Positions 1-64,000 of a stretch of 64,000 nt of DNA are shown here, one piece after another. The position numbers were made by a program, and so were the translations under genes. The number at the start of each line of letters is the position of its first letter. Position 1 is the first letter of the stretch. The notes below the pieces were generated by a model. That model made no database searches. It worked only from the letters and a program-made list of their open reading frames with translations, and was not told where the DNA came from. This DNA is from an uncultured Actinomycetota bacterium. Its GTDB lineage: Bacteria; Actinomycetota; Actinomycetes; Propionibacteriales; Nocardioidaceae. The stretch is from positions 13,458 through 77,457 of the forward strand of contig CAWBRA010000008.1 in NCBI GenBank assembly GCA_963791105.1, written 5' to 3'.

Positions 1-3
1 TGG

Positions 4-2610
4 GTGCACGGCGGCGTGAAGTTCTACCGCGGCGCAGCGAAGGCTGCCCGGGCCTACGTCGAGCGCGATCGGTCCCGGGCCGATGACTACTACCTCGGCG
101 AAGGCACCGGCGTCGCCGAGCGACTCACCGCGACCCCGGCTGGCGTAGCGGGAGCCGGTTCGATGGACGGTGAAACCTATGAGCAGTGGGTCGCCGGGGT
201 CGACGTCGACACCGGCCGGAAGAAGGGCCGGGTCCGCGACGACGCGAACGCGCTGCGGTTCGTCGAGGTCACCGTCAACGGACCCAAGACCTGGTCACTG
301 GCCGCCGCGCTGCATCCAGACATCTCGGCCGCGCTGGACGCAGCCCAGGACAGGGCCGCCGCCGAGATCGTCGGCTGGGTGGCCCAGCACGCGACGACCC
401 GGGTGGGACCGCGCGGTCGCCAGGTGCAGGTACCGGTCGAGAAGATCGAGGCAGCCGTGATCCGGCACTACACCTCCCGTGCCGGGGACCCTCACCGTCA
501 TCTTCACCTGCAGATCAACGCCCGCGTGTTCGCCGCCGGCGCGTGGCGGGGTCTGCACTCGGTCGGGGTGCGCGACATGATCGAGGCCATCAACGGCATC
601 GGCCACGCAGCGGTCGCCACCGACCCGGAGTTCCGGGCGGTCCTCGCCGCACGAGGCTTCAGCCTGGACGCCGAGACCGGGGAGATCGAGCAGCTCGCGC
701 CGTACGCCGGGGCGTTCAGCGCTCGGACCAGTCAGATCCACCGCAACATCGACCGGTACGAAGCCGAGTGGCGGCGCGAGCATCCCGGCGAGGACCCGGG
801 GCCGCGGCTGCGCGAGGCGTGGGATCGACGGGCGTGGGCCGATGCGCGGCCGGACAAGGTCGTCCCCACCGACGGCGCGGACCTGGTCGCACGGTGGAAC
901 GCCGAGCTGCGCGACTTGGGCTACCGCGACCCAGCCGCCCCAGCCGTGCTCGAAGCGACCCAGGTGGGCTGGATCGACCGCGACGGTGCGGCGGACTGGG
1001 TGATCTCCCAGCTCGGGGCGAAGCGGTCGGCGTGGAACGCCGCCGACATCCGCGGCAAGGTCGAGGTTCTGCTGGCACAGGCCAACCTGGTGGCGGAGCC
1101 CGCGGCGCGCATCGAGCTCGCCGAGGACGTGACCGCCCGCGCCGCCGCACGCTGCGTTCGGCTGCTCGCCTCACCCGACGTGCCCGAACATGTCCGCTCG
1201 CTGACCTCCCAGCACGCGTTGGCGGTGGAAGCGGATCTCGTCCACCGCCTCGCTCGCCGGGCCGAGAAGCCCGCCCGACGGGTCCGGCTGCAAGGGCGAG
1301 GGCTGACGCGGATCGACCCCACCCAGGCCGCCGTCGTCGGCGCCCTGGCCGGGGACGGCCAGCTGGTGGTCGTGGAGGGCGCGGCCGGCGCAGGCAAGAC
1401 CACTGCGTTGAGGTCGGCGCAAGCCGTGTTGGCTCGGCAGGGACATCGGCTGCTTGTGGTGACGCCGACGTTGAAGGCGGCCGAGGTCGCCGCCGCGGAG
1501 ACCGGCGCCGAAGGGCACTCGGCCGCCTGGCTGATCCACAAGCACGGCTGGCGCTGGGACGACGAAGGGCACTGGGCACGGCGCCCCGACGCCACCCCCG
1601 ACCCGGCCGCCCGGCTGCGACCAGGAGACCTGCTGCTGGTCGATGAGGCGGGCATGCTGGACCAGGACACCGCCCGCGCGCTCCTGACGGTCGCCGACGA
1701 GGCCGGGGCGCGGGTCGCGCTGGTCGGTGACCGGCACCAGCTGCCAGCGGTCGGACGCGGTGGCGTCCTGGACCACGCCCTCGCGTGGGCCCACCCGACC
1801 GCGGTCGTGGCCCTGGAGAAGGTGCACCGGTTCACCGATCCCGGTTACGCCGCGCTCTCCCTGCGCATGCGCACCGGCGACGACCCTGCCGCCGTCTTCG
1901 ACGCGTTGCATCGTCGCAGGTCGATCGTCGTCCACCCCAGCGACAGCGAGCGCACCGCTGCCCTCGCCGAGGCGGGAGCGGCCGGCGACCTTGTCGTCGC
2001 TGACACCCGCGAGCACGTGGCCAGTCTCAACGCCGCGATCCGCGACCAGCGTCGCGCCGACCCCACCACAGGCGACCCGGCCGATTCGATGGTGACCGCT
2101 CGCGGCGAACGGATCGGGCTCGGGGACCGCGTCGCCACTCGCCGCAACGACGCCGACCTCGGGGTCGCCAACCGCCAGACCTGGACAGTCACCGGTATCG
2201 ACGAGGACGGCAACCTGCTTCTTCACGGCCACGGGCGCGATCGCGAGATCCCGGCGGAGTACGCCACCCGGTTCGTCGAGCTCGCCTACGCCACCACGGT
2301 CCACGGAGCCCAGGGCGAGACCGTCGACCATGCCTACGTCGCGATCGGCGACACGACCGGCGCCGCTGCGGCGTACGTCTCAATGACCCGCGGCCGCGAA
2401 CACAACACCGCCCACCTGGTGGCCGAGAGCGTCGAGGACGCCCGCAAACAGTGGATCGCGGTCTTCGGCCGCGACCGCGCCGACCTCGGCCCGGCACACG
2501 CCCGACGCCAAGCCATCGACGCGATCGATGCGTACGGCCCACGACACCGCGGACCGTTGCCGGAGCATCGACGGGCCATCACCGCCAGCGGCGTTGCACT
2601 TGGTCTGTGA
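4..2610 (+). CDS. MobF/TrwC-type conjugative relaxase fused to a RecD-like helicase
   Basis: N-terminus carries DDYYLGEG (Tyr pair) and the His cluster DPHRHLHLQIN. Mid-region has the P-loop GAAGAGKTTAL. C-terminus has the UvrD_C-like TTVHGAQGETVDHAYV. GTG start at position 4, so the true start could lie upstream of the window. Confidence 0.85.
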   Translation: MHGGVKFYRGAAKAARAYVERDRSRADDYYLGEGTGVAERLTATPAGVAGAGSMDGETYEQWVAGVDVDTGRKKGRVRDDANALRFVEVTVNGPKTWSLAAALHPDISAALDAAQDRAAAEIVGWVAQHATTRVGPRGRQVQVPVEKIEAAVIRHYTSRAGDPHRHLHLQINARVFAAGAWRGLHSVGVRDMIEAINGIGHAAVATDPEFRAVLAARGFSLDAETGEIEQLAPYAGAFSARTSQIHRNIDRYEAEWRREHPGEDPGPRLREAWDRRAWADARPDKVVPTDGADLVARWNAELRDLGYRDPAAPAVLEATQVGWIDRDGAADWVISQLGAKRSAWNAADIRGKVEVLLAQANLVAEPAARIELAEDVTARAAARCVRLLASPDVPEHVRSLTSQHALAVEADLVHRLARRAEKPARRVRLQGRGLTRIDPTQAAVVGALAGDGQLVVVEGAAGAGKTTALRSAQAVLARQGHRLLVVTPTLKAAEVAAAETGAEGHSAAWLIHKHGWRWDDEGHWARRPDATPDPAARLRPGDLLLVDEAGMLDQDTARALLTVADEAGARVALVGDRHQLPAVGRGGVLDHALAWAHPTAVVALEKVHRFTDPGYAALSLRMRTGDDPAAVFDALHRRRSIVVHPSDSERTAALAEAGAAGDLVVADTREHVASLNAAIRDQRRADPTTGDPADSMVTARGERIGLGDRVATRRNDADLGVANRQTWTVTGIDEDGNLLLHGHGRDREIPAEYATRFVELAYATTVHGAQGETVDHAYVAIGDTTGAAAAYVSMTRGREHNTAHLVAESVEDARKQWIAVFGRDRADLGPAHARRQAIDAIDAYGPRHRGPLPEHRRAITASGVALGL

Positions 2611-3265
2611 GCGGGGCCGGGCCTTCGTGGGCACCGGCCAGCCTCATGCCCATCTCCGCGGCCAATCTCGCAGAGTAGCCGCCCGGATCCAGCGGTCGGC
2701 TGCGCTTCGAGCCGGCGCCCATGGCCGCGTCGATCAGCGGTTGCCATGCAGCCCGGATGACCTCGGGAAGCTCCATGCTCGGCCAGGCTTCCACCAACAG
2801 CGCCCCATCCACGGCGTTGAGCAAGACCTCTTCGACGCCGTGGCGAAGCGCCAGCTCGTAGAACTCGATGCGGTCGTCGAGCACGGAGAGATCCCATACG
2901 TCGTAGCCCACGATCGCGCGGAAGTAGAACACCGTCACGCGTGCGTAGCACGTCGGGATCGGCACCTGCCAGAGCCGATCCGGCACCAGGTACCCGCCCG
3001 CGTCTGGGTCCTCCAGGTAGTCGAAAGCGACCAGCGGCTTGACTGCGAGTTCATGGTCAGCCGCAGCGACAAGCCGCTCGACCACCTCTAGGGTCGGGGA
3101 CTTGCGGCGCGCCTCGTACTCCGAGACCGAGGACTGCTGGGTCCTTGCCCACTCCGCCAGCTGGCGCTGGGAGAGACCCGCTGCCTTGCGGGCAATTTCG
3201 ATCACCGTCTTCGACTCCACCACCCGCATATTATCGCTGATCATCGATAGGCAGGGGCTGTCCAC
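2579..3265 (-). CDS. XRE-family helix-turn-helix protein with an uncharacterised C-terminal domain
   Basis: N-terminal LSQRQLAEWARTQQSSVSEYEARRKSPTLEVVERL is a classic HTH_3 pattern. Alternative ATG starts at 3244 and 3229. The 3' end overlaps the relaxase 3' end by 32 bp (convergent). Confidence 0.7.
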   Translation of the reverse strand: MDSPCLSMISDNMRVVESKTVIEIARKAAGLSQRQLAEWARTQQSSVSEYEARRKSPTLEVVERLVAAADHELAVKPLVAFDYLEDPDAGGYLVPDRLWQVPIPTCYARVTVFYFRAIVGYDVWDLSVLDDRIEFYELALRHGVEEVLLNAVDGALLVEAWPSMELPEVIRAAWQPLIDAAMGAGSKRSRPLDPGGYSARLAAEMGMRLAGAHEGPAPLTDQVQRRWR

Positions 3266-3322
3266 CTACTGGGTGAGGTCGGGAAACGCCTGACCACGTC
3301 GAATCCAGAAGGAGCACCAACG

Positions 3323-3566
3323 ATGACCGCATCACCGATCGACCCCGCCGACGACCGCCGCCCGGCCAGGAACCCCGGCGACGAGATGCTCAGCCTCCAG
3401 GAAGCCTGCGCGCTTCCTCCGCGTCCCCGAGGGCACCCTGCGCTACTGGCGCCACCTCGGCAGTGGGCCCCGCAGCTTCAAGGTCGGCCGCCACGTCCGC
3501 TACTGGCGAGCCGACCTCATCCTCTGGCTCACCGAGCAGACCAACCGTCCCCAGAACCACCGCTGA
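3323..3566 (+). pseudogene. xis: Excisionase-family (MerR-like HTH_17) gene, frameshifted
   Basis: AGGAG RBS then ATG 3323 gives MTASPIDPADDRRPARNPGDEMLSLQEACA in one frame. The conserved FLRVPEGTLRYWRHLGSGPRSFKVGRHVRYWRADLILWLTEQTNRPQNHR-stop continues in another frame (stop 3564-3566), and that frame has no start codon of its own. A one-base indel near 3405-3413 explains it. Confidence 0.7.
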
Positions 3567-3624
3567 CCCTGCCCACCGTCGGATCTCAGAGAGACGATGG
3601 AGCGATCCTGGAAGGAGCATCACC

Positions 3625-4723
3625 ATGGCGGGAAACATCGCCAAGCGAGCCAACGGAAAATGGCGGGCGCGGTATCGCGACGACGCCGGTAACGAACGCG
3701 CTAGGCACTTCGACCGCAAGATCGATGCGCAGCAGTGGCTGGACCAGGTCACCTCGGCCGTGGTGACCGGCACGTACGCCGATCCCAAGGCCGGCCGGAT
3801 CACCTTCGCGGCGTACTTCGGCGAGTGGTCGGCCCGCCAGGTCTGGGCACCCGGCACCGTGCTCGCGATGTCGCTGGCGGCGAGATCCGTGCCGTTCGCG
3901 GGGAAGCCGATGAAGCAGGTCCGGCGATCGGACGTCGAGACCTGGATCAAGCAGATGAACGCCGCCGGGCTTGCCCCCGGCACGATCAAGACGCGGTACG
4001 TCAACGTCAGGTCGGTGTTCCGCGCCGCCGTGAAGGACAGGGTGATCGGCTCCGACCCGACCGACGGCGTACGCCTCCCCCGCGGCCGTCGCGCGGACGT
4101 GGCCATGTCGATCCCCGCTCCGGAGGAGGTGGGGCAGCTCATGGCCGTGGCCGACGAGCGGTTCCAGCCGTTCATCGCCCTCTGCGCTTTCGCCGGCCTG
4201 CGGCTCGGCGAGGCCGCCGGGGTCCAGCTCGGCGACGTGGACTTCCTCCGCAGGTCGCTGAAGGTGTCCCGCCAGGTCCAGCGCGTCAACGGCGGGGAGA
4301 TCGACGTGCGAGCGCCGAAGTACGGCTCCGAGCGCGTCGTCTACCTCGCCGACAGCCTCGTCAACGTGCTCGCCGACCACGTCACGCGCCCACGGCACGA
4401 CCGGCAAGGATCGGTGGCTCTTCGCCGGGGAGGGCGACGACCCACCGCACCAGAACACCGTCGGCTACTGGTGGCGCAAGACGCTGCGCGACGCCGGCCT
4501 CTCCGGCATCAAGCTCCACGACCTGCGGCACTTCTACGCCTCCGGGCTCATCGCCGCCGGGTGCGACGTCGTGACCGTCCAGCGCTCGCTCGGTCACGCG
4601 AAGGCGACCACAACCCTCAACACCTACGCCCATCTCTGGCCGACTGCCGAGGACCGGACGAGGAAGGCGGCGGAGTCGATCATGGCCGCGTCGCTCGGAC
4701 CTCGCGGAGTAGGCGCGCGTTGA
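3625..4723 (+). pseudogene. int: Tyrosine recombinase/integrase, frameshifted
   Basis: GGAAGGAG RBS plus ATG 3625. The N-terminal SAM-like and core-binding part (MAGNIAKRANGKWRARYRDDAGNERARHF...) is in one frame up to about 4388. The catalytic C-terminus (GKDRWLFAGEGDDPPHQNTVGYWW...IKLHDLRHFYASGLIAAG...LGHAKATTTLNTYAHLW, stop 4721-4723) is in the +1 frame. The junction is at cgcgcccacgg, about 4386-4392. Confidence 0.8.
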
Positions 4724-4740
4724 GGGGACCTGTCCCCTCC
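4723..4740. terminator. GC hairpin between convergent int and cargo cassette
   Basis: GAGGGGAC-ct-GTCCCCTC inverted repeat overlapping the int stop codon. No U-tract. Confidence 0.4.
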
Positions 4741-4801
4741 CCACCAAGTGTGAGCATCTGCACGACCCCTCACGCTCAGTGCGGCATCCGCTGTGCGCGG
4801 C

Positions 4802-5458
4802 TCACGTGGCCGCCGGGCTTTCGGGAAGCCTCATCCGACCCGAGAGCGGGTCGTCAACGCGCCAACGTCGATAGGTCGCAGGCAGGTCGCCCTGGGGCGG
4901 CAGGTGCGCCATGAGCGCTTCGGCGTTGGGAATCGTCGCAAGGACGGCCGCGAGCAGGTCCACCGCCTCGGTCAGGTGCATCGCCAGGTCGGCGGCAAGC
5001 ACGCTGGGGTGGGACGCGCCCGTGTGGTTGGGCAGGAGCCAGCGCGCCGACGGGTTGGGGTGCCCACCCCACGCGCAGTGCTGCTTGTACTCACTGGGCG
5101 TGAAGCCGCTCGCCTGCCTCATCTGGCTCGGGCGAAACGACTTCTCGATTCGGTTGGTCGAAGCTCCGAGCCACCGCTGGCGCTGCGCCGCGTCGTCGCG
5201 GAACACAGCCATCAGGTAGTGCGCTTCAACGACCTGGCGAGTCAGCGCGGTGGCCGCGTACCAGCGCTCGCGGTCGAAAGCATCCGCGGCTTCTTGGCCG
5301 AGCTGCCCAACCATCTGCGTGACGAGGGCAACCGCCTCGGTGTCGCGGTCCTTCGTTGCCCAGGCGCTCACCCAGAGGCTGTCCCCCGCACCTGCCAGCC
5401 AGTCGGAAGCCAGGTGGCAGACGGCCGAGCGAGCCGCTCGAAGGTCACTCTCGCTCAC
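4802..5458 (-). CDS. Hypothetical protein, 218 aa (cassette gene 2)
   Basis: GTG start overlaps the stop of the upstream gene (GTGA at 5455-5458). The protein is non-repetitive and soluble-looking, with the segment HCAWGGHPNP. I recognise no family. Confidence 0.6.
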   Translation of the reverse strand: MSESDLRAARSAVCHLASDWLAGAGDSLWVSAWATKDRDTEAVALVTQMVGQLGQEAADAFDRERWYAATALTRQVVEAHYLMAVFRDDAAQRQRWLGASTNRIEKSFRPSQMRQASGFTPSEYKQHCAWGGHPNPSARWLLPNHTGASHPSVLAADLAMHLTEAVDLLAAVLATIPNAEALMAHLPPQGDLPATYRRWRVDDPLSGRMRLPESPAAT

Positions 5459-5949
5459 GCCCCGGCACCCTCAAAGCGCTCGAAGAACCAGCCTGCCTGA
5501 TCGGGCACGATCACAGCCAGCTCCTCCGACACATCCAGGTCGTACTGAGCGGCCAGGTCACCCACCTGGACGCCCACAAGACCACGCAGCCTTCCCAGGG
5601 CCATCGAAAGTGGGTCAGTACCCATCGGCCTCCAGTTGCGGTCCCAGTCACCGCCGGCCGGGCCGACCTCACCCATGAAGTCACGAAATAGGCGCTGGAG
5701 CAGTTGGACCCGGCGAGCCAGTTCGGTGCCGATCTCAGGATTGTCCAAGTGGACGGCAAGCTGCTTGCGGACGTGGTCGGCCGACATCACGCAGTGCTCC
5801 TCGATTTCCATCGAGAAGTCCTTCCACAACATCCGCCGATCCGCCAGAAGGTTCAGAACCCGGCGAGCTATTTCACGGTCGTCGTCCTTGCGTTCCCACT
5901 GCGCGCCGCCGAAGGGACTGGAACCTCCTGTAAGCCGGTATCTCGCCAC
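5455..5949 (-). CDS. Hypothetical protein, 164 aa (cassette gene 1)
   Basis: GTG start at 5949, with no strong SD upstream. Well-behaved composition (REIARRVLNLLADRRMLWKDFSMEIEEHCVMSADHVRKQL...). I recognise no family with confidence. Confidence 0.6.
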   Translation of the reverse strand: MARYRLTGGSSPFGGAQWERKDDDREIARRVLNLLADRRMLWKDFSMEIEEHCVMSADHVRKQLAVHLDNPEIGTELARRVQLLQRLFRDFMGEVGPAGGDWDRNWRPMGTDPLSMALGRLRGLVGVQVGDLAAQYDLDVSEELAVIVPDQAGWFFERFEGAGA

Positions 5950-6238
5950 CGCACCATCGTCGCAGAATCTGCGTGCCAGCGAGGAGCGACCTCAGCCTGA
6001 CGAAGTCACTGTTCGCAGTTATCCAACGTGCGTGGCAGCCTTCCGTGCGCCTTGGCGGTTCACGCCTCCAGCTGCCCTGAGGAAGCACCCGATTCGGACC
6101 TACGAAGCTGCTGTGACTCACCCTCGAGGACCGAACTGCGCACAGACCTCGACCCCCCAAGGAGCCGTTCCGACGACCAAGACGCTGGGTCATCGAGGCA
6201 TGCGGTACTGAATTTCTTGCGGACTCTGTGCGGACTGG

Positions 6239-6257
6239 GAGGGGTCTACACCCCCTC
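6239..6257 (-). terminator. Hairpin downstream of ychF
   Basis: GAGGGG-N7-CCCCTC about 22 nt after the ychF stop on the minus strand. No U-tract. Confidence 0.35.
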
Positions 6258-6279
6258 TGACCTGCGCAAACGCGCCGGT

Positions 6280-7356
6280 TCACACGTTGAAGCGGAACTC
6301 CACCACGTCGCCGTCGGCCATCACGTAGTCCTTGCCCTCAATACGGACCTTGCCGGCCGACTTGGCCGTGGCCATCGAGCCAGCGGCGACGAGGTCGTCG
6401 AAGGAGACGATCTCGGCCTTGATGAAGCCCTTCTGGAAGTCGGTGTGAATGACACCGGCGGCCTCGGGGGCGGTGGCGCCCTTCTTGATCGTCCAGGCGC
6501 GAGCCTCCTTGGGCCCCGCGGTCAGGTAGGTCTGCAGGCCGAGGGTGTCGAAGCCGACGCGGGCGAGCATGTCCAGCCCGGGCTCCTCCACGCCCATCTC
6601 GGCGAGCATCTCGCGGGCCTCCGCCTCGTCGTCGAGCTCGACCAGCTCGGACTCGAACTTGGCGTCCAGGAAGATCGCCTCGGCCGGCGCCACGATCTCG
6701 CGCATCTGCTTCTTCAGGGCCTCGTCGGCGAGCTCCTCGGCGTCGCAGTTGAACACGTAGATGTAGGGCTTGGAGGTCAGCAGCGAGAGCTCGCGGACCA
6801 GGTCCCGGTCGATCTTGGTGGAGATGATCGGGGTGCCGGCCTCCAGGGCCTCCTTGGCCTCACGCGCGGCGTCGAGGTTCGCGGTGATCGCCTTGTTGCC
6901 GCGTGCCTCCTTCTCCAGCCGCGGGATCGCCTTGTCCACCGTCTGCAGGTCGGCCAGGATCATCTCGGTCTGGATCGTCGAGATGTCGGACTCGGGGTTC
7001 ACCTCGCCGTCGACGTGGGTGACGTCCTCGTCGCGGAACACCCGGGTCACCTGGCAGATCGCCGAGGACTCGCGGATGTGCGAGAGGAACTTGTTGCCCA
7101 GACCCTCCCCCTGGGAGGCGCCGGCGACGATGCCGGCGATGTCGACGAACTCGACCGAGGCCGGGAGGATCTTGGCCGAGCCGAAGATCTCGGCCAGCTT
7201 GCCGAGCCGCGCGTCCGGCACGCCCACCACGCCCACATTGGGCTCGATGGTGGCGAACGGGTAGTTCGCCGCCAGCACGTTGTTCTTGGTCAGCGCGTTG
7301 AAGAGCGTCGACTTGCCCGCATTGGGGAGACCGACGATTCCGATGGTGAGTGCCAC
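6280..7356 (-). CDS. ychF: Redox-regulated ribosome-binding ATPase YchF
   Basis: LTIGIVGLPNAGKSTLFNALT P-loop and a TGS-type C-terminus ...KDYVMADGDVVEFRFNV. GTG at 7356 is preferred over the ORF-track start at 7392. Confidence 0.9.
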   Translation of the reverse strand: MALTIGIVGLPNAGKSTLFNALTKNNVLAANYPFATIEPNVGVVGVPDARLGKLAEIFGSAKILPASVEFVDIAGIVAGASQGEGLGNKFLSHIRESSAICQVTRVFRDEDVTHVDGEVNPESDISTIQTEMILADLQTVDKAIPRLEKEARGNKAITANLDAAREAKEALEAGTPIISTKIDRDLVRELSLLTSKPYIYVFNCDAEELADEALKKQMREIVAPAEAIFLDAKFESELVELDDEAEAREMLAEMGVEEPGLDMLARVGFDTLGLQTYLTAGPKEARAWTIKKGATAPEAAGVIHTDFQKGFIKAEIVSFDDLVAAGSMATAKSAGKVRIEGKDYVMADGDVVEFRFNV

Positions 7357-7545
7357 GGGCGGCGAGTCTACGGGCGGTGAGCCCACAGCCACGAATCCAA
7401 GAAGTCACTGAGCGCTGTGTACGTTCGAGTGTGACGCCCACCACAGTGGGTAGTGAACCGAGAACGATCCCCGACCACGCATCTCGCGTTGCTCGAACAG
7501 CCCGCTCGAGCCCGGCATGACCAAACACGACGCCTGGAGGCACCC

Positions 7546-9044
<1,499 letters not shown>

Positions 9045-9048
<4 letters not shown>

Positions 9049-10796
9049 GCCCAGCCAGCACCGCGACCACCACCAAGGGGCAGGCCGACACCCGGGTCGA
9101 GGAGGCCGAGGCGAGCGCGGAGCTCGCCAGCAACGAGCTCTCGGCACCACTCGACCTCCTGCTCGCCGACGCCTCCAGCAGCCCGCTGCGCAGGTTCCTG
9201 CCGGGCATGTCCGGCGTCCGGTTCGGCGCGGCCCTGGTCCGGCGACCCGGACGGGTCGCGGGACGCACGCTCGGGCTCGCCTCGGAGCTGGCGAAGGTGG
9301 GCATCGGCCGCTCCGAGCTGGGGCCGCACGAGAAGGACAGGCGGTTCACCGACGAGGCGTGGGCCAAGAACCCGCTGTTCAAGCGGACGTTGCAGTCCTA
9401 CCTCGCCGTCGGGGAGTCCCTGCGCGGGCTCCTCCAGGACGCCGACCTCGACTGGGGCGACAACCAGCGCATGGGCTTCATCGTGGACAACCTCGTCGAG
9501 GCGGCTGCACCGAGCAACAACCCGGCCCTGAACCCCAGGGTCCTCAAGCGGATGCTGGACACCGGTGGGGGCAACCTGCTCGCGGGCGGGCGACGCTTCA
9601 TCCGGGACTTCGCCACCGCTCCGAGGGTGCCGTCGATGGTCGAGCCGGACGCCTTCGAGGTGGGCACGGATCTCGCGGTCACCCCCGGCGAGGTGGTGCT
9701 GCGCACCGACGTCTTCGAGCTGATCCAGTACACCCCACAGACGACCAAGGTCCGCTCGGTGCCGCTGCTCATCGTTCCGCCGACGATCAACAAGTACTAC
9801 GTGATCGACCTCGCCGAGCAGCGCAGCCTCGTCGAGCACCTCGTCGCGAACGGCCAGCAGGTGTTCTGCATCTCCTGGCGCAACCCGGACGCCCGGCACG
9901 CCGACTGGGGCCTGGACACCTACGGCCAGGCCATCCTCGACGCAATGACCGCCACCGAGAAGATCTCCCGCCAGGACAAGGTGGCGATGCTCGGCATCTG
10001 CTCCGGCGGCATGATCGCCTCCATGGTGCTCGCGCACCTCGCGGCGATCGGCGAGCTCGACCGGGTGGCGGCGTACAGCCTGGCGGTGACCGTGCTCGAC
10101 CAGAACCAGGCGGGCCTGCCCAACGCGCTGCTCTCGCACAAGGCAGCGGCCGCCTCGACGCGAGCGTCCGCCGAGAAGGGGTACCTCGACGGCCGCGTGC
10201 TCGCCGAGGTGTTCGCGTGGCTGCGCCCGAACGACCTGATCTGGAACTACTGGGTCAACAACTACCTGCTCGGCTATCCCCCCAAGGCGTTCGACATCCT
10301 CTACTGGAACGCCGACCCGGTGCGGATGTCGGCGGCGATGCACCGCGACTTCATGGATCTCGCGATCCGCAACGCGCTCGTGGAGCCCGGCGAGTCGAGG
10401 ATGCTCGGTTCCGAGGTCGACCTCGGCAAGATCGACGTGGACACCTACGTGGTGGCCGGGATCGCGGACCACCTGTGCAAGTGGGAGTCCTGCTACGCCA
10501 CCACGCAGCTGTTCGGCGGCGAGTGCAAGTTCGTGCTGTCCACCAGCGGGCACATCGCCGCGATGGTGAACCCCCCGGGCAACCCCAAGGCCAGCTTCCA
10601 GACGGCCCCCGAGAACCCCGCCGAGGCGCACGAGTGGCTCGCGGGTGCCTCCAAGGTCAGGGGCAGCTGGTGGGAGGACTACGTCACCTGGCTGGCGGAG
10701 CGCACCGGGCCGGAGCGCAACAAGCCCCGCCGGCTCGGTTCCGCGGCGTACGAGCCGGTCTGTGAGGCCCCGGGCACGTATGTCCATGACCGCTGA
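9045..10796 (+). CDS. phaC: Poly(R)-hydroxyalkanoate synthase, class I/II-like PhaC
   Basis: [17 protein letters not shown], the lipase-box-like GICSGG with catalytic Cys, WRNPD, and about 583 aa. The GTG start overlaps the fadD stop (GTGA). Confidence 0.85.
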
Positions 10797-11640
10797 GGGC
10801 GGCCCGGGCACGAGGTCCGGTCGTGACCGGATCCGCACGGTGTCGGTGCGCGGCATCCAGGCGAGGGTGTCGGTCCGGCCTGCTCGGGGACGGCTCGTTG
10901 ACGAGCCGCCGCTGCTGCTGTGCAACGGCATCGGCGCCAGCCTGGAGGCGCTGGCCCCGCTGGTCGAGTCGCTCGACCCCGACCGCGGCGTGGTGCGCTT
11001 CGACGTACCCGGCGTCGGCGGGAGCCAGCCCCCGCCGTTCCCCTACCCGATCGCGGCGCTGTCGTCGTGGGTGACGGCCCTGATGGCCAAGCTGGGTCAC
11101 CGACGGTTCGACGTGCTGGGGTTGTCGTGGGGTGGCGGTCTGGCCCAGCAGCTCGCGGTCCAGTCCCGCGGCCGGGTACGCCGGTTGGTGCTGGTGGCCA
11201 CCGGCACCGGGTCGCTGATGGTGCCGGCGCACCCGAGGGTGCTGGCCAAGATGCTCACCCCGCGACGGCACCGGGACCCGGCGTACGCCGCCCGGATCGC
11301 GCCCGAGATCTATGGCGGGACCATGCGGACCAACCCCGAGGCCGGCGCCGCGCTGCTGCACGCCTTCACCCGTGCCGGGCCGAAGCGCGGCTACTACTAC
11401 CAGCTGGCCGCGATGAGCGGCTGGAGCAGCCTGCCGTTCCTGGGGCTGATCCGGCAACCCACCCTGGTGATGGGCGGCGACGACGACCCGATCATCCCGG
11501 TCGCGAACCCCCGGCTGCAGGCCCGACTGATCCCCCGCTCGACCCTGCACGTCTACCAGGGCGGGCACCTGGCCATCCTGACCGAGGCCGCCGAGCTGGT
11601 GCCGGTCATCGAAGCCTTTCTGAGCGAGGAGAACACATGA
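10780..11640 (+). CDS. phaZ: Alpha/beta hydrolase resembling intracellular PHA depolymerase PhaZ
   Basis: LLLCNGIGASLE, lipase box GLSWGG, about 286 aa, sitting directly after phaC as in mcl-PHA clusters. The start overlaps the phaC end. Confidence 0.7.
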   Translation: MSMTAEGGPGTRSGRDRIRTVSVRGIQARVSVRPARGRLVDEPPLLLCNGIGASLEALAPLVESLDPDRGVVRFDVPGVGGSQPPPFPYPIAALSSWVTALMAKLGHRRFDVLGLSWGGGLAQQLAVQSRGRVRRLVLVATGTGSLMVPAHPRVLAKMLTPRRHRDPAYAARIAPEIYGGTMRTNPEAGAALLHAFTRAGPKRGYYYQLAAMSGWSSLPFLGLIRQPTLVMGGDDDPIIPVANPRLQARLIPRSTLHVYQGGHLAILTEAAELVPVIEAFLSEENT

Positions 11641-12836
11641 GCGACCTGGCGGACCTCGGGCTCGAGGACTCCCCCTTCTCCGACTTCCTCGGCTTCGAGC
11701 TGCTGCTCGAGGAGCAGGACCGCGAGCTGCTCAGCAGCGTGCGCGCCTACCTGACGCGCGAGGTGGAGCCGGTCATCAACGAGTTCTGGACCCGCGCTGA
11801 GTTCCCCCACGAGCTGGTGCCCGGCATCGCCGCGCTCGGCATCGCCGGACTCGCCTTCGAGGCTCCGGGCTGTCCTGGCCGGGGCGCGCTGGTCGACGGG
11901 CTGGTCGCGATGGAGCTCGCCCGCGTCGACCCTTCGATCGCTACCTTCATGGGCGTGCACGGCGGGCTCGCCATGGGGTCGATCCAGCTCGGCGGCTCCG
12001 ACGAGCAGCGGAAGCGGTGGCTGCCGGCGATGGCCCGGATGGAGCTGATCGGGGCGTTCGGTCTGACCGAGCCGGAGCACGGCTCGGACATCTCGGCCGG
12101 GCTGGCGACGACCGCCCGTCGTGACGGTGACGACTGGATCCTCAACGGTGAGAAGAAGTGGATCGGCAACGCCGCCTTCGCCGACCTGGTGGTCATCTGG
12201 GCGCGCGCCGAGGACGACGGTGAGGTCAAGGGGTTCGTCGTGGAGAAGGGCACCGAGGGGATGACCTTCGACAAGCAGGAGGACAAGATCGCCCTGCGCG
12301 TCGTACAGAACGCCGAGATCCACCTCCGCGACGTCCGGGTCCCGGAAGCCAACCGGCTGCAGAACGCGGACACCTTCCGGGCGACCGCGGACGTGCTGCG
12401 GGTGACCCGGATGAACGTCGCCTGGATGGCCACGGGGTGTGCCCGGGGCGCCTTCGAGCACGCGCTGCGCTACACCAAGGCGCGCCAGCAGTTCGGTCGC
12501 CCGATCGCGTCCTTCCAGCTGGTGCAGGACCTGCTGGTCAAGATGCTCAGCAACGTCACCGCGTCGACGGCGATGAACGTGCGCGCCTCGCAGCTCCAGG
12601 ACGCGGGGCTGCTCAAGGACGAGCACGCGTCGCTCTGCAAGGCGCACTCCACGGTCCGGATGCGGGAGGGCGTCGGCTGGGCACGCGAGGTGCTCGGGGG
12701 CAACGGGGTCCTGCTCGAGCACCACGTCGGCCGGTTCGTCGCGGACGCCGAGGCGATCTACTCCTACGAGGGCACTCGCGAGATGAACACGCTGATCGTC
12801 GGTCGGGCGATCACCGGGGAGAGCGCGTTCGTCTGA
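11637..12836 (+). CDS. Acyl-CoA dehydrogenase (glutaryl-CoA dehydrogenase-like)
   Basis: GLTEPEHGSDISAG, KWIGNAAFADL, QFGRPIASFQLVQ and YEGTREMNTLIVGRAITG. ATGA overlap with phaZ. Confidence 0.85.
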   Translation: MSDLADLGLEDSPFSDFLGFELLLEEQDRELLSSVRAYLTREVEPVINEFWTRAEFPHELVPGIAALGIAGLAFEAPGCPGRGALVDGLVAMELARVDPSIATFMGVHGGLAMGSIQLGGSDEQRKRWLPAMARMELIGAFGLTEPEHGSDISAGLATTARRDGDDWILNGEKKWIGNAAFADLVVIWARAEDDGEVKGFVVEKGTEGMTFDKQEDKIALRVVQNAEIHLRDVRVPEANRLQNADTFRATADVLRVTRMNVAWMATGCARGAFEHALRYTKARQQFGRPIASFQLVQDLLVKMLSNVTASTAMNVRASQLQDAGLLKDEHASLCKAHSTVRMREGVGWAREVLGGNGVLLEHHVGRFVADAEAIYSYEGTREMNTLIVGRAITGESAFV

Positions 12837-12939
12837 GTCGCGTCGTACCCCCCGACTTGGCGAGGGTTGTGGACGGTTCGGGGCCGGCACAAGCCTTGAT
12901 GAGCGTCCATAACCCCGATTTACATGCGAATCCAGCGAC

Positions 12940-15465
12940 CTACAGCTGCACCAGCCCGGTCACGTCGAGCACCAGCTCGCCCTCGGCGTCGGAGGCGTCG
13001 AGGTCGACGGTCGCGGTGATCCGCCAGTCGTGGTAGCCCTCGGGGTCGGCGAGGATCTGCTGGACCTCCCAGACGCGCTCGCCCTTCTCGACGAGCAGCA
13101 TCCGCGGTCCGCGGGCGTCCTGGCCCGTGTCGATGCTGTCGTGCTCGGCGAAGTAGGCGTCCAGCGCCTCCTGCCAGTCGGCGGCCGACATGGTCGCCGC
13201 GGCTTCGGTGTCGAGCTCCGCGAGCTGCTCGGCGCGCCGGAACGCGGCCAGCTCGACCCGGCGGAACATCGCGTTGCGCAGCAGCACCATGAACGCCCGC
13301 TCGTTGGCGGTGATCCGCTCCGGCGTCGGCGGCAGCACGTCAGGGGCTGCCTCGCCGCGCAGCCGGTCGGGGTCACTGAGCCGCTCCCACTCGTCGAGCA
13401 GGCTGGAGTCGGTCTGGCGGACCACGGCCCCGACCCAGGTGATGATGTCCTCGAGGTCGTCGGTGTGCACGCTGTCCGGCACGGTCTGCCGCAGCGCCCG
13501 GTAGGCGTCACCGAGGTAGCGCAGCACCAGCCCCTCGGACCTGGTCAGGCCGTAGAACGCGACGTACTCGGCGAAGCTCATCGCCCGCTCGTACATGTCA
13601 CGCACCACTGACTTCGGCTTGAGCGCGTCCTCCCCCACCCACGGGTGCTGGCGCCGGTAGATCCCGTAGGTGTGCTCCAGCAGCTCCTGCAGGGGCTTGG
13701 GCCAGGTGATCTCGTCGAGCAGCTCCATCCGCTCGTCGTACTCGATGCCGTCGGCCTTCATCTCCCCGATCGCGATGCCGCGCGCGAGGTGCTCCTGGGC
13801 GCCCAGCACCGGCCGGGGGTCCTCGAGGGTCGCCTCGACCACGGAGACGACGTCGAGCGCATAGGTCGGCACCTCGGGGTCGAGGGTGTCGAAGACGGCC
13901 AGCGCGTACGCCGACAGCGGCTGGTTGAGGGCGAAGTTCAGCTGCAGCCCGTCGACGAGACGCACCCGCCGACCGTCCGGCTCGGGTGTGGGGAGCAGCT
14001 CGACCACCCCGGCCGTCAGCAGCGCGCGGTGCTGGGCCGCCGCGCGGCGCATCAGCTGTCGCTGCGACCGCTCGTCCTCGTGGTTGTCCCGGAGCAGCCG
14101 CCGCATCGCGGCAGCAGGGTCACCCGGCCGGGCGATCACGTTGAGCAACATCGAGTGAGTCACCCGCATCCGGGAGACGAGCGCCTCGGGCTCGGCGGCC
14201 ACGATCCGCTCGAAGGCCTCCTCGGTCCAGGTCACCTGCCCCTCGGGGGCCTTCTTGCGCTGCACCCGCTTGAGCTTCTTCGGGTCGTCGCCGGCCTTCT
14301 TCACCAGCCGCGCGTTCTCCACGACGTGGTCCGGGGCCTGCACCACCACGGTGCCCGCCGTGTCGAAGCCGGCCCGGCCCGCACGCCCGGCGATCTGGTG
14401 GAACTCGCGGGCCTTGAGCATCCGCTGGCGACGTCCGTCGTACTTGGAGAGACCGGTGAAGACCACCGTGCGGATGGGCACGTTGATGCCGACACCGAGC
14501 GTGTCCGTGCCGCAGATGACCTTGAGCAGCCCGGCCTGGGCGAGCTGCTCGACGAGGCGGCGGTACTTCGGCAGCATCCCGGCGTGGTGCACGCCGATGC
14601 CGTGCTTCACCAGCCGGTTCAGGGTCTTGCCGAAGCCCGGGCTGAACCGGAAGCCGCCGATCAGCTCGGCGATCCGGTCCTTCTCCTCGCGCGTGCACAC
14701 GTTGATGCTGGTCAGCGCCTGCGCACGTTCGAGGGCCGAGACCTGGGTGAAGTGGACGACGTAGACCGGCGACTGGTGCGTGGTGAGCAGCTCCTCGAGC
14801 GTCTCGTGCATCGGCGTCACGGCCCACTCATAGCTCAGTGGCACCGGTCGGGTCGCGCTGGTCACGACCGCCGTCTCCCTGCCCGTACGCCGGGTCAGGT
14901 CGTCGACGAACCGGGTGACGTCGCCCAGCGTCGCGGACATCAGCAGGAACTGTGCCTGCGGGAGCTCGAGCAGCGGCACCTGCCACGCCCAGCCCCGGTC
15001 GGGCTCGGAGTAGAAGTGGAACTCGTCCATCACCACCTGCCCGATGTCGGCCTGCGCTCCCTCGCGCAACGCGATGTTGGCCAGCACCTCGGCGGTGCAG
15101 CAGACGATCGGTGCCTGGGCGTTGACGGCAGCGTCGCCGGTCAGCATGCCGACGCTGTCTGCGCCGAAGAGGTCGATCAGCGCGAAGAACTTCTCCGAGA
15201 CGAGCGCCTTGATCGGAGCGGTGTAGAACGTCCGCTTGCCCTGGGCCAGCGCGGCGAAGTGCGCCCCGGTGGCGACCAGGCTCTTCCCCGTCCCGGTCGG
15301 CGTGGACAGGATGACGTTGTTGCCGCTGACCATCTCGATCAGCGCCTCCTCCTGCGCCGGGTAGAGCGTCAGGCCCTGCTCCACCGCCCAGGCCTCGAAG
15401 ACCTCGAACAGCGTGTCCGGGTCGGGGGCACCGGTGGGGTCTGGGAGTCGGTCGAGGAGTGGCAT
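12940..15465 (-). CDS. DEAD/DEAH-box (Ski2-like) helicase with a DUF3516-type C-terminal domain
   Basis: STPTGTGKSLV (motif I), VMDEFHFY (DExH) and MSATLGD. The long C-terminal extension is typical of actinobacterial DUF3516 helicases. Confidence 0.85.
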   Translation of the reverse strand: MPLLDRLPDPTGAPDPDTLFEVFEAWAVEQGLTLYPAQEEALIEMVSGNNVILSTPTGTGKSLVATGAHFAALAQGKRTFYTAPIKALVSEKFFALIDLFGADSVGMLTGDAAVNAQAPIVCCTAEVLANIALREGAQADIGQVVMDEFHFYSEPDRGWAWQVPLLELPQAQFLLMSATLGDVTRFVDDLTRRTGRETAVVTSATRPVPLSYEWAVTPMHETLEELLTTHQSPVYVVHFTQVSALERAQALTSINVCTREEKDRIAELIGGFRFSPGFGKTLNRLVKHGIGVHHAGMLPKYRRLVEQLAQAGLLKVICGTDTLGVGINVPIRTVVFTGLSKYDGRRQRMLKAREFHQIAGRAGRAGFDTAGTVVVQAPDHVVENARLVKKAGDDPKKLKRVQRKKAPEGQVTWTEEAFERIVAAEPEALVSRMRVTHSMLLNVIARPGDPAAAMRRLLRDNHEDERSQRQLMRRAAAQHRALLTAGVVELLPTPEPDGRRVRLVDGLQLNFALNQPLSAYALAVFDTLDPEVPTYALDVVSVVEATLEDPRPVLGAQEHLARGIAIGEMKADGIEYDERMELLDEITWPKPLQELLEHTYGIYRRQHPWVGEDALKPKSVVRDMYERAMSFAEYVAFYGLTRSEGLVLRYLGDAYRALRQTVPDSVHTDDLEDIITWVGAVVRQTDSSLLDEWERLSDPDRLRGEAAPDVLPPTPERITANERAFMVLLRNAMFRRVELAAFRRAEQLAELDTEAAATMSAADWQEALDAYFAEHDSIDTGQDARGPRMLLVEKGERVWEVQQILADPEGYHDWRITATVDLDASDAEGELVLDVTGLVQL

Positions 15466-15518
15466 CGCCCGGCCATCGTCCCCGACCCCCGCCGGTTAGC
15501 CCAATCAGACCGACCGGA

Positions 15519-15716
15519 TCAGCGTCTGAAGCGATCCATCAGGCCGCGAAGGCCGCGGCCGGCCGCCATGTCCTGCCCACCGCGTGCCCGGGGTGCACCG
15601 GCTCCTCCGCCGCCCAGCGGCGTGCCGGTCCCGCTCGACGTTCCACCGAACCCAGCGCCACGGGACTCGCCGCGACGACCGACCAGCCGGTTCAGCATGC
15701 TCACGAGGTTCGCCAT
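15519..15716 (-). CDS. Small glycine-rich protein, 65 aa (hypothetical)
   Basis: Strong RBS AAGGAGGG 5 nt before ATG 15716. Codon third positions are GC-rich. MANLVSMLNRLVGRRGESRGAGFGG... Confidence 0.45.
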   Translation of the reverse strand: MANLVSMLNRLVGRRGESRGAGFGGTSSGTGTPLGGGGAGAPRARGGQDMAAGRGLRGLMDRFRR

Positions 15717-15812
15717 GATCCCTCCTTGTGTCGCACGTCGGGCTGTCTGCCCGACACCCTGGAGGTGCCCAGATGACGCGGATCGCATGCGCCCCGAGGC
15801 GGGTGCGGAGGG

Positions 15813-16148
15813 TCAGGCGGGGTGGTTCCGGGCAGCGTCCTCGACGCAGAGCACGGCCCACGGGAGCGCCTCGAGGCGTCCCTCGGGGATCTGCTTCCCG
15901 CAGGTGTCGCACACGCCGTAGGAGCCCTCGTCGAGCTTGGTCAGTGCGCGTACGACGTCCGCACGGGTGACCTGGAGCTGGTCGTGGACGGCCACCTGCG
16001 CGAGCCGGTCCACGGCCATCGAGGTCCCCTCGCCGATGCGCTTCCCGAACGAGATCGTGCCCTGGTCGACGGGCTTCTCCGTCATCACGGCCATCTCGTC
16101 GTTGATCTCGGCCAGCTTCGCCGTGAGGGTGCTGCGGGGGTCTTCCAT
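15813..16148 (-). CDS. TraR/DksA-family C4 zinc-finger protein
   Basis: C-terminal GSYGVCDTCGKQIPEGRLEALPWAVLCVEDA (CxxC-N17-C). The rest of the track ORF 15813..16784 is artefactual. Confidence 0.75.
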   Translation of the reverse strand: MEDPRSTLTAKLAEINDEMAVMTEKPVDQGTISFGKRIGEGTSMAVDRLAQVAVHDQLQVTRADVVRALTKLDEGSYGVCDTCGKQIPEGRLEALPWAVLCVEDAARNHPA

Positions 16149-16192
16149 CCCCCCAGCATGCCCCGAACGGACGAGGTTCCCCAACGGGGGCG

Positions 16193-16879
16193 TCAGCGGT
16201 CGACGCGCAGCAGCAGCAGGCCGTCGACCGTGCGCACCTCGACGCGGCTGATCTGGGCCAGGTCCGTCGCCGTGGCGCCGTCGATGGTGGTGGCCTTGCC
16301 GGCCACGGCTCGCCAGGTCGCGACCTGCTCCTCGCCACCGTCGCGGGTGTGCACGACCAGGGCGTACGCCGGCAGGCTCGGCACGCTCTCCGGCGCCCCG
16401 CCGTAGCTGCAGCGCAGCCGCAGCTTGGTCCCCCACGCGACCTGCTCGAGCGACACCGAGCCCCCCAACCGGTACTGGTCGACCTGCGTCATCTCCACCG
16501 CGGCCGGGCTGGCCGACGCGGGCGGATCGTCGGCACGCCGGTCGGCGTACTGAACCGCCACCGTGGTGGCCGCCACCACCGCCGCCGCAGCGCCCGCCGT
16601 CACCGCGACCCACCGAGCCCGCCGCGTCCGACGCCCGCGGACGGCCTCCGCGAGCAACGTGGGCAGAACGCTCGGAGGCAGCGGCTCGACCGGACCGATC
16701 CCGGCCACCTCGTCGGCGTCGAGACGGGCCAGCAGGCCCGGCATGCCGGCGAGCTCCCGGACCGCCGCGGCGCACCGGGCGCACGTGGCCAGGTGCTCCT
16801 CGTAGGCCAGCCGGTCCGACGGTGACAGCGCACCCAGGACGTACGCCGCATCCTCGTGGGCATGCCTCTCGCAGCTCAC
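16193..16879 (-). CDS. Anti-sigma factor (zf-HC2 type, single TM)
   Basis: HLATCARCAAAV (H-x3-C-x2-C) and the central TM segment WVAVTAGAAAAVVAATTVAV. The GTG start overlaps the sigma-factor stop (GTGA). Confidence 0.75.
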   Translation of the reverse strand: MSCERHAHEDAAYVLGALSPSDRLAYEEHLATCARCAAAVRELAGMPGLLARLDADEVAGIGPVEPLPPSVLPTLLAEAVRGRRTRRARWVAVTAGAAAAVVAATTVAVQYADRRADDPPASASPAAVEMTQVDQYRLGGSVSLEQVAWGTKLRLRCSYGGAPESVPSLPAYALVVHTRDGGEEQVATWRAVAGKATTIDGATATDLAQISRVEVRTVDGLLLLRVDR

Positions 16880-17385
16880 GTCACCACCCCCATCTCCTCC
16901 AGCGCGAGTCTCAGCGCCCGCAGGGCGTAGTGGGTGCGCGACTTCACGGTGCCCTCCGGGATCCCCAGCCGGTGTGCGACGTCGGCGACCGAGCGCCCTT
17001 GGTAGTAGCAGTGCAGCAGCACCACTCGGTGGTCCTCGGACAGGGTGCGGACGGCCTCCGCCACCATCCACGACAGCAGCAGCTGTTCGGTGTCGTCGCC
17101 CTCGATCCTCTCGGGGAGCTGGTCTGTCACGACCTCGGGGTGGCTGCGGCGCTGACGCCACTGGTCGATGAACAGGTTGCGGGCCACGGTGAACAGCCAC
17201 CCGCGCACGGACCCCTGGGACACCGCCATCATCTCGGGGTGCCGCCAGGCCCGCAGCAGGGTCTCCTGCACCAGGTCCTCGGCCTGGTAGCGGTCGTGAC
17301 CCGTCAGGCGCAGGCAGAACGACCACAGCGCGGCGCCGTGCTCCTCGTGCAGTGCGCGGAGCAGGACGAGATCGGTCTGCGGCAT
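16876..17385 (-). CDS. ECF (group IV) sigma-70 family RNA polymerase sigma factor
   Basis: Region 2 AEDLVQETLLRAWRH and region 4 SVADVAHRLGIPEGTVKSRTHYALRALR. Confidence 0.9.
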   Translation of the reverse strand: MPQTDLVLLRALHEEHGAALWSFCLRLTGHDRYQAEDLVQETLLRAWRHPEMMAVSQGSVRGWLFTVARNLFIDQWRQRRSHPEVVTDQLPERIEGDDTEQLLLSWMVAEAVRTLSEDHRVVLLHCYYQGRSVADVAHRLGIPEGTVKSRTHYALRALRLALEEMGVVT

Positions 17386-17405
17386 CGGGACCTCCTGACT
17401 TCCAC

Positions 17406-17472
17406 GACGTACCCGGGACGCGTGCGGTTCACATCTGGGTTCAGTGTGAACCGTCGGCGCCCCGGATTCGTG
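17406..17472. promoter_or_regulatory. Putative divergent ECF-type promoter pair built on a palindrome
   Basis: GGTTCACA (17426-17433) and TGTGAACC (17445-17452) form an inverted repeat. Each arm gives a GAACC -35-like element followed after 16 nt by CGTC/CGTG (17406-17409 on the minus strand, 17469-17472 on the plus strand). Confidence 0.35.
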
Positions 17473-17522
17473 TGGTGGGACAGGGGGGTCATCGGGATCC
17501 CCGGAACGAAAGGGACGAACCC

Positions 17523-18032
17523 ATGCGACCTCACCTGCTCATGACCTCGGCAGCAGCGCTGGCCCTCGCCGTCACCACCCTGGGGGGCGCCTCGGCCCAA
17601 GGTGACTCCGGTGAACGCGGCCGCCACCACGGTCACCACGGCCACCACGGCCACCACCACGACCTCCTGCGTGCCCCCTTGGCCGGCAGCCTGGTCGACG
17701 ACGACGCGATCTTCGGCGTCGACCCGGGGGCGGCGCCCTGGGAGATCGGCCCGAGCACGGTCCGCGTCCGCAAGTCCGGACGCCTGGACCTCCGCGTTCG
17801 CGGGCTCCTGATCCCGGGAGTGGGCGTCGGGATGGTCAAGACCGTCTCGGCCAGCCTGGCCTGCAACGGCATGATCGCGGACACCAGCAAGAGCGTGCCG
17901 CTGAGCATGGCCGGCAATGCCCGGATCAGGGACCACCTCAGCGTGCCGAACCGGTGCCTCGCGCCAGTGGTGATGGTGCACCCGAACAACGCCACCGCGT
18001 TCTTCATCGCAGTCTCGGGACACCAGCGATGA
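17523..18032 (+). CDS. Secreted protein with an N-terminal His tract (hypothetical)
   Basis: Signal peptide MRPHLLMTSAAALALAVTTLGGASA followed by RHHGHHGHHGHHH. I recognise no family for the remainder. Confidence 0.65.
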   Translation: MRPHLLMTSAAALALAVTTLGGASAQGDSGERGRHHGHHGHHGHHHDLLRAPLAGSLVDDDAIFGVDPGAAPWEIGPSTVRVRKSGRLDLRVRGLLIPGVGVGMVKTVSASLACNGMIADTSKSVPLSMAGNARIRDHLSVPNRCLAPVVMVHPNNATAFFIAVSGHQR

Positions 18033-18472
18033 GCCAACCGGTCGGTCGGCGACCGATGCTCGCCGGGGGACTCGCGCTCGCGGCGTCAGGCGCCCTCGTT
18101 GCCTGTGGGTCCTCCTCGAGCGACTCAGGATCGACTGACAACGCGGACAAGGACTCGTCGGGGTCCGCCGACGCGGGCTCGGGTGGCCTGGTCGCGCTCG
18201 CCGACGTGCCCGTGGGAGGAGCCGTGGGCGCGAAGGATGCGGACGGCAAGCCGGTCATCGTCGCCCAGCCGACCGAGGGCGACATCGTCGCGTTCACGGC
18301 CGTGTGCACCCACAAGGGCTGCACGGTGAAGCCCGAGGAGAAGCAGCTGAAGTGCCCGTGCCACGGGTCGGTCTTCGACGCCTTCACCGGCGAGAACATC
18401 TCCGGTCCGGCACCCTCCCCCCTCGCCGCTATCCAGGTGAAGGTCGAGGGCGACCAGGTCGTGGAGGGGTGA
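18029..18472 (+). CDS. TAT-exported Rieske [2Fe-2S] lipoprotein
   Basis: GRRPMLAGG twin-arginine-like motif plus the lipobox LVAC. Rieske motifs CTHKGC and CPCHGS. ATGA overlap with the upstream gene. Confidence 0.85.
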   Translation: MSQPVGRRPMLAGGLALAASGALVACGSSSSDSGSTDNADKDSSGSADAGSGGLVALADVPVGGAVGAKDADGKPVIVAQPTEGDIVAFTAVCTHKGCTVKPEEKQLKCPCHGSVFDAFTGENISGPAPSPLAAIQVKVEGDQVVEG

Positions 18473-18533
18473 GCGGACGCACGCCCCCGAGGCGCCAGCT
18501 CGGATCTTCGCGGTTGGCCCTAGCCTTGGGGGC

Positions 18534-19310
18534 GTGCGGATCGCCACCTGGAACGTCAACTCCCTGCGGAGCCGCATCGACCGGGTGGAAGGCCTCCTCC
18601 AGCGCCACCAGATCGACGTGCTCGCCCTGCAGGAGACCAAGGCCCGCGAGGACCAGCTCCCCCTGATGGGCCTGTCGGTCCTCGGGTACGACGTTGCCGC
18701 CGTCGGTCACGACCAGTGGAACGGGGTCGCGATCATCAGTCGTGTCGGCATCGAGGACGTCGAGGTCGGCTTCCCCGGCATGCCCACCTGGGGCGACCCG
18801 GCCGTGGCGGAGGCGCGCGCGATCGGGGCCACCTGCGGTGGTGTCCGGATGTGGTCGCTCTACGTCCCGAACGGCCGCAAGGTCGACGACCCCCACTACC
18901 ACTACAAGCTCGCGTGGCTGGCTCGGCTGCGCGAGGCGGCCCGCTCGATGACCGGGGACGTGGCCCTGGTCGGCGACTGGAACGTCGCCCCCCACGACGA
19001 GGACGTCTTCGACATGGCCCAGTTCGCGAAGAGCACCCACGTGACTCCCCAGGAGCGCGCAGCCTTCGCCGGCTTCCTCGAGGACGGCTACGTCGACGTC
19101 GTACGCCCACACACGCCCGGGCCGCACGTCTACACCTACTGGGACTACTACCGGCAGCGCTTCGAGCGCAACCGTGGCCTGCGCATCGACTTCGTCCTCG
19201 GCAGCGCGTCCCTGGCCTCCCGCGTGACCGGCGCCTTCATCGACACCGACGAGCGCGCCGGCAAGGGAGCCAGCGACCACGCCCCGGTGGTCGTCGACCT
19301 CGCCGACTGA
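18534..19310 (+). CDS. xthA: Exodeoxyribonuclease III
   Basis: MRIATWNVNSLRSR...LALQETK...GDWNVAP...SDHAPVVVDL. Confidence 0.9.
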   Translation: MRIATWNVNSLRSRIDRVEGLLQRHQIDVLALQETKAREDQLPLMGLSVLGYDVAAVGHDQWNGVAIISRVGIEDVEVGFPGMPTWGDPAVAEARAIGATCGGVRMWSLYVPNGRKVDDPHYHYKLAWLARLREAARSMTGDVALVGDWNVAPHDEDVFDMAQFAKSTHVTPQERAAFAGFLEDGYVDVVRPHTPGPHVYTYWDYYRQRFERNRGLRIDFVLGSASLASRVTGAFIDTDERAGKGASDHAPVVVDLAD

Positions 19311-19331
19311 CTCGGGCGCTCGGGCGGAGCC

Positions 19332-19517
19332 CGAGGTGGAGCCGAGACGTCGGACCCCACCAGGAGGCCTCGGGCGAAGCGCGAGGTGGAGCCGAGACGT
19401 CGGACCCCACCAGGAGGACTCGGGGCCGGACGCGCCCGAGGTGGAGCCGAGACGTCGGAAACGAACAGGGGGAGCGCAGCGGAGGATGTTCGGCTTGCGA
19501 CATCTCGGCGACCCCAC
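19332..19517 (+). repeat. Three direct copies of a structured repeat (two 36-nt short forms, one about 81-nt long form)
   Basis: CGAGGTGGAGCCGAGACGTCGGACCCCACCAGGAGG at 19332 and 19382. The long form from 19437 has the same ends with about 52 nt inserted between GACGTCGGA and CCCCAC. Confidence 0.85.
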
Positions 19518-20447
19518 AGACCAAAGGCGCGGACGGGAGCAAAGATGCGTACGCCGCTAGACCCCAGCGGCAGTCCACAGACCAAGATCACCCCTTGACT
19601 CGAACACCTGTTCGAACCAGAATAGACCCATGACAGCACTCCTCGACCGCCACCCCGACACGGCCCACCCCGTGCTCGCCGGCGTCGCCGAGCTGCACCA
19701 CCTGCTCGACCAGCTGCACACCCACGCCGGGACCAGCCTGAGAAGCGCCGACCACGCCGCCCTGGTCGCCGACCTCGACCGCGCCGGGCGCCGCCTCGAG
19801 GCCCTCAAGCTCAAGATCCTCGCCGCCGCCGACCACGCCGGCACCGCCCGCGACGCCGGGTTCACCGGCACCGACGCCTGGACCGCCCGACACACCAACA
19901 CCTCCCGGACCACCGCCGCCCGCGAAGTCCACCTCGCCACCGAGCTCGAGCACGGCCACGACACCACCGCCCAGGCCCTCGACGCCGGACTGGTCTCCCC
20001 CGCCCACGCCGCCGTCATCCTGCACGCCGCGGACCAGCTGCCCGCCGGAGTCAGCGACCAGCAACGCGCCACCGTCGAGAGCGTCCTCGTGGAGCAGGCA
20101 CAACGGCTCAACCCCGACCAGCTGCGCCGGCTCGCCCGCCGCGCCAGTCGAGGACGATCGAACCCGACCAAGCAGCCGTCGACGCCCACGAGAACGACCT
20201 CATCCGCACCGAGGAAGCCACCGCCCGCGACGCCTGCAGCCTCACCTTCCACGACAACGACGACGGCACCACCACCGGCCACTTCACCATCCCGACCCTG
20301 GCTGCAGCGGTGCTGCGCAAGGTCGATCGAGTCCATGACCGCACCCAGGCGGATGCGCGCGAGCGAGCAACCCAGTCACGACTGGCGCCACCGCCGAGGC
20401 CTTGCGTTCGCCGAGCTCCTCGAGCACCTGCCCACTCGGGCGCAGCC

Positions 20448-20529
20448 CGAGGCGGAGCCGAGACGTCGGAAACGAACAGGAGGAGCGCAGCGGGGGATGT
20501 TCGGCTTGCGACATCTCGGCGACCACCAC
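20448..20529 (+). repeat. Long-form copy of the repeat family inside the HNH pseudogene
   Basis: CGAGGCGGAGCCGAGACGTCGGAAACGAACAGGAGGAGCGCAGCGGGGGATGTTCGGCTTGCGACATCTCGGCGACCACCAC, only a few mismatches from 19437-19517. Confidence 0.85.
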
Positions 20530-20637
20530 ACGCCGACGGCGACGGCGCAGCCTGACCCGGCCCGAGAGCTCAGCCAGAGGGAATCCTCCGCTGCCGAACG
20601 CGCGGTCCACCTCCACACGCTTTCCGAGCCTCGGCGC

Positions 20638-20720
20638 GTGGGGTCCCCGACGCGTCCCAAGCCGTACATCCTCCGCTGCGCTCCCCCTGTCCGTTTGTGA
20701 CGAGTCGGCTCCACTTCCGG
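20638..20720 (-). repeat. Inverted long-form copy of the repeat family
   Basis: The reverse complement reads CCGGAAGTGGAGCCGACTCGTCACAAACGGACAGGGGGAGCGCAGCGGAGGATGTACGGCTTGGGACGCGTCGGGGACCCCAC. Together with 20448-20529 it forms an inverted pair spanning about 270 bp. Confidence 0.8.
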
Positions 20721-20931
20721 CTCACGCCGGAAACGAACTCCACCATCGCAAGCACTTCAGCCGAGGCGGCCGCACCGACCAGGCCAACGCCGTCCCGCTG
20801 TGCTACTTCCACCACCAACGCATCCACGACCCCGAGTTCCACCATCTCGACGAACCCGGCGGCACGATCAGCTTCCGCAGGCGCGGGTGAGGTCCGCGGA
20901 CTTGTCGGTGCCGGCTGCGACAGTGCTGGGC

Positions 20932-22071
20932 ATGGACATCCTGCTTCCCCTCCTGACCCTGGTGATCGGCACGCTGCTCGGGGCCGTCGCGGTGCTGGTG
21001 TGGTCACGGCGCGCGGGTGACCCCGACGTGTTGCGCGCGCTGTCAGCGCGTGGGGAGGACCAGGCCGTGCTGCGGGACGGCCTGGACCGCCTCCACGAGC
21101 GCCTGATGGACGTCGAGCAACAGCGCGCGTCCTGGCAGGGGCAGCTGCGTCAGCAGGTCTCGGACATGCGGCACAGCACCGATCTGCTGCGCAAGGAGAC
21201 CGGCGCGCTGTCCACGGCGCTGCGCAAGCCGCACGTGCGCGGGCAGTGGGGCGAGCTGCACCTGCGTCGCGCGGTGGAGCTGTCCGGCCTGGTGGAGCAC
21301 TGCGACTTCGACGAGCAGGTGCACATCCAGCGCGAGGACGGCAACCACCGACCCGACCTGGTGGTGCGGCTGGCCGGCGGACGGTCCGTGGTCGTGGACG
21401 CCAAGGTCCCGCTCGACGCGCAGCTGGACGCCCTGTCGACCGATGACCCCGAGGAGGCGGAGGCCCACCTGCGCCGCCACGTGCGTCAGGTCCGCACCCA
21501 CGTGGACACCCTCGCCAGCAAGGCCTACTGGCGCTCGATGCCTGGGGCGCCGGAGTTCGTGGTGATGTTCGTGCCGGCCGAGTCGTTCCTGGCCACCGCG
21601 CTCGACACCGACCCCTCGCTGCTGTCGTACGCCGCTGGGAAGGACGTGGTGATCGCCACCCCGACCACCCTGATCGCCCTGCTCCGCACGATCGCGCACG
21701 GCTGGACCACCGAGGTCCTCGCGGAGCGGACCCGGGAGATCCACGAGCTCGGCCGCGAGCTGCACTCTCGGCTGGGCGTGATGGGCGGCCATCTCGACAA
21801 GGTCGGTCGCTCGCTCAAGGGTGCTGTCGACGCCTACAACAGCGCGATCGGCTCGATCGAGAGCCGGGTGCTGGTCACCGCACGTCAGTTCGAGGACATC
21901 GGTGTCACGCGCGACCACATCGCCGGTGTCGAGCCGGTCACGCACGTTCCGCGACCACTCACGGCCGCAGAGCTGCTCGACGCCGTGGCCGAGGAGCGTG
22001 CCGAGCTCCCGGCGTCCAGCGGCGTGTCGCCCGGCGAGTCCCCCGGCGAGTCGCGCAGATCCAGCGCCTGA
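20932..22071 (+). CDS. rmuC: DNA recombination protein RmuC
   Basis: N-terminal TM, coiled-coil, then GQWGELHLRRAVELSGL...VVVDAKVPL...EFVVMFVPAESF. Confidence 0.9.
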   Translation: MDILLPLLTLVIGTLLGAVAVLVWSRRAGDPDVLRALSARGEDQAVLRDGLDRLHERLMDVEQQRASWQGQLRQQVSDMRHSTDLLRKETGALSTALRKPHVRGQWGELHLRRAVELSGLVEHCDFDEQVHIQREDGNHRPDLVVRLAGGRSVVVDAKVPLDAQLDALSTDDPEEAEAHLRRHVRQVRTHVDTLASKAYWRSMPGAPEFVVMFVPAESFLATALDTDPSLLSYAAGKDVVIATPTTLIALLRTIAHGWTTEVLAERTREIHELGRELHSRLGVMGGHLDKVGRSLKGAVDAYNSAIGSIESRVLVTARQFEDIGVTRDHIAGVEPVTHVPRPLTAAELLDAVAEERAELPASSGVSPGESPGESRRSSA

Positions 22072-22123
22072 AGCGGCCTACCTTGAGCGGGTGAGTGCAC
22101 CCACCCTGTGGGAAGAAGGCCGG

Positions 22124-22666
22124 ATGTCGGGCAGCCGAGTGCTGCGGTTGGCGATCCTGGCCGGCTCCGTGGTGCTCGTTCTCGACCTGGCCCTGGACCA
22201 GCGCCTCTCGCTGATCTTCGACATCGGCTTCGTCGCGGTGTGCCTCGGCGCCGCCCTGGCCGTGCGCCCACGAGACTTCTTCGTCGTCGGGGTGCTTCCG
22301 CCACTGCTCCTGCTCGGCTTCATCACCGTGGTGGGCGTGGTGCACCGGACCTGGGTCGCGGACCCGGGAGACGGCCTGGTCCAGGCGGTCGTCTCCGGGC
22401 TGGCCCACCGGGCCAGCGGGCTGCTGACCGCCTACCTGCTGGTGCTGGCCGTGCTCGCGATGCGCCAGCACGTCGCGGCCAAGCGTCGCGCCCAGGCACG
22501 CGCCGCCAGCGCCGAGGATCTCGGGGAGGCGGCTCCCGGCTACGAGAACCGCGAGGCATCCCCGGCGCCGAGCCTGGCCACCACGGGCGGGCCGTCGGAG
22601 AGGTCGACCACGGTGGTGGGCTCCGAGCCGCACTCACCGGAGTCGATCACCGCGTCCAACCAGTGA
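22124..22666 (+). CDS. Integral membrane protein (hypothetical)
   Basis: Four predicted TM segments (LRLAILAGSVVLVLDLAL, IFDIGFVAVCLGAALAV, and others). The low-complexity tail runs 127 nt antisense into the next gene. Confidence 0.55.
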   Translation: MSGSRVLRLAILAGSVVLVLDLALDQRLSLIFDIGFVAVCLGAALAVRPRDFFVVGVLPPLLLLGFITVVGVVHRTWVADPGDGLVQAVVSGLAHRASGLLTAYLLVLAVLAMRQHVAAKRRAQARAASAEDLGEAAPGYENREASPAPSLATTGGPSERSTTVVGSEPHSPESITASNQ

Positions 22667-23160
22667 TCGAGCTCCTCCTTGATCTGCCAGCCGTCGGTCA
22701 GTGGCTCGTCCTCGCCCGGCATCAGCAGGGTGCTGGACAGCAACGGCTCGCCCAGCCCGTCCAGCAGGGCCTGCACCACCGGGTGATCCGGGATCCGCAC
22801 TCCGACGGTGCGCTTCTTCGGGTGCATCAACCGCTTCGGCACCTCGCTGGTCGCCGGCAGGATGAACGTGTAGGCCCCCGGGGTCGCGGCCTTCACCGCC
22901 CGGAACGCCGCGTTGTTCAGGTGCACCAGCTGACCCAGCTGCGCGAAGTCGCGGCACACCAGCGTGAAGTGGTGCTTGTCGTCGAGCTTGCGCAGGTTCT
23001 TGATCCGGTCGAGACCGTCCCGGTTCCCGAGCTGGATGCCGAGGGCGTAGCAGGAGTCGGTCGGATAGGCGATCAGTCCGTCGTCCCGCAGCAGCTCGAC
23101 CACCTGGGAGATCGCGCGCGGTTGCGGGTCGACCGGGTGGACGTCGTAGTAGCGCGCCAC
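22540..23160 (-). CDS. L-threonylcarbamoyladenylate synthase family protein (YciO/YrdC/Sua5-like)
   Basis: AYPTDSCYALG, HFTLVCRD, PGAYTFIL and KRTVGVRIPDHPV. Confidence 0.85.
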   Translation of the reverse strand: MARYYDVHPVDPQPRAISQVVELLRDDGLIAYPTDSCYALGIQLGNRDGLDRIKNLRKLDDKHHFTLVCRDFAQLGQLVHLNNAAFRAVKAATPGAYTFILPATSEVPKRLMHPKKRTVGVRIPDHPVVQALLDGLGEPLLSSTLLMPGEDEPLTDGWQIKEELDHWLDAVIDSGECGSEPTTVVDLSDGPPVVARLGAGDASRFS

Positions 23161-23164
23161 CGGG

Positions 23165-24175
23165 CTACTCGCCGGTGCGGGCTTCGGCCGCCTTGCGCAT
23201 GTCGCGGCGCAGCTCGGGAGGCAACGCGAAGATCAGCGACTCCTCGGCCGTGTGCACGGCGACGGCGTCCGGGTAGCCGCGCTCGGTGAGGAACGCGAGC
23301 ACCCCGTCGACCAGGTCCTCGGGGACCGAGGCGCCCGAGGTGACACTCACGCTGTTGACGCCCTCGAGCCAGGACTCGTCGATCTCGCCGGCGTCGTCGA
23401 CGCGGTAGGCCGCCTTGGCACCGGCCTCGAGCGCGACCTCGGCCAGCCGCACCGAGTTCGAGGAGTTCGCCGACCCGACCACGATCACGAGATCCGCAGC
23501 GGGGCTGATCTCCTTGACCGCGAGCTGGCGGTTCTGGGTGGCGTAGCAGATGTCGTCGCTCGGCGGGTCGAGCAGCTTGGGGAAGCGGCGGCGGATCGCG
23601 TCCACCGTCGCCATCGTCTCGTCGACCGACAGCGTCGTCTGCGACAGCCAGGCCACCTTCTCCGGGTCGCGGACGACGATCCCGTCGACGTCGTCCGGGC
23701 TCTGCACCAGCTGGATGTGCTCGGGGGCCTCCCCCGCCGTGCCCTCGACCTCCTCGTGCCCCTCGTGACCGATCAGCAGGATGTCGTAGTCGTCCGAGGC
23801 GAACCGGCGTGCCTCGTGGTGCACCTTGGTCACCAGCGGGCAGGTGGCATCGATCGTCTTGAGGTTGCGAGCCGCCGCCTCGTCGTGGACCAGTGGCGAC
23901 ACGCCGTGGGCGGAGAACACCACCGTCTCCCCCTCGGGGACCTCGTCGAGCTCCTCGACGAAGACGGCTCCGCGTGACTCGAGGTCGGCGACCACGTGCT
24001 TGTTGTGCACGATCTGCTTGCGCACGTAGACCGGCGCCCCGTAGAGGTCCAGCGCCTTCTCGACGGTGATCACGGCCCGGTCCACTCCGGCGCAGTATCC
24101 GCGGGGCGCAGCGAGGCGGACGGCGCGCTCGGCCTCGTCGGGGGTGAGGACGCTCGGCGTACCCAGTGAAGTCAT
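23165..24175 (-). CDS. ispH: 4-hydroxy-3-methylbut-2-enyl diphosphate reductase
   Basis: [32 protein letters not shown] and [10 protein letters not shown]. Confidence 0.92.
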
Positions 24176-24212
24176 GCCACCAATCGTAGGGGCCTGCCCT
24201 TAGGGTCACCGC

Positions 24213-25472
24213 ATGGCCATGGAGACCTCGCCCGAGCATCCGGCGCCGGTGCGCCAGATCAACCAGGCGATCGGTCAGTGGGTCGACCGCCTCGGTGCCG
24301 TGTGGGTCGAGGGCCAGGTCACCCAGATCAGCCGACGCGGCGGGATGAACACCGTCTTCCTGACCCTGCGCGACAAGCTCGCCGACATCAGCATCGGCGT
24401 CACCTGCAACCGCGGGGTGGTCGACTCGCTGCCGACGCCGCTGGTGGAGGGCGCCCAGGTCGTCTGCCACGCCAAGCCGTCGTTCTACGCCAACCGCGGG
24501 ACGATGTCGCTGGCCGTGCGCGAGATCCGCCTGGTCGGTGAGGGCGAGCTGCTGGCCCGCCTGGAGCGACGACGACAGCTCCTGGCCGCCGAGGGTCTCT
24601 TCGCCACCGAACGCAAGCGCTCGCTGCCGTTCCTGCCCCGCAACGTCGGACTGGTCACCGCTCAGAGCTCCGCGGCCGAGCGCGACGTCCTCGAGCACGC
24701 ACGGCGTCGCTGGCCAGGGGTGCAGTTCACGGTGAGGTACGCCGCGATGCAGGGCATGCACGCGGCCCGGGAGGTGATCGCGGCGCTCGAGGTGCTCGAC
24801 CGTGACCCCGAGGTGGACGTGATCGTGATCGCCCGCGGCGGCGGGTCGGTGGAGGACCTGCTGCCGTTCTCCGACGAGGCGGTGGTCCGGGCGGTCTTCG
24901 CGGCGACCACCCCGGTCGTCTCCGCGATCGGGCACGAGCCCGACTCCCCGATCCTCGACCTGGTGGCGGACGTGCGCGCCTCCACCCCCACCGACGCCGC
25001 CAAGCGGATCGTCCCCGATGTGGCCGAGGAGGCCCAGCGGCTGCTGCAGGTGCGCGAGCGTGGCCGACTGGCCGTGCGGACCGTCATCGAGCGCGAGCTG
25101 CACCAGCTGGCGGCGTTGCGGTCCCGGCCGGCCCTGGCCGACCCGAGGTCTGGACTCGCCGAGCGCGCGCTCGAGATCGACGCCTACCGCGACCGGGCCA
25201 GGCGCACCTTCCGACACCGGCTGGACCGCGGCGCGGACGACCTGGTCCACCAGGTCGCAAGAATCCGCGCCCTGTCCCCGCTGGCCACGCTGCGCCGGGG
25301 CTACGCGGTGCTCTCCGACGCGGACGGCGCGGCGCTGTCGAGCGTCGCCTCGCTGGAGCCGGGCCACGAGATCCACATCCGGGTGGCCGACGGCCGCATC
25401 GGCGCCACCACGACCACGGTCGACCGGATCGACCTGATGACCGCCCACGACGACGAGGACGACGATGCCTGA
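24213..25472 (+). CDS. xseA: Exodeoxyribonuclease VII large subunit
   Basis: OB-fold N-terminus [11 protein letters not shown], plus [12 protein letters not shown] and SAIGHEPD. Confidence 0.9.
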
Positions 25473-25674
25473 AGAACTCTCCTACGAGGATGCCCGCGAC
25501 CAGCTGATCGAGGTCGTGCGCACGCTCGAGCAGGGCGGGACGAGCCTGGCCGAGTCCCTGGCGCTCTGGGAGCAGGGCGAGGAGCTCGCGAAGACCTGCC
25601 AGCGGGCCCTCGAGGGGGCACGCGCCCGGCTGGACGCCGCACTCGGCGACGACGGCGCGGACCGACCGACCTGA
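25465..25674 (+). CDS. xseB: Exodeoxyribonuclease VII small subunit
   Basis: 69 aa, [37 protein letters not shown]. Overlaps the xseA end. Confidence 0.85.
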
Positions 25675-25719
25675 CGCCCCCCGAAGAGCACCAGGTCGGT
25701 CTGTCCCTGGGCCGGTCGC

Positions 25720-26631
25720 CTACCCGGCCGTTGACTGCACGACAGCCAACGTAGAACGGAACTGCGAGGCGGCGCCTGCCGAGTTCGGGTGGGCCGGCAC
25801 GGCTGCGGCGGGCCCGTTGACCGAGACCACGCCGAGTCCCTCGACGTAGCGCGTGGTGGCGGGCGAGCAGACGTGGTGCCCGAGCGAGGGTGTGTAGGTG
25901 TCCACGAGCTCCGCGCCACCGGCGGCCGCGGCTCGCTGCACCATCGCGTTCAGCTTCTGGAAGGTCGCGTAGAGATAGGCCATGTCCTCGTCGCTCGCCG
26001 GCACGGTCGGGTAGCAGCCCGTCTCGGGGATGCCGGCGAGGTAGTCGAGCATCAGCACGCGCGCGGCCGGCGAACGCCGGTGGATCTCCTGCAGCGCCGC
26101 GACCAGCTTGGGCTCGGACGCGTCGATCTGCTCAGCGAGGCGGTCGCGCCCCCCGGCGGTGAACTTCTCCTTGCAGTGCGCCCCTCCGGGCAGCGGGCTC
26201 AGGCAGTCCATCGCTGCGCCGGCGAACCCCGCGTCGTTGCCGCCGATGCCCACCGTGACCAGGTCGGTCGTGGCGGTCAGCCGGTCGAACTGGGCCGGGT
26301 TCGTCTCCCCGGTCGGCAGGTCGGTCTGCGGGGCGTAGAAGTCATCGGTCTTGGCCGACCCGCAGGTCGCGTCCCGGAACACCGGCACCTTCAGCTCGGC
26401 AGCCAGCAGCTTGGGGTAGTTGCGGTGCGACTGGGCGCAACCGGCCGGCGCGTAGGTCGAGTCGGGTGGTCCGTCGGTGTCGGCGACGACGACGTCGGCC
26501 GACCAGGAGTCACCGAGGGCGACGTACTCCTGGTAGCCGTCCGAGGCGGCATCGGCGGTCGGGACGGCGGCGCCGAACGGCGCCAGGACCACCACGACGG
26601 CTGCGGCCAGGCTCGCTACGGACGTGTGCAC
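25720..26631 (-). CDS. Secreted SGNH/GDSL-family hydrolase
   Basis: Signal peptide, [10 protein letters not shown] (block I Ser), VGIGGND and a C-terminal HPN. Confidence 0.8.
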
Positions 26632-26684
26632 AAGGACCTCCCGGGATCGGCTCTTCCTGGTTCAACGCACGAGTGCGCCAGAGG

Positions 26685-27308
26685 TCACTCTCCGGGCTGC
26701 AGGGGCCGGCCCTCGAGGGTGCCGGCGAACTCGCGGATCGTGGCCGGGGGCGCCGTGCCGACGACCAGCCACGACTCCACGGTCTCGTCGCCACTGCGCA
26801 GCGACCGCGCGACCGCGTAGTCCCCGCCCGCATCGGTCCAGGTCTGCCAGGTCTCCCCGGCGATGGTCACGTCCGCGCCGCGCTCGGCGTCCCGGTCGAC
26901 GTGCTCGGTGACCAGGTCCTCGATGCCCGCCCGCGCCTCCTCGACGCCGACGTAGTTGCGGTCGGCGGTGAGCGTGCCCAGGTGCCAGGTCGGCTGCACC
27001 CCCCGGTCGTACGACGCACTGGTCGCGACCCAGCCCGCGGGGAGCCGCTCGGGGGCCATCACCAGCAGCTTCGCGTCGGCGCGGGCTCCCTCGACCACGA
27101 GGGTGTAGTCCACCGCACGGACCGGTGTCGGCTCGTTGTCGCGGGTGATCGCACGGAACGCGGTGAAGGCCAGCACCGCCAGCACGGTGACGATCATTGC
27201 GCCGATCAGGCCACCGGAGCTGCGCGGATAGCGGGCGCGCGCCGGCGCTGCCCCGGAACGTGCGGGTTCGTCCGCACCGCTGGCTGGGGGCTGTCCCGAC
27301 TCGCTCAT
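26685..27308 (-). CDS. DUF4245-like membrane-anchored protein
   Basis: Single TM ([19 protein letters not shown]) and the usual position divergent from glpX in actinobacteria. ATG at 27308. Confidence 0.6.
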
Positions 27309-27350
27309 GGTCCCATCCTGCCAACCGGTGTTGCGGTTACCATCACTGCC

Positions 27351-28376
27351 ATGTCTGAGAGTCAGGTCACCGACCCCCTGTCCGTCGCACCCACCTACCC
27401 AGACCGCAACCTGGCCCTCGAGCTGGTCCGGGTGACCGAGGCCGCAGCCATGGCCGCCGGCCGCTGGGTCGGCAGGGGTGACAAGAACGGTGCCGACGCG
27501 GTGGCCGTCAACGCCATGCGCGTGCTGATCTCGACCGTGGGCATGCGCGGCACGGTCGTCATCGGAGAGGGCGAGAAGGACAACGCCCCGATGCTGTTCA
27601 ACGGCGAGGAGGTCGGCGACGGCGACGGGCCCGAGTGCGACGTCGCCGTGGACCCGATCGACGGCACCACGCTGACCGCGAAGGGCATGGCAAACGCCAT
27701 CGCGGTGCTGGCCGTCGCACCGAGGGGCACCATGTATGACCCGTCCGCGGTGTTCTACATGGAGAAGCTGGTGACCGGCCCGGCTGCGGCCGACGTCGTC
27801 GACATCCGCTACCCGATCGCCGAGAACATCCACCAGGTCGCCAAGGCCAAGGGCAGCAAGCCCGAGGACGTGACCGTCGTGCTGCTGGACCGGCCTCGGC
27901 ACGAGCGGATGGCCGAGGAGATCCGGGCGACCGGAGCCCGCATCAAGTTCATCACCGACGGCGACGTGGCCGGCGCGATCATGGCGGCGCGCGAGGGCAC
28001 CGGCATCGACCTGCTGCTCGGCATCGGCGGCACCCCTGAGGGCATCATCGCGGCCTGCGCGATGAAGTGCCTCGACGGCGTCATCCAGGGCCGGCTGTGG
28101 CCGACCGACGACGAGGAGCGGCAGCGCGCCATCGACGCTGGCCACGACCTCGACCGGGTGCTCTACACCAACGACCTCGTCTCCGGGGACGACTGCTTCT
28201 TCGTCGCCACCGGCATCACCGACGGCGAGCTGATGGAGGGTGTGCGCTACCGCGCGGGTGGCGCCTCGACGCACTCCCTGGTGATGCGCTCACGCAGCGG
28301 AACGATCCGCTCAATCCGGTCGGAGCACAAGCTCAGCAAGCTGCGTGCCTATGCCGACGTCGACTTCGACCACTGA
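27351..28376 (+). CDS. glpX: Class II fructose-1,6-bisphosphatase
   Basis: [40 protein letters not shown] and GIGGTPEGI. Confidence 0.92.
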
Positions 28377-28389
28377 ACGGGCCGACAAC

Positions 28390-29304
28390 ATGATCGTGGT
28401 GGCGGGAGAGGCACTCGTCGACGTCGTCGTCGACCAGGACGGTGACACCAGCGAGTCCCCCGGCGGTTCTCCGCTCAACGTCGCCGTGGGTCTCGCCCGC
28501 CTCGACGTGGCGACGACGCTGCTCAGCCAGGTCGGGCACGACGAGCGCGGCGGCCTCGTCGTACAGCACGTGAGGGCGAGTGGCGCCGAGATCACCGGAC
28601 CGCCCACGTCCACCGGCCTGACCTCGGTCGCGGTGGCGCGGCTCGACGAGAGCGGTGCCGCGAGCTACGACTTCGACATCGAGTGGACGCTGCCTCGCCA
28701 GGAGCTGCCGACCTGCCGGGCGCTGCACGTCGGGTCCCTCGGCACGCTGCTCGAGCCGGGACGCGCCAGCGTGGTCGACCTGGTCGAGCAGGCGGCCTCT
28801 CGCGACGTCTTCGTCAGCTACGACGCCAACGTGCGGGAGTCGTTCATCGACGACCGCGAACGCGCCCGCCGTGAGGTCCAGGAGCTCGCCGCCCGGTGCA
28901 CGCTGGTCAAGCTCAGCGACGAGGACGCCGACCTGCTGGACCCGACCACGGACCCCGACGACTTCGCTCGGGGCCTGCTCACCGGAGAGCGCACCGCCAT
29001 GGTGGTGCTGACCCGGGGACCCGACGGCGCCACCGCCTTCACGGCCCACTGCGAGACCAGTGCCCGGCCCCGACCGGTCGAGGTCATCGACACCGTCGGC
29101 GCCGGTGACGCCTTCATGGCAGCGACACTCGCCCAGCTCTCGGACCTCGACGCCTTCGACCCGCTCGGTCCGGGCATTCCGAGCCGGGAGGAGGACCTGC
29201 TGCGTCTGCTCCGGGGTGCCATGGAGGTCGCCGCGATCACCTGCGAGCGGCGCGGTGCTAACCCGCCACGGCGGCAGGAGCTTCCGGCCGGTTGGCCCGG
29301 CTGA
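28390..29304 (+). CDS. PfkB-family carbohydrate kinase (fructokinase-like)
   Basis: MIVVAGEALVD, GGSPLNVAVGLARL and DTVGAGDAF. Confidence 0.8.
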   Translation: MIVVAGEALVDVVVDQDGDTSESPGGSPLNVAVGLARLDVATTLLSQVGHDERGGLVVQHVRASGAEITGPPTSTGLTSVAVARLDESGAASYDFDIEWTLPRQELPTCRALHVGSLGTLLEPGRASVVDLVEQAASRDVFVSYDANVRESFIDDRERARREVQELAARCTLVKLSDEDADLLDPTTDPDDFARGLLTGERTAMVVLTRGPDGATAFTAHCETSARPRPVEVIDTVGAGDAFMAATLAQLSDLDAFDPLGPGIPSREEDLLRLLRGAMEVAAITCERRGANPPRRQELPAGWPG

Positions 29305-30100
29305 GCTGCTGCGCACGCAGCGCCGCCAGCACGTGGTCCATCACGTCCGGATCGACGGCCATGCCGCAGTGGCTGGTGCGGACCTCGACGTGGGTCGCGG
29401 CCGGGTCGAGGCACGCACGCCAGTCGACGATGCCGTCCCGCTTGCTGTAGATCGCGGTGAAGCCGAGCCCCGTTTCGATCGGGTGCTGGCTCTCCTCCCA
29501 GCTCAGCCGGGCGCAGTCGCCGCCGAAGCAGTCCGCACCCATCATCCCGCCGAATCCGGCGCGGGCCAGCCTGCTCAACATCAGGGCGTCCCAGGCGAGG
29601 ACCTTGTGCACCGCCCCGGGTGCGAGCACGGGACTCCCCAGGCTGACGATCCCCTCGACCAGGTCAGGTCTGCGTGCGGCGAGTCCTCGGGCGAGCATGC
29701 CGCCCAGGCTGTGCCCCACGATCGTCACCTTGCGACCACGACGGACCGCGATCCCCTCCAACCGACGCTCCAGCCGGTCGGCCGCCTCCCGGGTGCAGCC
29801 GGCGTTGACCCGGATCTGCGCGCGGTAGGTGCGAAAGCCCTGGTCCCGCAGGAACCCCGACATCGCGCCGAGCGTCGTGTCCCCCGCCATGAAGCCCGGC
29901 ACCAGCAGGACCGGGTCGTGGGCGGGCACGCGGTGGCTGCCGGCGTACGGCAACCGCGACCGGACTCGTCGGTCGGCGCGCGTGCGGCGGACCAGCCTGG
30001 CTGCCTCGACCACGGTGCTGACCTCCCGGGCGAGCGAGCGCACGCCACTGGGCCCGTCGAAGCCTGCGGGCAACAGGAACGACCCGATCGGTGAGCTCAC
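29258..30100 (-). CDS. Alpha/beta hydrolase (lipase/esterase-like)
   Basis: GHSLGG nucleophile elbow. The 3' end overlaps the kinase gene by 47 nt (convergent). Confidence 0.7.
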   Translation of the reverse strand: MSSPIGSFLLPAGFDGPSGVRSLAREVSTVVEAARLVRRTRADRRVRSRLPYAGSHRVPAHDPVLLVPGFMAGDTTLGAMSGFLRDQGFRTYRAQIRVNAGCTREAADRLERRLEGIAVRRGRKVTIVGHSLGGMLARGLAARRPDLVEGIVSLGSPVLAPGAVHKVLAWDALMLSRLARAGFGGMMGADCFGGDCARLSWEESQHPIETGLGFTAIYSKRDGIVDWRACLDPAATHVEVRTSHCGMAVDPDVMDHVLAALRAQQLSRANRPEAPAAVAG

Positions 30101-30182
30101 CCTGACGACGGTAGCGTTATCGACGCGTTGGTTACCAGATGTTCATTGATCCTTTAACGAACTGGAATGCGAGGCTCGTCTG

Positions 30183-31100
30183 ATGGCCGTTGCCGTCTCC
30201 GAAGAGATGTTCGCCCCGGTCTCCCCCGGCGTCGACCTGTGCTACCAGACCTTCGGCGACCCGCAGGGTGAGCCGCTGGTGCTGGTGATGGGTCTCGGCG
30301 GTCCGATGAACTGGTGGGACCCCGAGCTGTGCACGATGCTCGCCGCCGCGGGCTTCCACGTGGTGCGCTACGACAACCGTGACACCGGGCGCTCCAGCAG
30401 GATGCGCGGCCGGGTGCGGCGGGCGGACATCGTCAGGTCGTTCCTGGGGCGCAGGGGCGAGGTCCCCTACACCCTCGACGACATGGCCGACGATGCCTTC
30501 GGGCTGATGGACCACCTCGGCTGGGATCGTGCCCACGTGGTCGGAGTCTCGATGGGCGGCATGATCGTGCAGACGATGGCCACGGCACGCCCGGAGCGGG
30601 TGCTCTCGCTGACCTCGATCATGTCCACACTGGGCAAGCGCAGCGTCGGCTGGCAGCACCCTTCGCTGCTGCCCATCCTGCTCGCGAAGCGCGGCGTGGG
30701 GCGTGAGGCCTTCGTGGAGAGCTCGGTCAAGACGTGGCGCTACATCGGCTCCCCGGCGTACCCCCTCGACGACGTCGAGACCCGGGCCCGCGCGGAGGAG
30801 ACCTATGACCGCGGTGTGACCGCAAGCGGCCTGATGCGCCAGATGGTCGCGGTGCTGAGCCAGCCCGACCGGTCCCGAGCCCTTCGCTCGCTGCGGATCC
30901 CCGCCGCGGTCGTGCACGGCAGCGCCGACAAGATGGTGCACGTCTCCGGCGGCCGGGCCACGGCCCGGGCGATCCCGGGAGCGGAGCTGGTCGTCATCGA
31001 CGGCATGGGTCACGATCTTCCCAAGCAGCTCTACGACACGTTCACCGAGATCATCAGGCGCACGGCAGACCGGGCCGGCAAGGAAGCCGGCCCGGCCTGA
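30183..31100 (+). CDS. Alpha/beta hydrolase
   Basis: GVSMGG nucleophile elbow, HGSADKMV and GMGHDLP. Confidence 0.8.
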   Translation: MAVAVSEEMFAPVSPGVDLCYQTFGDPQGEPLVLVMGLGGPMNWWDPELCTMLAAAGFHVVRYDNRDTGRSSRMRGRVRRADIVRSFLGRRGEVPYTLDDMADDAFGLMDHLGWDRAHVVGVSMGGMIVQTMATARPERVLSLTSIMSTLGKRSVGWQHPSLLPILLAKRGVGREAFVESSVKTWRYIGSPAYPLDDVETRARAEETYDRGVTASGLMRQMVAVLSQPDRSRALRSLRIPAAVVHGSADKMVHVSGGRATARAIPGAELVVIDGMGHDLPKQLYDTFTEIIRRTADRAGKEAGPA

Positions 31101-31110
31101 CGGTGTCAGC

Positions 31111-32193
<1,083 letters not shown>

Positions 32194-32249
32194 GATTTAT
32201 CTCCTCACCGGCAGGAACGTGCCGGACGATCCGTTGTAAGTGACGACGG

Positions 32250-33182
32250 TCACACTACCCGCTCCCGGAGCTCCAGGCCCCGGCCGTCCGGGCGCCACCC
32301 CACCAGCACGGGGTCGATCAGCCCACCGACGAACTCGTGGTCTGGTCCGGAGTTGCGAAAAGCCATGAAGTACGCCGCTGCCTCGTGGTGGACCACCTTG
32401 CCGACGTACAGCGACTCGTCGGTGAGGCGGACGGCAGCGGCCACGTCGACGACGGCGCCGGGACCGTCCACGGGGACCGACCAGACCCCACCCGACCCCG
32501 GGTCGGCGCCCGGCATCTCGCTGCCCAGGCAGGAGAACAGCAGCACCCAACGGCCCTCCACGAGCACCACCTGAATGACCTCCAACCACTCGAATCGCCC
32601 CGTCGGCACGCTCAGCGCCGGACCCACCTCCCACGATCGGAGATCGTGGGAGGTCGCGTGCCCCACGACTCCACACCCCGGGGTGGCAGCGACATCGCGC
32701 GCCGTTACGTACATGTGCCACAGCCCGGCCTCGTCCCGCACGACCCACGGGTCCCGCCAGGCCTCCTCCGGCCAGGCTCCGCTGGATCGTTGGTAGCTCG
32801 GCAGGCAGGCCTCGACCACGGTGGAGGTGCGGGTCCACGTCACGAGGTCCGCAGAGCGCGCGGACCCGATGCGCTGGACCAGACCACCGTCGGACCTCGT
32901 GAGCCCGGTGCTGAACAGCCACCACGAGTCGTCGCCGCGCACCGTGCAGCCGGTCCACTGCGCCAGGTCGTCGAACGTGCTCCGCTCGGGCAACGGATCG
33001 TCCAGGCACTCCCAGGTCTCCAGGTCAGCGGACACGGCATGGCCGATGCGCGCACGGCGATGGCGCAGGTCCGGATCTCCCAGCGACCGCGGCGCCTTCA
33101 GGAAGAACAGGTGCTGGTGGCCACTCGTCGGATCCCGGATCGTCCAGAAGTCCCAGACGTAGTCCTCAGTTCGGTCGAACAT
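32250..33182 (-). CDS. Glycoside hydrolase, clan GH-J (GH32/GH68-like) five-bladed propeller, cytoplasmic
   Basis: VWDFWTIRD, WRDPWVVRD (RDP motif) and WLEVIQV. 310 aa with no signal peptide. TGATG 1-nt overlap with lacI. Confidence 0.55.
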   Translation of the reverse strand: MFDRTEDYVWDFWTIRDPTSGHQHLFFLKAPRSLGDPDLRHRRARIGHAVSADLETWECLDDPLPERSTFDDLAQWTGCTVRGDDSWWLFSTGLTRSDGGLVQRIGSARSADLVTWTRTSTVVEACLPSYQRSSGAWPEEAWRDPWVVRDEAGLWHMYVTARDVAATPGCGVVGHATSHDLRSWEVGPALSVPTGRFEWLEVIQVVLVEGRWVLLFSCLGSEMPGADPGSGGVWSVPVDGPGAVVDVAAAVRLTDESLYVGKVVHHEAAAYFMAFRNSGPDHEFVGGLIDPVLVGWRPDGRGLELRERVV

Positions 33183-34192
33183 CAGGCGACCGACGCCCCC
33201 GACTGCAACACCATCGGCAGCCGTACGACCCCAGCCTCCTGCCAGTCCGGCCGCATCAACGTCTCCACGGCACGTCGACCCATCTCCTTGAACGGCAGCG
33301 CCAACGAGGTGAGACGTGGACGCAGCCACGCGGCCAGGTCCGAGCCGTCGAACGAGATCACCGCGACGTCCTCGGGCACGCAGATCCCTCGTTCGCGCAA
33401 CGCCTGGTAGGCACCCATGGCGATCCGGTCGTTCAGGCAGATCAGCGTCCCGGGCCGCCCGCCCGCACCCAGCCACGCTTCCAGGGCGTCATGAGCCGAC
33501 GCCACGTCCCACCGGCACGACACCACCCCCGCCACCTCGGCCCCGGAACCGACAAACCCCTCACGAATGCCCCGCAGCCGGTCCACACCGGCGGTCGAGT
33601 AGGGGGCGGGATCCTCGCCCACCACGTGTACCGGCTCACGCAGGCCCGACTCCAGCAGGTGCAGCACGGCAGCGCGCCCCCCGCCGACGTCGTCGGGGAG
33701 CACCGCCGGCAGGTCGGCAGAGGGATCCGCACAGTTGAGCAGCACCGTGCGTCCGGCGCGCAGGGGCTCCGGGACCTCGACCAGCGATGCCGCCGCCGTG
33801 GCATAGACGATCCCGTCCACCTGACGGTCGAGCATGTCCATGATGAGCAGCTCCTCGAGGACGGGATCGCCCATGGACTCACCGATGACGAGCAGGTGGT
33901 CGAGCTCCCGGGCCGCCGCACTCGCCCCGCCGAGCAGGTCGTTGCCGAAGGAGCCGGTGGCGACCCGGTCGGAGATCAGCCCGATCGTCTGCGTGCTGGA
34001 CCGGCGCAGGCTCCGTGCGGTCAGGTTGGGGCGGTAGTTCAGTCCCTCCATCGCGGCCATCACCCGCCGCTCGGTGTCCGCGGAGATGCGCATCTGGGTG
34101 GAGCGCCCGTTCAGAACGTAGGAGGCCGTGGTGACCGAGACCCCGGCATGTCGGGCGACGTCAGTGAGCGTCGCCTTCTTCAAACCGCCCAT
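33182..34192 (-). CDS. LacI-family transcriptional regulator
   Basis: TLTDVARHAGVSVTTASYVLNG HTH plus a periplasmic-binding-like core. Confidence 0.9.
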   Translation of the reverse strand: MGGLKKATLTDVARHAGVSVTTASYVLNGRSTQMRISADTERRVMAAMEGLNYRPNLTARSLRRSSTQTIGLISDRVATGSFGNDLLGGASAAARELDHLLVIGESMGDPVLEELLIMDMLDRQVDGIVYATAAASLVEVPEPLRAGRTVLLNCADPSADLPAVLPDDVGGGRAAVLHLLESGLREPVHVVGEDPAPYSTAGVDRLRGIREGFVGSGAEVAGVVSCRWDVASAHDALEAWLGAGGRPGTLICLNDRIAMGAYQALRERGICVPEDVAVISFDGSDLAAWLRPRLTSLALPFKEMGRRAVETLMRPDWQEAGVVRLPMVLQSGASVA

Positions 34193-34268
34193 TTCAACAC
34201 CTTTCCTGCGGCCCAGGCTGCGTGACGAAAACGTTGCTTGACACGTCGCACTACACCCGGCATAGGCT

Positions 34269-34284
34269 GCTGATTCGATTCAGC
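34269..34284. promoter_or_regulatory. Candidate LacI-type operator downstream of a TTGACA -35 box
   Basis: GCTGATTCGATTCAGC is a 16-bp palindrome with 7 of 8 pairs. TTGACA at 34238-34243 and a TAGGCT-like -10 at 34263-34268, with a long spacer. Confidence 0.35.
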
Positions 34285-34347
34285 ATGTGTTGCGCGTCAC
34301 AGTACGACGCGGACCGAGCAGATGTCCAAGAACCTCCTGAGGAGAAG

Positions 34348-35646
34348 ATGATGCGATTCCACCGGCGAGGTCGTACCTCGCTCGCCGCACTGACAGCCGT
34401 CGCCGCGGCAGCAGCACTCACTGCCTGCGGCAGCGGCGGCAGCAGCAGCGACGACAAGTCCGTGACGATCTGGAGCAGTGTCGACCAGCCGGTCCAGGAC
34501 GGGCTGAACAAGGTCCTCCAGGAGAAGGCCAAGGCCGAAGGGATCACCGTCAAGTGGCAGAAGGTTGAGAACATCAATCAGCTGATCATGCAGAAGATCC
34601 AGGCCAACGACACCCCGGACATCGCCTTCATCCCGCAGCCAGGAGTCGTGGGCGACATCGTGACGCGCGGCAAGCCCGTCCCGCTGGACGACGTGGTGGA
34701 CATGGCAGCGCTCAAGGAGAGCATGATCCCCGGCACGCTCGACTCGGGCACGGTCGACGACAAGCTCTACGGCCTGCTGGTCAGCGCCAACGTGAAGAGC
34801 CTGGTGTTCTACCCGAAGAAGGCGTGGGAGAAGGCCGGCTACCAGGCACCCAATTCGATCGACGAGCTGAACGCGCTCACCGAGAAGATCAAGTCCGACG
34901 GCAACACCCCGTGGTGCATGGGGATCGAGTCCGACACGGCGACCGGCTGGCCGGCCACGGACTGGATGGAAGACCTGGTGATGCGCTACGGCGGCGCCGA
35001 GGAGTACAACCAGTGGGTCAAGCACGAGATCAAGTTCGACTCGCCGGTGGTGCGTGAGGCCGCAGCGGAGTTCGAGAAGCTGATGTTCACCGACGGCAAC
35101 GTCCTCGGTGGCCGCAAGGCGATCGCCAGCACCAACTTCGGCACCGCAGGCAACCCGATGTTCGACGCCAAGCCCGGCTGCTGGATGTACAAGCAGGGCA
35201 GCTTCATCACCGGCTTCTTCCCCAAGGACGTCGTCGCGAACCTCGATGAAGAGGTCGGCGTCTTCGGCTTCCCGCCGGCCGAGGCCGATGGCGAGAACCC
35301 CGTGCTCGGCGGTGGCGACATGGCGATGCTCCTCAGCGACGACGCCGCCAGCAAGAGCGTGATCAAGATGCTCGCCGAGACCGACATCGGCAACGAGGCA
35401 GCCAAGAACAGCTCGTTCATCTCGCCGCACAAGGACTTCGACGCGGCGAACTACGCGAACGACCTCACCCGACAGGTGGCCGCGGTCGGCACCGACGCCA
35501 CGGCCCTGCTCTTCGACGGTTCGGACCAGATGCCCGGCGAGGTCGGTGCCGGCACGTTCTGGAAGGACATGACCGCGTGGATCAGCGGTCAGCAGGACCT
35601 CGACAAGACGCTGAAGAGCATCGACGAGAGCTGGCCGGCGAGCTGA
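34348..35646 (+). CDS. Sugar ABC transporter substrate-binding lipoprotein
   Basis: GAGGAG RBS and the lipobox LTACGSGG. Family-1 SBP length and pattern. Confidence 0.85.
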   Translation: MMRFHRRGRTSLAALTAVAAAAALTACGSGGSSSDDKSVTIWSSVDQPVQDGLNKVLQEKAKAEGITVKWQKVENINQLIMQKIQANDTPDIAFIPQPGVVGDIVTRGKPVPLDDVVDMAALKESMIPGTLDSGTVDDKLYGLLVSANVKSLVFYPKKAWEKAGYQAPNSIDELNALTEKIKSDGNTPWCMGIESDTATGWPATDWMEDLVMRYGGAEEYNQWVKHEIKFDSPVVREAAAEFEKLMFTDGNVLGGRKAIASTNFGTAGNPMFDAKPGCWMYKQGSFITGFFPKDVVANLDEEVGVFGFPPAEADGENPVLGGGDMAMLLSDDAASKSVIKMLAETDIGNEAAKNSSFISPHKDFDAANYANDLTRQVAAVGTDATALLFDGSDQMPGEVGAGTFWKDMTAWISGQQDLDKTLKSIDESWPAS

Positions 35647-35669
35647 CGGGACAGCTCGGATGACCGCCG

Positions 35670-35701
35670 CCGGGGGTGTGGGGCCCGCCCCACACCCCCG
35701 G
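35670..35701 (+). terminator. Perfect 14-bp intercistronic hairpin between the SBP and permease genes
   Basis: CCGGGGGTGTGGGG-cccg-CCCCACACCCCCGG. Likely a partial terminator or mRNA stabiliser. Confidence 0.6.
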
Positions 35702-35764
35702 CGACCTCTCACCACCTCTGCCCAACTCCCGCCCGCTGGTCGGGCCAGGAAGGTGTGACCTGAC

Positions 35765-36742
35765 ATGAAGTTGCTCAGTGCGCTGCTGACCGTCGTCGCG
35801 GGTATCAGCGCGGCCCTCGCGCTCTACTGGCTGCTGAACAAGCTCGCCGAGCTGATGCCCGGCAAGTGGGAGGAGCGGATCAAGCCCCTCTTCTACATCC
35901 TCCCGGCCTACCTGGCCGTGGCCATCTATCTCATCTACCCCGCGATCCAGACACTCATCGCCAGCTTCCAGGACGCTTCCTCGACGGCGTTCGTCGGTTT
36001 CGAGAACTACACGCGGCTGCTGTCCAACAGCGGATTCCAGCAGACGCTGTTCAACACGTTGCTGTGGATCGTGATCGTCCCGGCGGTGACGGTCGTGCTC
36101 GGGCTCGCGGTCGCCGTCCTCGCGGACCGGCTCAAGCCCACCGGCGAGAAGCTGACCAAGACGATCATCTTCATGCCGATGGCGATCAGCGCGGTCGGCG
36201 CGGCCACCATCTGGCGCTTCGTCTACTCCGCCGAGCCGGCCGGCCGCCAGCAGATCGGGGTCTTCAACGCCGTCTGGACGGCGCTCGGCTTCGACCCGGT
36301 GGCCTGGCTCCAGGTGAGCACCCTGCACCTGAACAGCATCTTGTTGATGGTGGTGCTGCTCTGGGCCCAGGTCGGGTTCGCGATGGTGCTGCTCTCCGCC
36401 GCGGTCAAGGGGGTCCCGGACGACACGCTCGAGGCCGCCCGCATCGACGGTGCCACCGAGCGCCAGACCTTCTTCCGGGTGGTGGTGCCGCAGATCAAGG
36501 GCACGATCATCACGGTGTTCATCACGGTGACGATCGCGGTGATGAAGATCTTCGACATCGTCTACGTGCTGACCAACGGTGGCTTCAACACCAACGTGCT
36601 CGGCAACGAGTTCTTCAACCAGCTCAACACCAACTTCAACAACGGCGCCGCCGCGGCCATCGTGGTGATGCTGATGATCGCTGTGATCCCGGTGATGGTC
36701 TACCAAGTCCGGCACTTCAAGCGCGAGGAGGCGGGAGCATGA
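35765..36742 (+). CDS. Sugar ABC transporter permease (MalF/UgpA-like)
   Basis: Six TM segments and the EAA-type loop LEAARIDGATERQTFFRVVVP. Confidence 0.9.
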   Translation: MKLLSALLTVVAGISAALALYWLLNKLAELMPGKWEERIKPLFYILPAYLAVAIYLIYPAIQTLIASFQDASSTAFVGFENYTRLLSNSGFQQTLFNTLLWIVIVPAVTVVLGLAVAVLADRLKPTGEKLTKTIIFMPMAISAVGAATIWRFVYSAEPAGRQQIGVFNAVWTALGFDPVAWLQVSTLHLNSILLMVVLLWAQVGFAMVLLSAAVKGVPDDTLEAARIDGATERQTFFRVVVPQIKGTIITVFITVTIAVMKIFDIVYVLTNGGFNTNVLGNEFFNQLNTNFNNGAAAAIVVMLMIAVIPVMVYQVRHFKREEAGA

Positions 36743-37650
36743 GCCAGGCAGTCACGCCCATGGGGGCGGCCACACCCACGGCCAAGCAGCGCAAGAAGGC
36801 ATCGAGCTTCGACCCGAACCCCGCCAAGGCAGGCTGGCTGGTCAAGGGCGTCCTGATCTTCATCTGCCTGGTGTGGATGATTCCGCTGATCGGCACGCTC
36901 ATCACCTCGTTCCGCACGGTCGGGGCTGCCCGGAACTCGGGCTGGTGGGAGGTCCTCGGCGACCTGGGTGGGTTGACGACCAGCAACTACTCCGAGGCGA
37001 TCAGCGGAGCGGAGATGGGGCCGGCGTTCATCAACAGCTTCGCCATCGCGCTGCCCGCGACGTTCATCCCGGTGCTCGTGGCCGCCTTCGCGGCGTACGC
37101 CTTCACCTTCATGGAGTTCAAGGGACGCGACGTGCTGTTCCTGAGCATCGTGGCGATGCTGGTGGTGCCGAACTACGTCGCCCTGGTGCCGATGCTGAAG
37201 ATCTACGGCTACCTCGGCATGAACGGGACCTTCCCGGCCGTGTGGCTCGCGCACATCGGCTTCGGCATGTCGCTGGCGATCTACATCCTGCGCAACTACA
37301 TGGCCACCTTGCCCAAGACCATCATCGAGTCGGCCAAGATCGACGGCGCCAGCCACTTCCAGACGTTCTACCGCCTGGTGCTCCCGATGTCGGTGCCCGC
37401 GTTGGCGTCGTTCGCCATCTTCCAGTTCCTCTGGGTCTGGAACGACCTGCTGGTGGCCCTGGTGTTCATCGGCCCGGGCGAGAACGAGCCCATCACGATC
37501 GCGCTGACTGGTCTGCGCGGTCAGCTGGGACAGGGCTGGAACCTGGTGACGGCAGGCGGAATCCTGACGATCATCGTGCCGGTCACCGTGTTCCTGCTGC
37601 TGCAGCGCTACTTCGTCCGCGGCATGACCGCCGGTGCGGTGAAGGGCTGA
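36739..37650 (+). CDS. Sugar ABC transporter permease (MalG/UgpE-like)
   Basis: ATGA overlap with the upstream permease gene. IIESAKIDGASHFQTFYRLVLP. Confidence 0.9.
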   Translation: MSQAVTPMGAATPTAKQRKKASSFDPNPAKAGWLVKGVLIFICLVWMIPLIGTLITSFRTVGAARNSGWWEVLGDLGGLTTSNYSEAISGAEMGPAFINSFAIALPATFIPVLVAAFAAYAFTFMEFKGRDVLFLSIVAMLVVPNYVALVPMLKIYGYLGMNGTFPAVWLAHIGFGMSLAIYILRNYMATLPKTIIESAKIDGASHFQTFYRLVLPMSVPALASFAIFQFLWVWNDLLVALVFIGPGENEPITIALTGLRGQLGQGWNLVTAGGILTIIVPVTVFLLLQRYFVRGMTAGAVKG

Positions 37651-37659
37651 CCCGCAGGC

Positions 37660-38310
37660 TCAGCGACCGAGCAACCGCCGTCTCGTGGCGCCCGGCATCG
37701 GGCGCCGCGTGACGGTGACTCCGCCCATCAGCGCGAAGCCGGTCACCCGCACGGTCGGCGAGTCTGGTCCGACCTCGGCCGCCACCCGGTCGCGGGCCTG
37801 GTCGAAGCCGCCCATGATGCCGACCCCGTCGACCACGACGCGGGTGGTCGCGTTCACGACGACGTCGACACCGCCCCAGATCGTGTAGGCGTGGATGACG
37901 GTCTCCCGCGCGGTGAGGTGGGCCTCGCGCAGGTCCAGGTCGACGCCGCCCATCAACGACACGGCGGTGTGTGTGGGGCCGACCTCCCACGCGCCTCGTC
38001 TGCGACACCCGCCCATGACGGCGATGGAGGTGTCGTAGCGCACGGCCGGCAGCTGCGGTCCGGTCGGCTGCGGGAGGGACGGGGCCCGAGCCGCCTGCAT
38101 CCCGGGTGGCAGGTCGGCCGTGAGCGGGACGAGGTCGCCGTAGGTCTTCGCGGCGTACGCCGCCTCCAGCCGGTCGTCGAGCTCCTCGAGGTCGAGCCGA
38201 CCCTCGCCCGCCGCCTGCCGCAGCAGCTCGGAGACCCGGTGCCGGTCCTCGTCGGAGATCCGCAGCCGGGAACGTTCGTCGTAGCCGTCCACCTCGCCCG
38301 CCATGAGCAC
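37660..38310 (-). CDS. DUF1707 domain protein with a LiaF-like C-terminal repeat domain
   Basis: RISDEDRHRVSELLRQAAGEGRLDLEELDDRLEAAYAAKTYGDL, with C-terminal MGG..V repeats. Confidence 0.7.
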   Translation of the reverse strand: MLMAGEVDGYDERSRLRISDEDRHRVSELLRQAAGEGRLDLEELDDRLEAAYAAKTYGDLVPLTADLPPGMQAARAPSLPQPTGPQLPAVRYDTSIAVMGGCRRRGAWEVGPTHTAVSLMGGVDLDLREAHLTARETVIHAYTIWGGVDVVVNATTRVVVDGVGIMGGFDQARDRVAAEVGPDSPTVRVTGFALMGGVTVTRRPMPGATRRRLLGR

Positions 38311-38339
38311 AGGTTAGACCGGTGCGATAATCGACCCTC

Positions 38340-40028
38340 GTGGCCACAGAACCAGACTTCAGGTACTCCGACCTGCTCCCCACGGGAGCCGACGAGACGC
38401 CCTACCGGCTGATCACCACCGAGGGCGTCTCGACCTTCACCGCTGACGGCCAGACCTTCCTGCGCGTCGCCCCCGAGGCGATCCGGCAGCTGACCGCCGA
38501 GGCGATGCACGACATCTCGCACTACCTGCGTCCCGCGCACCTCGCGCAGCTGCGCAAGATCATCGACGACCCCGAAGCCTCCGGCAACGACCGGTTCGTG
38601 GCGCTGGACCTGCTCAAGAACGTCAACATCTCCGCCGGCGGCGTCCTGCCGATGTGCCAGGACACCGGCACCGCCATCGTGATGGGCAAGAAGTCCGAGG
38701 GTGTGCTCACCGGCGTGGACGACGGCGAGGCGATCAGCCGCGGCGTGTACGACGCCTACACGTTGCTGAACCTGCGCTACTCCCAGCTGGCGCCGCTGAC
38801 CACCTGGGAGGAGAAGAACACCGGCACCAACCTGCCGGCACAGATCGAGCTCTACTCGACGCAGGCCTTGGACGGGAGGCCGGAGTACAAATTCCTGTTC
38901 ATGGCCAAGGGCGGCGGCTCGGCGAACAAGTCGTTCCTGTTCCAGGAGACCAAGGCCGTCCTGAACCCGGACCGGATGCTGCAGTTCCTCGACGAGAAGA
39001 TCCGCTCGCTCGGGACGGCGGCATGCCCGCCGTACCACCTCGCGATCGTGATCGGTGGCACCAGCGCGGAGTTCGCGCTCAAGACCGCGAAGTACGCCAG
39101 CGCGCACTACCTGGACAACCTGCCCACCGAAGGGTCGATGAGCGCGCACGGCTTCCGCGACCTCGAGCTGGAGGAGGAGGTCTTCAAGCTGACCCAGTCG
39201 TTCGGGATCGGGGCGCAGTTCGGCGGCAAGTACTTCTGCCACGACGTCCGCGTGGTCCGGCTCCCCCGTCACGGCGCCAGCTGTCCGGTCGCCATCGCCG
39301 TCTCGTGCTCCGCCGACCGTCAGGCGCTCGGCAAGATCACCGCCGAGGGCGTCTTCCTCGAGCAGCTCGAGACGGACCCGGCGAAGTACATGCCCGAACC
39401 GAGCGAGTCCCACCTCGACGAGGGCGACGTCGTCCGGATCGACCTGAACCGCCCGATGGACGACATCCTCGCCGAGCTGTCCAGGCACCCGGTGAAGACC
39501 CGGCTCAGTCTCTCCGGCCCGCTCGTCGTGGCCCGCGACATCGCGCACGCCAAGATCAAGGAGCGGCTCGACGCCGGCGAGGAGATGCCGCAGTACCTCC
39601 GCGACCACGCGGTCTACTACGCCGGCCCGGCGAAGACCCCCGAGGGCTACGCCAGCGGGTCGTTCGGCCCCACCACGGCGGGCCGGATGGACTCCTACGT
39701 CGAGCAGTTCCAGGCAGCCGGTGGCTCGAAGGTGATGCTCGCGAAGGGCAACCGCTCCAAGGTCGTCACCGAGGCCTGCCACGCGCACGGCGGGTTCTAC
39801 CTCGGCTCGATCGGGGGCCCGGCTGCTCGACTCGCCCAGGACTGCATCAAGTCCGTGGACGTGCTCGAGTACGCCGAGCTCGGCATGGAGGCGGTCTGGA
39901 AGATCGAGGTCGAGGACTTCCCCGCGTTCATCGTGGTCGACGACAAGGGCAACGACTTCTTCACCGATCCCTCGGGCGCCGTTACTGTGCCGATCAGCGG
40001 GATCCGGGTGCGCTCCCGGGAGGCCTGA
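38340..40028 (+). CDS. Class I (Fe-S dependent) fumarate hydratase
   Basis: About 562 aa, with [22 protein letters not shown] and ARDIAHAKI. Confidence 0.9.
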
Positions 40029-40042
40029 GTCTCCGGGGGCCC

Positions 40043-40255
40043 TCAGCCGTGGTTCGCGGCCTGGTCGGCGGTGGGGTCGGCCGAGTCGTCGGACTCCTCG
40101 GTGCCGGTGCGGGCGTTGGGTCCGGCCTTGCCCTCCTGGACCTCGCCGCTCTCGGCGTCCGGGGCGCCGGCCACCGCCTGGTCGGGCATGATCGGCTCGT
40201 CGGCACCCTCGAAGGTGGACACCTCCGAGATCTGACCGCTGTCGTCTCCGGACAT
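40043..40255 (-). CDS. Small acidic protein, 70 aa (hypothetical)
   Basis: GAGAGGGGA RBS before ATG 40255 and GC-rich third codon positions. Asp/Glu-rich, disordered-looking. Confidence 0.5.
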   Translation of the reverse strand: MSGDDSGQISEVSTFEGADEPIMPDQAVAGAPDAESGEVQEGKAGPNARTGTEESDDSADPTADQAANHG

Positions 40256-40275
40256 GCTGTCCCCTCTCGCCGTGG

Positions 40276-40300
40276 CCCTGCCCTGCCCTGCCCTGCCCTG
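40276..40300 (-). repeat. (CCCTG)5 / (CAGGG)5 pentanucleotide tract, G-quadruplex-type motif on the minus strand
   Basis: Five CCC runs separated by TG, 21-45 nt upstream of the small acidic gene start codon. Confidence 0.9.
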
Positions 40301-40445
40301 CCCTGATGAACCTACCGGCCCACCCCTCACCGTCCCGCGGCGTCGCGCGACGCGAGCCGGGCCGAGGCCGGGCTGGGTCGTCGACGTCATACGGTGGGAC
40401 CGTCACGGCGCCACGACGCCGGACGTCGTCCCGGGAGAGCAGCTG

Positions 40446-41117
40446 ATGAGCGAGTACGTCGAGGTGGCCCGTGCGGAGTCCGAGCGCGGTGAGCTGGTGC
40501 TGCGCCGCAGGGTGGAGGAGCACGGGGCGGACGCGCTCGAGCTGAGGGTCAACGGGGTGTTCGTGATGGACACCCGCGAGACCAGCTCGGAGATCGAGCT
40601 CGCTGCCGCCGCGCTGGAGCTGGTCGAGGATCCACGTCGGGTCGCCGTCGGCGGGCTGGGGCTCGGCTTCACCGCCCAGCGGGTGCTGGCAGACCCGCGG
40701 GTCGAGGAGGTGCGCGTGGTCGAGATCGAGGAGTCCCTGATCGCGTGGATGCGCGACGGGACCATTCCGCACGGCCCGGCGCTGCTGGCCGACAAGCGGC
40801 TGCAGATCGTCAACGCCGACATCGTGATGGCGATCGCGGAGGCCACCGACAGCTACGACCTGGTCCTGCTCGACGTCGACAACGGCCCGGGCTACCTGGT
40901 CCACGACACCAACGCGGGGATCTACGAGCGGGACTTTCTCGCCCGCACGTCGCAGGTCCTCGAGCCGGGCGGTGCGCTGGTCGTCTGGTCCGCCGACCCC
41001 GCGCCGGAGCTGGCCCGGGTGATGGAGCAGGTGTTCGGCAACTGCACCGAGCACCGTTACGACGTACTGCTGCAGCAACGGCCCGAGCAGTACCTGCTCT
41101 ACCTCTCCCGCGCGTAG
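40446..41117 (+). CDS. Spermidine-synthase-like SAM-dependent methyltransferase-fold protein
   Basis: VAVGGLGLGFTAQ (SAM-binding loop), LVLLDVDNGP and GGALVVWS. Confidence 0.65.
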   Translation: MSEYVEVARAESERGELVLRRRVEEHGADALELRVNGVFVMDTRETSSEIELAAAALELVEDPRRVAVGGLGLGFTAQRVLADPRVEEVRVVEIEESLIAWMRDGTIPHGPALLADKRLQIVNADIVMAIAEATDSYDLVLLDVDNGPGYLVHDTNAGIYERDFLARTSQVLEPGGALVVWSADPAPELARVMEQVFGNCTEHRYDVLLQQRPEQYLLYLSRA

Positions 41118-41232
41118 CGGCTCGCCAGCCCAAGGACCTCACAAGGTCGGCTTGCCATGGTGGCGGTTGCCGGACGGAACGCCATCGGATCGGCTTCGGC
41201 ACACGCAGCATCCAAGCGCGAGGGAGCACACC

Positions 41233-43200
41233 ATGCACAACAGCCACCACAAGAGTGGGTGGAGCCGGATGCGTCATGCGCTGGCAGCCACCCTTGCGAC
41301 CGGCCTGGGTGTTGGCACCCTCCTCGTCGGTCCCCTGGCCTCTGCCGCCGTCCCCTCCTTCCCGGACAACATCGTGGTCTTCCCCGACCGTGACTTCGTC
41401 TCGGTCGAGGGCTACTCGGCCCACGCCGGCGAGACCGCGCTGGTGGAGGTGACGCGCCCGGGTCAGGGCGTGATCGGCTCTGCGCGCGCGGAGGTCTCCG
41501 GCACCGACGTCGCATTCGAGATCAACCACCCCGGGGGCTACTGCTGGGGGGCCGGAACCAGCCACCAGGTCACGCCGGACATCGTGGCCGGGGACGTGGT
41601 GAAGGTGACGTTCCCCGATGGCTCGCACGAGGAGACGACCACTGCGTCGGCGACGGTCATCCAGGACATGAGCCTGCAGGGCAACGTCGTCACCGTTCAG
41701 GGGACCTTCGGGAGCGACGTGAACCCCGCGCAGATGGAACAGCGGATCATCAACCCGGACCTCGTGGACGTCATCGGCAAGCGCAGCGTCAGCGCCCTCC
41801 CCGGGCCGCTGGTTCCCGCCGCCAAGGGCGGCTACAGCTCGGGGATCGCGGTGGACGCGGCCCTGGGGACCTTCACGGCGACCTACGAGTTCGACACGAT
41901 CGAGGGAGCGACGACGACCGCGGCGGCCGATCTCGGTGAGCGGGCGATGAGCTGGCAGGTCGAGGATGCGGACGGCAACCGCCAGGGCCTGACCATCGCG
42001 GAGTTCGGCGAAGCCGGTGGCCCCGGCATGGGCGGTTGCCCGGCCGGACCGGCCGAGCAGGGCGCCCCGGTCGGCACAGCGAGTGCCCAGCGCTCCGCGG
42101 ACCAGGCGGTCGTCAAGTGGACACCGGTCACGCCGCAGCCCGGAGCCGACCCCGTCACCGGGTTCAGCATCGAGGCCGTCGGTCTGGTCGGTCCCAACGG
42201 AGAGGCGCCGGTCCTCGGCCTGCGCACCGGTCCCGGCGCCACGCAGACCACCCTGACCGGGCTGGACCCCGCCGCCGACTACACCTTCGAGGTGCGCTCG
42301 CTCTCGGGCACCAAGGCGAGCGTCCCGTTCACGATGGCCAAGCCTCCCAACCCGGACACCACGCAGCCCACGCTCGCGCTCACGCCTGAGCCCAGCACCG
42401 ACGGGTCCGTCGTCCTGGCCACCGAGGTGAGCGTCAACAGCAACGGGCAGGTCTGGTACACCACGGACGGCTCGCCGGTCGTCAGTGGCGGGCTGCCTTC
42501 GGACACAGCGCAGTTCTACACGGGTCCCATCCCGATCACCGGTCCCACGGACCTGCGGGTGGTCTCCTTCGACGCAGCCAACAACATGCAGGGCCCGGTC
42601 CAGGGCGCGTACGACGTGACGCCGCCTCCGGCAGCGCCTGCCGCACCGACCGGCCTGGCGGCTCCGTCCAAGGGGCAGGACCGGGTGGCTCTGACCTGGG
42701 ACGCGGGAGACCCCAGCGTCACCGGCTACCAGGTCACGGTCTACGACAGCACCGGGCAGACCCGGTTGGCCGAGCAGCCGCCGGTCACGTCCGTGCCCCG
42801 CCAGACGGTCACCGGGCTGGCACCCGACACGGCCTACCAGTTCGCGGTGCAGGCCAAGGGTCCGGGCGGGGCCAGCGAGGAGTCGTCCCGGCTGACCGTG
42901 ACCACGGACAGGGCCACGGATCGCATCACGATCAGCTCGGCCCGGTGGAAGAACCGCGACTTCCGCGTCGTGGGGACCGGCTCGCAGATCGGGGCTCGGA
43001 TCGAGTTGCACACCGTCAACCCCGACGGCAGCGTGGGCGCAGCGATCCCCGGCGCCGTCGCCGACGTCGTGGCCGCGGCCCCACCGGGCATCGGGGACTG
43101 GGAGGTTCGGATGCGCAACGGCGCAGTCCCGCCCAACCCCGGCCGGGTGATCGCGGTCTCGAGCGGCGGAGGCACCACGGCACCGTTCACGGTCGGCTGA
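41233..43200 (+). CDS. Secreted multi-domain protein: unknown N-terminal domain, two FN3 domains and a chitobiase/hexosaminidase-C-like domain
   Basis: Signal peptide ...LVGPLASAA. FN3 signatures (VKWTPV...YTFEVRS, and LTWDAG..VTGYQVTVYD...TAYQFAVQA). VWYTTDGSPV...YTGPIPITGPTDLRVVSFDAANN. Confidence 0.7.
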   Translation: MHNSHHKSGWSRMRHALAATLATGLGVGTLLVGPLASAAVPSFPDNIVVFPDRDFVSVEGYSAHAGETALVEVTRPGQGVIGSARAEVSGTDVAFEINHPGGYCWGAGTSHQVTPDIVAGDVVKVTFPDGSHEETTTASATVIQDMSLQGNVVTVQGTFGSDVNPAQMEQRIINPDLVDVIGKRSVSALPGPLVPAAKGGYSSGIAVDAALGTFTATYEFDTIEGATTTAAADLGERAMSWQVEDADGNRQGLTIAEFGEAGGPGMGGCPAGPAEQGAPVGTASAQRSADQAVVKWTPVTPQPGADPVTGFSIEAVGLVGPNGEAPVLGLRTGPGATQTTLTGLDPAADYTFEVRSLSGTKASVPFTMAKPPNPDTTQPTLALTPEPSTDGSVVLATEVSVNSNGQVWYTTDGSPVVSGGLPSDTAQFYTGPIPITGPTDLRVVSFDAANNMQGPVQGAYDVTPPPAAPAAPTGLAAPSKGQDRVALTWDAGDPSVTGYQVTVYDSTGQTRLAEQPPVTSVPRQTVTGLAPDTAYQFAVQAKGPGGASEESSRLTVTTDRATDRITISSARWKNRDFRVVGTGSQIGARIELHTVNPDGSVGAAIPGAVADVVAAAPPGIGDWEVRMRNGAVPPNPGRVIAVSSGGGTTAPFTVG

Positions 43201-43211
43201 TCGCCAGAGGT

Positions 43212-43237
43212 GACCCTGTTCTCGCCTGAACAGGGTC
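43212..43237 (+). terminator. 10-bp hairpin after the FN3 gene
   Basis: GACCCTGTTC-tcgcct-GAACAGGGTC. Confidence 0.55.
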
Positions 43238-43244
43238 CAACCGG

Positions 43245-43271
43245 GGCCCCGACGCATCCCGCGTCGGGGCC
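43245..43271 (-). terminator. 11-bp hairpin in the convergent gap (probable terminator of the dehydrogenase gene)
   Basis: GGCCCCGACGC-atccc-GCGTCGGGGCC. Confidence 0.5.
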
Positions 43272-43328
43272 TCGGCCGTCCCGCACCATCCATGATCACG
43301 AGTCGCCGTCACGAGCCGAGGTCGCGGC

Positions 43329-44378
43329 TCAGCCGAGGGTGATGACGACCTTCACGTCGTCGTCCCGGGCGGCGAAGGCCTCCTCGAAGCGGTCCAGCGG
43401 CACCCGTCGGCTGACCATCCGGTCCAGCCACGACAGCTCGGCGGCCGCGAGTGCTTCGGCGGCTTGCCGGTAGTGCCGAAGGTTGGCGTTCACCGAACCG
43501 AGCAGGGCGTCGTTCTGCAGCACCAGCTCCCGGTTGAGGGAGCCCGCGTCGATCCGCAGGGGGTGACCACCGCTGGAGACCCCGGTCAGGCAGACGATTC
43601 CGTAGGAGTCGGTGCCGCGCATGGCGCCGATCACGAGCTCGCCGACACCGGTGGCCTCGATCACCACGTCGGGTCGGATCTTGTCGGTCACCACGTCGAT
43701 GTCGTCGTGGTGGTACGTCGCGCCGAGGTCGGCGACCAGTCCCGGTTTCGGGCCGTCGGTGACGCGGTCGAGCACGTGCACGTCGAGGCCACGCTGTCGA
43801 CCCAGCAGGGCCGCGAGCAGCCCGATCGGTCCGGCCCCGGTGACGAGCACGCTGGCGGGTTCGAACCAGGCCCGGCCGCCGACGCGCTCGAGCTGCTCCC
43901 ACGCCTTCGCCACCACCGTGGTCGGCTCCATCAACATGCCGACCTGCTCGAGCCGCGGGTCGAGCCTCACGGCGTAGTCGGCCTCGACGGTCCACTGCTC
44001 GCTGCCGTAGCCGTCGATCTGCTTGATCCCGCGCTCGGTGTAGCGGCCGTTGCGGCACATGTCGAACTCCCCGTGCGCGCACGCCCCGCACGGCACCGGG
44101 TCGGGTCGGCGTACGACGCCCACGACCAGGTCGCCCTCCGTGAACCCGCTGTCCGCCGGCGCACTCCGGACCCGGCCCAGCGACTCGTGGCCGAGCACGA
44201 GGCGTTCCCGACCGTCCGGTGACCAGCCGTAGTCGCCGCTGGCGATCTCCTTGTCGGTGCCGCACACCCCGATGGCCAGCCCGTCGACCAGCAGCTCGCC
44301 GGGACCGGGCTCCGGATCGGGGACGTCGGTCACGGCGAGGGTGTCGGCCCGGTTCGGGATCGTGGTCAGTGCGCGCAC
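43329..44378 (-). CDS. Zinc-dependent MDR-family dehydrogenase (glucose 1-dehydrogenase-like)
   Basis: GVCGTDKEI, GHESLG, CGACAHGEFDMC (structural zinc) and VTGAGPIGLL. GTG 44378 is chosen over longer options that would overlap the fumC promoter. Confidence 0.8.
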   Translation of the reverse strand: MRALTTIPNRADTLAVTDVPDPEPGPGELLVDGLAIGVCGTDKEIASGDYGWSPDGRERLVLGHESLGRVRSAPADSGFTEGDLVVGVVRRPDPVPCGACAHGEFDMCRNGRYTERGIKQIDGYGSEQWTVEADYAVRLDPRLEQVGMLMEPTTVVAKAWEQLERVGGRAWFEPASVLVTGAGPIGLLAALLGRQRGLDVHVLDRVTDGPKPGLVADLGATYHHDDIDVVTDKIRPDVVIEATGVGELVIGAMRGTDSYGIVCLTGVSSGGHPLRIDAGSLNRELVLQNDALLGSVNANLRHYRQAAEALAAAELSWLDRMVSRRVPLDRFEEAFAARDDDVKVVITLG

Positions 44379-44448
44379 TCCCCCACCATGCCGCGCAGCA
44401 CGGCGATGTCCAAGCAACCTGTAGCGCCAGCCCGGTAACGTCACGGCC

Positions 44449-45843
44449 ATGAGCTCCGAGAACAGCCAGACCCGGACCGAGCACGACAGCATGGGCGACA
44501 TCGAGGTGCCCAGGGACGCCTTGTGGCGGGCACAGACCCAGCGCGCCGTGGAGAACTTCCCGATCAGCGGCACCACCCTCGAGCCGGCGCACGTCGTGGC
44601 GATGGCGCGGGTGAAGAAGTCGGCGGCGAAGATCAACGCCGAGCTGGAGATCATCACCACCGCCCAGGCCGGTGCCATCGGTTCCGGCGCCGACGAGATC
44701 ATCGGCGGAGCCCACCACGACGCCTTCCCGATCGACGTCTTCCAGACCGGGTCCGGCACCAGCTCGAACATGAACATGAACGAGGTGCTCGCCTCGCTGG
44801 CCTCCCGTGCCGGGACCGACTGCCACCCCAACGACCACGTCAACGCCAGCCAGTCCAGCAACGACACCTTCCCCACCTCGATCCACGTCGCCGCGGTCGA
44901 GTCGACCACCAGGGACCTGATCCCGGCGCTCGAGGTGCTGGCCGTCGCGCTGGAGGGCAAGGCGGAGGAGTTCGCGCAGGTGGTGAAGTCCGGCCGCACT
45001 CACCTGATGGATGCGACACCGGTGATGCTCGGCCAGGAGTTCGGTGGCTACGCCGCGATCATCCGGATGGGCATCGAGCGCCTCGAGTCGACGCTCCCCC
45101 GGGTCGCCGAGCTGCCGCTGGGTGGCACCGCGGTCGGGACCGGCATCAACACCCCGGACGGCTTCGCCGAGCGGGTGATCGCCGACCTGGCGGACGAGAC
45201 CGGGCTGCCGTTCACCGAGGCCCGCAACCACTTCGAGGCCCAGGGCGGGCAGGACGCACTGGTGGAGCTGTCCGGCCAGCTGCGCACCATCGCAGTCGGC
45301 CTGACGAAGATCTGCAACGACCTGCGCTGGATGTCCTCAGGACCGACGACCGGCCTCGCCGAGATCCACCTGCCCGACCTCCAGCCGGGGTCGAGCATCA
45401 TGCCCGGCAAGGTCAACCCGGTGCTGCCCGAGGCGACCCTGATGGTCTGCGCGCAGATCGTCGGCAACGACGCCACCGTCGCGGTCGCCGGAGCCAGCGG
45501 AAGCTTCGAGCTCAACGTGATGATGCCGGTGATGGCACGCAACCTGCTCGAGTCGATCCGGCTGCTCGCCGCGGTCGCGCCCCTGCTTGCGCACCGCTGC
45601 ATCGACGGGATCGAGGCCGACGAGGAGCGGATGCTCACCTACGCGGAGTCCTCCCCCTCGGTGGTCACCCCGCTGAACAAGTACATCGGCTACGAGGAGG
45701 CCTCAAAGGTCGCCAAGACGGCCCTCAAGGAGGGCCGCACCATCCGCGAGCAGGTGCTGGAGATGGGCTACGTCGAGCGCGGCGACCTGACCGAGGAGCA
45801 GCTCGACGCAGCGCTCGACGTCCGGACGATGACGCGCGCCTGA
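44449..45843 (+). CDS. fumC: Class II fumarate hydratase
   Basis: [20 protein letters not shown] and [11 protein letters not shown]. Confidence 0.93.
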
Positions 45844-45882
45844 CCCGTGACCGGCGACCGCTGACCTCGATACGGTGCAGGA

Positions 45883-46596
45883 GTGAGTCCGAGCCGCGGC
45901 CTGCGCACCGTCGTCGTCACGATGACGGCGCTGGTGGTCGCCGTGATCCTGGTCCTCGCTGCGGTCTCCGGGCCGAGCGGTGTCGTCGAGGACCTGCGCA
46001 CCGACGCCACCACGTCGGGCTCGGCACCCGACGAGCCCGAGGCACAGGACCAGCCACCGGCCGATCGGGCCACGGACCGGACACCGCAGCGAGACTTCGC
46101 CACCGGGCTGACCGGCTGGCTGCACGAGCTGCTCGCCGTGCTCGCCGTGGTCGTCGGGCTGTGGCTGTCCGCGGGGGTGGTCCGCCTGCTCGCCCTGGGC
46201 CTCGGTCGGCGGCTTCCCGAGGCGCAGCTGGTGCTCGAGCTCGACCCGCTCACGGACACCGAGGTCGCGCGCGAGGCGCTTCGGCGCGACCGGACCCTGC
46301 ACGACGTCGCCCTGGCCGGGTCCGACGTCCGCAACGGCATCGTGGCCTGCTGGGTGCTGCTCGAGGAGGCTGCTGCCGAGCACGGCATCGCCCGGCGGCC
46401 CGCAGAGACGGCGACCGAGCTGGTCGTGCGCTTCCTGCACGCCCTCGACGTGGACCCCCGGCCCGTCGCGGAGCTCGCAGAGCTGTTCCTCGAGGCCCGC
46501 TTCTCCAGTCACCCACTTCCCGACGGCACCCGCTCGCGGGCACGAGCAGCACTGGCCGCCATCCACGCCGAGCTGGACCGGGTGCCGACGAGATGA
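45883..46596 (+). CDS. DUF4129-like membrane protein
   Basis: N-terminal TM and C-terminal ...ETATELVVRFLHALDVDPRPVAELAELFLEARFSSHP, typical of DUF4129. Confidence 0.6.
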   Translation: MSPSRGLRTVVVTMTALVVAVILVLAAVSGPSGVVEDLRTDATTSGSAPDEPEAQDQPPADRATDRTPQRDFATGLTGWLHELLAVLAVVVGLWLSAGVVRLLALGLGRRLPEAQLVLELDPLTDTEVAREALRRDRTLHDVALAGSDVRNGIVACWVLLEEAAAEHGIARRPAETATELVVRFLHALDVDPRPVAELAELFLEARFSSHPLPDGTRSRARAALAAIHAELDRVPTR

Positions 46597-47126
46597 GGCG
46601 CCCTCCGAGCGCGCTGCTGCCACGGGAGTGGCTGGCTCGCGGACTGATCGCCGTGGCTGCCGCGGTCGTGACCAACCTCAGCCTCGTGGTGCTCGAGATC
46701 GACCACGACGCCGCCCTGGTCACCTTGCTGGCGGCCACTGCGGTGGCGGTCGGCTCACTGGTCCTCGAGGCGATCGACCCACACCCGGGAGCGCCGTGGA
46801 CAGCCACCCGGCCGGACGCGCAGCCCGATCCGGGGGAGGACACCCGGACCGCGATGTTCCGGCACCTGATCGAGTCGCACCGAACCGCTCGTGAGGCCGA
46901 TGACGCCGTGCTGTGGCAGATCGCAGACCTGGGCAACCGCAGGCTGCGACAGGTCCACGGGTTCCGTTGCTCCGAGGACCCCCAGCGCGCCGAGGCGCTC
47001 CTCGGCCCGTTGGTCGCCGGGCTGGTCTCGCGCGACCGCCGGCACCGGTACGAGCCGGGACGACGCCACCCCCGCTACAGCCTGGACCAGCTCAACGAAG
47101 CCATGCGCAGGATCGAGGAGCTGTGA
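46593..47126 (+). CDS. Hypothetical membrane protein, 177 aa
   Basis: ATGA overlap with the upstream gene. Two TM segments followed by a charged soluble tail. Confidence 0.5.
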   Translation: MRRPPSALLPREWLARGLIAVAAAVVTNLSLVVLEIDHDAALVTLLAATAVAVGSLVLEAIDPHPGAPWTATRPDAQPDPGEDTRTAMFRHLIESHRTAREADDAVLWQIADLGNRRLRQVHGFRCSEDPQRAEALLGPLVAGLVSRDRRHRYEPGRRHPRYSLDQLNEAMRRIEEL

Positions 47127-48109
47127 CGATGACATCGGTCTCCCACGCCAGTGAGCAGGCAGCCGCGGTCCTGGACCGCGTCTCGTCGGTGGTGATCGGC
47201 AAGTCGGACGCGCTGCGTCTCGTGCTGGCCGGCGTCCTCGCGGGCGGGCACGTCCTCCTCGAGGACTTCCCGGGTCTCGGCAAGACTCTGGCGGCGCGCT
47301 CCTTCGCCCAGGCCCTCGGGCTCGACTTCACCCGCGCCCAGTTCACCCCTGACCTGCTCCCGGCCGACCTGACCGGCTCCTTCATCTACAACCAGCGACT
47401 CGCGGAGTTCGAGTTCCGCCCCGGCCCGTTGTTCACCGGACTGCTGCTGGCCGACGAGATCAACCGCACCCCTCCCAAGACCCAGGCCGCGTTGCTCGAG
47501 GCGATGCAGGAGCGGCAGGTGACGGTCGAGGGGAAGACCTTCGCGCTGACGCCCCCGTTCCACGTGCTGGCCACGGCGAACCCGGTCGAGTACGAAGGCA
47601 CCTACCCGCTTCCGGAGGCCCAGCTCGACCGGTTCCTGCTGCGTGTCGGGTTCGGCTACCCCACCCCCGCCGAGGAGTACGACGTCCTGGCCACCAGGGT
47701 TGCGCGCCGGCGCGAGGAGGTGGTGCTCGCCCCGGTCACCGACGGTGCCGGTCTGCTCGAGATGCAGGCGGCCGTCGAGCAGGTCGAGGTCGATCGCAGC
47801 GTGGGCGAGTACTGCGTCGCGCTGGTCACGGCCAGCCGCACCCACCGTGACGTGCTCATCGGGGCCTCCCCTCGGGGCTCGCTGGCGCTGATGCTCTGCG
47901 CGCGCGCCCTGGCCGTGATCCGTGGACGCGACTTCGTGCTGCCGGAGGACGTGAAAGCGGTCGCGTCGTCGGTGCTGGCCCACCGGATCACCGTGAAGCC
48001 GGAGCTCTGGATGACCGAGATCTCGGGGTCGAGCGTCGTCAGCGGGCTGCTGGCCAGCGTCCCGACGCCCAGCGCTCGCGAGGTGGCCAGCAGGCCGGAG
48101 CCGCGATGA
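47123..48109 (+). CDS. MoxR-family AAA+ ATPase
   Basis: LLEDFPGLGKT (Walker A), LLADEINR (Walker B) and ATANPVEYEGTYPLPEAQLDRF. The start is either GTG 47123 (GTGA overlap) or ATG 47129. Confidence 0.9.
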   Translation: MTMTSVSHASEQAAAVLDRVSSVVIGKSDALRLVLAGVLAGGHVLLEDFPGLGKTLAARSFAQALGLDFTRAQFTPDLLPADLTGSFIYNQRLAEFEFRPGPLFTGLLLADEINRTPPKTQAALLEAMQERQVTVEGKTFALTPPFHVLATANPVEYEGTYPLPEAQLDRFLLRVGFGYPTPAEEYDVLATRVARRREEVVLAPVTDGAGLLEMQAAVEQVEVDRSVGEYCVALVTASRTHRDVLIGASPRGSLALMLCARALAVIRGRDFVLPEDVKAVASSVLAHRITVKPELWMTEISGSSVVSGLLASVPTPSAREVASRPEPR

Positions 48110-49395
48110 GCCGGTGGCGGGTCACCGGAGCCGTCGTACGCGCCACCACGACCGCGGCAGTCCTCGCCCTGGCTGCGCTGGTGCTCGGCCGGCCGGACCT
48201 GCTCGTGCTGGCCGCACCCTTCGGGCTCGCGGCTGCGCTGGGTCTCTCGCACCGCCCGCGGGCACCGCTGCGAGCGAAGGTGCGCCTCGGTGACCGGTGG
48301 CTGCACGAGGGGCAGAGCACCAGGTGGGAGGTGCGCATCGAGGACGAGGGCGACGTCGAGCAGGTCACCGCCAGCCTCGCCCCGCCGGCGTTCGTGGTCA
48401 CTGCCCCTCCTGGCGGCGTCGTCTCGAGCACGCCTCGCGGCCCCGGCCTGGTGCTGCGCCTCATGGTCAGCCCGAGACGCTGGGGGGTGCGCTCCACCGG
48501 GAGCCCGATGGTGGCAGCGACCAGTCACTGGGGTGGCTACCGCTGGGGCCCGGAGCCGCTGCCCGAGTCGACACTCGTCGCCCTCCCCAGCCAGCAGCAG
48601 TTCTCCTCCGCCGAGAGCCCGCACCCGGTGGGCATGATCGGGCAGAACCGTTCGCGCCGTGCGGGTGCGGGCTCCGAGTTCTTCGCGATCCGGCCCTTCC
48701 AGCCCGGTGACCGGCTGCGCCGGGTGAACTGGCGTACGACGCTGCGCACCGGCGAGCTGCACGCGGTCGGGACCACCGCCCAGGAGGACAGCTCTCTGCT
48801 GATCGTGCTCGACGCGGTGACCGACGTCGGTGCCAGTGGCGGGTTGGACGGTGAGGCCAGCACGCTCGACGTGGGGGTGCGCGCTGCCAGCGCCCTCGCG
48901 GCCCACCACCTCGGCGTCGGCGACCGGGTGGCCCTGCGCGTCCTCGGCCGGACCAGCCAGGTCCTCGGTCCGGGCACCGGTCTGCGCCACCTGCGACGGC
49001 TCCAGGAGCTGCTCGCGGAGGTGGAGCGAGGATGGCCCGACCTGCTCGGCTCACGCCACCTGCGGTTGCGGGCCGGGGCCGGGACGGTGGTGGTGGTGCT
49101 GTCGCCGCTGCTCGTCCCCGAGGTCTCCACCCTGCTGGTCACCCTGGTGCGTCGCGGGCTGTCCGTGGTGGTGGTGGACACGCTGGACCCGCTGGCCCTG
49201 CCTGCGGGAGCCCAGGACGAGCACTCGGCGGCGCGGCTGGCCTGGCGGATGCGCCGGGTCGAACGCGAGATGCAGGTCACCGAGGTGACCCGGCTCGGCA
49301 TCCCGGTGGTCCCCTGGCGGGGGCCAGGCACGCTCGACGAGGTCCTGCGGCGGCTGGCCCGGCGTGCGCGGGCACCGCGGGAGGTGTCGCGTTGA
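48106..49395 (+). CDS. DUF58 domain protein
   Basis: ATGA overlap with moxR. GSEFFAIRPFQPGDRLRRVNWR is the DUF58 signature. Confidence 0.8.
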   Translation: MSRWRVTGAVVRATTTAAVLALAALVLGRPDLLVLAAPFGLAAALGLSHRPRAPLRAKVRLGDRWLHEGQSTRWEVRIEDEGDVEQVTASLAPPAFVVTAPPGGVVSSTPRGPGLVLRLMVSPRRWGVRSTGSPMVAATSHWGGYRWGPEPLPESTLVALPSQQQFSSAESPHPVGMIGQNRSRRAGAGSEFFAIRPFQPGDRLRRVNWRTTLRTGELHAVGTTAQEDSSLLIVLDAVTDVGASGGLDGEASTLDVGVRAASALAAHHLGVGDRVALRVLGRTSQVLGPGTGLRHLRRLQELLAEVERGWPDLLGSRHLRLRAGAGTVVVVLSPLLVPEVSTLLVTLVRRGLSVVVVDTLDPLALPAGAQDEHSAARLAWRMRRVEREMQVTEVTRLGIPVVPWRGPGTLDEVLRRLARRARAPREVSR

Positions 49396-49943
49396 GCACC
49401 TCGCTGCCCGAGCGTCGCCGGGTCTATCCCGGGATCGACCAGCTGGTGCTGCGCTCACTGGTGCCGATCGGAGTCCTGACCGCCGTGGTCGCCGCTCAGG
49501 GCGCTGGAGCCCGCCCCGCTGCGTGGTTGACTTGGGGACTGCTGGTGCTCGCCGCTCTGAGCGCCGTGCGCCCCGACTCCGCGGCCGGCATCGTGCTGCT
49601 GGTCGGCACGGCGTACGTCTGGACGATGGCTCCGGAGGTGCGATCGCCCCTGGTGCTGGTGGCGGCGGCGGGAATGCTGCTCGCCCACCTCGCCGCCCTC
49701 GTTGCCGCCCAGGGTCCCGCGCGTGTCGCGGTCGACCTGGGACAGGTGCGGCGCTGGGCCGTTCGTGGCGCGGCCCTGTTGCCGGCGGCAGGCTCGTTGT
49801 GGGTCCTCGGGCGGGTCGTGACCGGCCACGACCCGCCCGGGTGGTTGCCCGGGCGACTGACGTTCGCCTTGGGCCTGGTGGTGCTGACCCTGCTCGCGAT
49901 CGCGACCACGCGAGCGCTGGACGGCCGCCGGGCCGGGGTCTGA
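49392..49943 (+). CDS. Hypothetical polytopic membrane protein
   Basis: The TTG start overlaps the DUF58 stop. Four or five hydrophobic segments. The start assignment is uncertain. Confidence 0.45.
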   Translation: MSTSLPERRRVYPGIDQLVLRSLVPIGVLTAVVAAQGAGARPAAWLTWGLLVLAALSAVRPDSAAGIVLLVGTAYVWTMAPEVRSPLVLVAAAGMLLAHLAALVAAQGPARVAVDLGQVRRWAVRGAALLPAAGSLWVLGRVVTGHDPPGWLPGRLTFALGLVVLTLLAIATTRALDGRRAGV

Positions 49944-49944
49944 G

Positions 49945-50520
49945 CTAGCCGGCGAGCAGCTTCTTCATCTCGTCGATCTCGGCGGTCTGGGACTTCTCGA
50001 TGTCGCCGGCGAGAGCTCGGGCGGCCTCGTTCTTGCCCTCGGCCTGCTCCGTGCCGGCCATCTCGACCGCGCCCTCGTGGTGCTCGATCATCTGCGTCAG
50101 GAACACCCGGTCGAAGTCGGCACCGCGCGCTGCCGCGAGCTCACGCATCTGCGCGGGGTCCATGCCACCCATGCCGCCGTCCGCGTCGTCGTCCATGCCG
50201 TCCATCCCGGCGTGGCCGGAGTCCTCGTCCCAGTCCTTGAGCCAGCTCGTCATCAGCTCGATCTCGGGTGTCTGAGCCTCCTTGATGCGCGCGGCCAGAG
50301 CCGAGACCTCGGGGCCGGCGTCGTTGGCCGCAGCGAGGCCGGTCATCATCAGCGCCTGCTGGTGGTGCGGGATCATCTCCTGGGCGAAGGTCACGTCGGC
50401 CTGGTTGTGATCGGCTGATCCGTCCGCCCCGCCTGCGTTGCCGTTGTCGGCGCCGCAGGCGGCAAGCAGGACGATGGCTGCGGCGGCGGCGAGTGCGCGT
50501 GCGCGTGCAAGATTCTTCAT
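49945..50520 (-). CDS. DUF305 family lipoprotein (metal/copper-associated)
   Basis: Lipobox LLAAC and two copies of the motif F..MI.HH..A..M (FAQEMIPHHQQALMM and FLTQMIEHHEGAVEM). Confidence 0.85.
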   Translation of the reverse strand: MKNLARARALAAAAAIVLLAACGADNGNAGGADGSADHNQADVTFAQEMIPHHQQALMMTGLAAANDAGPEVSALAARIKEAQTPEIELMTSWLKDWDEDSGHAGMDGMDDDADGGMGGMDPAQMRELAAARGADFDRVFLTQMIEHHEGAVEMAGTEQAEGKNEAARALAGDIEKSQTAEIDEMKKLLAG

Positions 50521-50603
50521 GGTCGTTCTCCTGGTGATCTCGTGATGAGGGTCTGGCTGTTCACTGCGAGGGGAGCCGGGTGCGGGTCAGTGCACCCTGT
50601 CCA

Positions 50604-51017
50604 TCAGCAGCGGCAGATCGACAACCTCACGAGATCGGGTGGCGCCGGGTCACGTCCTTGGGCACGGATGAGGTCTACGCCGAGCAGGGGTCCCGAAGCA
50701 CCCCGGACTCCGAGGGGGCGCCCCCCGCCGAGGTAGACGAGGAGGGCCACGCCGAGCACCACCAGGCAGGCAGCGAGCAGGTGCTCCAGCCCCGGGGCGC
50801 CGGGGGCCGTCAGGCTCAGCGGTGCCGGCGACGCCGCGACCGCGGTCACCGTCGCCATCCCCGGCATCGAGCTCTCGGCTGCAGGGCCGTGCGCGTCGTG
50901 CGCAGCGGCGCCGGTTCCGTGGTTGCTCAGCCCGTGCATGGAGAGCAGCCCGCCGAGCACCCAGAAGAGCGCCCACAGGGCGAGCTTCCCGGGGAGGCGA
51001 TGACCGCGACGAGGCAT
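50604..51017 (-). CDS. Small membrane protein with His/Met-rich loop (DUF6153-like, tentative)
   Basis: Two TM segments flanking MHGLSNHGTGAAAHDAHGPAAESSMPGM. Sits adjacent to the DUF305 gene. Confidence 0.45.
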   Translation of the reverse strand: MPRRGHRLPGKLALWALFWVLGGLLSMHGLSNHGTGAAAHDAHGPAAESSMPGMATVTAVAASPAPLSLTAPGAPGLEHLLAACLVVLGVALLVYLGGGRPLGVRGASGPLLGVDLIRAQGRDPAPPDLVRLSICRC

Positions 51018-51063
51018 GGCCTCAGCCTAGTTGGCGGCGCGCAGCCACCAGACCTGTGGCCGG

Positions 51064-51747
51064 TCAGTACCAGCCGTTGCCCTGCGAGTGCGACCACGCG
51101 GAGCAGGGCGAGCCGTAGCGGCTCTGGATGTAGCCCAGGCCCCAGCGGATCTGGGTCTCGGCGTTGCTCTCCCAGTTGGGGCCGGCGGAGGCCATCTTCG
51201 AACCGGGAAGCGCCTGCGGGATGCCGTAGGCCGAGGAGCTCGGGTTGTCGGCACGCACGTTCCAGCCCGACTCCTTCGTCCACAGGCTGTCCAGGCAGCC
51301 GAACTGGGAAGCGGCCATGCCGAACTCCGGCATCAGGGCGCGGGCCAGCGTCTTCGGGTCGGCGGTGGTGAGGTCGGCGGACCGGGTGACGGCCGCGCCG
51401 GACGCGTTGGAGAGCACCCGGACCTTGGCCCGGTCGGTGGCCGGTCGGCGGTCCCCGGCCGATCGCGACGCGCGGTCCTCGCGCTCGGCGAGCTCGTCCT
51501 GGGTGAGGCCGGCTGCGGGCGCGGAGGAGGACAGGGCGGCCGCGGCACCGTCCATCGGCGTGACGGACCCCAGCACGCCCGCGGAGACCGCGAGCGTGGT
51601 GGCCACGACGGCAACCCCGGAGAGACCGGCGATGCGGCGGATGCGGCGGCTGACCTGGGAGTGGACCTGTTCGACGGGCGCGCGGCGGTGCTTGGCGGCG
51701 TACTTCTCAGACAAGGGTGACCCTAGCGTTGACGACATGGACGTCAT
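51064..51747 (-). CDS. Secreted lytic transglycosylase-like (SLT / aggregation-promoting-factor C-terminal-like) protein
   Basis: N-terminal TM/signal. C-terminal CLDSLWTKESGWNVRADNPSSSAYGIPQALPGSKMASAGPNWESNAETQIRWGLGYIQSRYGSPCSAWSH. Confidence 0.7.
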   Translation of the reverse strand: MTSMSSTLGSPLSEKYAAKHRRAPVEQVHSQVSRRIRRIAGLSGVAVVATTLAVSAGVLGSVTPMDGAAAALSSSAPAAGLTQDELAEREDRASRSAGDRRPATDRAKVRVLSNASGAAVTRSADLTTADPKTLARALMPEFGMAASQFGCLDSLWTKESGWNVRADNPSSSAYGIPQALPGSKMASAGPNWESNAETQIRWGLGYIQSRYGSPCSAWSHSQGNGWY

Positions 51748-51884
51748 TCACGCTCGACGTGCTGGGGGGAAGCGCGGAGCGTGCGGGGGAAGACGTCCAC
51801 CTTCCCGCACGAAACGGGCAGTTGCAAGTTGAACTGCCGTTCCACGGGCGTGACCTCCCCCACGCCGCGGCGTGTCACGCTCAA

Positions 51885-51909
51885 CGAGTCGAGTCGAGTC
51901 GAGTCGAGA
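51885..51909. repeat. (CGAGT)4-5 pentanucleotide microsatellite
   Basis: cgagtcgagtcgagtcgagtcgaga, between the phoH2 stop and the SLT leader. Confidence 0.9.
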
Positions 51910-51932
51910 CGCGCCGCGGCGGGGCGGCGGGG

Positions 51933-53255
51933 TCACATGGTCATGTGCTCCAGCATCTCGGTGACCAGCGCTGCGATCGGGGAGCGCTCGGAGCGGGTCA
52001 GCGTGACGTGCGCGAACAGCGGGTGCCCCTTGAGGCGGTCCACCACCGCGACCACGCCGTCGTGGCGACCGACCCGGAGGTTGTCGCGCTGGGCCACGTC
52101 GTGGGTGAGCACGACCTTGGAGTTGGCACCGATCCGCGAGAGCACGGTCAGCAGCACGTTGCGCTCCAGCGACTGCGCCTCGTCGACGATCACGAAGGCG
52201 TCGTGCAGCGACCGGCCGCGGATGTGCGTCAGCGGGAGCACCTCCAGCATGCCGCGGTCCAGGACCTCGTCCACGACGTCGGAGGTGGTGATCGCCCCGA
52301 GGGTGTCGAAGACGGCCTGGCCCCAGGGCGACATCTTCTCCGACTCGCTGCCGGGCAGGTAGCCGAGCTCCTGGCCACCCACCGCGAACAACGGGCGGAA
52401 CACGACCACCTTCTTGTGCGTACGCCGCTCGAGCACCGTCTCCAGCCCGGCGCAGAGGGCCAGCGCGGACTTGCCGGTGCCGGCTCGGCCACCGAGCGAG
52501 ACGATGCCGACCTCGGGGTCGAGCAGGACGTCGAGCGCGATCCGCTGCTCGGCCGAGCGGCCGTGGATGCCGAACGCCTCCCGGTCGCCGCGCACGAGGT
52601 GGACGCGCTTGTCGGGGCCGACCCGGCCCAGGGCGCTGCCCCGTTCGGAGACCAGCACCAGCCCGGTGTGGCAGGGCAGCTCGCGGGCGTCGTCGAGGTC
52701 GACCACCTGGTCGTCGTAGAGCTCGTCGAGGTCGGTGCCGGCGACGTCGATCTCGGCCATGCCGGTCCACCCGGCGTCGGACTCGTGGATCTGCTCGCCG
52801 CGGTACTCGGCCGCGTCGAGGCCGACCGCGGAGGCCTTGATCCGCAGCGGGAGGTCCTTGGAGATCAACGTGACGACGTGGCCCTCGTTGGCCAGGTTGC
52901 GCGCCACGGCGAGGATCCGGGTGTCGTTGTCACCGAGCCGGAAGCCGGAGGGAAGCGAGTCGGGATCGGTGTGGTTCAGCTCGACGCGGACGGTGCCGCC
53001 GAGGTCCCCGACCGGGACCGGTTCGTCCAGGCGACCGTTCTGCACCCGGAGCTCGTCGAGCCCACGCAGGGCCGAGCGCGCGAAGTACCCGAGCTCGGGG
53101 TGGTGCCGCTTGCCCTCCAGCTCGGTGATCACCACGACCGGCAGGACGACCTCGTGCTCCTCGAACCGTTTCAAGGCTCCCGGGTCGGCCAGCAGGACCG
53201 AGGTGTCGAGAACGTAGGTACGGCGTACCTGGGCGGATGCGCTCTTCGTTGCCAC
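51933..53255 (-). CDS. phoH2: PIN-domain / PhoH-like ATPase fusion (PhoH2)
   Basis: N-terminal PIN (YVLDTSVLL...VVITELEG) and C-terminal PhoH ([22 protein letters not shown]). Confidence 0.9.
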
Positions 53256-53528
53256 GGGTTCCCCTTGTGACCGGTGCGCGCACTCCTGCGCCCCGGTCCG
53301 TTAGCAGGTGTGCTCGGACCGGGACTGGCGCCGGGGGTCTGAGTGCTGACCTCCGGTGATGCAGTGGTCGTGATCTCTCACGAACTTCGCCTCCTGGTAT
53401 CGGCCTGCTTCCCCGCAGGCCGACACCTGCAAACTAATCCCGGGGTGGTTGCCCGAGGCGGGCGACACGCCAGAACGCGGGGGTGAAGGGCCGGCGACGA
53501 GGCCCGTCGGACCACCCCGCGAGTCGGC

Positions 53529-54305
53529 TCAGGAGCCGAAGCGACGCTCCCGCTCGGCGTACGCGCGGACCGCCCGGAGGAAGTCGACCCGGCGGAAGTC
53601 GGGCCAGTAGGCCTCGCAGAAGTAGAACTCGCTCTGGGCGCTCTGCCACAGCAGGAAGCCACCGAGTCGCTGCTCGCCGCTGGTGCGGATCACGAGGTCC
53701 GGGTCGGGCTGGCCCTTGGTGTAGAGGTGCTCGGCGATGTGCTCGACGTCGAGCACCCCGGCCAGCTCCTCCAGGGTGGTGCCCTTGCCGGCGTGCTCGT
53801 GCAGCAGCGCCCGGACGGCGTCGGCGATCTCGCGGCGGCCGCCGTACCCGACAGCGATGTTGACGAGCATCCCCTCGACGTCGCGCGTCGACTCGGCCGC
53901 CTCCTTGAGCCGCTCGGCCATCTTCGCCGGCAGCAGGTCCAGGGCACCGACCGGGTGCAGCCGCCAGCGGCGCTGCTCGGCGAGCGTCTCGACCGCGTCA
54001 CCGATGATGTCGAGCAGCGGCTCGAGCTCGTGCGAAGGGCGGTTGAGGTTGTCGGTGGAGAGCAGCCAGAGCGTCACCACCTCGACGCCGATCTCCTCGC
54101 ACCAGCCGAGGAGGGGCTCGATGTTCGCGGCGCCCGCGCGGTGGCCCTGCGCCGTGTCGGCGCCGACCGCCTTGGCCCAGCGCCGGTTGCCGTCGAGCAT
54201 CACCCCGACGTGCTTGGGCAGCCGCTTGGTCGGCAGGCGTCGCACCACTCGCGCTTCGTAGGCCGGATAGAGCACCCGGCGTAGTCCCTGCTTCCAGTCC
54301 GCCAC
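53529..54305 (-). CDS. uppS: Isoprenyl transferase / undecaprenyl-diphosphate synthase family
   Basis: HVGVMLDGNRRWA, LWLLSTDN and IRTSGEQRLGGFLLWQSAQSEFYF. Confidence 0.9.
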   Translation of the reverse strand: MADWKQGLRRVLYPAYEARVVRRLPTKRLPKHVGVMLDGNRRWAKAVGADTAQGHRAGAANIEPLLGWCEEIGVEVVTLWLLSTDNLNRPSHELEPLLDIIGDAVETLAEQRRWRLHPVGALDLLPAKMAERLKEAAESTRDVEGMLVNIAVGYGGRREIADAVRALLHEHAGKGTTLEELAGVLDVEHIAEHLYTKGQPDPDLVIRTSGEQRLGGFLLWQSAQSEFYFCEAYWPDFRRVDFLRAVRAYAERERRFGS

Positions 54306-54388
54306 GCGAGTGACTGTACCCGCGTGAGAGGTCTGTGATGTCGCACTCGTTGGTACTCACGTGCGGTGGCCACAGGTAGTTTTGTCCC

Positions 54389-55127
54389 ATGGCCGCACAC
54401 CGCCCCACCCCGCACGAGGTCGCTGACCGCGTCGCCGAGAACGCCCACGAAGCGGCCGAGCACGTCCGCTCGAAGGTCCGTCATGCCAGGGACGAGGTCA
54501 AGCCCCACCTGCGCGGGTGGCTGCACGCCAGCACCGCCCCGCTCGCCCTCGCGGCAGGCATCGTCCTGGTGGTGCTGTCCCCGACCCTGACCACCCGTGT
54601 CGGGTCGGCGATCTTCGCGTTCACGGCGCTGCTGCTCTTCACCGTCTCGGCGATCTACCACCGGGGCAACTGGTCACCGCGCATCTGGGGCTTCCTGCGG
54701 CGCTTCGACCACTCCAACATCTTCCTGCTGATCGCCGGGTCCTACACGCCGTTCACCCTGATCCTGCTCGACGGGCAGCGCCCGGGTCGGCCTGCTCGCG
54801 ATCGTGTGGTCCGGCGCCATCCTGGGCGTGGCCTTCCGGATCTTCTGGATCGACGCACCCCGCTGGGTCTACACCCCGATCTACTTCGCGCTGGGCTGGG
54901 TGGCGATCTTCTACGCAGGCGACTTCTCCTCCGCCGGGACCGCTGTGATCACCCTGATCGCCGTCGGCGGCGGCCTCTACACCCTCGGCGGCCTGGTCTA
55001 CGGCCTCAAGCGCCCCAACCCGTTCCCGACCTGGTTCGGCTTCCACGAGGTGTTCCACACCTTCACCATCGCCGCGTTCGTGTGCCACTACGTGGCGGCG
55101 AGCATTGCGACGTACCAGCTGCGGTAG
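54389..55127 (+). pseudogene. Hemolysin III / PAQR family channel protein, frameshifted
   Basis: The N-terminal part (...LRGWLH...AIYHRGNWS...FDHSNIFLLIAGSYTPFTLILLDG) is in one frame. The C-terminal part (ARVGLLAIVWSGAILGVAFRIFW...FHEVFHTFTIAAFVCHY, stop 55125-55127) is in another. The junction is at 54762-54790. Confidence 0.8.
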
Positions 55128-55136
55128 GCGACCGGT

Positions 55137-55197
55137 GGTTTCCCACGGTCCCGTGGGAAACCCGAGCTTCCCGTGCTTTGCAAAGGACGGGAAGCTC
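55137..55197. promoter_or_regulatory. Two adjacent near-perfect palindromes/hairpins
   Basis: GGTTTCCCACGG-tc-CCGTGGGAAACC at 55137-55162. GAGCTTCCCGT-gctttgcaaagg-ACGGGAAGCTC at 55164-55197, followed by TTTT. Confidence 0.8.
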
Positions 55198-55214
55198 AGG
55201 TTTTGCACGGGAAG

Positions 55215-55344
55215 CTGGTGCCAGAGGTACGCCGCAACCGCCTCACGTGGCCTCCTGCGCACGGGGACACTGGTGCCAGAGGTACGCCGCAACCGCCTCA
55301 CGTGGCTTCCTGCGCACGGGGACACTGGTGCCAGAGGTACGCCG
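55215..55344 (+). repeat. 55-bp tandem repeat, 2 full copies plus a degenerate third
   Basis: The unit CTGGTGCCAGAGGTACGCCGCAACCGCCTCACGTGGCCTCCTGCGCACGGGGACA starts at 55215, 55270 and 55325. Copies 1 and 2 differ at one position. Copy 3 diverges after 20 nt but stays related to about 55390. Confidence 0.9.
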
Positions 55345-55399
55345 GAGCAGCCTCAGGTGACCCCCGCGGCCCGCTTCCTGCCGGGCGCGCTCGACGGCA

Positions 55400-57388
<1,989 letters not shown>

Positions 57389-57617
57389 CAGACCCTTTCC
57401 CAGTCACTCTTCACAGTGGCGATCGCTGTCCATGGCAGATGCTCGGAGAGGTCTTGCAGACGCACGTTCCGCGCATCCCCGCCCGAGCCAACCAGCTCCA
57501 GCCCAGTGTGACGCACACCCTGCGACTCCCGACTGCACGCTCTACGTGCGAGGACCAAGTTCATGACACCCGACCCGGGTGCTGGACGCGAACGGACGAA
57601 CGGGGTACTCCAGTGAG

Positions 57618-58235
57618 GTGAAGATCTTCCGTGGCAGGCAGGTGGCGCCCACTGCCTGGCGTCAGCTGCTCCGCCCGATGACCCTCGCTGCAGCATTCGC
57701 TCTGGCCGTGGCGAGTGGGTGCGGCGCATCCGGTTCCGGGGAGGCAACGGGACCGTTGCGGACCGTGAACGGGCACTTCACGAACATGCTGTTCCCCATG
57801 GGGGAGCCGTCGTACGCCACCTTCCCGGTCTGCAGCACCGAGGGCGACCAGCGGGTGAAGCTCGTCTCGTTGGCTCCGGAGAAGCTCTCCGGTGCCGACC
57901 GGGTCGAGTTCCGGGCTGCGTGGATCGGGCCGTCGGAGGACGGGCTGACCATCGGCGCAGGCAGGCTGTCGGAGCTGGAGGCCCCGTTCGGGAAGGCCGA
58001 GGGGACCGAGGGGACCGTCGCCTCGTGCGACGAGGGGCGTGACGCGCTGACGATCGCGGTGCTCCTCCCGGATGCGCGGACGGCTGCGGCGGTCGTCGAC
58101 GGCGTCGAGATGGTCTACGCGATCGACGGCCGGGAGCACACCGACCGAGTTGCCGTGACCTTCGGCGTCTGTGCGAGCGATCCCGCGGAGCCGGCGAACG
58201 AGCCGGAGGACTGCGACCCGTCGTCCGGGGGCTGA
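57618..58235 (+). CDS. Hypothetical lipoprotein
   Basis: Lipobox LAVASGC. The start is uncertain (GTG 57618 or ATG 57678). Confidence 0.5.
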   Translation: MKIFRGRQVAPTAWRQLLRPMTLAAAFALAVASGCGASGSGEATGPLRTVNGHFTNMLFPMGEPSYATFPVCSTEGDQRVKLVSLAPEKLSGADRVEFRAAWIGPSEDGLTIGAGRLSELEAPFGKAEGTEGTVASCDEGRDALTIAVLLPDARTAAAVVDGVEMVYAIDGREHTDRVAVTFGVCASDPAEPANEPEDCDPSSGG

Positions 58236-58301
58236 CCTGGTCGTCGGGACGACGTGCGACGCCTGAGCGAAGGGCGCACCGGGCGCGGGGGGCCGGCGGG
58301 G

Positions 58302-58760
58302 TCAGGCCAGGACGGAGGGCGGCAGCTCGATGTCGGGCACGAGCTCGACGAGGAGCTCCCGCACCCGGTGGTCGAGGTCGCCGATGATCGCGCGGACGGT
58401 CGCCTCGTCCTGGCCACCGGGGTCGGCGACCGGCCAGTCGGTGTAGCGCACGCCCGGGACGTAGGGGCACTGCTCGCCACAGCCCAGGGTGATCGCCATC
58501 GTGCTGGCCGCGATCGTCTCCCGGGTCAGCAGCTTGGGCTGCTCGCCGGAGGTGTCCAGGCCCAGCTTCTCCAGGACGTCGGCCACCTCACGGTGGATGT
58601 GCTCACCCGGTTGGGTGCCCGCCGAGACCGCAGTGACGCGACCCTGCGCGTAGTGCTCGGTGAGCACCCTGCTGATCACCGAGCGCCCGCCGTTGCGGAC
58701 GCACGCGAACACCACCTGTGGCGGCGTACCGCTGGGGCGGCTCGCCTCGGCGGCGCTCAC
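58302..58760 (-). CDS. arsC: Arsenate reductase, LMW-PTPase type
   Basis: VVFACVRNGGRS (C-x5-R-S P-loop). GTGA overlap with acr3. Confidence 0.85.
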   Translation of the reverse strand: MSAAEASRPSGTPPQVVFACVRNGGRSVISRVLTEHYAQGRVTAVSAGTQPGEHIHREVADVLEKLGLDTSGEQPKLLTRETIAASTMAITLGCGEQCPYVPGVRYTDWPVADPGGQDEATVRAIIGDLDHRVRELLVELVPDIELPPSVLA

Positions 58761-59863
58761 CGGGGGGCTCCCGCCGTGCTGGGCGTGGTGAAGAACCGAC
58801 GTGCCCAGAGGCTGACGTAGACCAGCGCGACCAGGGCGGGCACCTCGATCAGGGGGCCGACGACGCCGGCGAGCGCCTGGCCGGAGGTGACGCCGAAGAC
58901 GCCGATGGCCACCGCGATGGCGAGCTCGAAGTTGTTGCCCGCGGCCGTGAAGGACACCGCCGTCGCGCGCCGGTAGTCGAACCCGAGTGCCCGGGTCAGC
59001 AGCATCGAGCCGCCCCACATGACCGCGAAGTAGACGAGCAGCGGCAGCGCGATGCGGGCCACGTCGAGGGGACGGCTGGTGATGGTGTCGCCCTGGAGCG
59101 CGAACAGGATCACGATCGTGAACAGCAGCCCGTAGAGGGCGGCCGGGCCGATCCTGGGCAGGAAGCTCGACTCGTACCACTCGCGACCCCGGGACCGCTC
59201 CCCCAACGTCCTGGTCAGGAATCCCGCCAGCAGCGGGATGCCCAGGAAGACCAGCACGCTCTTGGCGATGCCCCACATCGAGACGTCGAGCTCGGACTGC
59301 CCCAGGCCGAGCCAGCCGGGCAGGACCTGGAGGTAGAAGTAGCCGAGCAGCGCGAACGCCAGGATCTGGAAGACGGCGTTGATGGCGACCAGGATCGCCG
59401 CCGCCTCACGGTCGCCGCCGGCCAGGTCGTTCCAGATCAGCACCATCGCGATGCAGCGCGCCAGCCCCACGATGATCAACCCGGTGCGGTACTCCGGCAG
59501 GTCCGGCAGCAGCAGCCAGGCGAGGGCGAACATCAGCGCCGGCCCGAGCACCCAGTTGAGCAGGATCGAGGTGCCCAGCATCCGCCCGTCGCCGGTGACG
59601 TGGCCGAGCTCGTCGTAGCGCACCTTGGCCAGCACCGGGTACATCATCACCAGCAGCCCGAGGGCGATCGGCAGCGACACCGACCCCACCTCGACCGCCG
59701 CGAGCGCGTCGTCGAGACCTGGGACCAGGCGGCCGAGCAGCAGGCCGACCACCATGGCGAGGCCGATCCAGGCCGGCAGGAACCGGTCGAGGGTGGAGAG
59801 CCGGTGGAGCACGTCGGCCTCGGGAACGTCCTCGTCGCGCAGGGCGTGCTCGGTGTTGCTCAT
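58757..59863 (-). CDS. acr3: ACR3-family arsenite efflux transporter
   Basis: LDRFLPAWIGLAMVVG, GLARCIAMVLIWN and AGNNFELAIAVAI. Confidence 0.92.
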   Translation of the reverse strand: MSNTEHALRDEDVPEADVLHRLSTLDRFLPAWIGLAMVVGLLLGRLVPGLDDALAAVEVGSVSLPIALGLLVMMYPVLAKVRYDELGHVTGDGRMLGTSILLNWVLGPALMFALAWLLLPDLPEYRTGLIIVGLARCIAMVLIWNDLAGGDREAAAILVAINAVFQILAFALLGYFYLQVLPGWLGLGQSELDVSMWGIAKSVLVFLGIPLLAGFLTRTLGERSRGREWYESSFLPRIGPAALYGLLFTIVILFALQGDTITSRPLDVARIALPLLVYFAVMWGGSMLLTRALGFDYRRATAVSFTAAGNNFELAIAVAIGVFGVTSGQALAGVVGPLIEVPALVALVYVSLWARRFFTTPSTAGAPR

Positions 59864-60219
59864 CGGACGACCACCTCGGGTGCGAACAGGTTGCCGAGCG
59901 CGGCCATCGCCTCGGGACGGGCCTGGTAGAACACCCAGGTGCCACGCTTCTCGCGGTCCAGCAGGCCGGCGTCGTGAAGCACCTTCAGGTGATGGCTCAT
60001 CGTCGGCTGGGAGAGGTCGAAGTAGGGCAGCAGGTCGCACACGCAGGCCTCGGCCCCCTCGTGGGACAGCACCAGCGACATCAGCCGCAGCCGCGTCGGG
60101 TCGGCGATCGCCTTGAGCAGCGGGGCGATCTGGGTCGCCGAGCCGGCGGTCAGTGGTTCCCGGGCCAGCGGCGTGCAGCACGCCAGCGAGCTCGTCGTCA
60201 GCACGGTGGAGTTCGACAT
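59860..60219 (-). CDS. arsR: ArsR/SmtB-family metalloregulator
   Basis: LKAIADPTRLRLMSLV, ACVCDL and SQPTMSHHLKVL, plus an N-terminal Cys pair LACCTP. ATGA overlap with acr3. Confidence 0.88.
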   Translation of the reverse strand: MSNSTVLTTSSLACCTPLAREPLTAGSATQIAPLLKAIADPTRLRLMSLVLSHEGAEACVCDLLPYFDLSQPTMSHHLKVLHDAGLLDREKRGTWVFYQARPEAMAALGNLFAPEVVVR

Positions 60220-60229
60220 CGGTCTATCT

Positions 60230-61495
60230 TCACACACGTCGATACGGTGCCCGGCCAGGGGCACCGACCCGCGGCACCGTCCCCAGCATCAGCAGCGCGG
60301 CCAGTGCAGCGATGCCTGCCAGGACGAGGAACGCGTGCGCGTGGGAGCCGAGCAGGTGGGCCAGGGCTGCGCCGGCGAACGGTGCCAGCGCCGCAGCGAC
60401 CAGAGCAGGCGCCGTGAGCAGGCCGTTGAGCCGGCCGTAGGCCACCGGTCCCCAACGGTCGGTGACGGCGGTGGCCTGGACCAGTGTGTAGATGCCGCGA
60501 GCGAGCCCGAGGAGCATGCCGAGTCCCAGCAGCAACCCGGCCGACGGAGGCGCCAGGGCGAGTGCCCCGGTCGCCAGCGCGACCGCGCTGACGACGAGGA
60601 CGCCGCGCATGGTCACCGAGGTCGAGCGTGCGACCCGGGCGTAGCCGAGGCGACCCAGGACCTGACCCACTCCACCCAGGGCGAGGGTTAGCACGGCCAG
60701 GTTGCGGCTCAACCCCTGCTCCAGCAGCATCGGGACCAGGTTGACCAGGACGGCGTACGCCGCGAACGCGGTCAGGGCGTTGGCGACGCTCAGCCTGAGG
60801 AACGCTGCGCTCCGTTCGACCGACGCGGAGCCCGGCACCGGGGGTCTCGGGTCGCGCCGTTCGGGTTCCGCCCCGTTCGCATCCCCGTGCGCGCGCCAGG
60901 GATGGTCCAGGCCCCACCAGTGCAGCGGGAGCGTGATGGTCACCAGGCCGGCCAGCAGGACCAGGTAGGCCACGCGCCAGCCCAGCTGGGCGTCGAGCGC
61001 CGCAGCGAGCGGCGCGAAGACCGTGCTGGCCAGGCCGGCGACCAGGGTGAGCGTGGTCAGCGCCGACACCCGGCGGTGACCTCCCCAGTGGGTCAGCGCA
61101 GCGAACGCGGGCGGGTAGAGCATCCCGGCCATCGCGAACCCGATGAGCACCCAGCCGGCGTAGAACCAGCCGAGCGTGGGCGCCAGCGCGACGCCCAGGA
61201 TCCCGGGTACGGCGAGGAAGGTCGCACCGGTCATCAACCGGCGGGGTCCATGGACATCGAGGTGCCGACCCACCCAGATGCCGGCCCCGGCGGAGACCAG
61301 CTGCGCGAGAGAGAACGCTCCGGTGACTGCGACTCCCGACCAACCGGTGTCGGCGACGATGGACGACTGCAGCGCGGCGAAGGCGTAGTACAGGCAGCCC
61401 CAGGAGACGATCTGGACGATGCTCAGCGCCGCGACCACGCGCCGCAGCCCGGCACCGTCGAGGGCGCCGGGTGCGGCGGCGAGCGTCGCCGGCAC
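60230..61495 (-). CDS. MFS transporter
   Basis: About 12 TM segments in two halves separated by a charged loop. The GTG start overlaps the upstream stop by 1 nt (TAGTG). Confidence 0.8.
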   Translation of the reverse strand: MPATLAAAPGALDGAGLRRVVAALSIVQIVSWGCLYYAFAALQSSIVADTGWSGVAVTGAFSLAQLVSAGAGIWVGRHLDVHGPRRLMTGATFLAVPGILGVALAPTLGWFYAGWVLIGFAMAGMLYPPAFAALTHWGGHRRVSALTTLTLVAGLASTVFAPLAAALDAQLGWRVAYLVLLAGLVTITLPLHWWGLDHPWRAHGDANGAEPERRDPRPPVPGSASVERSAAFLRLSVANALTAFAAYAVLVNLVPMLLEQGLSRNLAVLTLALGGVGQVLGRLGYARVARSTSVTMRGVLVVSAVALATGALALAPPSAGLLLGLGMLLGLARGIYTLVQATAVTDRWGPVAYGRLNGLLTAPALVAAALAPFAGAALAHLLGSHAHAFLVLAGIAALAALLMLGTVPRVGAPGRAPYRRV

Positions 61496-62850
61496 TAGTG
61501 GGATCGCTCAGCGGCAACCAGCTGCAGCCCGGGGGCCGCCGGGGTGGGGCAGCACCCGGACGCGGCGGGCTCGCCGGGGAGGTCGAAGGCCGCGGCACCG
61601 TTGCACACCCCGGTCTCCGGCAGCACCAGGTCGACCCGGTCGGCGGCCGCCAGGTCGCCGTCGAGGGCGGCGACCACCGAACGCACCTGCTCGAAGCCGG
61701 TCATCGCCAGGAACGACGGCGCGCGCCCGTAGGACTTCATCCCGACGAGGAACAGCCCCTGCTCGGGCTGGGCCAGCTCGCGGTGTCCGTGCGGACGCAC
61801 GTCGCCACAGCTGTGGTGGTCCGGGTGGATCTGGTCGGCCAGGATCCGGGCCGCGCCGAGCGCCGGGTCGAGGTCGAGGCGCACCTCGGCGAGGAAGGTC
61901 AGGTCCGGACGGAAGCCGGTGACCACGACCACCTCGTCCACGTCGCGCACCTGCTGCCCGTCGACCGACGTGAGGGTCAGCCGACCGTCGGCTTGGGCGG
62001 CCACGGACTCGGTGCGGAAGCTGGTCAGCCGAGTGACGTGACTGCCGGACGCAGCCGCCCGCGCGGCCAGACCGAGCCGACCACGCTCTTCGAGCTGGTC
62101 GTTGTCCCCGCCACCGAAGGCATCCCCGACGTCGGGCCGCCGCAGCAGCCAGGACACCCGGGTCGGCGCACCCGCGCTCGCTTCCTGCCCGGCGAGTGCG
62201 GCCAGACCGACCAGTACCCCCTGCGCCGAGGCGCCCTTGCCGGCCACCACCACGTGCTTGCCGGCGTACCGCGCGGCGACGGACGGGTCGGCGAGGTCGG
62301 GGATGCCGTAGCTGATGTGCTCGGCGAAGTCCTTCTCCCCCAGGGCCGGGTAGCCGTCCGCACCCAGCGGGTTCGGCTGCCCCCAGGTGCCCGAGGCGTC
62401 CACGACGGCACCGGCGAGGAGCCGCTCGGGCCCGGCCTGCGTCTGGACGTGTACGACGAACGGGTCGGCCTCCCGGCCGGAGTCGACCAGCAGGTCGCGC
62501 CCGAGGCGGCTGACTCCGACGACGCGGGACCGGTAGCGCACGGCCCCACCGGGACGGGCGGTGAGCAGGTCGGCCAACGGACGCAGGTAGTGCGTGCGCC
62601 ACTCGCCCCCGGTCGGGACGGCGCGGTCGTCGGGCGCGACCCAACCCGCCGCGGCGAGCAGTCGGCGTGCCGCGGGGTCGATCAGCTCCGACCACGGGGA
62701 GAACAGCCGCACGTGCGACCACTCGCCCACCGCGGCCCCGGCCTCCGGGCCGGCCTCGAGGACCACGTGGGCGAGGCCTCGCTCCGCGGCCTGGGCAGCA
62801 GCTGCGAGACCGATGGGACCGGCACCGATGATGACGAGTGGGTGTTGCAT
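61495..62850 (-). CDS. FAD/NAD(P)-binding oxidoreductase with a Cys-rich C-terminus
   Basis: LVIIGAGPIGLAAA dinucleotide fold and a second VVVAGKGASA fold. C-terminal GVCNGAAAFDLPGEPAASGCCP. Confidence 0.75.
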   Translation of the reverse strand: MQHPLVIIGAGPIGLAAAAQAAERGLAHVVLEAGPEAGAAVGEWSHVRLFSPWSELIDPAARRLLAAAGWVAPDDRAVPTGGEWRTHYLRPLADLLTARPGGAVRYRSRVVGVSRLGRDLLVDSGREADPFVVHVQTQAGPERLLAGAVVDASGTWGQPNPLGADGYPALGEKDFAEHISYGIPDLADPSVAARYAGKHVVVAGKGASAQGVLVGLAALAGQEASAGAPTRVSWLLRRPDVGDAFGGGDNDQLEERGRLGLAARAAASGSHVTRLTSFRTESVAAQADGRLTLTSVDGQQVRDVDEVVVVTGFRPDLTFLAEVRLDLDPALGAARILADQIHPDHHSCGDVRPHGHRELAQPEQGLFLVGMKSYGRAPSFLAMTGFEQVRSVVAALDGDLAAADRVDLVLPETGVCNGAAAFDLPGEPAASGCCPTPAAPGLQLVAAERSH

Positions 62851-62872
62851 GAGGGGCTCCTTCGGCGATAAT

Positions 62873-62917
62873 CATCGACCACTGTCGATGGAAGGACTAT
62901 ATCGATGCCTATCGATG
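62873..62917. promoter_or_regulatory. ATCGA(C/T) repeat array in the divergent ars promoter region
   Basis: CATCGAC-cact-GTCGATG inverted repeat at 62873-62890, plus two direct TATCGATG copies at 62900 and 62910. The region is locally AT-rich. Confidence 0.4.
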
Positions 62918-62939
62918 TAGGCAAGGTACAGTTCCTGCC

Positions 62940-63812
62940 ATGACCCCGTCAGCCTCCGTCACCGTCGCCAGCGAGGGCGCCGTCGCACCGAGCCCGACCC
63001 TGAGCCGCGCCGAGGCGGAGCGCTACGCCGAGTGGTTCGCCCTGCTGGCCGACCCGACCCGGGTCTCGCTGCTGCACGAGCTCTCCACCGCACCCCCGGG
63101 CGCGCTGCGCATCGGCGAGCTGGCCCAGCGGCTCGGCATCAGCCAGTCCACCTGCTCGCACCACGTGGAGATGCTGCGGAAGGTCGGCTTCGTCGTCGTC
63201 GACAAGGTCGGGACCTCGAGCATGGTCACGGTCAACCCGGCCTGCTGCACCGGGCTGCCACACGCGGCCGACGTCGTGATGGGTGCGCTCGCGTCCCGCC
63301 CGTGCTGTCCCAGCGACCTGCCGGCGGACGTGCGGGTGCGCGCCGTGGACGACAGCGACCTGGACGCGGTCCTGCGCATCTACGCCGAAGGGCTGGCGAC
63401 GCGGAACGCCACCTTCGAGACCACCGTGCCCACGGCGAGGCAGATGCGCGACAGATGGATCCCCGGTCTTGCCTGGGTCGCCGAGGTCGGTGGCGAGGTG
63501 GCGGGGTGGACGGCGGTGCTGCCGGTCTCGACCCGCTCCTGCTACTCGGGGGTCGGGGAGAGCACCGTCTACGTCGCCGAGGCCGCCCGCGGTCGCGGGG
63601 TCGGCAAGACGCTCCTGCACGCTCAGGTCACCGGCGCTGACGCCGCCGGGCTGTGGACGTTGCAGACCTCGATCTTCCCCGAGAACCGCGCGAGCCTCGC
63701 GCTGCACCACTCCGCGGGCTACCGCACCCTCGCCGTGCGCAGCCGCATCGCCCAGCTCGACGGGGTCTGGCGGGACACCGTCCTGCTCGAGCGGCGCAGT
63801 GACCTCGGCTGA
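62940..63812 (+). CDS. ArsR-family HTH fused to a GNAT (phosphinothricin/ArsN-like) N-acetyltransferase
   Basis: N-terminal FALLADPTRVSLLHEL...SQSTCSHHVEMLRKVGFV. Linker with two Cys pairs (NPACCTG and RPCCPS). C-terminal GNAT motif A RGRGVGKTLL. Confidence 0.8.
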   Translation: MTPSASVTVASEGAVAPSPTLSRAEAERYAEWFALLADPTRVSLLHELSTAPPGALRIGELAQRLGISQSTCSHHVEMLRKVGFVVVDKVGTSSMVTVNPACCTGLPHAADVVMGALASRPCCPSDLPADVRVRAVDDSDLDAVLRIYAEGLATRNATFETTVPTARQMRDRWIPGLAWVAEVGGEVAGWTAVLPVSTRSCYSGVGESTVYVAEAARGRGVGKTLLHAQVTGADAAGLWTLQTSIFPENRASLALHHSAGYRTLAVRSRIAQLDGVWRDTVLLERRSDLG

Positions 63813-64000
63813 CCCTGGCCCCGAGCCGAGCAGGGCGGTCCGAGTCACGGTCGTCGGGGCCGGGCAGTCGGGACTGGCCACCGGCTACTTCCTGCAGCGA
63901 GCGGGCCTGGAGCCCGGAGTCGACTTCGCGCTCGTCGACGCCGCGGACCATCCCGGTGGCGCGTGGGCGCGCATGTGGGACGGTCTGCGGCTGTTCTCAC
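63799..64000 (+). CDS. ArsO-like flavin-dependent monooxygenase (5' partial, runs off the window)
   Basis: VTVVGAGQSGLATGYFLQRAGLEPGVDFALVDAADHPGGAWARMWDGLRLFS. The GTG 63799 start is tentative. Confidence 0.55.
   Translation, partial: MTSADPGPEPSRAVRVTVVGAGQSGLATGYFLQRAGLEPGVDFALVDAADHPGGAWARMWDGLRLFS

Follow-up and report, generated by a model that had tools for sequence, protein, structure and literature searches.

The window (the whole stretch of DNA that was analysed, 64,000 nucleotides long) carries near its left end two overlapping genes of the minus strand, termed A and B below. An earlier note on this DNA had described two such reading frames, of 164 and 218 aa, joined by a GTGA overlap and lying between an integrase gene and ychF, and that anatomy stands in full. 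The features of the locus are:

4-2610, plus strand: gene for a TrwC-type (MOBF) relaxase-helicase (Pfam TrwC, E 3e-54; AAA_30, E 2e-45)
2579-3265, minus strand: gene for an XRE-family HTH regulator (Pfam HTH_31, E 2e-9)
3323-3566, plus strand: excisionase-like gene, so called from a reading of its similarity to excisionase-type HTH proteins rather than from a family-library scan
3625-4723, plus strand: tyrosine integrase gene (weak Pfam Phage_integrase match, in the N-terminal part)
4722-4739, no strand assigned: GC-rich stem-loop of 7 bp (RNA fold), between the convergent integrase and B genes
4802-5458, minus strand: gene B, GTG start, encoding an all-helical protein of 218 aa from an undescribed family (ORF list)
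5455-5458, minus strand: GTGA stop/start overlap, in which the stop codon of A is overlapped by the start codon of B (translational coupling)
5455-5949, minus strand: gene A, GTG start, encoding a soluble DUF6650 (ThsG-like) protein of 164 aa, pI 5.1 (ORF list)
5950-6279, minus strand: upstream intergenic region of 330 bp, 63% GC, element DNA and the presumed promoter of the A-B operon
6280-6339, minus strand: last 20 codons of ychF, apparently supplied by the element (comparison of the window with a twin locus, L009)
6280-7392, minus strand: ychF (Pfam YchF-GTPase_C, E 4.6e-39)

The coupled genes and their carrier element

The start codons assigned to both genes are supported by agreement of the N-termini with those of homologous proteins (M-x-R-Y-R-L-T-G for A and M-x-x-x-[DE]-L-R for B). 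The stem-loop at 4722-4739 is a possible bidirectional terminator for the integrase gene and B; it has no U-tract, and the 91-nt stretch that contains it reaches a folding z-score of only -1.55. A search of positions 4600-6400 for regulatory RNAs, promoters, terminators and conserved upstream motifs returned small hairpins only, and the 330-bp region upstream of A displayed neither a sigma-70 consensus nor an Rfam match.

The pair, together with the gap upstream of it, had been judged by eye to be lower in GC than its flanks, an impression that holds for A (63.2%) and for the gap (63.0%) against the whole window (70.5%), and not for B, whose total GC is not low (69.4%). The third codon positions separate both genes from the chromosome: GC3 is 74% in A and 83% in B (74-87% across the genes of the element), well below the 95% and 94% found in the host genes ychF and acyl-CoA synthetase.

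The carrier is a small, mobilisable integrative element with integrase, excisionase and relaxase genes and a sharp chromosomal boundary, and its insertion site appears to be the 3' end of ychF. Between 4686 and 6339 the window is identical to the twin locus L009, a single 1-nt indel (at 6247) aside; this stretch takes in both genes, the 330 bp upstream of A and the final 60 nt of ychF. At 6340, which is 60 nt into the ychF 3' end, identity to L009 falls to about 88-90% and stays there beyond. By our own arithmetic, 60 identical bases would arise by chance at a flank identity of about 89% with a probability of about 0.001. The junction between element and chromosome thus appears, from this comparison, to fall at about 6339/6340, with the last codons of ychF contributed by the element. 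The step in identity at 6340 places the A-B pair inside mobile DNA, as had been proposed when the pair was first described as integrase-proximal cargo.

The far end of the element is outside the span that could be searched: no second copy of positions 6200-6420 was found in the window or in a further 5 kb taken leftward from L009, and this span yielded no convincing att repeats. The relaxase-helicase gene begins upstream of the window, as L009 shows. In the window a 1-nt insertion at 4386 breaks the integrase gene, and a frameshift near 3412 disrupts the excisionase-like gene; in L009 both frames are intact, at about 365 aa and 80 aa, respectively. A and B, by comparison, are undamaged and do not differ from their L009 copies.

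The two proteins

Residues 3-94 of protein A match the Pfam family DUF6650 (PF20355) with 31.3 bits (E 2.4e-7), which exceeds the curated gathering score of 27 bits that sets membership. The match is modest, covering the N-terminal two thirds (profile positions 2-93 of 150). All of the listed homologues of A have a precomputed PF20355 hit, a profile built from the A clade picks up canonical DUF6650 proteins at E about 1e-28, and A can be aligned with those proteins from end to end, an alignment in which 20 columns are invariant (among them R5, W18, D24, R38, R39, R61 and R122). Judged by its sequence, A is a divergent actinobacterial branch of DUF6650. The ‘unrecognisable function’ originally ascribed to both products consequently fails for A, a relative of ThsG, while the failure to place B in any family still stands.

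The monomer model of A (AF2, pLDDT 78) is mostly helical and has no fold match in the PDB. Neither A nor B contains a strong hydrophobic segment (highest 19-residue Kyte-Doolittle means of 0.92 and 1.64, respectively) and B is modelled as globular, in agreement with the claim that both lack transmembrane segments. No membrane or enzymatic effector domain was found in A, and it matches nothing in PADLOC-DB 2.0.0 or NCBIfam, the SMEK domain of the latter included; with DUF6650 homology beginning at residue 3, it has no N-terminal extension that could hold such a domain.

For protein B, searches of Pfam, NCBIfam, PADLOC-DB 2.0.0 and PHROG gave no match, profile searches of PDB sequences gave chance-level hits only, and a Pfam scan of 61 diverse members of its family recovered no family. 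Of the checks proposed in the earlier note, the Pfam profile search was thus informative for A and returned nothing for B, PADLOC recognised neither protein, and Foldseek found no PDB match for either model and no match for B among the viral folds of BFVD (E<0.001). The family is nonetheless large, comprising 523 clusters at 50% identity in several phyla.

The AF2 model of B is confident (pLDDT 88, pTM 0.87) and forms a globular bundle of 11 helices with no strands, which is incompatible with the alpha/beta fold of a TIR domain; B is therefore not a TIR protein, and the empty Foldseek searches likewise give it no other known fold. Among the 61 diverse members, Y67, R74, E78, Y81, W96, Y124, H127, H133, P134, H161 and W199 are invariant, and in the model invariant Arg, Glu, Tyr, His and Cys residues lie on one face of three helices. 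This conserved polar-pocket signature looks like an active site, and B looks enzyme-like. A resemblance to HEPN-type ribonucleases, suggested by R74-x5-H80 (compare the Rx4-6H motif), was rejected: position 80 varies (H, N, Q, Y or E) among homologues in which R74, E78 and Y81 do not, none of the 61 members has a HEPN match in Pfam, and the model of B has no HEPN fold match. A relationship to DUF5677, a domain found beside a relative of A in Austwickia, was also set aside (hhalign probability 0.2%, a weak test with a single sequence as template).

Recurrence and neighbourhoods of the pair

The contexts of A and B relatives were read at about 38 loci, a sample rather than a census. B follows a DUF6650 gene at eight of these, representing five distinct pairs, and in all eight its start overlaps the DUF6650 stop by 4 or 8 nt; taken with the many conserved homologues of both proteins, this arrangement is more than chance. 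Two DUF6650 lineages, A and a second termed A', about 34% identical to each other, occupy the position before B, and both are represented among the eight. In a neighbour-joining tree of B, the members linked to A form a paraphyletic grade that extends to a B only 60% identical to that of the window, and the clade linked to A', whose B is about 80% identical, is nested within this grade. That A could give way to another member of its family in just this place speaks for a functional connection with B.

The association is facultative. B was found without a DUF6650 neighbour at L006-8, L012, L020, L021, L023, L030-32, L034 and L036-38, and A without B at L013-18; among the close B lineages in the sample, about half have no DUF6650 neighbour, and all of the distant B homologues examined are solitary. 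The co-occurrence check proposed earlier accordingly gave a divided answer, with coupled pairs at eight loci in mobile or defence-like contexts and each gene also on its own. One could then suppose that A and B are independent single-gene cargo that merely share a transcript, having been joined by tight packing at recombinase-proximal hotspots in one lineage of actinobacterial mobile elements. The many contexts in which B stands alone count in favour of this account, as does the occurrence of A alone or with a NucC-like nuclease. However, no pair that was read has lost the overlap of start and stop, the two genes stay together even where B is down to 60% identity, and chance packing is a poor explanation for a distant DUF6650 lineage having taken the exact place of A; we consider independent cargo unlikely, if still to be reckoned with. 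Were it correct, the finding would shrink to an updated annotation (A as DUF6650) and one more family of undescribed function.

At the loci that were read, solitary copies of either gene always lie in mobile or defence-like contexts. Those of B are in mycobacterial loci, transposon cargo, integrase islands, a Burkholderia plasmid, Conexibacter and Pirellulales genomes; further contexts read for these genes are the conjugative plasmid pNOCA01, a plasmid or integrative conjugative element that has a TrwC relaxase-primase, and an Arthrobacter island that adjoins an ATPase with weak matches of restriction-enzyme and Shedu type. B adjoins an MmeI-like restriction-modification gene at one locus, and in raw ORF translations that were read without a family scan it also adjoins an apparent RES/Xre toxin-antitoxin pair, follows a serine recombinase gene and follows TniB/TniQ-like genes. 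In the Tn7-like cargo of Austwickia (L013), a relative 75% identical to A lies 23 bp downstream of a NucC-like PD-(D/E)xK nuclease gene (E 7.7e-30; DUF6602, with PADLOC NucC-type matches). Identities of 65-85% for A and B across distant actinobacterial genera, combined with GC3 values far below those of the host, fit horizontal spread.

Given the position of the pair next to the integrase gene and the att junction, a role as an accessory factor for recombination, transfer or regulation of the element (for example, as a directionality or DNA-processing cofactor) might also be imagined. B is often a neighbour of relaxase genes, and pOLGA3, a plasmid of Paraburkholderia, has a DUF6650 gene that runs into the start of a tyrosine recombinase gene, a hint that the domain may serve in other roles. 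The pair is nevertheless convergent to the integrase gene of its own element, which already possesses an excisionase and a regulator; no DNA-binding domain is found in A or B; and the recurrence of the same genes with a serine recombinase, in a Tn7-like transposon and on plasmids is the pattern of cargo rather than of core functions. An accessory role of this kind is, in our judgement, very unlikely.

A candidate role in defence

It was only in 2025-2026 that DUF6650 came to be known as an immune effector. In type VI Thoeris it is ThsG, the effector that senses 2'cADPR and responds specifically to it, and its partner is the TIR protein ThsB; all five of the type VI systems that scored ‘Yes’ for defence have a DUF6650 effector, three TIR partners made 2'cADPR on infection, and 2'cADPR arrested growth in the two systems so tested (bioRxiv 10.64898/2025.12.03.692087). 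The same study predicts a tube-shaped homo-hexamer with basic pockets between protomers, and reports that the effectors include soluble forms without a membrane segment (for example, in Bacillus), for which the mechanism of toxicity is stated as not known (bioRxiv 10.64898/2025.12.03.692087). A search of the literature on the name ThsG returned only an unrelated plant compound. A second precedent is DefensePredictor DS-27/28 ‘SMEK’ (WP_087896215.1), a single SMEK-DUF6650 protein of 299 aa that protects E. coli from phage (PMC13092281), and which indicates that DUF6650 can work outside TIR systems.

The pair described here resembles type VI Thoeris as a two-gene operon with a small DUF6650 product that, like some of the Thoeris effectors, is soluble, and A retains the invariant Arg, Trp and Asp positions of the family. 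It departs from that system in its partner, B being all-helical and without a Pfam TIR match, and it is described from genes and models, whereas the Thoeris systems have been assayed. With SMEK it has in common the combination of DUF6650 with a non-TIR partner; there, however, the partner is fused N-terminally, while B is a separate protein of 218 aa from another undescribed family. The Austwickia locus, in which the DUF6650 gene accompanies a NucC-like nuclease gene and a DUF5677 gene, again shows mobile cargo beside a gene of defence type, but it lacks B and supplies a nuclease as the neighbour.

The reading that we favour, tentatively and with rather less than even confidence, is that A and B form a TIR-less, DUF6650-based anti-phage or anti-invader module. 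Under this proposal, which leans on analogy with type VI Thoeris, protein A, co-translated with B from the cargo operon of the integrative element, would oligomerise, recognise some trigger such as a small nucleotide-derived signal, and then stop the growth of the infected cell; and B would stand in for the Thoeris TIR protein, either as an upstream sensor or as a component that makes or processes the signal, so that information would pass from B to A. The membership of A in a family of known defence effectors counts in favour of such a module, as do the recurrent overlap of B with a DUF6650 gene, the mobile and defence-like neighbourhoods, and the preservation of A and B in an element whose integrase and excisionase genes are frameshifted. 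Counting against it are the absence of any PADLOC-DB match, the lack in the element of a TIR gene or other known signal-making enzyme, the facultative association of the two genes, the partial match of A to PF20355, the overlap with a recombinase gene on pOLGA3, and the gap in what has been established about the toxicity of soluble DUF6650 proteins.

That same gap, along with the lack of a membrane or enzymatic effector domain in A, would also suit a role in counter-defence, in which an oligomer of A sponges the cyclic ADP-ribose-type signals of a recipient cell (compare phage Tad1 and Tad2) and B destroys or modifies them, helping the element to become established. A matches the phage protein family phrog_29952 (E 5e-12), many loci of B and A' adjoin relaxase or coupling-protein genes, and at L030 a distant B lies beside the anti-restriction gene ardA and ssb, near the relaxase gene of a conjugative element. 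At that locus, however, B is transcribed divergently from ardA and ssb; the soluble DUF6650 proteins of Bacillus act as effectors and not as sponges in the type VI Thoeris systems tested (bioRxiv 10.64898/2025.12.03.692087); and no close relative of A or B was found among IMG/VR contigs or GenBank phages, a result that also led us to reject a phage origin for the genes. Counter-defence seems to us quite unlikely.

The location of the pair had been called typical of defence, abortive-infection or toxin-antitoxin modules; family and neighbourhood make the first of these plausible, and the last is weak. An addiction module, with one product toxic and the other neutralising it, might stabilise the element, and A-B shares with type II toxin-antitoxin operons a compact, translationally coupled organisation in which stop and start codons overlap; its smaller, acidic protein is encoded first, and it sits on mobile elements among other toxin-antitoxin pairs. 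In contrast to such operons, co-occurrence is not obligate (both genes are commonly alone), searches of Pfam, PADLOC, NCBIfam and PDB folds reveal in neither protein a DNA-binding domain of antitoxin type or any known toxin domain or fold, and both are bigger than typical type II components; we therefore hold this explanation to be highly improbable.

As a candidate variant anti-phage system the A-B pair is credible, and as a natural association, seen repeatedly, of DUF6650 with a partner other than TIR it offers a second, independent handle on what this domain senses and does. Two DUF6650 lineages have exchanged B between them, and the pair travels among actinobacterial genera on plasmids and integrative elements. 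With no Pfam entry and no structural relative, the B family is a sensible place to look for a new biochemical activity in defence or counter-defence. A bolder version of the defence reading, and a decidedly unlikely one, is that B represents a new all-helical class of enzyme that senses infection or makes a signal, unrelated to TIR, CD-NTase or Cas10, and activates A. If so, the pair would constitute a TIR-independent ‘Thoeris-like’ signalling immune system, and the solitary B proteins found across phyla would feed other effectors or act alone.

The gene pair and its protein families

Two overlapping reading frames had been claimed beside an integrase gene in an earlier note, and both were found, including the GTGA at 5455-5458 through which the GTG start of the downstream gene (B) overlaps the TGA stop of the upstream gene (A); the start codons of both genes fit the N-termini of many homologues. 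The pair and its surroundings are arranged as follows.

4-2610: TrwC/MOBF relaxase-helicase gene of the element
2579-3265, minus strand: XRE-type regulator gene of the element
3323-3566: excisionase-like gene, called by reading the sequence rather than by family scan
3625-4723, plus strand: tyrosine integrase gene of the element, left neighbour of the pair
4802-5458, minus strand: B, 218 aa
5455-5949, minus strand: A, 164 aa
6280-7392, minus strand: ychF (Pfam YchF-GTPase_C, E 4.6e-39), right neighbour

The same note had judged the pair and the 330-bp gap beside it to be lower in GC than their flanks, which computation bears out for A (63.2%; GC3 74%) and the gap (63.0%), and hardly for B (69.4%; GC3 83%), the whole window standing at 70.5%. 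The host genes ychF (67.2%; GC3 95%) and acyl-CoA synthetase (68.0%; GC3 94%) were computed as well. High-GC, overlapping shadow reading frames are plentiful across the window.

Protein A scores above the curated threshold of Pfam DUF6650 (31.3 bits against 27; E 2.4e-7; profile positions 2-93 of 150) and matches phrog_29952 almost end to end (E 5e-12), and a profile of its own clade retrieves canonical DUF6650 proteins at E ~1e-28. In the full-length alignment of A with those proteins, 20 columns are invariant, including six arginine positions (R5, R29, R38, R39, R61 and R122), W18 and D24. The monomer model of A is mostly helical (pLDDT 78) and resembles no structure in the PDB, in agreement with the description of the DUF6650 domain as unlike any known domain (bioRxiv 10.64898/2025.12.03.692087).

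That preprint, of December 2025, gave the name type VI Thoeris to operons pairing a TIR protein, which produces 2'cADPR upon infection, with a DUF6650 effector, ThsG, which causes growth arrest whether or not it carries membrane helices; a hexameric tube that has basic pockets is predicted for ThsG, and the mechanism of toxicity of its soluble forms is stated to be unknown (bioRxiv 10.64898/2025.12.03.692087). A SMEK-DUF6650 fusion has also been validated as a single-gene system (DefensePredictor, Science 2026; PMC13092281). The pair described here is neither of these: the TIR partner that defines type VI Thoeris was tested for and is absent, so that A and B do not belong to that type, and the SMEK fusion is likewise a different system. 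They constitute, instead, a DUF6650 module with a partner of an undescribed family.

Pfam, NCBIfam, PADLOC and PHROGs contain nothing that matches protein B; 61 diverse members of its family returned no Pfam family (two chance-level singletons only), and its profile gave only chance-level matches to PDB sequences. An exhaustive HMMER search recovered 523 clusters (50% identity), of which 108 fall below 1e-30; among their named sources are Nocardioides, Arthrobacter, Mycobacteroides, Conexibacter, Steroidobacteraceae, Pirellulales and Burkholderia. AF2 models B with confidence (pLDDT 88, pTM 0.87) as 11 helices without a strand, which rules out a TIR domain, and a Foldseek comparison with the PDB and viral models gave nothing at E<0.001. 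Across the 61 members (identity about 22-44%), Y67, R74, E78, Y81, W96, Y124, H127, H133, P134, H161 and W199 are invariant, and R10, Q75, R114, C128, G131, G132 and D157 nearly so. Residues 67/74/78/81, 124/127/128 and 157/161 each share one face of a predicted helix, which suggests a buried pocket that would be catalytic, metal-binding or ligand-binding. A HEPN-like assignment, through an R-x5-H motif, was rejected, position 80 being variable.

The mobile element and its junction with ychF

A twin locus, L009, was obtained from a scan of species-representative genomes; it belongs to a metagenome-assembled genome of an uncultured Actinomycetota bacterium, distinct from the window's own source. 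Aligned with the reverse complement of L009, the window is ~98-99.5% identical to it from the relaxase to the integrase, and from 4686 to 6339 the only difference is a single-nucleotide indel at 6247. At 6340 and beyond, identity drops to ~88-90%, a step located within ychF, 60 nt from its 3' end, the stop codon being at 6280. Sixty identical bases would arise by chance at a flank identity of 89% about once in a thousand, by our own arithmetic; taken with the step itself, this indicates that A, B, the 330-bp gap and the final 20 codons of ychF move as part of the element, which appears to insert in ychF and to provide those codons. Such a pattern is expected where an element inserts at the 3' end of a gene and rebuilds that gene on integration. 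Near-identical copies occupy the same site in two hosts that are ~10% apart. No att repeat was found in the available sequence, the far end of the element lying outside the data.

The excisionase (3412) and integrase (4386) genes of the window each have one inserted nucleotide when compared with the intact copies in L009, while the relaxase is frameshifted in L009 (~14220) and intact in the window. None of these indels lies in a homopolymer run, and they may reflect either genuine decay or an error of assembly; neither A nor B is broken in either copy, and their sequences agree exactly between the two.

Two stem-loops (6229-6275, minus strand; z-score -2.8) lie immediately 3' of the ychF stop codon and are probably its terminator, located on element DNA; the second is GAGGGG/CCCCUC, and the indel at 6247 sits in its loop. 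On the host side, translations read by eye resemble acyl-CoA synthetase, alpha/beta hydrolase and acyl-CoA dehydrogenase (7453-12836), with a PHA-synthase-like protein at 8964-10796.

Linkage of A and B across loci

Some 38 loci, a small sample biased toward long contigs, were read and then searched with profiles of both families. B is immediately preceded by a DUF6650 gene in the window, L009, Arthrobacter (L005), Micropruina (L011), two metagenome contigs (L019, whose junction sequence equals that of L011, and L025) and a Nocardioides lineage (L001-4, L010 and L033) that includes the conjugative plasmid pNOCA01. All eight loci read for this feature (five distinct pairs) show an overlap of 4 or 8 nt between the B start and the stop of the DUF6650 gene. 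B of the Nocardioides lineage is ~80% identical to that of the window, while the upstream protein there (A'), a canonical DUF6650 protein (E 1.4e-12, full model covered), is only ~34% identical to A.

In a neighbour-joining tree of B, the members linked to A are paraphyletic: their grade encloses both the A' clade and one clade that lacks A. The simplest history would be a single origin of the pairing in this actinobacterial branch, its retention down to 60% identity in B, and then the displacement of A by a homologue in one lineage and its loss in others. The link is facultative, not obligate.

A candidate defence-type operon and its rivals

The best-supported reading, which we hold tentatively, is a defence-type cargo operon around a ThsG-like protein, with B in the position of the type VI Thoeris TIR protein. 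It draws upon the family membership of A and the experimental record of DUF6650, upon the conserved translational coupling and the apparent displacement of A by A', and upon neighbourhoods that are consistently mobile and defence-like. Against it stand the facultative pairing, the absence of any known signal-making enzyme among the genes of the element and the lack of a PADLOC match for either protein. By analogy, the pair may work like type VI Thoeris.

Both proteins also occur without the other. In mycobacterial loci B lacks a DUF6650 gene and follows a flavodoxin/FMN-reductase-like gene; by translations read by eye it also follows TniB/TniQ-like genes or a serine recombinase gene and adjoins an apparent RES/Xre pair, and it stands alone in one integrase island and near an MmeI-like restriction-modification gene. 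A and B might then be independent cargo genes that share a transcript, which we consider unlikely. A toxin-antitoxin or addiction module is improbable, A and B both being often solitary, and an accessory role in recombination or transfer deserves equally little credence.

All of the distant B homologues examined are solitary. One of them (L030 4756-6756, on a 3-Mb contig) is divergent to neighbouring ardA (anti-restriction) and ssb, with a coupling protein and TrwC relaxase alongside, a layout that resembles a conjugative element's leading region; an MNT/HepT pair and an integrase come farther on. The ardA/ssb context, and the absence of an effector domain in A, prompt the idea of a counter-defence pair in which A is a signal sponge and B a signal-modifying enzyme, an explanation that we rate as somewhat less probable still than that of independent cargo.

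In Mycobacteroides chelonae and a related contig (L006-L008 and L037, ~8500-11900), homologues of B (68-74% identity) are found 3' of dapB, within a run of small unknown genes, close to a serine recombinase and a Prim-Pol gene; the gene immediately upstream matches Pfam FMN_red weakly and is not DUF6650.

A-clade genes were also found alone. In an Austwickia MAG (L013 7103-9876; also L014 and L015), the cargo of a Tn7-like transposon (TnsA-like, TniB, TniQ) includes an A-clade DUF6650 gene, 75% identical to A, located 23 bp 3' of a DUF6602 gene and followed by a DUF5677 gene. The DUF6602 protein has PADLOC matches to PD-(D/E)xK/NucC-type effector nucleases (E 7.7e-30 and 1e-18), and the arrangement may be another, uncharacterised, DUF6650-containing module. 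On the Paraburkholderia phytofirmans plasmid pOLGA3 (L035 4950-6421), a DUF6650 gene overlaps the start of a tyrosine recombinase gene by 4 nt, an arrangement that differs from every defence arrangement described for DUF6650.

Follow-up and report, generated by a model that had tools for sequence, protein, structure and literature searches.

A Family of Covarying Hairpin Repeats Associated with DUF222-HNH Nuclease Genes in Actinobacteria

Results

Hairpin repeats beside and within a DUF222-HNH gene

The window, that is, the whole 64-kb stretch of DNA that was analyzed, contains an xthA-like gene followed by a DUF222-HNH gene of the REP13E12 type, with five copies of a hairpin repeat placed ahead of the latter gene and inside it. 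The full unit is approximately 95 nt in length and is composed of a 7-bp hairpin (P1), a 22-bp hairpin (P2), and a tail, GACCCCAC. The P2 loop is 19 nt, rich in purines, and almost invariant across copies, with the consensus GGRGGAGCG(C/A)AGCGGRGGA. Three long copies were located at 19419 to 19517 (plus strand), 20435 to 20529 (plus strand), and 20638 to 20732 (minus strand), and two truncated copies were found in tandem at 19319 to 19361 and 19369 to 19411; a scan of the 64-kb window revealed none beyond these five. A repeat finder recovered both a direct 80-nt family (19434 to 19513 versus 20445 to 20524, 96% identical, with 19329 to 19408 corresponding to the short region) and the inverted arms (19434 to 19517 and 20638 to 20721, 85% complementarity), in agreement with the places given in the original prediction. 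The 29-nt 3′ arm occurred twice in the window, compared to 0 expected occurrences.

The stems that had been proposed were exact, namely, an outer stem of GCCGAGACGTCG (19446 to 19457) with CGACATCTCGGC (19498 to 19509), containing one C·A mismatch, and an inner stem of CGAACA (19462 to 19467) with TGTTCG (19487 to 19492). The G-C to C-G swap reported for the inverted copy is present at the fifth pair of the outer stem, and the short copies do equal the long form minus approximately 52 internal nt. The proposed unit of about 81 nt was too short, as the covarying 7-bp P1 lies 5′ of the large hairpin; for the same reason, ending the third copy at 20720 cut off its P1, and the true end is at 20732.

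Immediately 3′ of the stop codon of the xthA-like gene (TGA, 19308 to 19310), a stray P1 half (CTCGGGCG, 19311 to 19318, plus strand) can be read from the sequence, and a degraded CTCGGGC...GGCGGAGCC remnant occupies the matching position in the syntenic locus L001. Short copy 1 (19319 to 19361, plus strand) consists of P1 (CTCGGGC-GGA-GCCCGAG), the outer 5′ arm of P2 (GGAGCCGAGACGTCGGA), and a CCCCACC tail, the 52-nt apical part and the 3′ arm of P2 being deleted. Short copy 2 (19369 to 19411, plus strand) follows in tandem with a 50-nt period and has one mismatch in P1. Among the copies found, such short forms were seen in this window only. Long copy 1 (19419 to 19517, plus strand; 98 bits with model R1) has an enlarged P1 loop, with P2 at 19446 to 19509, the loop GGGGGAGCGCAGCGGAGGA at 19468 to 19486, and the tail GACCCCAC at 19510 to 19517. 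It is of the upstream type, lying 113 nt 5′ of the ATG of the HNH gene and co-oriented with it.

Long copies 2 and 3 sit within the DUF222-HNH gene in opposite orientations. The direct copy 2 (20435 to 20529, plus strand; 107 bits with model R1) comprises P1 at 20435 to 20451, P2 at 20457 to 20520 with the loop GGAGGAGCGCAGCGGGGGA at 20479 to 20497, and the tail GACCACCAC. The inverted copy 3 (20638 to 20732, minus strand; 108.5 bits) comprises the tail at 20638 to 20645, P2 at 20646 to 20709, and P1 at 20715 to 20732, and it adjoins the NELHH codons of the HNH motif. The spacer between them (20530 to 20637, plus strand) is 108 nt of non-HNH-coding sequence, the first ∼50 nt of which (..CCTGACCC..CCCGAG..) is similar to the sequence found 3′ of the direct copy in L007, L002, and L003. 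Together, the two copies and the spacer form a foldback of about 297 to 298 nt, with a folding energy of −182.6 kcal/mol (z = −10.7).

The interrupted host gene

Outside the repeat, the promoter of the DUF222-HNH gene (19595 to 19632, plus strand) has a leaderless layout, with a −35 element TTGACT, a −10 element CAGAAT (19618 to 19623), and the ATG at 19630. Between the −35 and −10 elements lies a perfect TCGAAC-N4-GTTCGA box (TCGAACACCTGTTCGA, 19600 to 19615), a predicted LexA SOS box, and the same promoter architecture was found in L002, L007, L038, and L041. The box matches the SOS-box consensus TCGAAC(N4)GTTCGA, and in M. tuberculosis six genes of the 13E12 family are bound by LexA (PMC3381160). 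Judged from the predicted box, the host gene is likely to be under LexA/SOS control. The resemblance of the inner stem CGAACA/TGTTCG to an SOS-box half-site was dismissed as coincidence, because the other subtype has CTGACA/TGTCAG.

The N-terminal DUF222 part of the gene (19630 to 20434, plus strand) ends in ...LLEHLPT, as established by translation and by tblastn against the L007 protein, and Pfam DUF222 was matched with an E value of 8.5e-12 on 19630 to 20700. In the assembly this part contains frameshifts near 20147/20152 and near 20325; metagenome contigs have one base fewer at each of 20147, 20152, and 20325. The C-terminal HNH remnant (NELHH...LCYFHHQRIHD..., 20733 to 20890, plus strand, with the stop codon at 20888 to 20890), identified by translation and tblastn, gave a weak Pfam HNH match (0.001) and is out of frame with the N-terminal part. 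Intact relatives are 415 (L041) to 483 aa in length and carry both the DUF222 and HNH domains; the L007 contig alone has four DUF222-HNH paralogues. Compared to the intact L009 gene, 75 to 100 codons are lacking where the intragenic copies lie, and in the window the two copies stand in place of about 100 codons of the gene center. As read from the sequence, the direct and inverted copies with their spacer have inactivated the nuclease gene. The two halves of the interrupted genes gave dN/dS values of 0.23 and 0.07, so that both look constrained, contrary to what would be expected of a gene that is simply dead. Group I or group II introns and inteins were rejected because host codons, 75 to 100 of them, are missing at the insertion; the halves are also in different frames.

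Covariation across 19 copies

A search with the loop sequence yielded 16 further copies, from soil metagenomes and from Nocardioides/Marmoricola-like genomes, and together with the three long copies of the window these make a set of 19. The copies in other genomes and their strong covariation bore out the original prediction of a repeat family with selection on structure. Of the stem cells in these 19 copies, 90% were paired, compared to 27 to 42% in slid controls, and 15 of 27 pairs had changed on both sides while the loop remained nearly constant. The covariation score was reached by 0 of 500 shuffles, and P1 covaried as P2 did. Even between two copies from one genome (L006 and L008), a single compensated pair differs. 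Single copies folded as RNA were only modestly more stable than shuffles (z = −1.2 to −2.1; +1.1 for long copy 3), and the structural case therefore rests on covariation rather than energy; with DNA parameters the single-copy result was clearer (z = −3.5 to −4.3). Model R1 scored 75 to 118 bits on the loop-sense strand versus 20 to 38 bits on the opposite strand. Mismatches in P2 (G·U in 9 cells versus A·C in 4) gave no clear signal for strand assignment. The loop is more conserved than the stems, in that two subtypes share it and differ at ∼10 of 22 outer-stem positions; because the family was found by its loop sequence, ascertainment accounts in part for the apparent invariance of the loop and for the low copy number. 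A pseudoknot between the G-run of the loop and the CCCC tail was rejected, since its covariation was not consistent across copies.

Distribution of the family

The hairpin repeats constitute a genuine family that has not been described before. At the gathering threshold, Rfam 15 gave no match to the repeats, the only hit in the window being msiK (32194 to 32251). The original prediction had likewise recognized no described family. A permissive Rfam scan of 19250 to 20800 returned a plant miRNA precursor at 34 bits against a threshold of 137, which is spurious and due to the foldback. Scans for tRNA and tmRNA gave none, and such an element was not described in the literature searched on DUF222, REP13E12, MITEs and hairpins, or Nocardioides. 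A protein-database search with the hairpin-encoded peptide yielded no candidates. A small open reading frame starting from an ATG at the edge of the loop and stem was rejected, as its peptide is not the same from copy to copy and 13 nt separate GGAGG from the ATG; this frame enters the HNH frame in L007 only.

Elsewhere, a simpler subtype consists of P2 without P1. Metagenome-assembled genomes (MAGs) contained one to three loop cores each in a scan that demanded the exact loop, and a 2.9-Mb contig had one exact core plus a nearby inverted partner with one mismatch. When a looser loop pattern was applied to metagenomes, 27 loci were returned, of which only L021 and L028 were real. Plasmid and phage sequences searched by blastn with the unit gave no match, and the lone match in a scan of viral contigs was due to chance and was not a hairpin. 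The locus itself was found only in soil-metagenome DNA runs. Soil-metagenome contigs showed a word depth at the hairpins three to eight times that of the flanks, and loose ends placed the hairpin in other contexts; no clean excision joint was found there.

Filled and empty sites in the DUF222-HNH gene family

All 15 of the two-hairpin copies are tied to a DUF222-HNH gene, with 11 inside it, 3 directly upstream, and 1 beside a remnant, whereas copies of the one-hairpin subtype are not adjacent to HNH genes. The original prediction had missed this tie to the gene family, as well as the fact that two of the five copies in the window lie inside such a gene and destroy it. An interruption in the corresponding part of the gene recurs in no fewer than eight further loci and protein clusters, and uninterrupted relatives of the gene exist. 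Among these, L040 and L041 are intact, and the nearest 3 to 4 kb around them are free of copies; L041 is the orthologous xthA-HNH-rmuC locus with its gene intact. The repeats are not remnants of one duplicated coding segment. Copies with unrelated flanks have only ∼95 nt in common (blastn with ±250-nt flanks). In one MAG, three units that are 96 to 97% identical to one another differ in their surroundings: the L003 unit lies within a gene, the L009 unit precedes an intact one, and the L004 unit adjoins an IS3 transposase. The interrupted L003 and intact L009 genes are paralogues of 92% identity within that genome. In two interrupted paralogues, the element was 94.7% identical versus 81 to 89% for the flanks.

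At least four insertion junctions fall inside a hot spot of ∼35 nt just 3′ of the LEHLP codons. All intragenic insertions share sequence beyond the unit, so the look of a hot spot could also result from one ancient insertion, with gene conversion and small deletions at the junctions thereafter. L001 corresponds to L002 minus P2, the deletion being precise, and tandem arm copies were observed in L008 and L005; together with the short forms of the window, these indicate an instability typical of palindromes. A further hairpin motif, GGTGGTTGAGGAGCGAGCG..., accompanies the unit in L003, L021, L028, L038, and L039. No target-site duplications were detected in the flanks of 17 copies, and no conserved termini were seen; the 5′ flanks often, though not uniformly, end in CAC or GAC. 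The search for a cognate transposase found none in the 64-kb window (Pfam), and no Y1 (RAYT), TnpA/TnpB, integrase, or recombinase gene was seen among 26 ORFs in the Pfam scan of the window and the fetched loci.

Discussion

A proposed palindromic element spreading at the DNA level

We judge it about an even matter that the repeats are a noncoding, nonautonomous palindromic element of ∼95 nt that spreads at the DNA level, mainly among HNH-gene loci; its limitation to a clade of soil Nocardioidaceae (Nocardioides/Marmoricola-like) is part of the same joint reading. Probably, the repeat is a small element that moves or recombines and whose conserved hairpin tip is recognized by a factor. Such an element would propagate by insertion, gene conversion, or both, landing either 5′ of an HNH gene or in the ∼35-nt hot spot that follows the LEHLP codons; for the intragenic form, this would be coupled to loss of the next 75 to 100 codons. 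In the window, the region from the xthA-like gene to the HNH gene would then contain a single full copy along with two truncated derivatives in tandem. Movement may proceed through a folded single-strand or cruciform intermediate, with the loop as the recognition feature for a trans-acting factor, for which the DUF222-HNH nuclease is one candidate, and spread among HNH paralogues could occur through break repair or gene conversion. Points against this reading are that no mobilizing enzyme was found in the loci scanned, that no target duplications or conserved termini were seen, and that the one-hairpin subtype lies off HNH genes.

Membership in the REP/RAYT or classical MITE families, toward which one of the two original suggestions pointed, is not supported, given the low copy number, the lack of any target-site duplication seen, the center being the most conserved part, and a window free of transposases. 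Like the REP/BIME sequences of proteobacteria, which come with RAYT transposases, the repeats are short noncoding palindromes with maintained structure, often just past stop codons, in direct and inverted orientation and in mosaics with other small motifs. They differ from REP/BIME in having one to three exact cores per genome (exact-loop scan) rather than tens to hundreds, a ∼95-nt unit with two hairpins and a conserved 19-nt loop, and a tie to one gene family instead of intergenic scatter. Neither a conserved 5′ tetranucleotide nor, in the window, a Y1 (RAYT) gene was seen. MITEs and foldback elements are likewise small, noncoding, nonautonomous, and able to disrupt genes, and the intragenic composite is foldback-like, but in MITEs the terminal inverted repeats are the best-conserved part and have target-site duplications beside them, and here no target-site duplications were seen, the center is conserved and the outer stems are variable, single units as well as inverted pairs change context, and no parental insertion sequence is known. 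The ends of IS200/IS605 elements and PATEs, which are single-strand "peel and paste" elements, also present hairpins folding in the single strand, no target duplications, and small transposase-free derivatives. The left- and right-end hairpins of IS200/IS605-type elements resemble one another, whereas P1 and P2 are dissimilar, and TnpA/TnpB were not seen in the loci scanned. Such elements insert 3′ of a fixed short target, and the 5′ flanks of the repeats showed no uniform tetranucleotide. Integron attC sites, which have conserved outer R″/R′ boxes (RYYYAAC/GTTRRRY), a variable center, and cassette arrays next to an integrase, were rejected, as the repeats show the opposite pattern of a conserved center and variable outer stem and no integrase was found near any copy.

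Two mycobacterial repeats invite comparison. The host gene shares with REP13E12 of M. tuberculosis the DUF222 and HNH domains, an SOS box of mycobacterial consensus, and the presence of several paralogues per genome; REP13E12, however, is a 1.4-kb gene-carrying repeat, and the hairpin rides on such genes as a distinct passenger or parasite, no unit of this kind having been found in the REP13E12/DUF222 literature searched. The two short forms and long copy 1 recall the tandem intergenic MIRU-type repeats in forming a head-to-tail array of 50- to 55-nt units right after a stop codon, co-oriented with the flanking genes. The likeness to MIRU is one of layout; the tandem units here are deletion derivatives of the hairpin element and, among the copies found, confined to this window.

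Alternative explanations

A conserved loop with covarying stems would also be expected of a functional RNA, and a structured RNA module, acting in cis within a 3′ UTR or mRNA or as a small RNA, is a possible though rather doubtful explanation. In cis it might stabilize 3′ ends, protect the SOS-controlled promoter of the nuclease against read-through as an insulator or terminator, or serve as a target of RNase III. The binding partner of the purine-rich loop (GGAGGAG...GGGGGA) would be either a protein or a sequence rich in C and U. Besides the covariation of both helices, the placement of copies fits this idea: several begin 1 to 30 nt after the stop of a co-oriented upstream gene, as at 19311 in the window, after the TY-Chap3 gene in L021, and likewise in L006; L005a begins one base past a LuxR-type gene, and every upstream-type copy is co-oriented with the HNH gene. 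The element is also better conserved than adjacent coding DNA. However, the L009 and L004 copies adjoin the start of a divergent gene rather than a 3′ UTR, L005b is antisense to both neighbors, and the inverted intragenic copies would show the complementary loop; the equivocal G·U and A·C counts in P2 and the lack of an Rfam match count in the same direction. A terminator scan of 18800 to 21200 gave 0 sites, and with no U-tract and a 19-nt loop the repeat is not a canonical intrinsic terminator; these have loops of 3 to 8 nt, and here the stem is followed by GACCCCAC instead of T's.

It is unlikely that the repeat acts as a double-stranded DNA site, either an inverted repeat for a dimeric protein or a recombination or cruciform-resolution site, with the arms as binding elements, the 19-bp center as the crossover or recognition core, and the extra arm copies (L008, L005b, and the half units of the window) as accessory binding sites. 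The inverted arms do flank a conserved asymmetric center alongside extra direct copies of one arm, a layout resembling recombinase sites with accessory arms, and the association with nuclease genes and with insertion and deletion events would suit such a site. Yet different, internally compensated arms occur within one genome (L006 versus L008; long copies 1 and 2 versus 3 in the window), which a protein on duplex half-sites would not need, and P1 covaries similarly. No recombinase gene was found nearby, and a 19-bp center is far longer than familiar crossover regions. That the repeats are nothing special, whether chance GC-rich palindromes, assembly artifacts, or leftovers of one duplicated coding segment, is barely credible. 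High-GC DNA does fold readily by chance, as the modest RNA z scores of single copies (positive for long copy 3) illustrate, and the source is a metagenome assembly with possible indel errors, but the same unit with its direct and inverted arrangement recurs in independent assemblies and short-read contigs, the 29-nt arm has no chance matches expected, covariation lies above all controls, and intact homologous genes lack the sequence.

Implications for DUF222-HNH genes

For annotation, ORFs of 300 to 325 aa that end in ...AETSETNRRSAAGDVRLA... should be read with caution, as they are truncated genes running into the hairpin. The palindromic element favored here extends the known palindromic repeat elements by a type from actinobacteria, and DUF222-HNH nuclease genes can be disabled by such repeats. 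Few selfish-looking genes are as common in actinobacteria as those of the DUF222-HNH (13E12-repeat) type, which also occur in M. tuberculosis and are SOS induced in that species; to our knowledge, neither their substrate nor their mode of spread is known. A structured element that recurs at one spot in these genes, with a constant loop and coevolving stems, is a candidate interaction partner and, with ∼95 nt, two helices, and one loop, a compact test object. A stronger version, which we regard as improbable, is that the hairpin is the natural nucleic acid partner of DUF222-HNH nucleases, either as a folded single-strand or cruciform substrate cut via the loop or as a structured guide or decoy. 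If so, the element and the REP13E12-type genes would be a two-part mobile system or would stand in conflict as element and parasite, the hairpin in the latter case homing into the nuclease gene and disabling it, and this would open the first way into the mechanism by which 13E12-type elements act and move.

Repeat copies in the window

Within 19300-20740, a direct 80-nt repeat was found (19434-19513 versus 20445-20524, 96% identity), together with an inverted copy at 20638-20721 showing 85% complementarity to the first copy from 19434 on. The 17-mer GGAGCCGAGACGTCGGA was exact in both short copies (19319-19361 and 19369-19411) and in the long ones, and the 29-nt 3' arm occurred twice in the window versus 0 occurrences expected by chance. 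The repeat family placed at 19332-20720 in the original prediction is therefore real; the quoted stems were found where they had been placed, and the short copies are the long form minus the apical 52 nt and the 3' arm. The hairpin and repeats stood, but the unit had been drawn too small, leaving out a 5' hairpin, P1 (e.g., stems CTCGGGC-GCA-GCCCGAG). Because each unit also contains P1, the full units span 19419-19517 (long1), 20435-20529 (long2), and 20638-20732 on the minus strand (long3). No further copies were found elsewhere across the 64 kb.

Genomic neighborhood and host gene

The window represents GC-rich core chromosome from a Nocardioides/Marmoricola-like actinobacterium. The closest XthA homologues carry these two names (up to 88% identity), and a sequencing-run search found the window sequence only in soil-metagenome DNA runs. 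A sigma/anti-sigma pair is followed by an exonuclease III-like gene (18534-19310), the repeats, a REP13E12-type DUF222-HNH gene (19630-20890), and rmuC, yrdC, ispH, and xseA. Farther along the window, a match to the msiK RNA motif (RF01747 in Rfam; 57.7 bits versus a gathering score of 33) was observed on the minus strand at 32194-32251, immediately 5' of an ORF on that strand (31111-32193).

The promoter of the DUF222-HNH gene (19595-19632) is close to consensus; a perfect actinobacterial LexA SOS box, TCGAACACCTGTTCGA (19600-19615), lies between its -35 (TTGACT) and -10 (CAGAAT) elements and fits the mycobacterial LexA consensus. The ATG follows 7 nt past the -10 element, suggesting a leaderless mRNA. 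The same layout was present in four related loci (L002, L007, L038, and L041), and in M. tuberculosis the targets of LexA include 13E12-family (DUF222) genes (PMC3381160).

Long2 starts directly past the codons LLEHLPT, and long3 stops directly ahead of NELHH (the HNH motif), with a 108-nt spacer between them. Compared with the intact gene of L009, ∼100 codons are gone, among them those for the nuclease's zinc-finger cysteines. On this sequence evidence, two of the five window repeats have destroyed the gene, which the original prediction overlooked. Three frame changes in the N-terminal part (20147, 20152, and 20325) matched single bases absent from soil-metagenome contigs and may be strain differences or assembly indel errors instead of real decay.

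Relatives and their genomic contexts

A loop-core scan of 185,579 species genomes returned nine loci from five MAGs, of which one bears the label Nocardioides sp. and the others are uncultured Actinomycetota. A looser scan of metagenome contigs gave two real copies beside 25 chance hits, and contigs fetched for interrupted protein homologues gave two more. The originally predicted family extends to other genomes, with estimates of copy number and distribution resting on loop-anchored searches and all sequences coming from metagenome assemblies. No copy of the unit was found in the plasmids, phages, and viral contigs searched. Two subtypes were distinguished: P1, P2 (the long hairpin), and tail (n = 15), and P2 alone with a perfect 22-bp stem (n = 4, in L005, L006, and L008). 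The latter were intergenic, mostly just past stop codons.

Two-hairpin copies lay inside DUF222-HNH genes in 11 of 15 cases. Three others (long1, L009, and L021) preceded such a gene by 70 to 340 nt and shared its orientation, and in L004 the copy was followed first by sequence homologous to an HNH 5' region and next by an IS3-family transposase. Among the best 120 N-terminal-domain homologues, ∼9 were proteins of 307 to 326 amino acids (or fused forms) whose tail was translated hairpin. Gene/insert junctions fell at four places within ∼35 nt (after LEHLP, ..TDxLH, ..HLHPKT, or ..PRSVAT), with the gene restarting at ..TCAADGCERPYAWCELHH or at ELHH. The right edge was an inverted unit in the window, L007, and L002, and an inverted second small hairpin motif in L003, L028, L038, and L039. 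This motif, GGTGGTTGAGGAGCGAGCG[CT]CAGCGAGCGTCTCGAAACCAC, was located at L003 3106-3124, L021 1669-1687, L028 19-37, L038 2765-2783 and 4020-4038, and L039 ∼4014-4032; besides the right edge, it occurs upstream of HNH genes, and it is not in the window. Its loop (GAGGAGCGAGCG..AGCG) resembles that of the unit.

The intact relatives L009, L040, and L041 had nothing at the insertion site. In L041, the orthologous xthA-HNH-rmuC locus, the gene is intact and the hairpin entirely absent; L042 has no HNH gene at this position. The interrupted L003 and intact L009 genes are paralogues of one genome (92% identity), and the L003 unit shares 97% identity with the one upstream of L009. Between rmuC and the exonuclease III-like gene, a variable insertion spot was observed in the clade, holding the repeats and broken HNH gene in the window (19311-20932), an APH-like fragment and intact HNH gene in L041 (4079-6062), and a methyltransferase and small ORF without an HNH gene in L042 (4775-6338).

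Structure, mobility, and interpretation

In a model-based alignment of 19 copies, stem cells were paired at 90%, versus 27 to 42% with partners slid by 1 to 3 columns. Changes on both sides were seen at 15 of 27 pairs, and the covariation score was reached in none of 500 shuffles, bearing out the proposed selection on structure. An independent MAFFT alignment agreed on pairing and covariation, RNAalifold recovered both helices, and L006 and L008, from one genome, differed by one compensated pair. The 19-nt loop had only three variants, GGGGGAGCGCAGCGGAGGA, GGAGGAGCGCAGCGGGGGA, and GGAGGAGCGAAGCGGGGGA, an invariance partly built in because the searches used the loop; nonetheless, identical loops on very different stems (∼10 of 22 outer-stem positions differ between subtypes) indicate that it evolves more slowly than the stems, the opposite of the pattern in transposon terminal inverted repeats. 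Loop positions 3 and 17 covaried in all copies (G...A or A...G; e.g., 19470/19484 and 20481/20495), so that every loop contains a single GGGGG run and a single GGAGG run; this joint change was not accounted for by any pairing.

Copies from different contexts shared homology over only ∼95 nt. Palindrome instability was visible in the sequences: L001 equals L002 minus a precisely excised P2, the window short forms, found nowhere else, arose by loss of the apex and 3' arm followed by tandem duplication, and L008 and L005b carried extra 3' arms in tandem. These arms run head to tail past the hairpin (L008 2020-2110, minus strand, four copies, period 32; L005 1390-1440, plus strand, two copies, period 22), mirroring the tandem 5' half-units of the window. 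In soil metagenomes, word depth at hairpins was 3 to 8 times that of flanks, and loose ends joined the hairpin to other sequences. Between the interrupted paralogues L038 and L039, which were sampled independently, identity was 94.7% in the unit, 81% in the N-terminal part, 88% beyond the unit, and 89% in the C-terminal remnant. Their dN/dS values (L038 3001-4279 versus L039 3001-4274) were 0.23 for the N-terminal part and 0.07 for the remnant, an apparent sign of purifying selection on both halves that could stem either from gene conversion involving intact paralogues or from function retained by the fragments. In L039, a frameshift joins N-terminal part, hairpin, and C-terminal part into a 424-amino-acid ORF.

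Chance or artefact was excluded. The reading we favor, at about even odds, is a small non-autonomous palindromic element that would spread as DNA, chiefly between HNH-gene loci, its fold maintained and its loop serving as a sequence-specific determinant for some factor. The main rival, a functional RNA module, accounts equally well for the covariation and conserved loop and agrees with copies past stop codons; it fits poorly with copies beside divergent gene starts, the antisense copy L005b, and the inverted intragenic copies, and appears rather unlikely. Wobble statistics gave no indication of the folding strand, and with DNA parameters both strands folded about equally (z of -3.5 and -4.3). 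A protein-binding or recombination site acting as duplex is improbable because copies in the same genome carry unlike arms, each internally compensated.

The unit belongs to no Rfam family, and it failed features taken as defining for REP/RAYT, MITE, attC, intrinsic terminator, and intron. The original MITE/REP-like assignment was partly supported: in its way of working, the unit is closest to REP/BIME-type mosaics or foldback MITEs. We place it with the bacterial palindromic repeat elements, among which its conserved apical loop and close association with a family of SOS-regulated nuclease genes are unusual.
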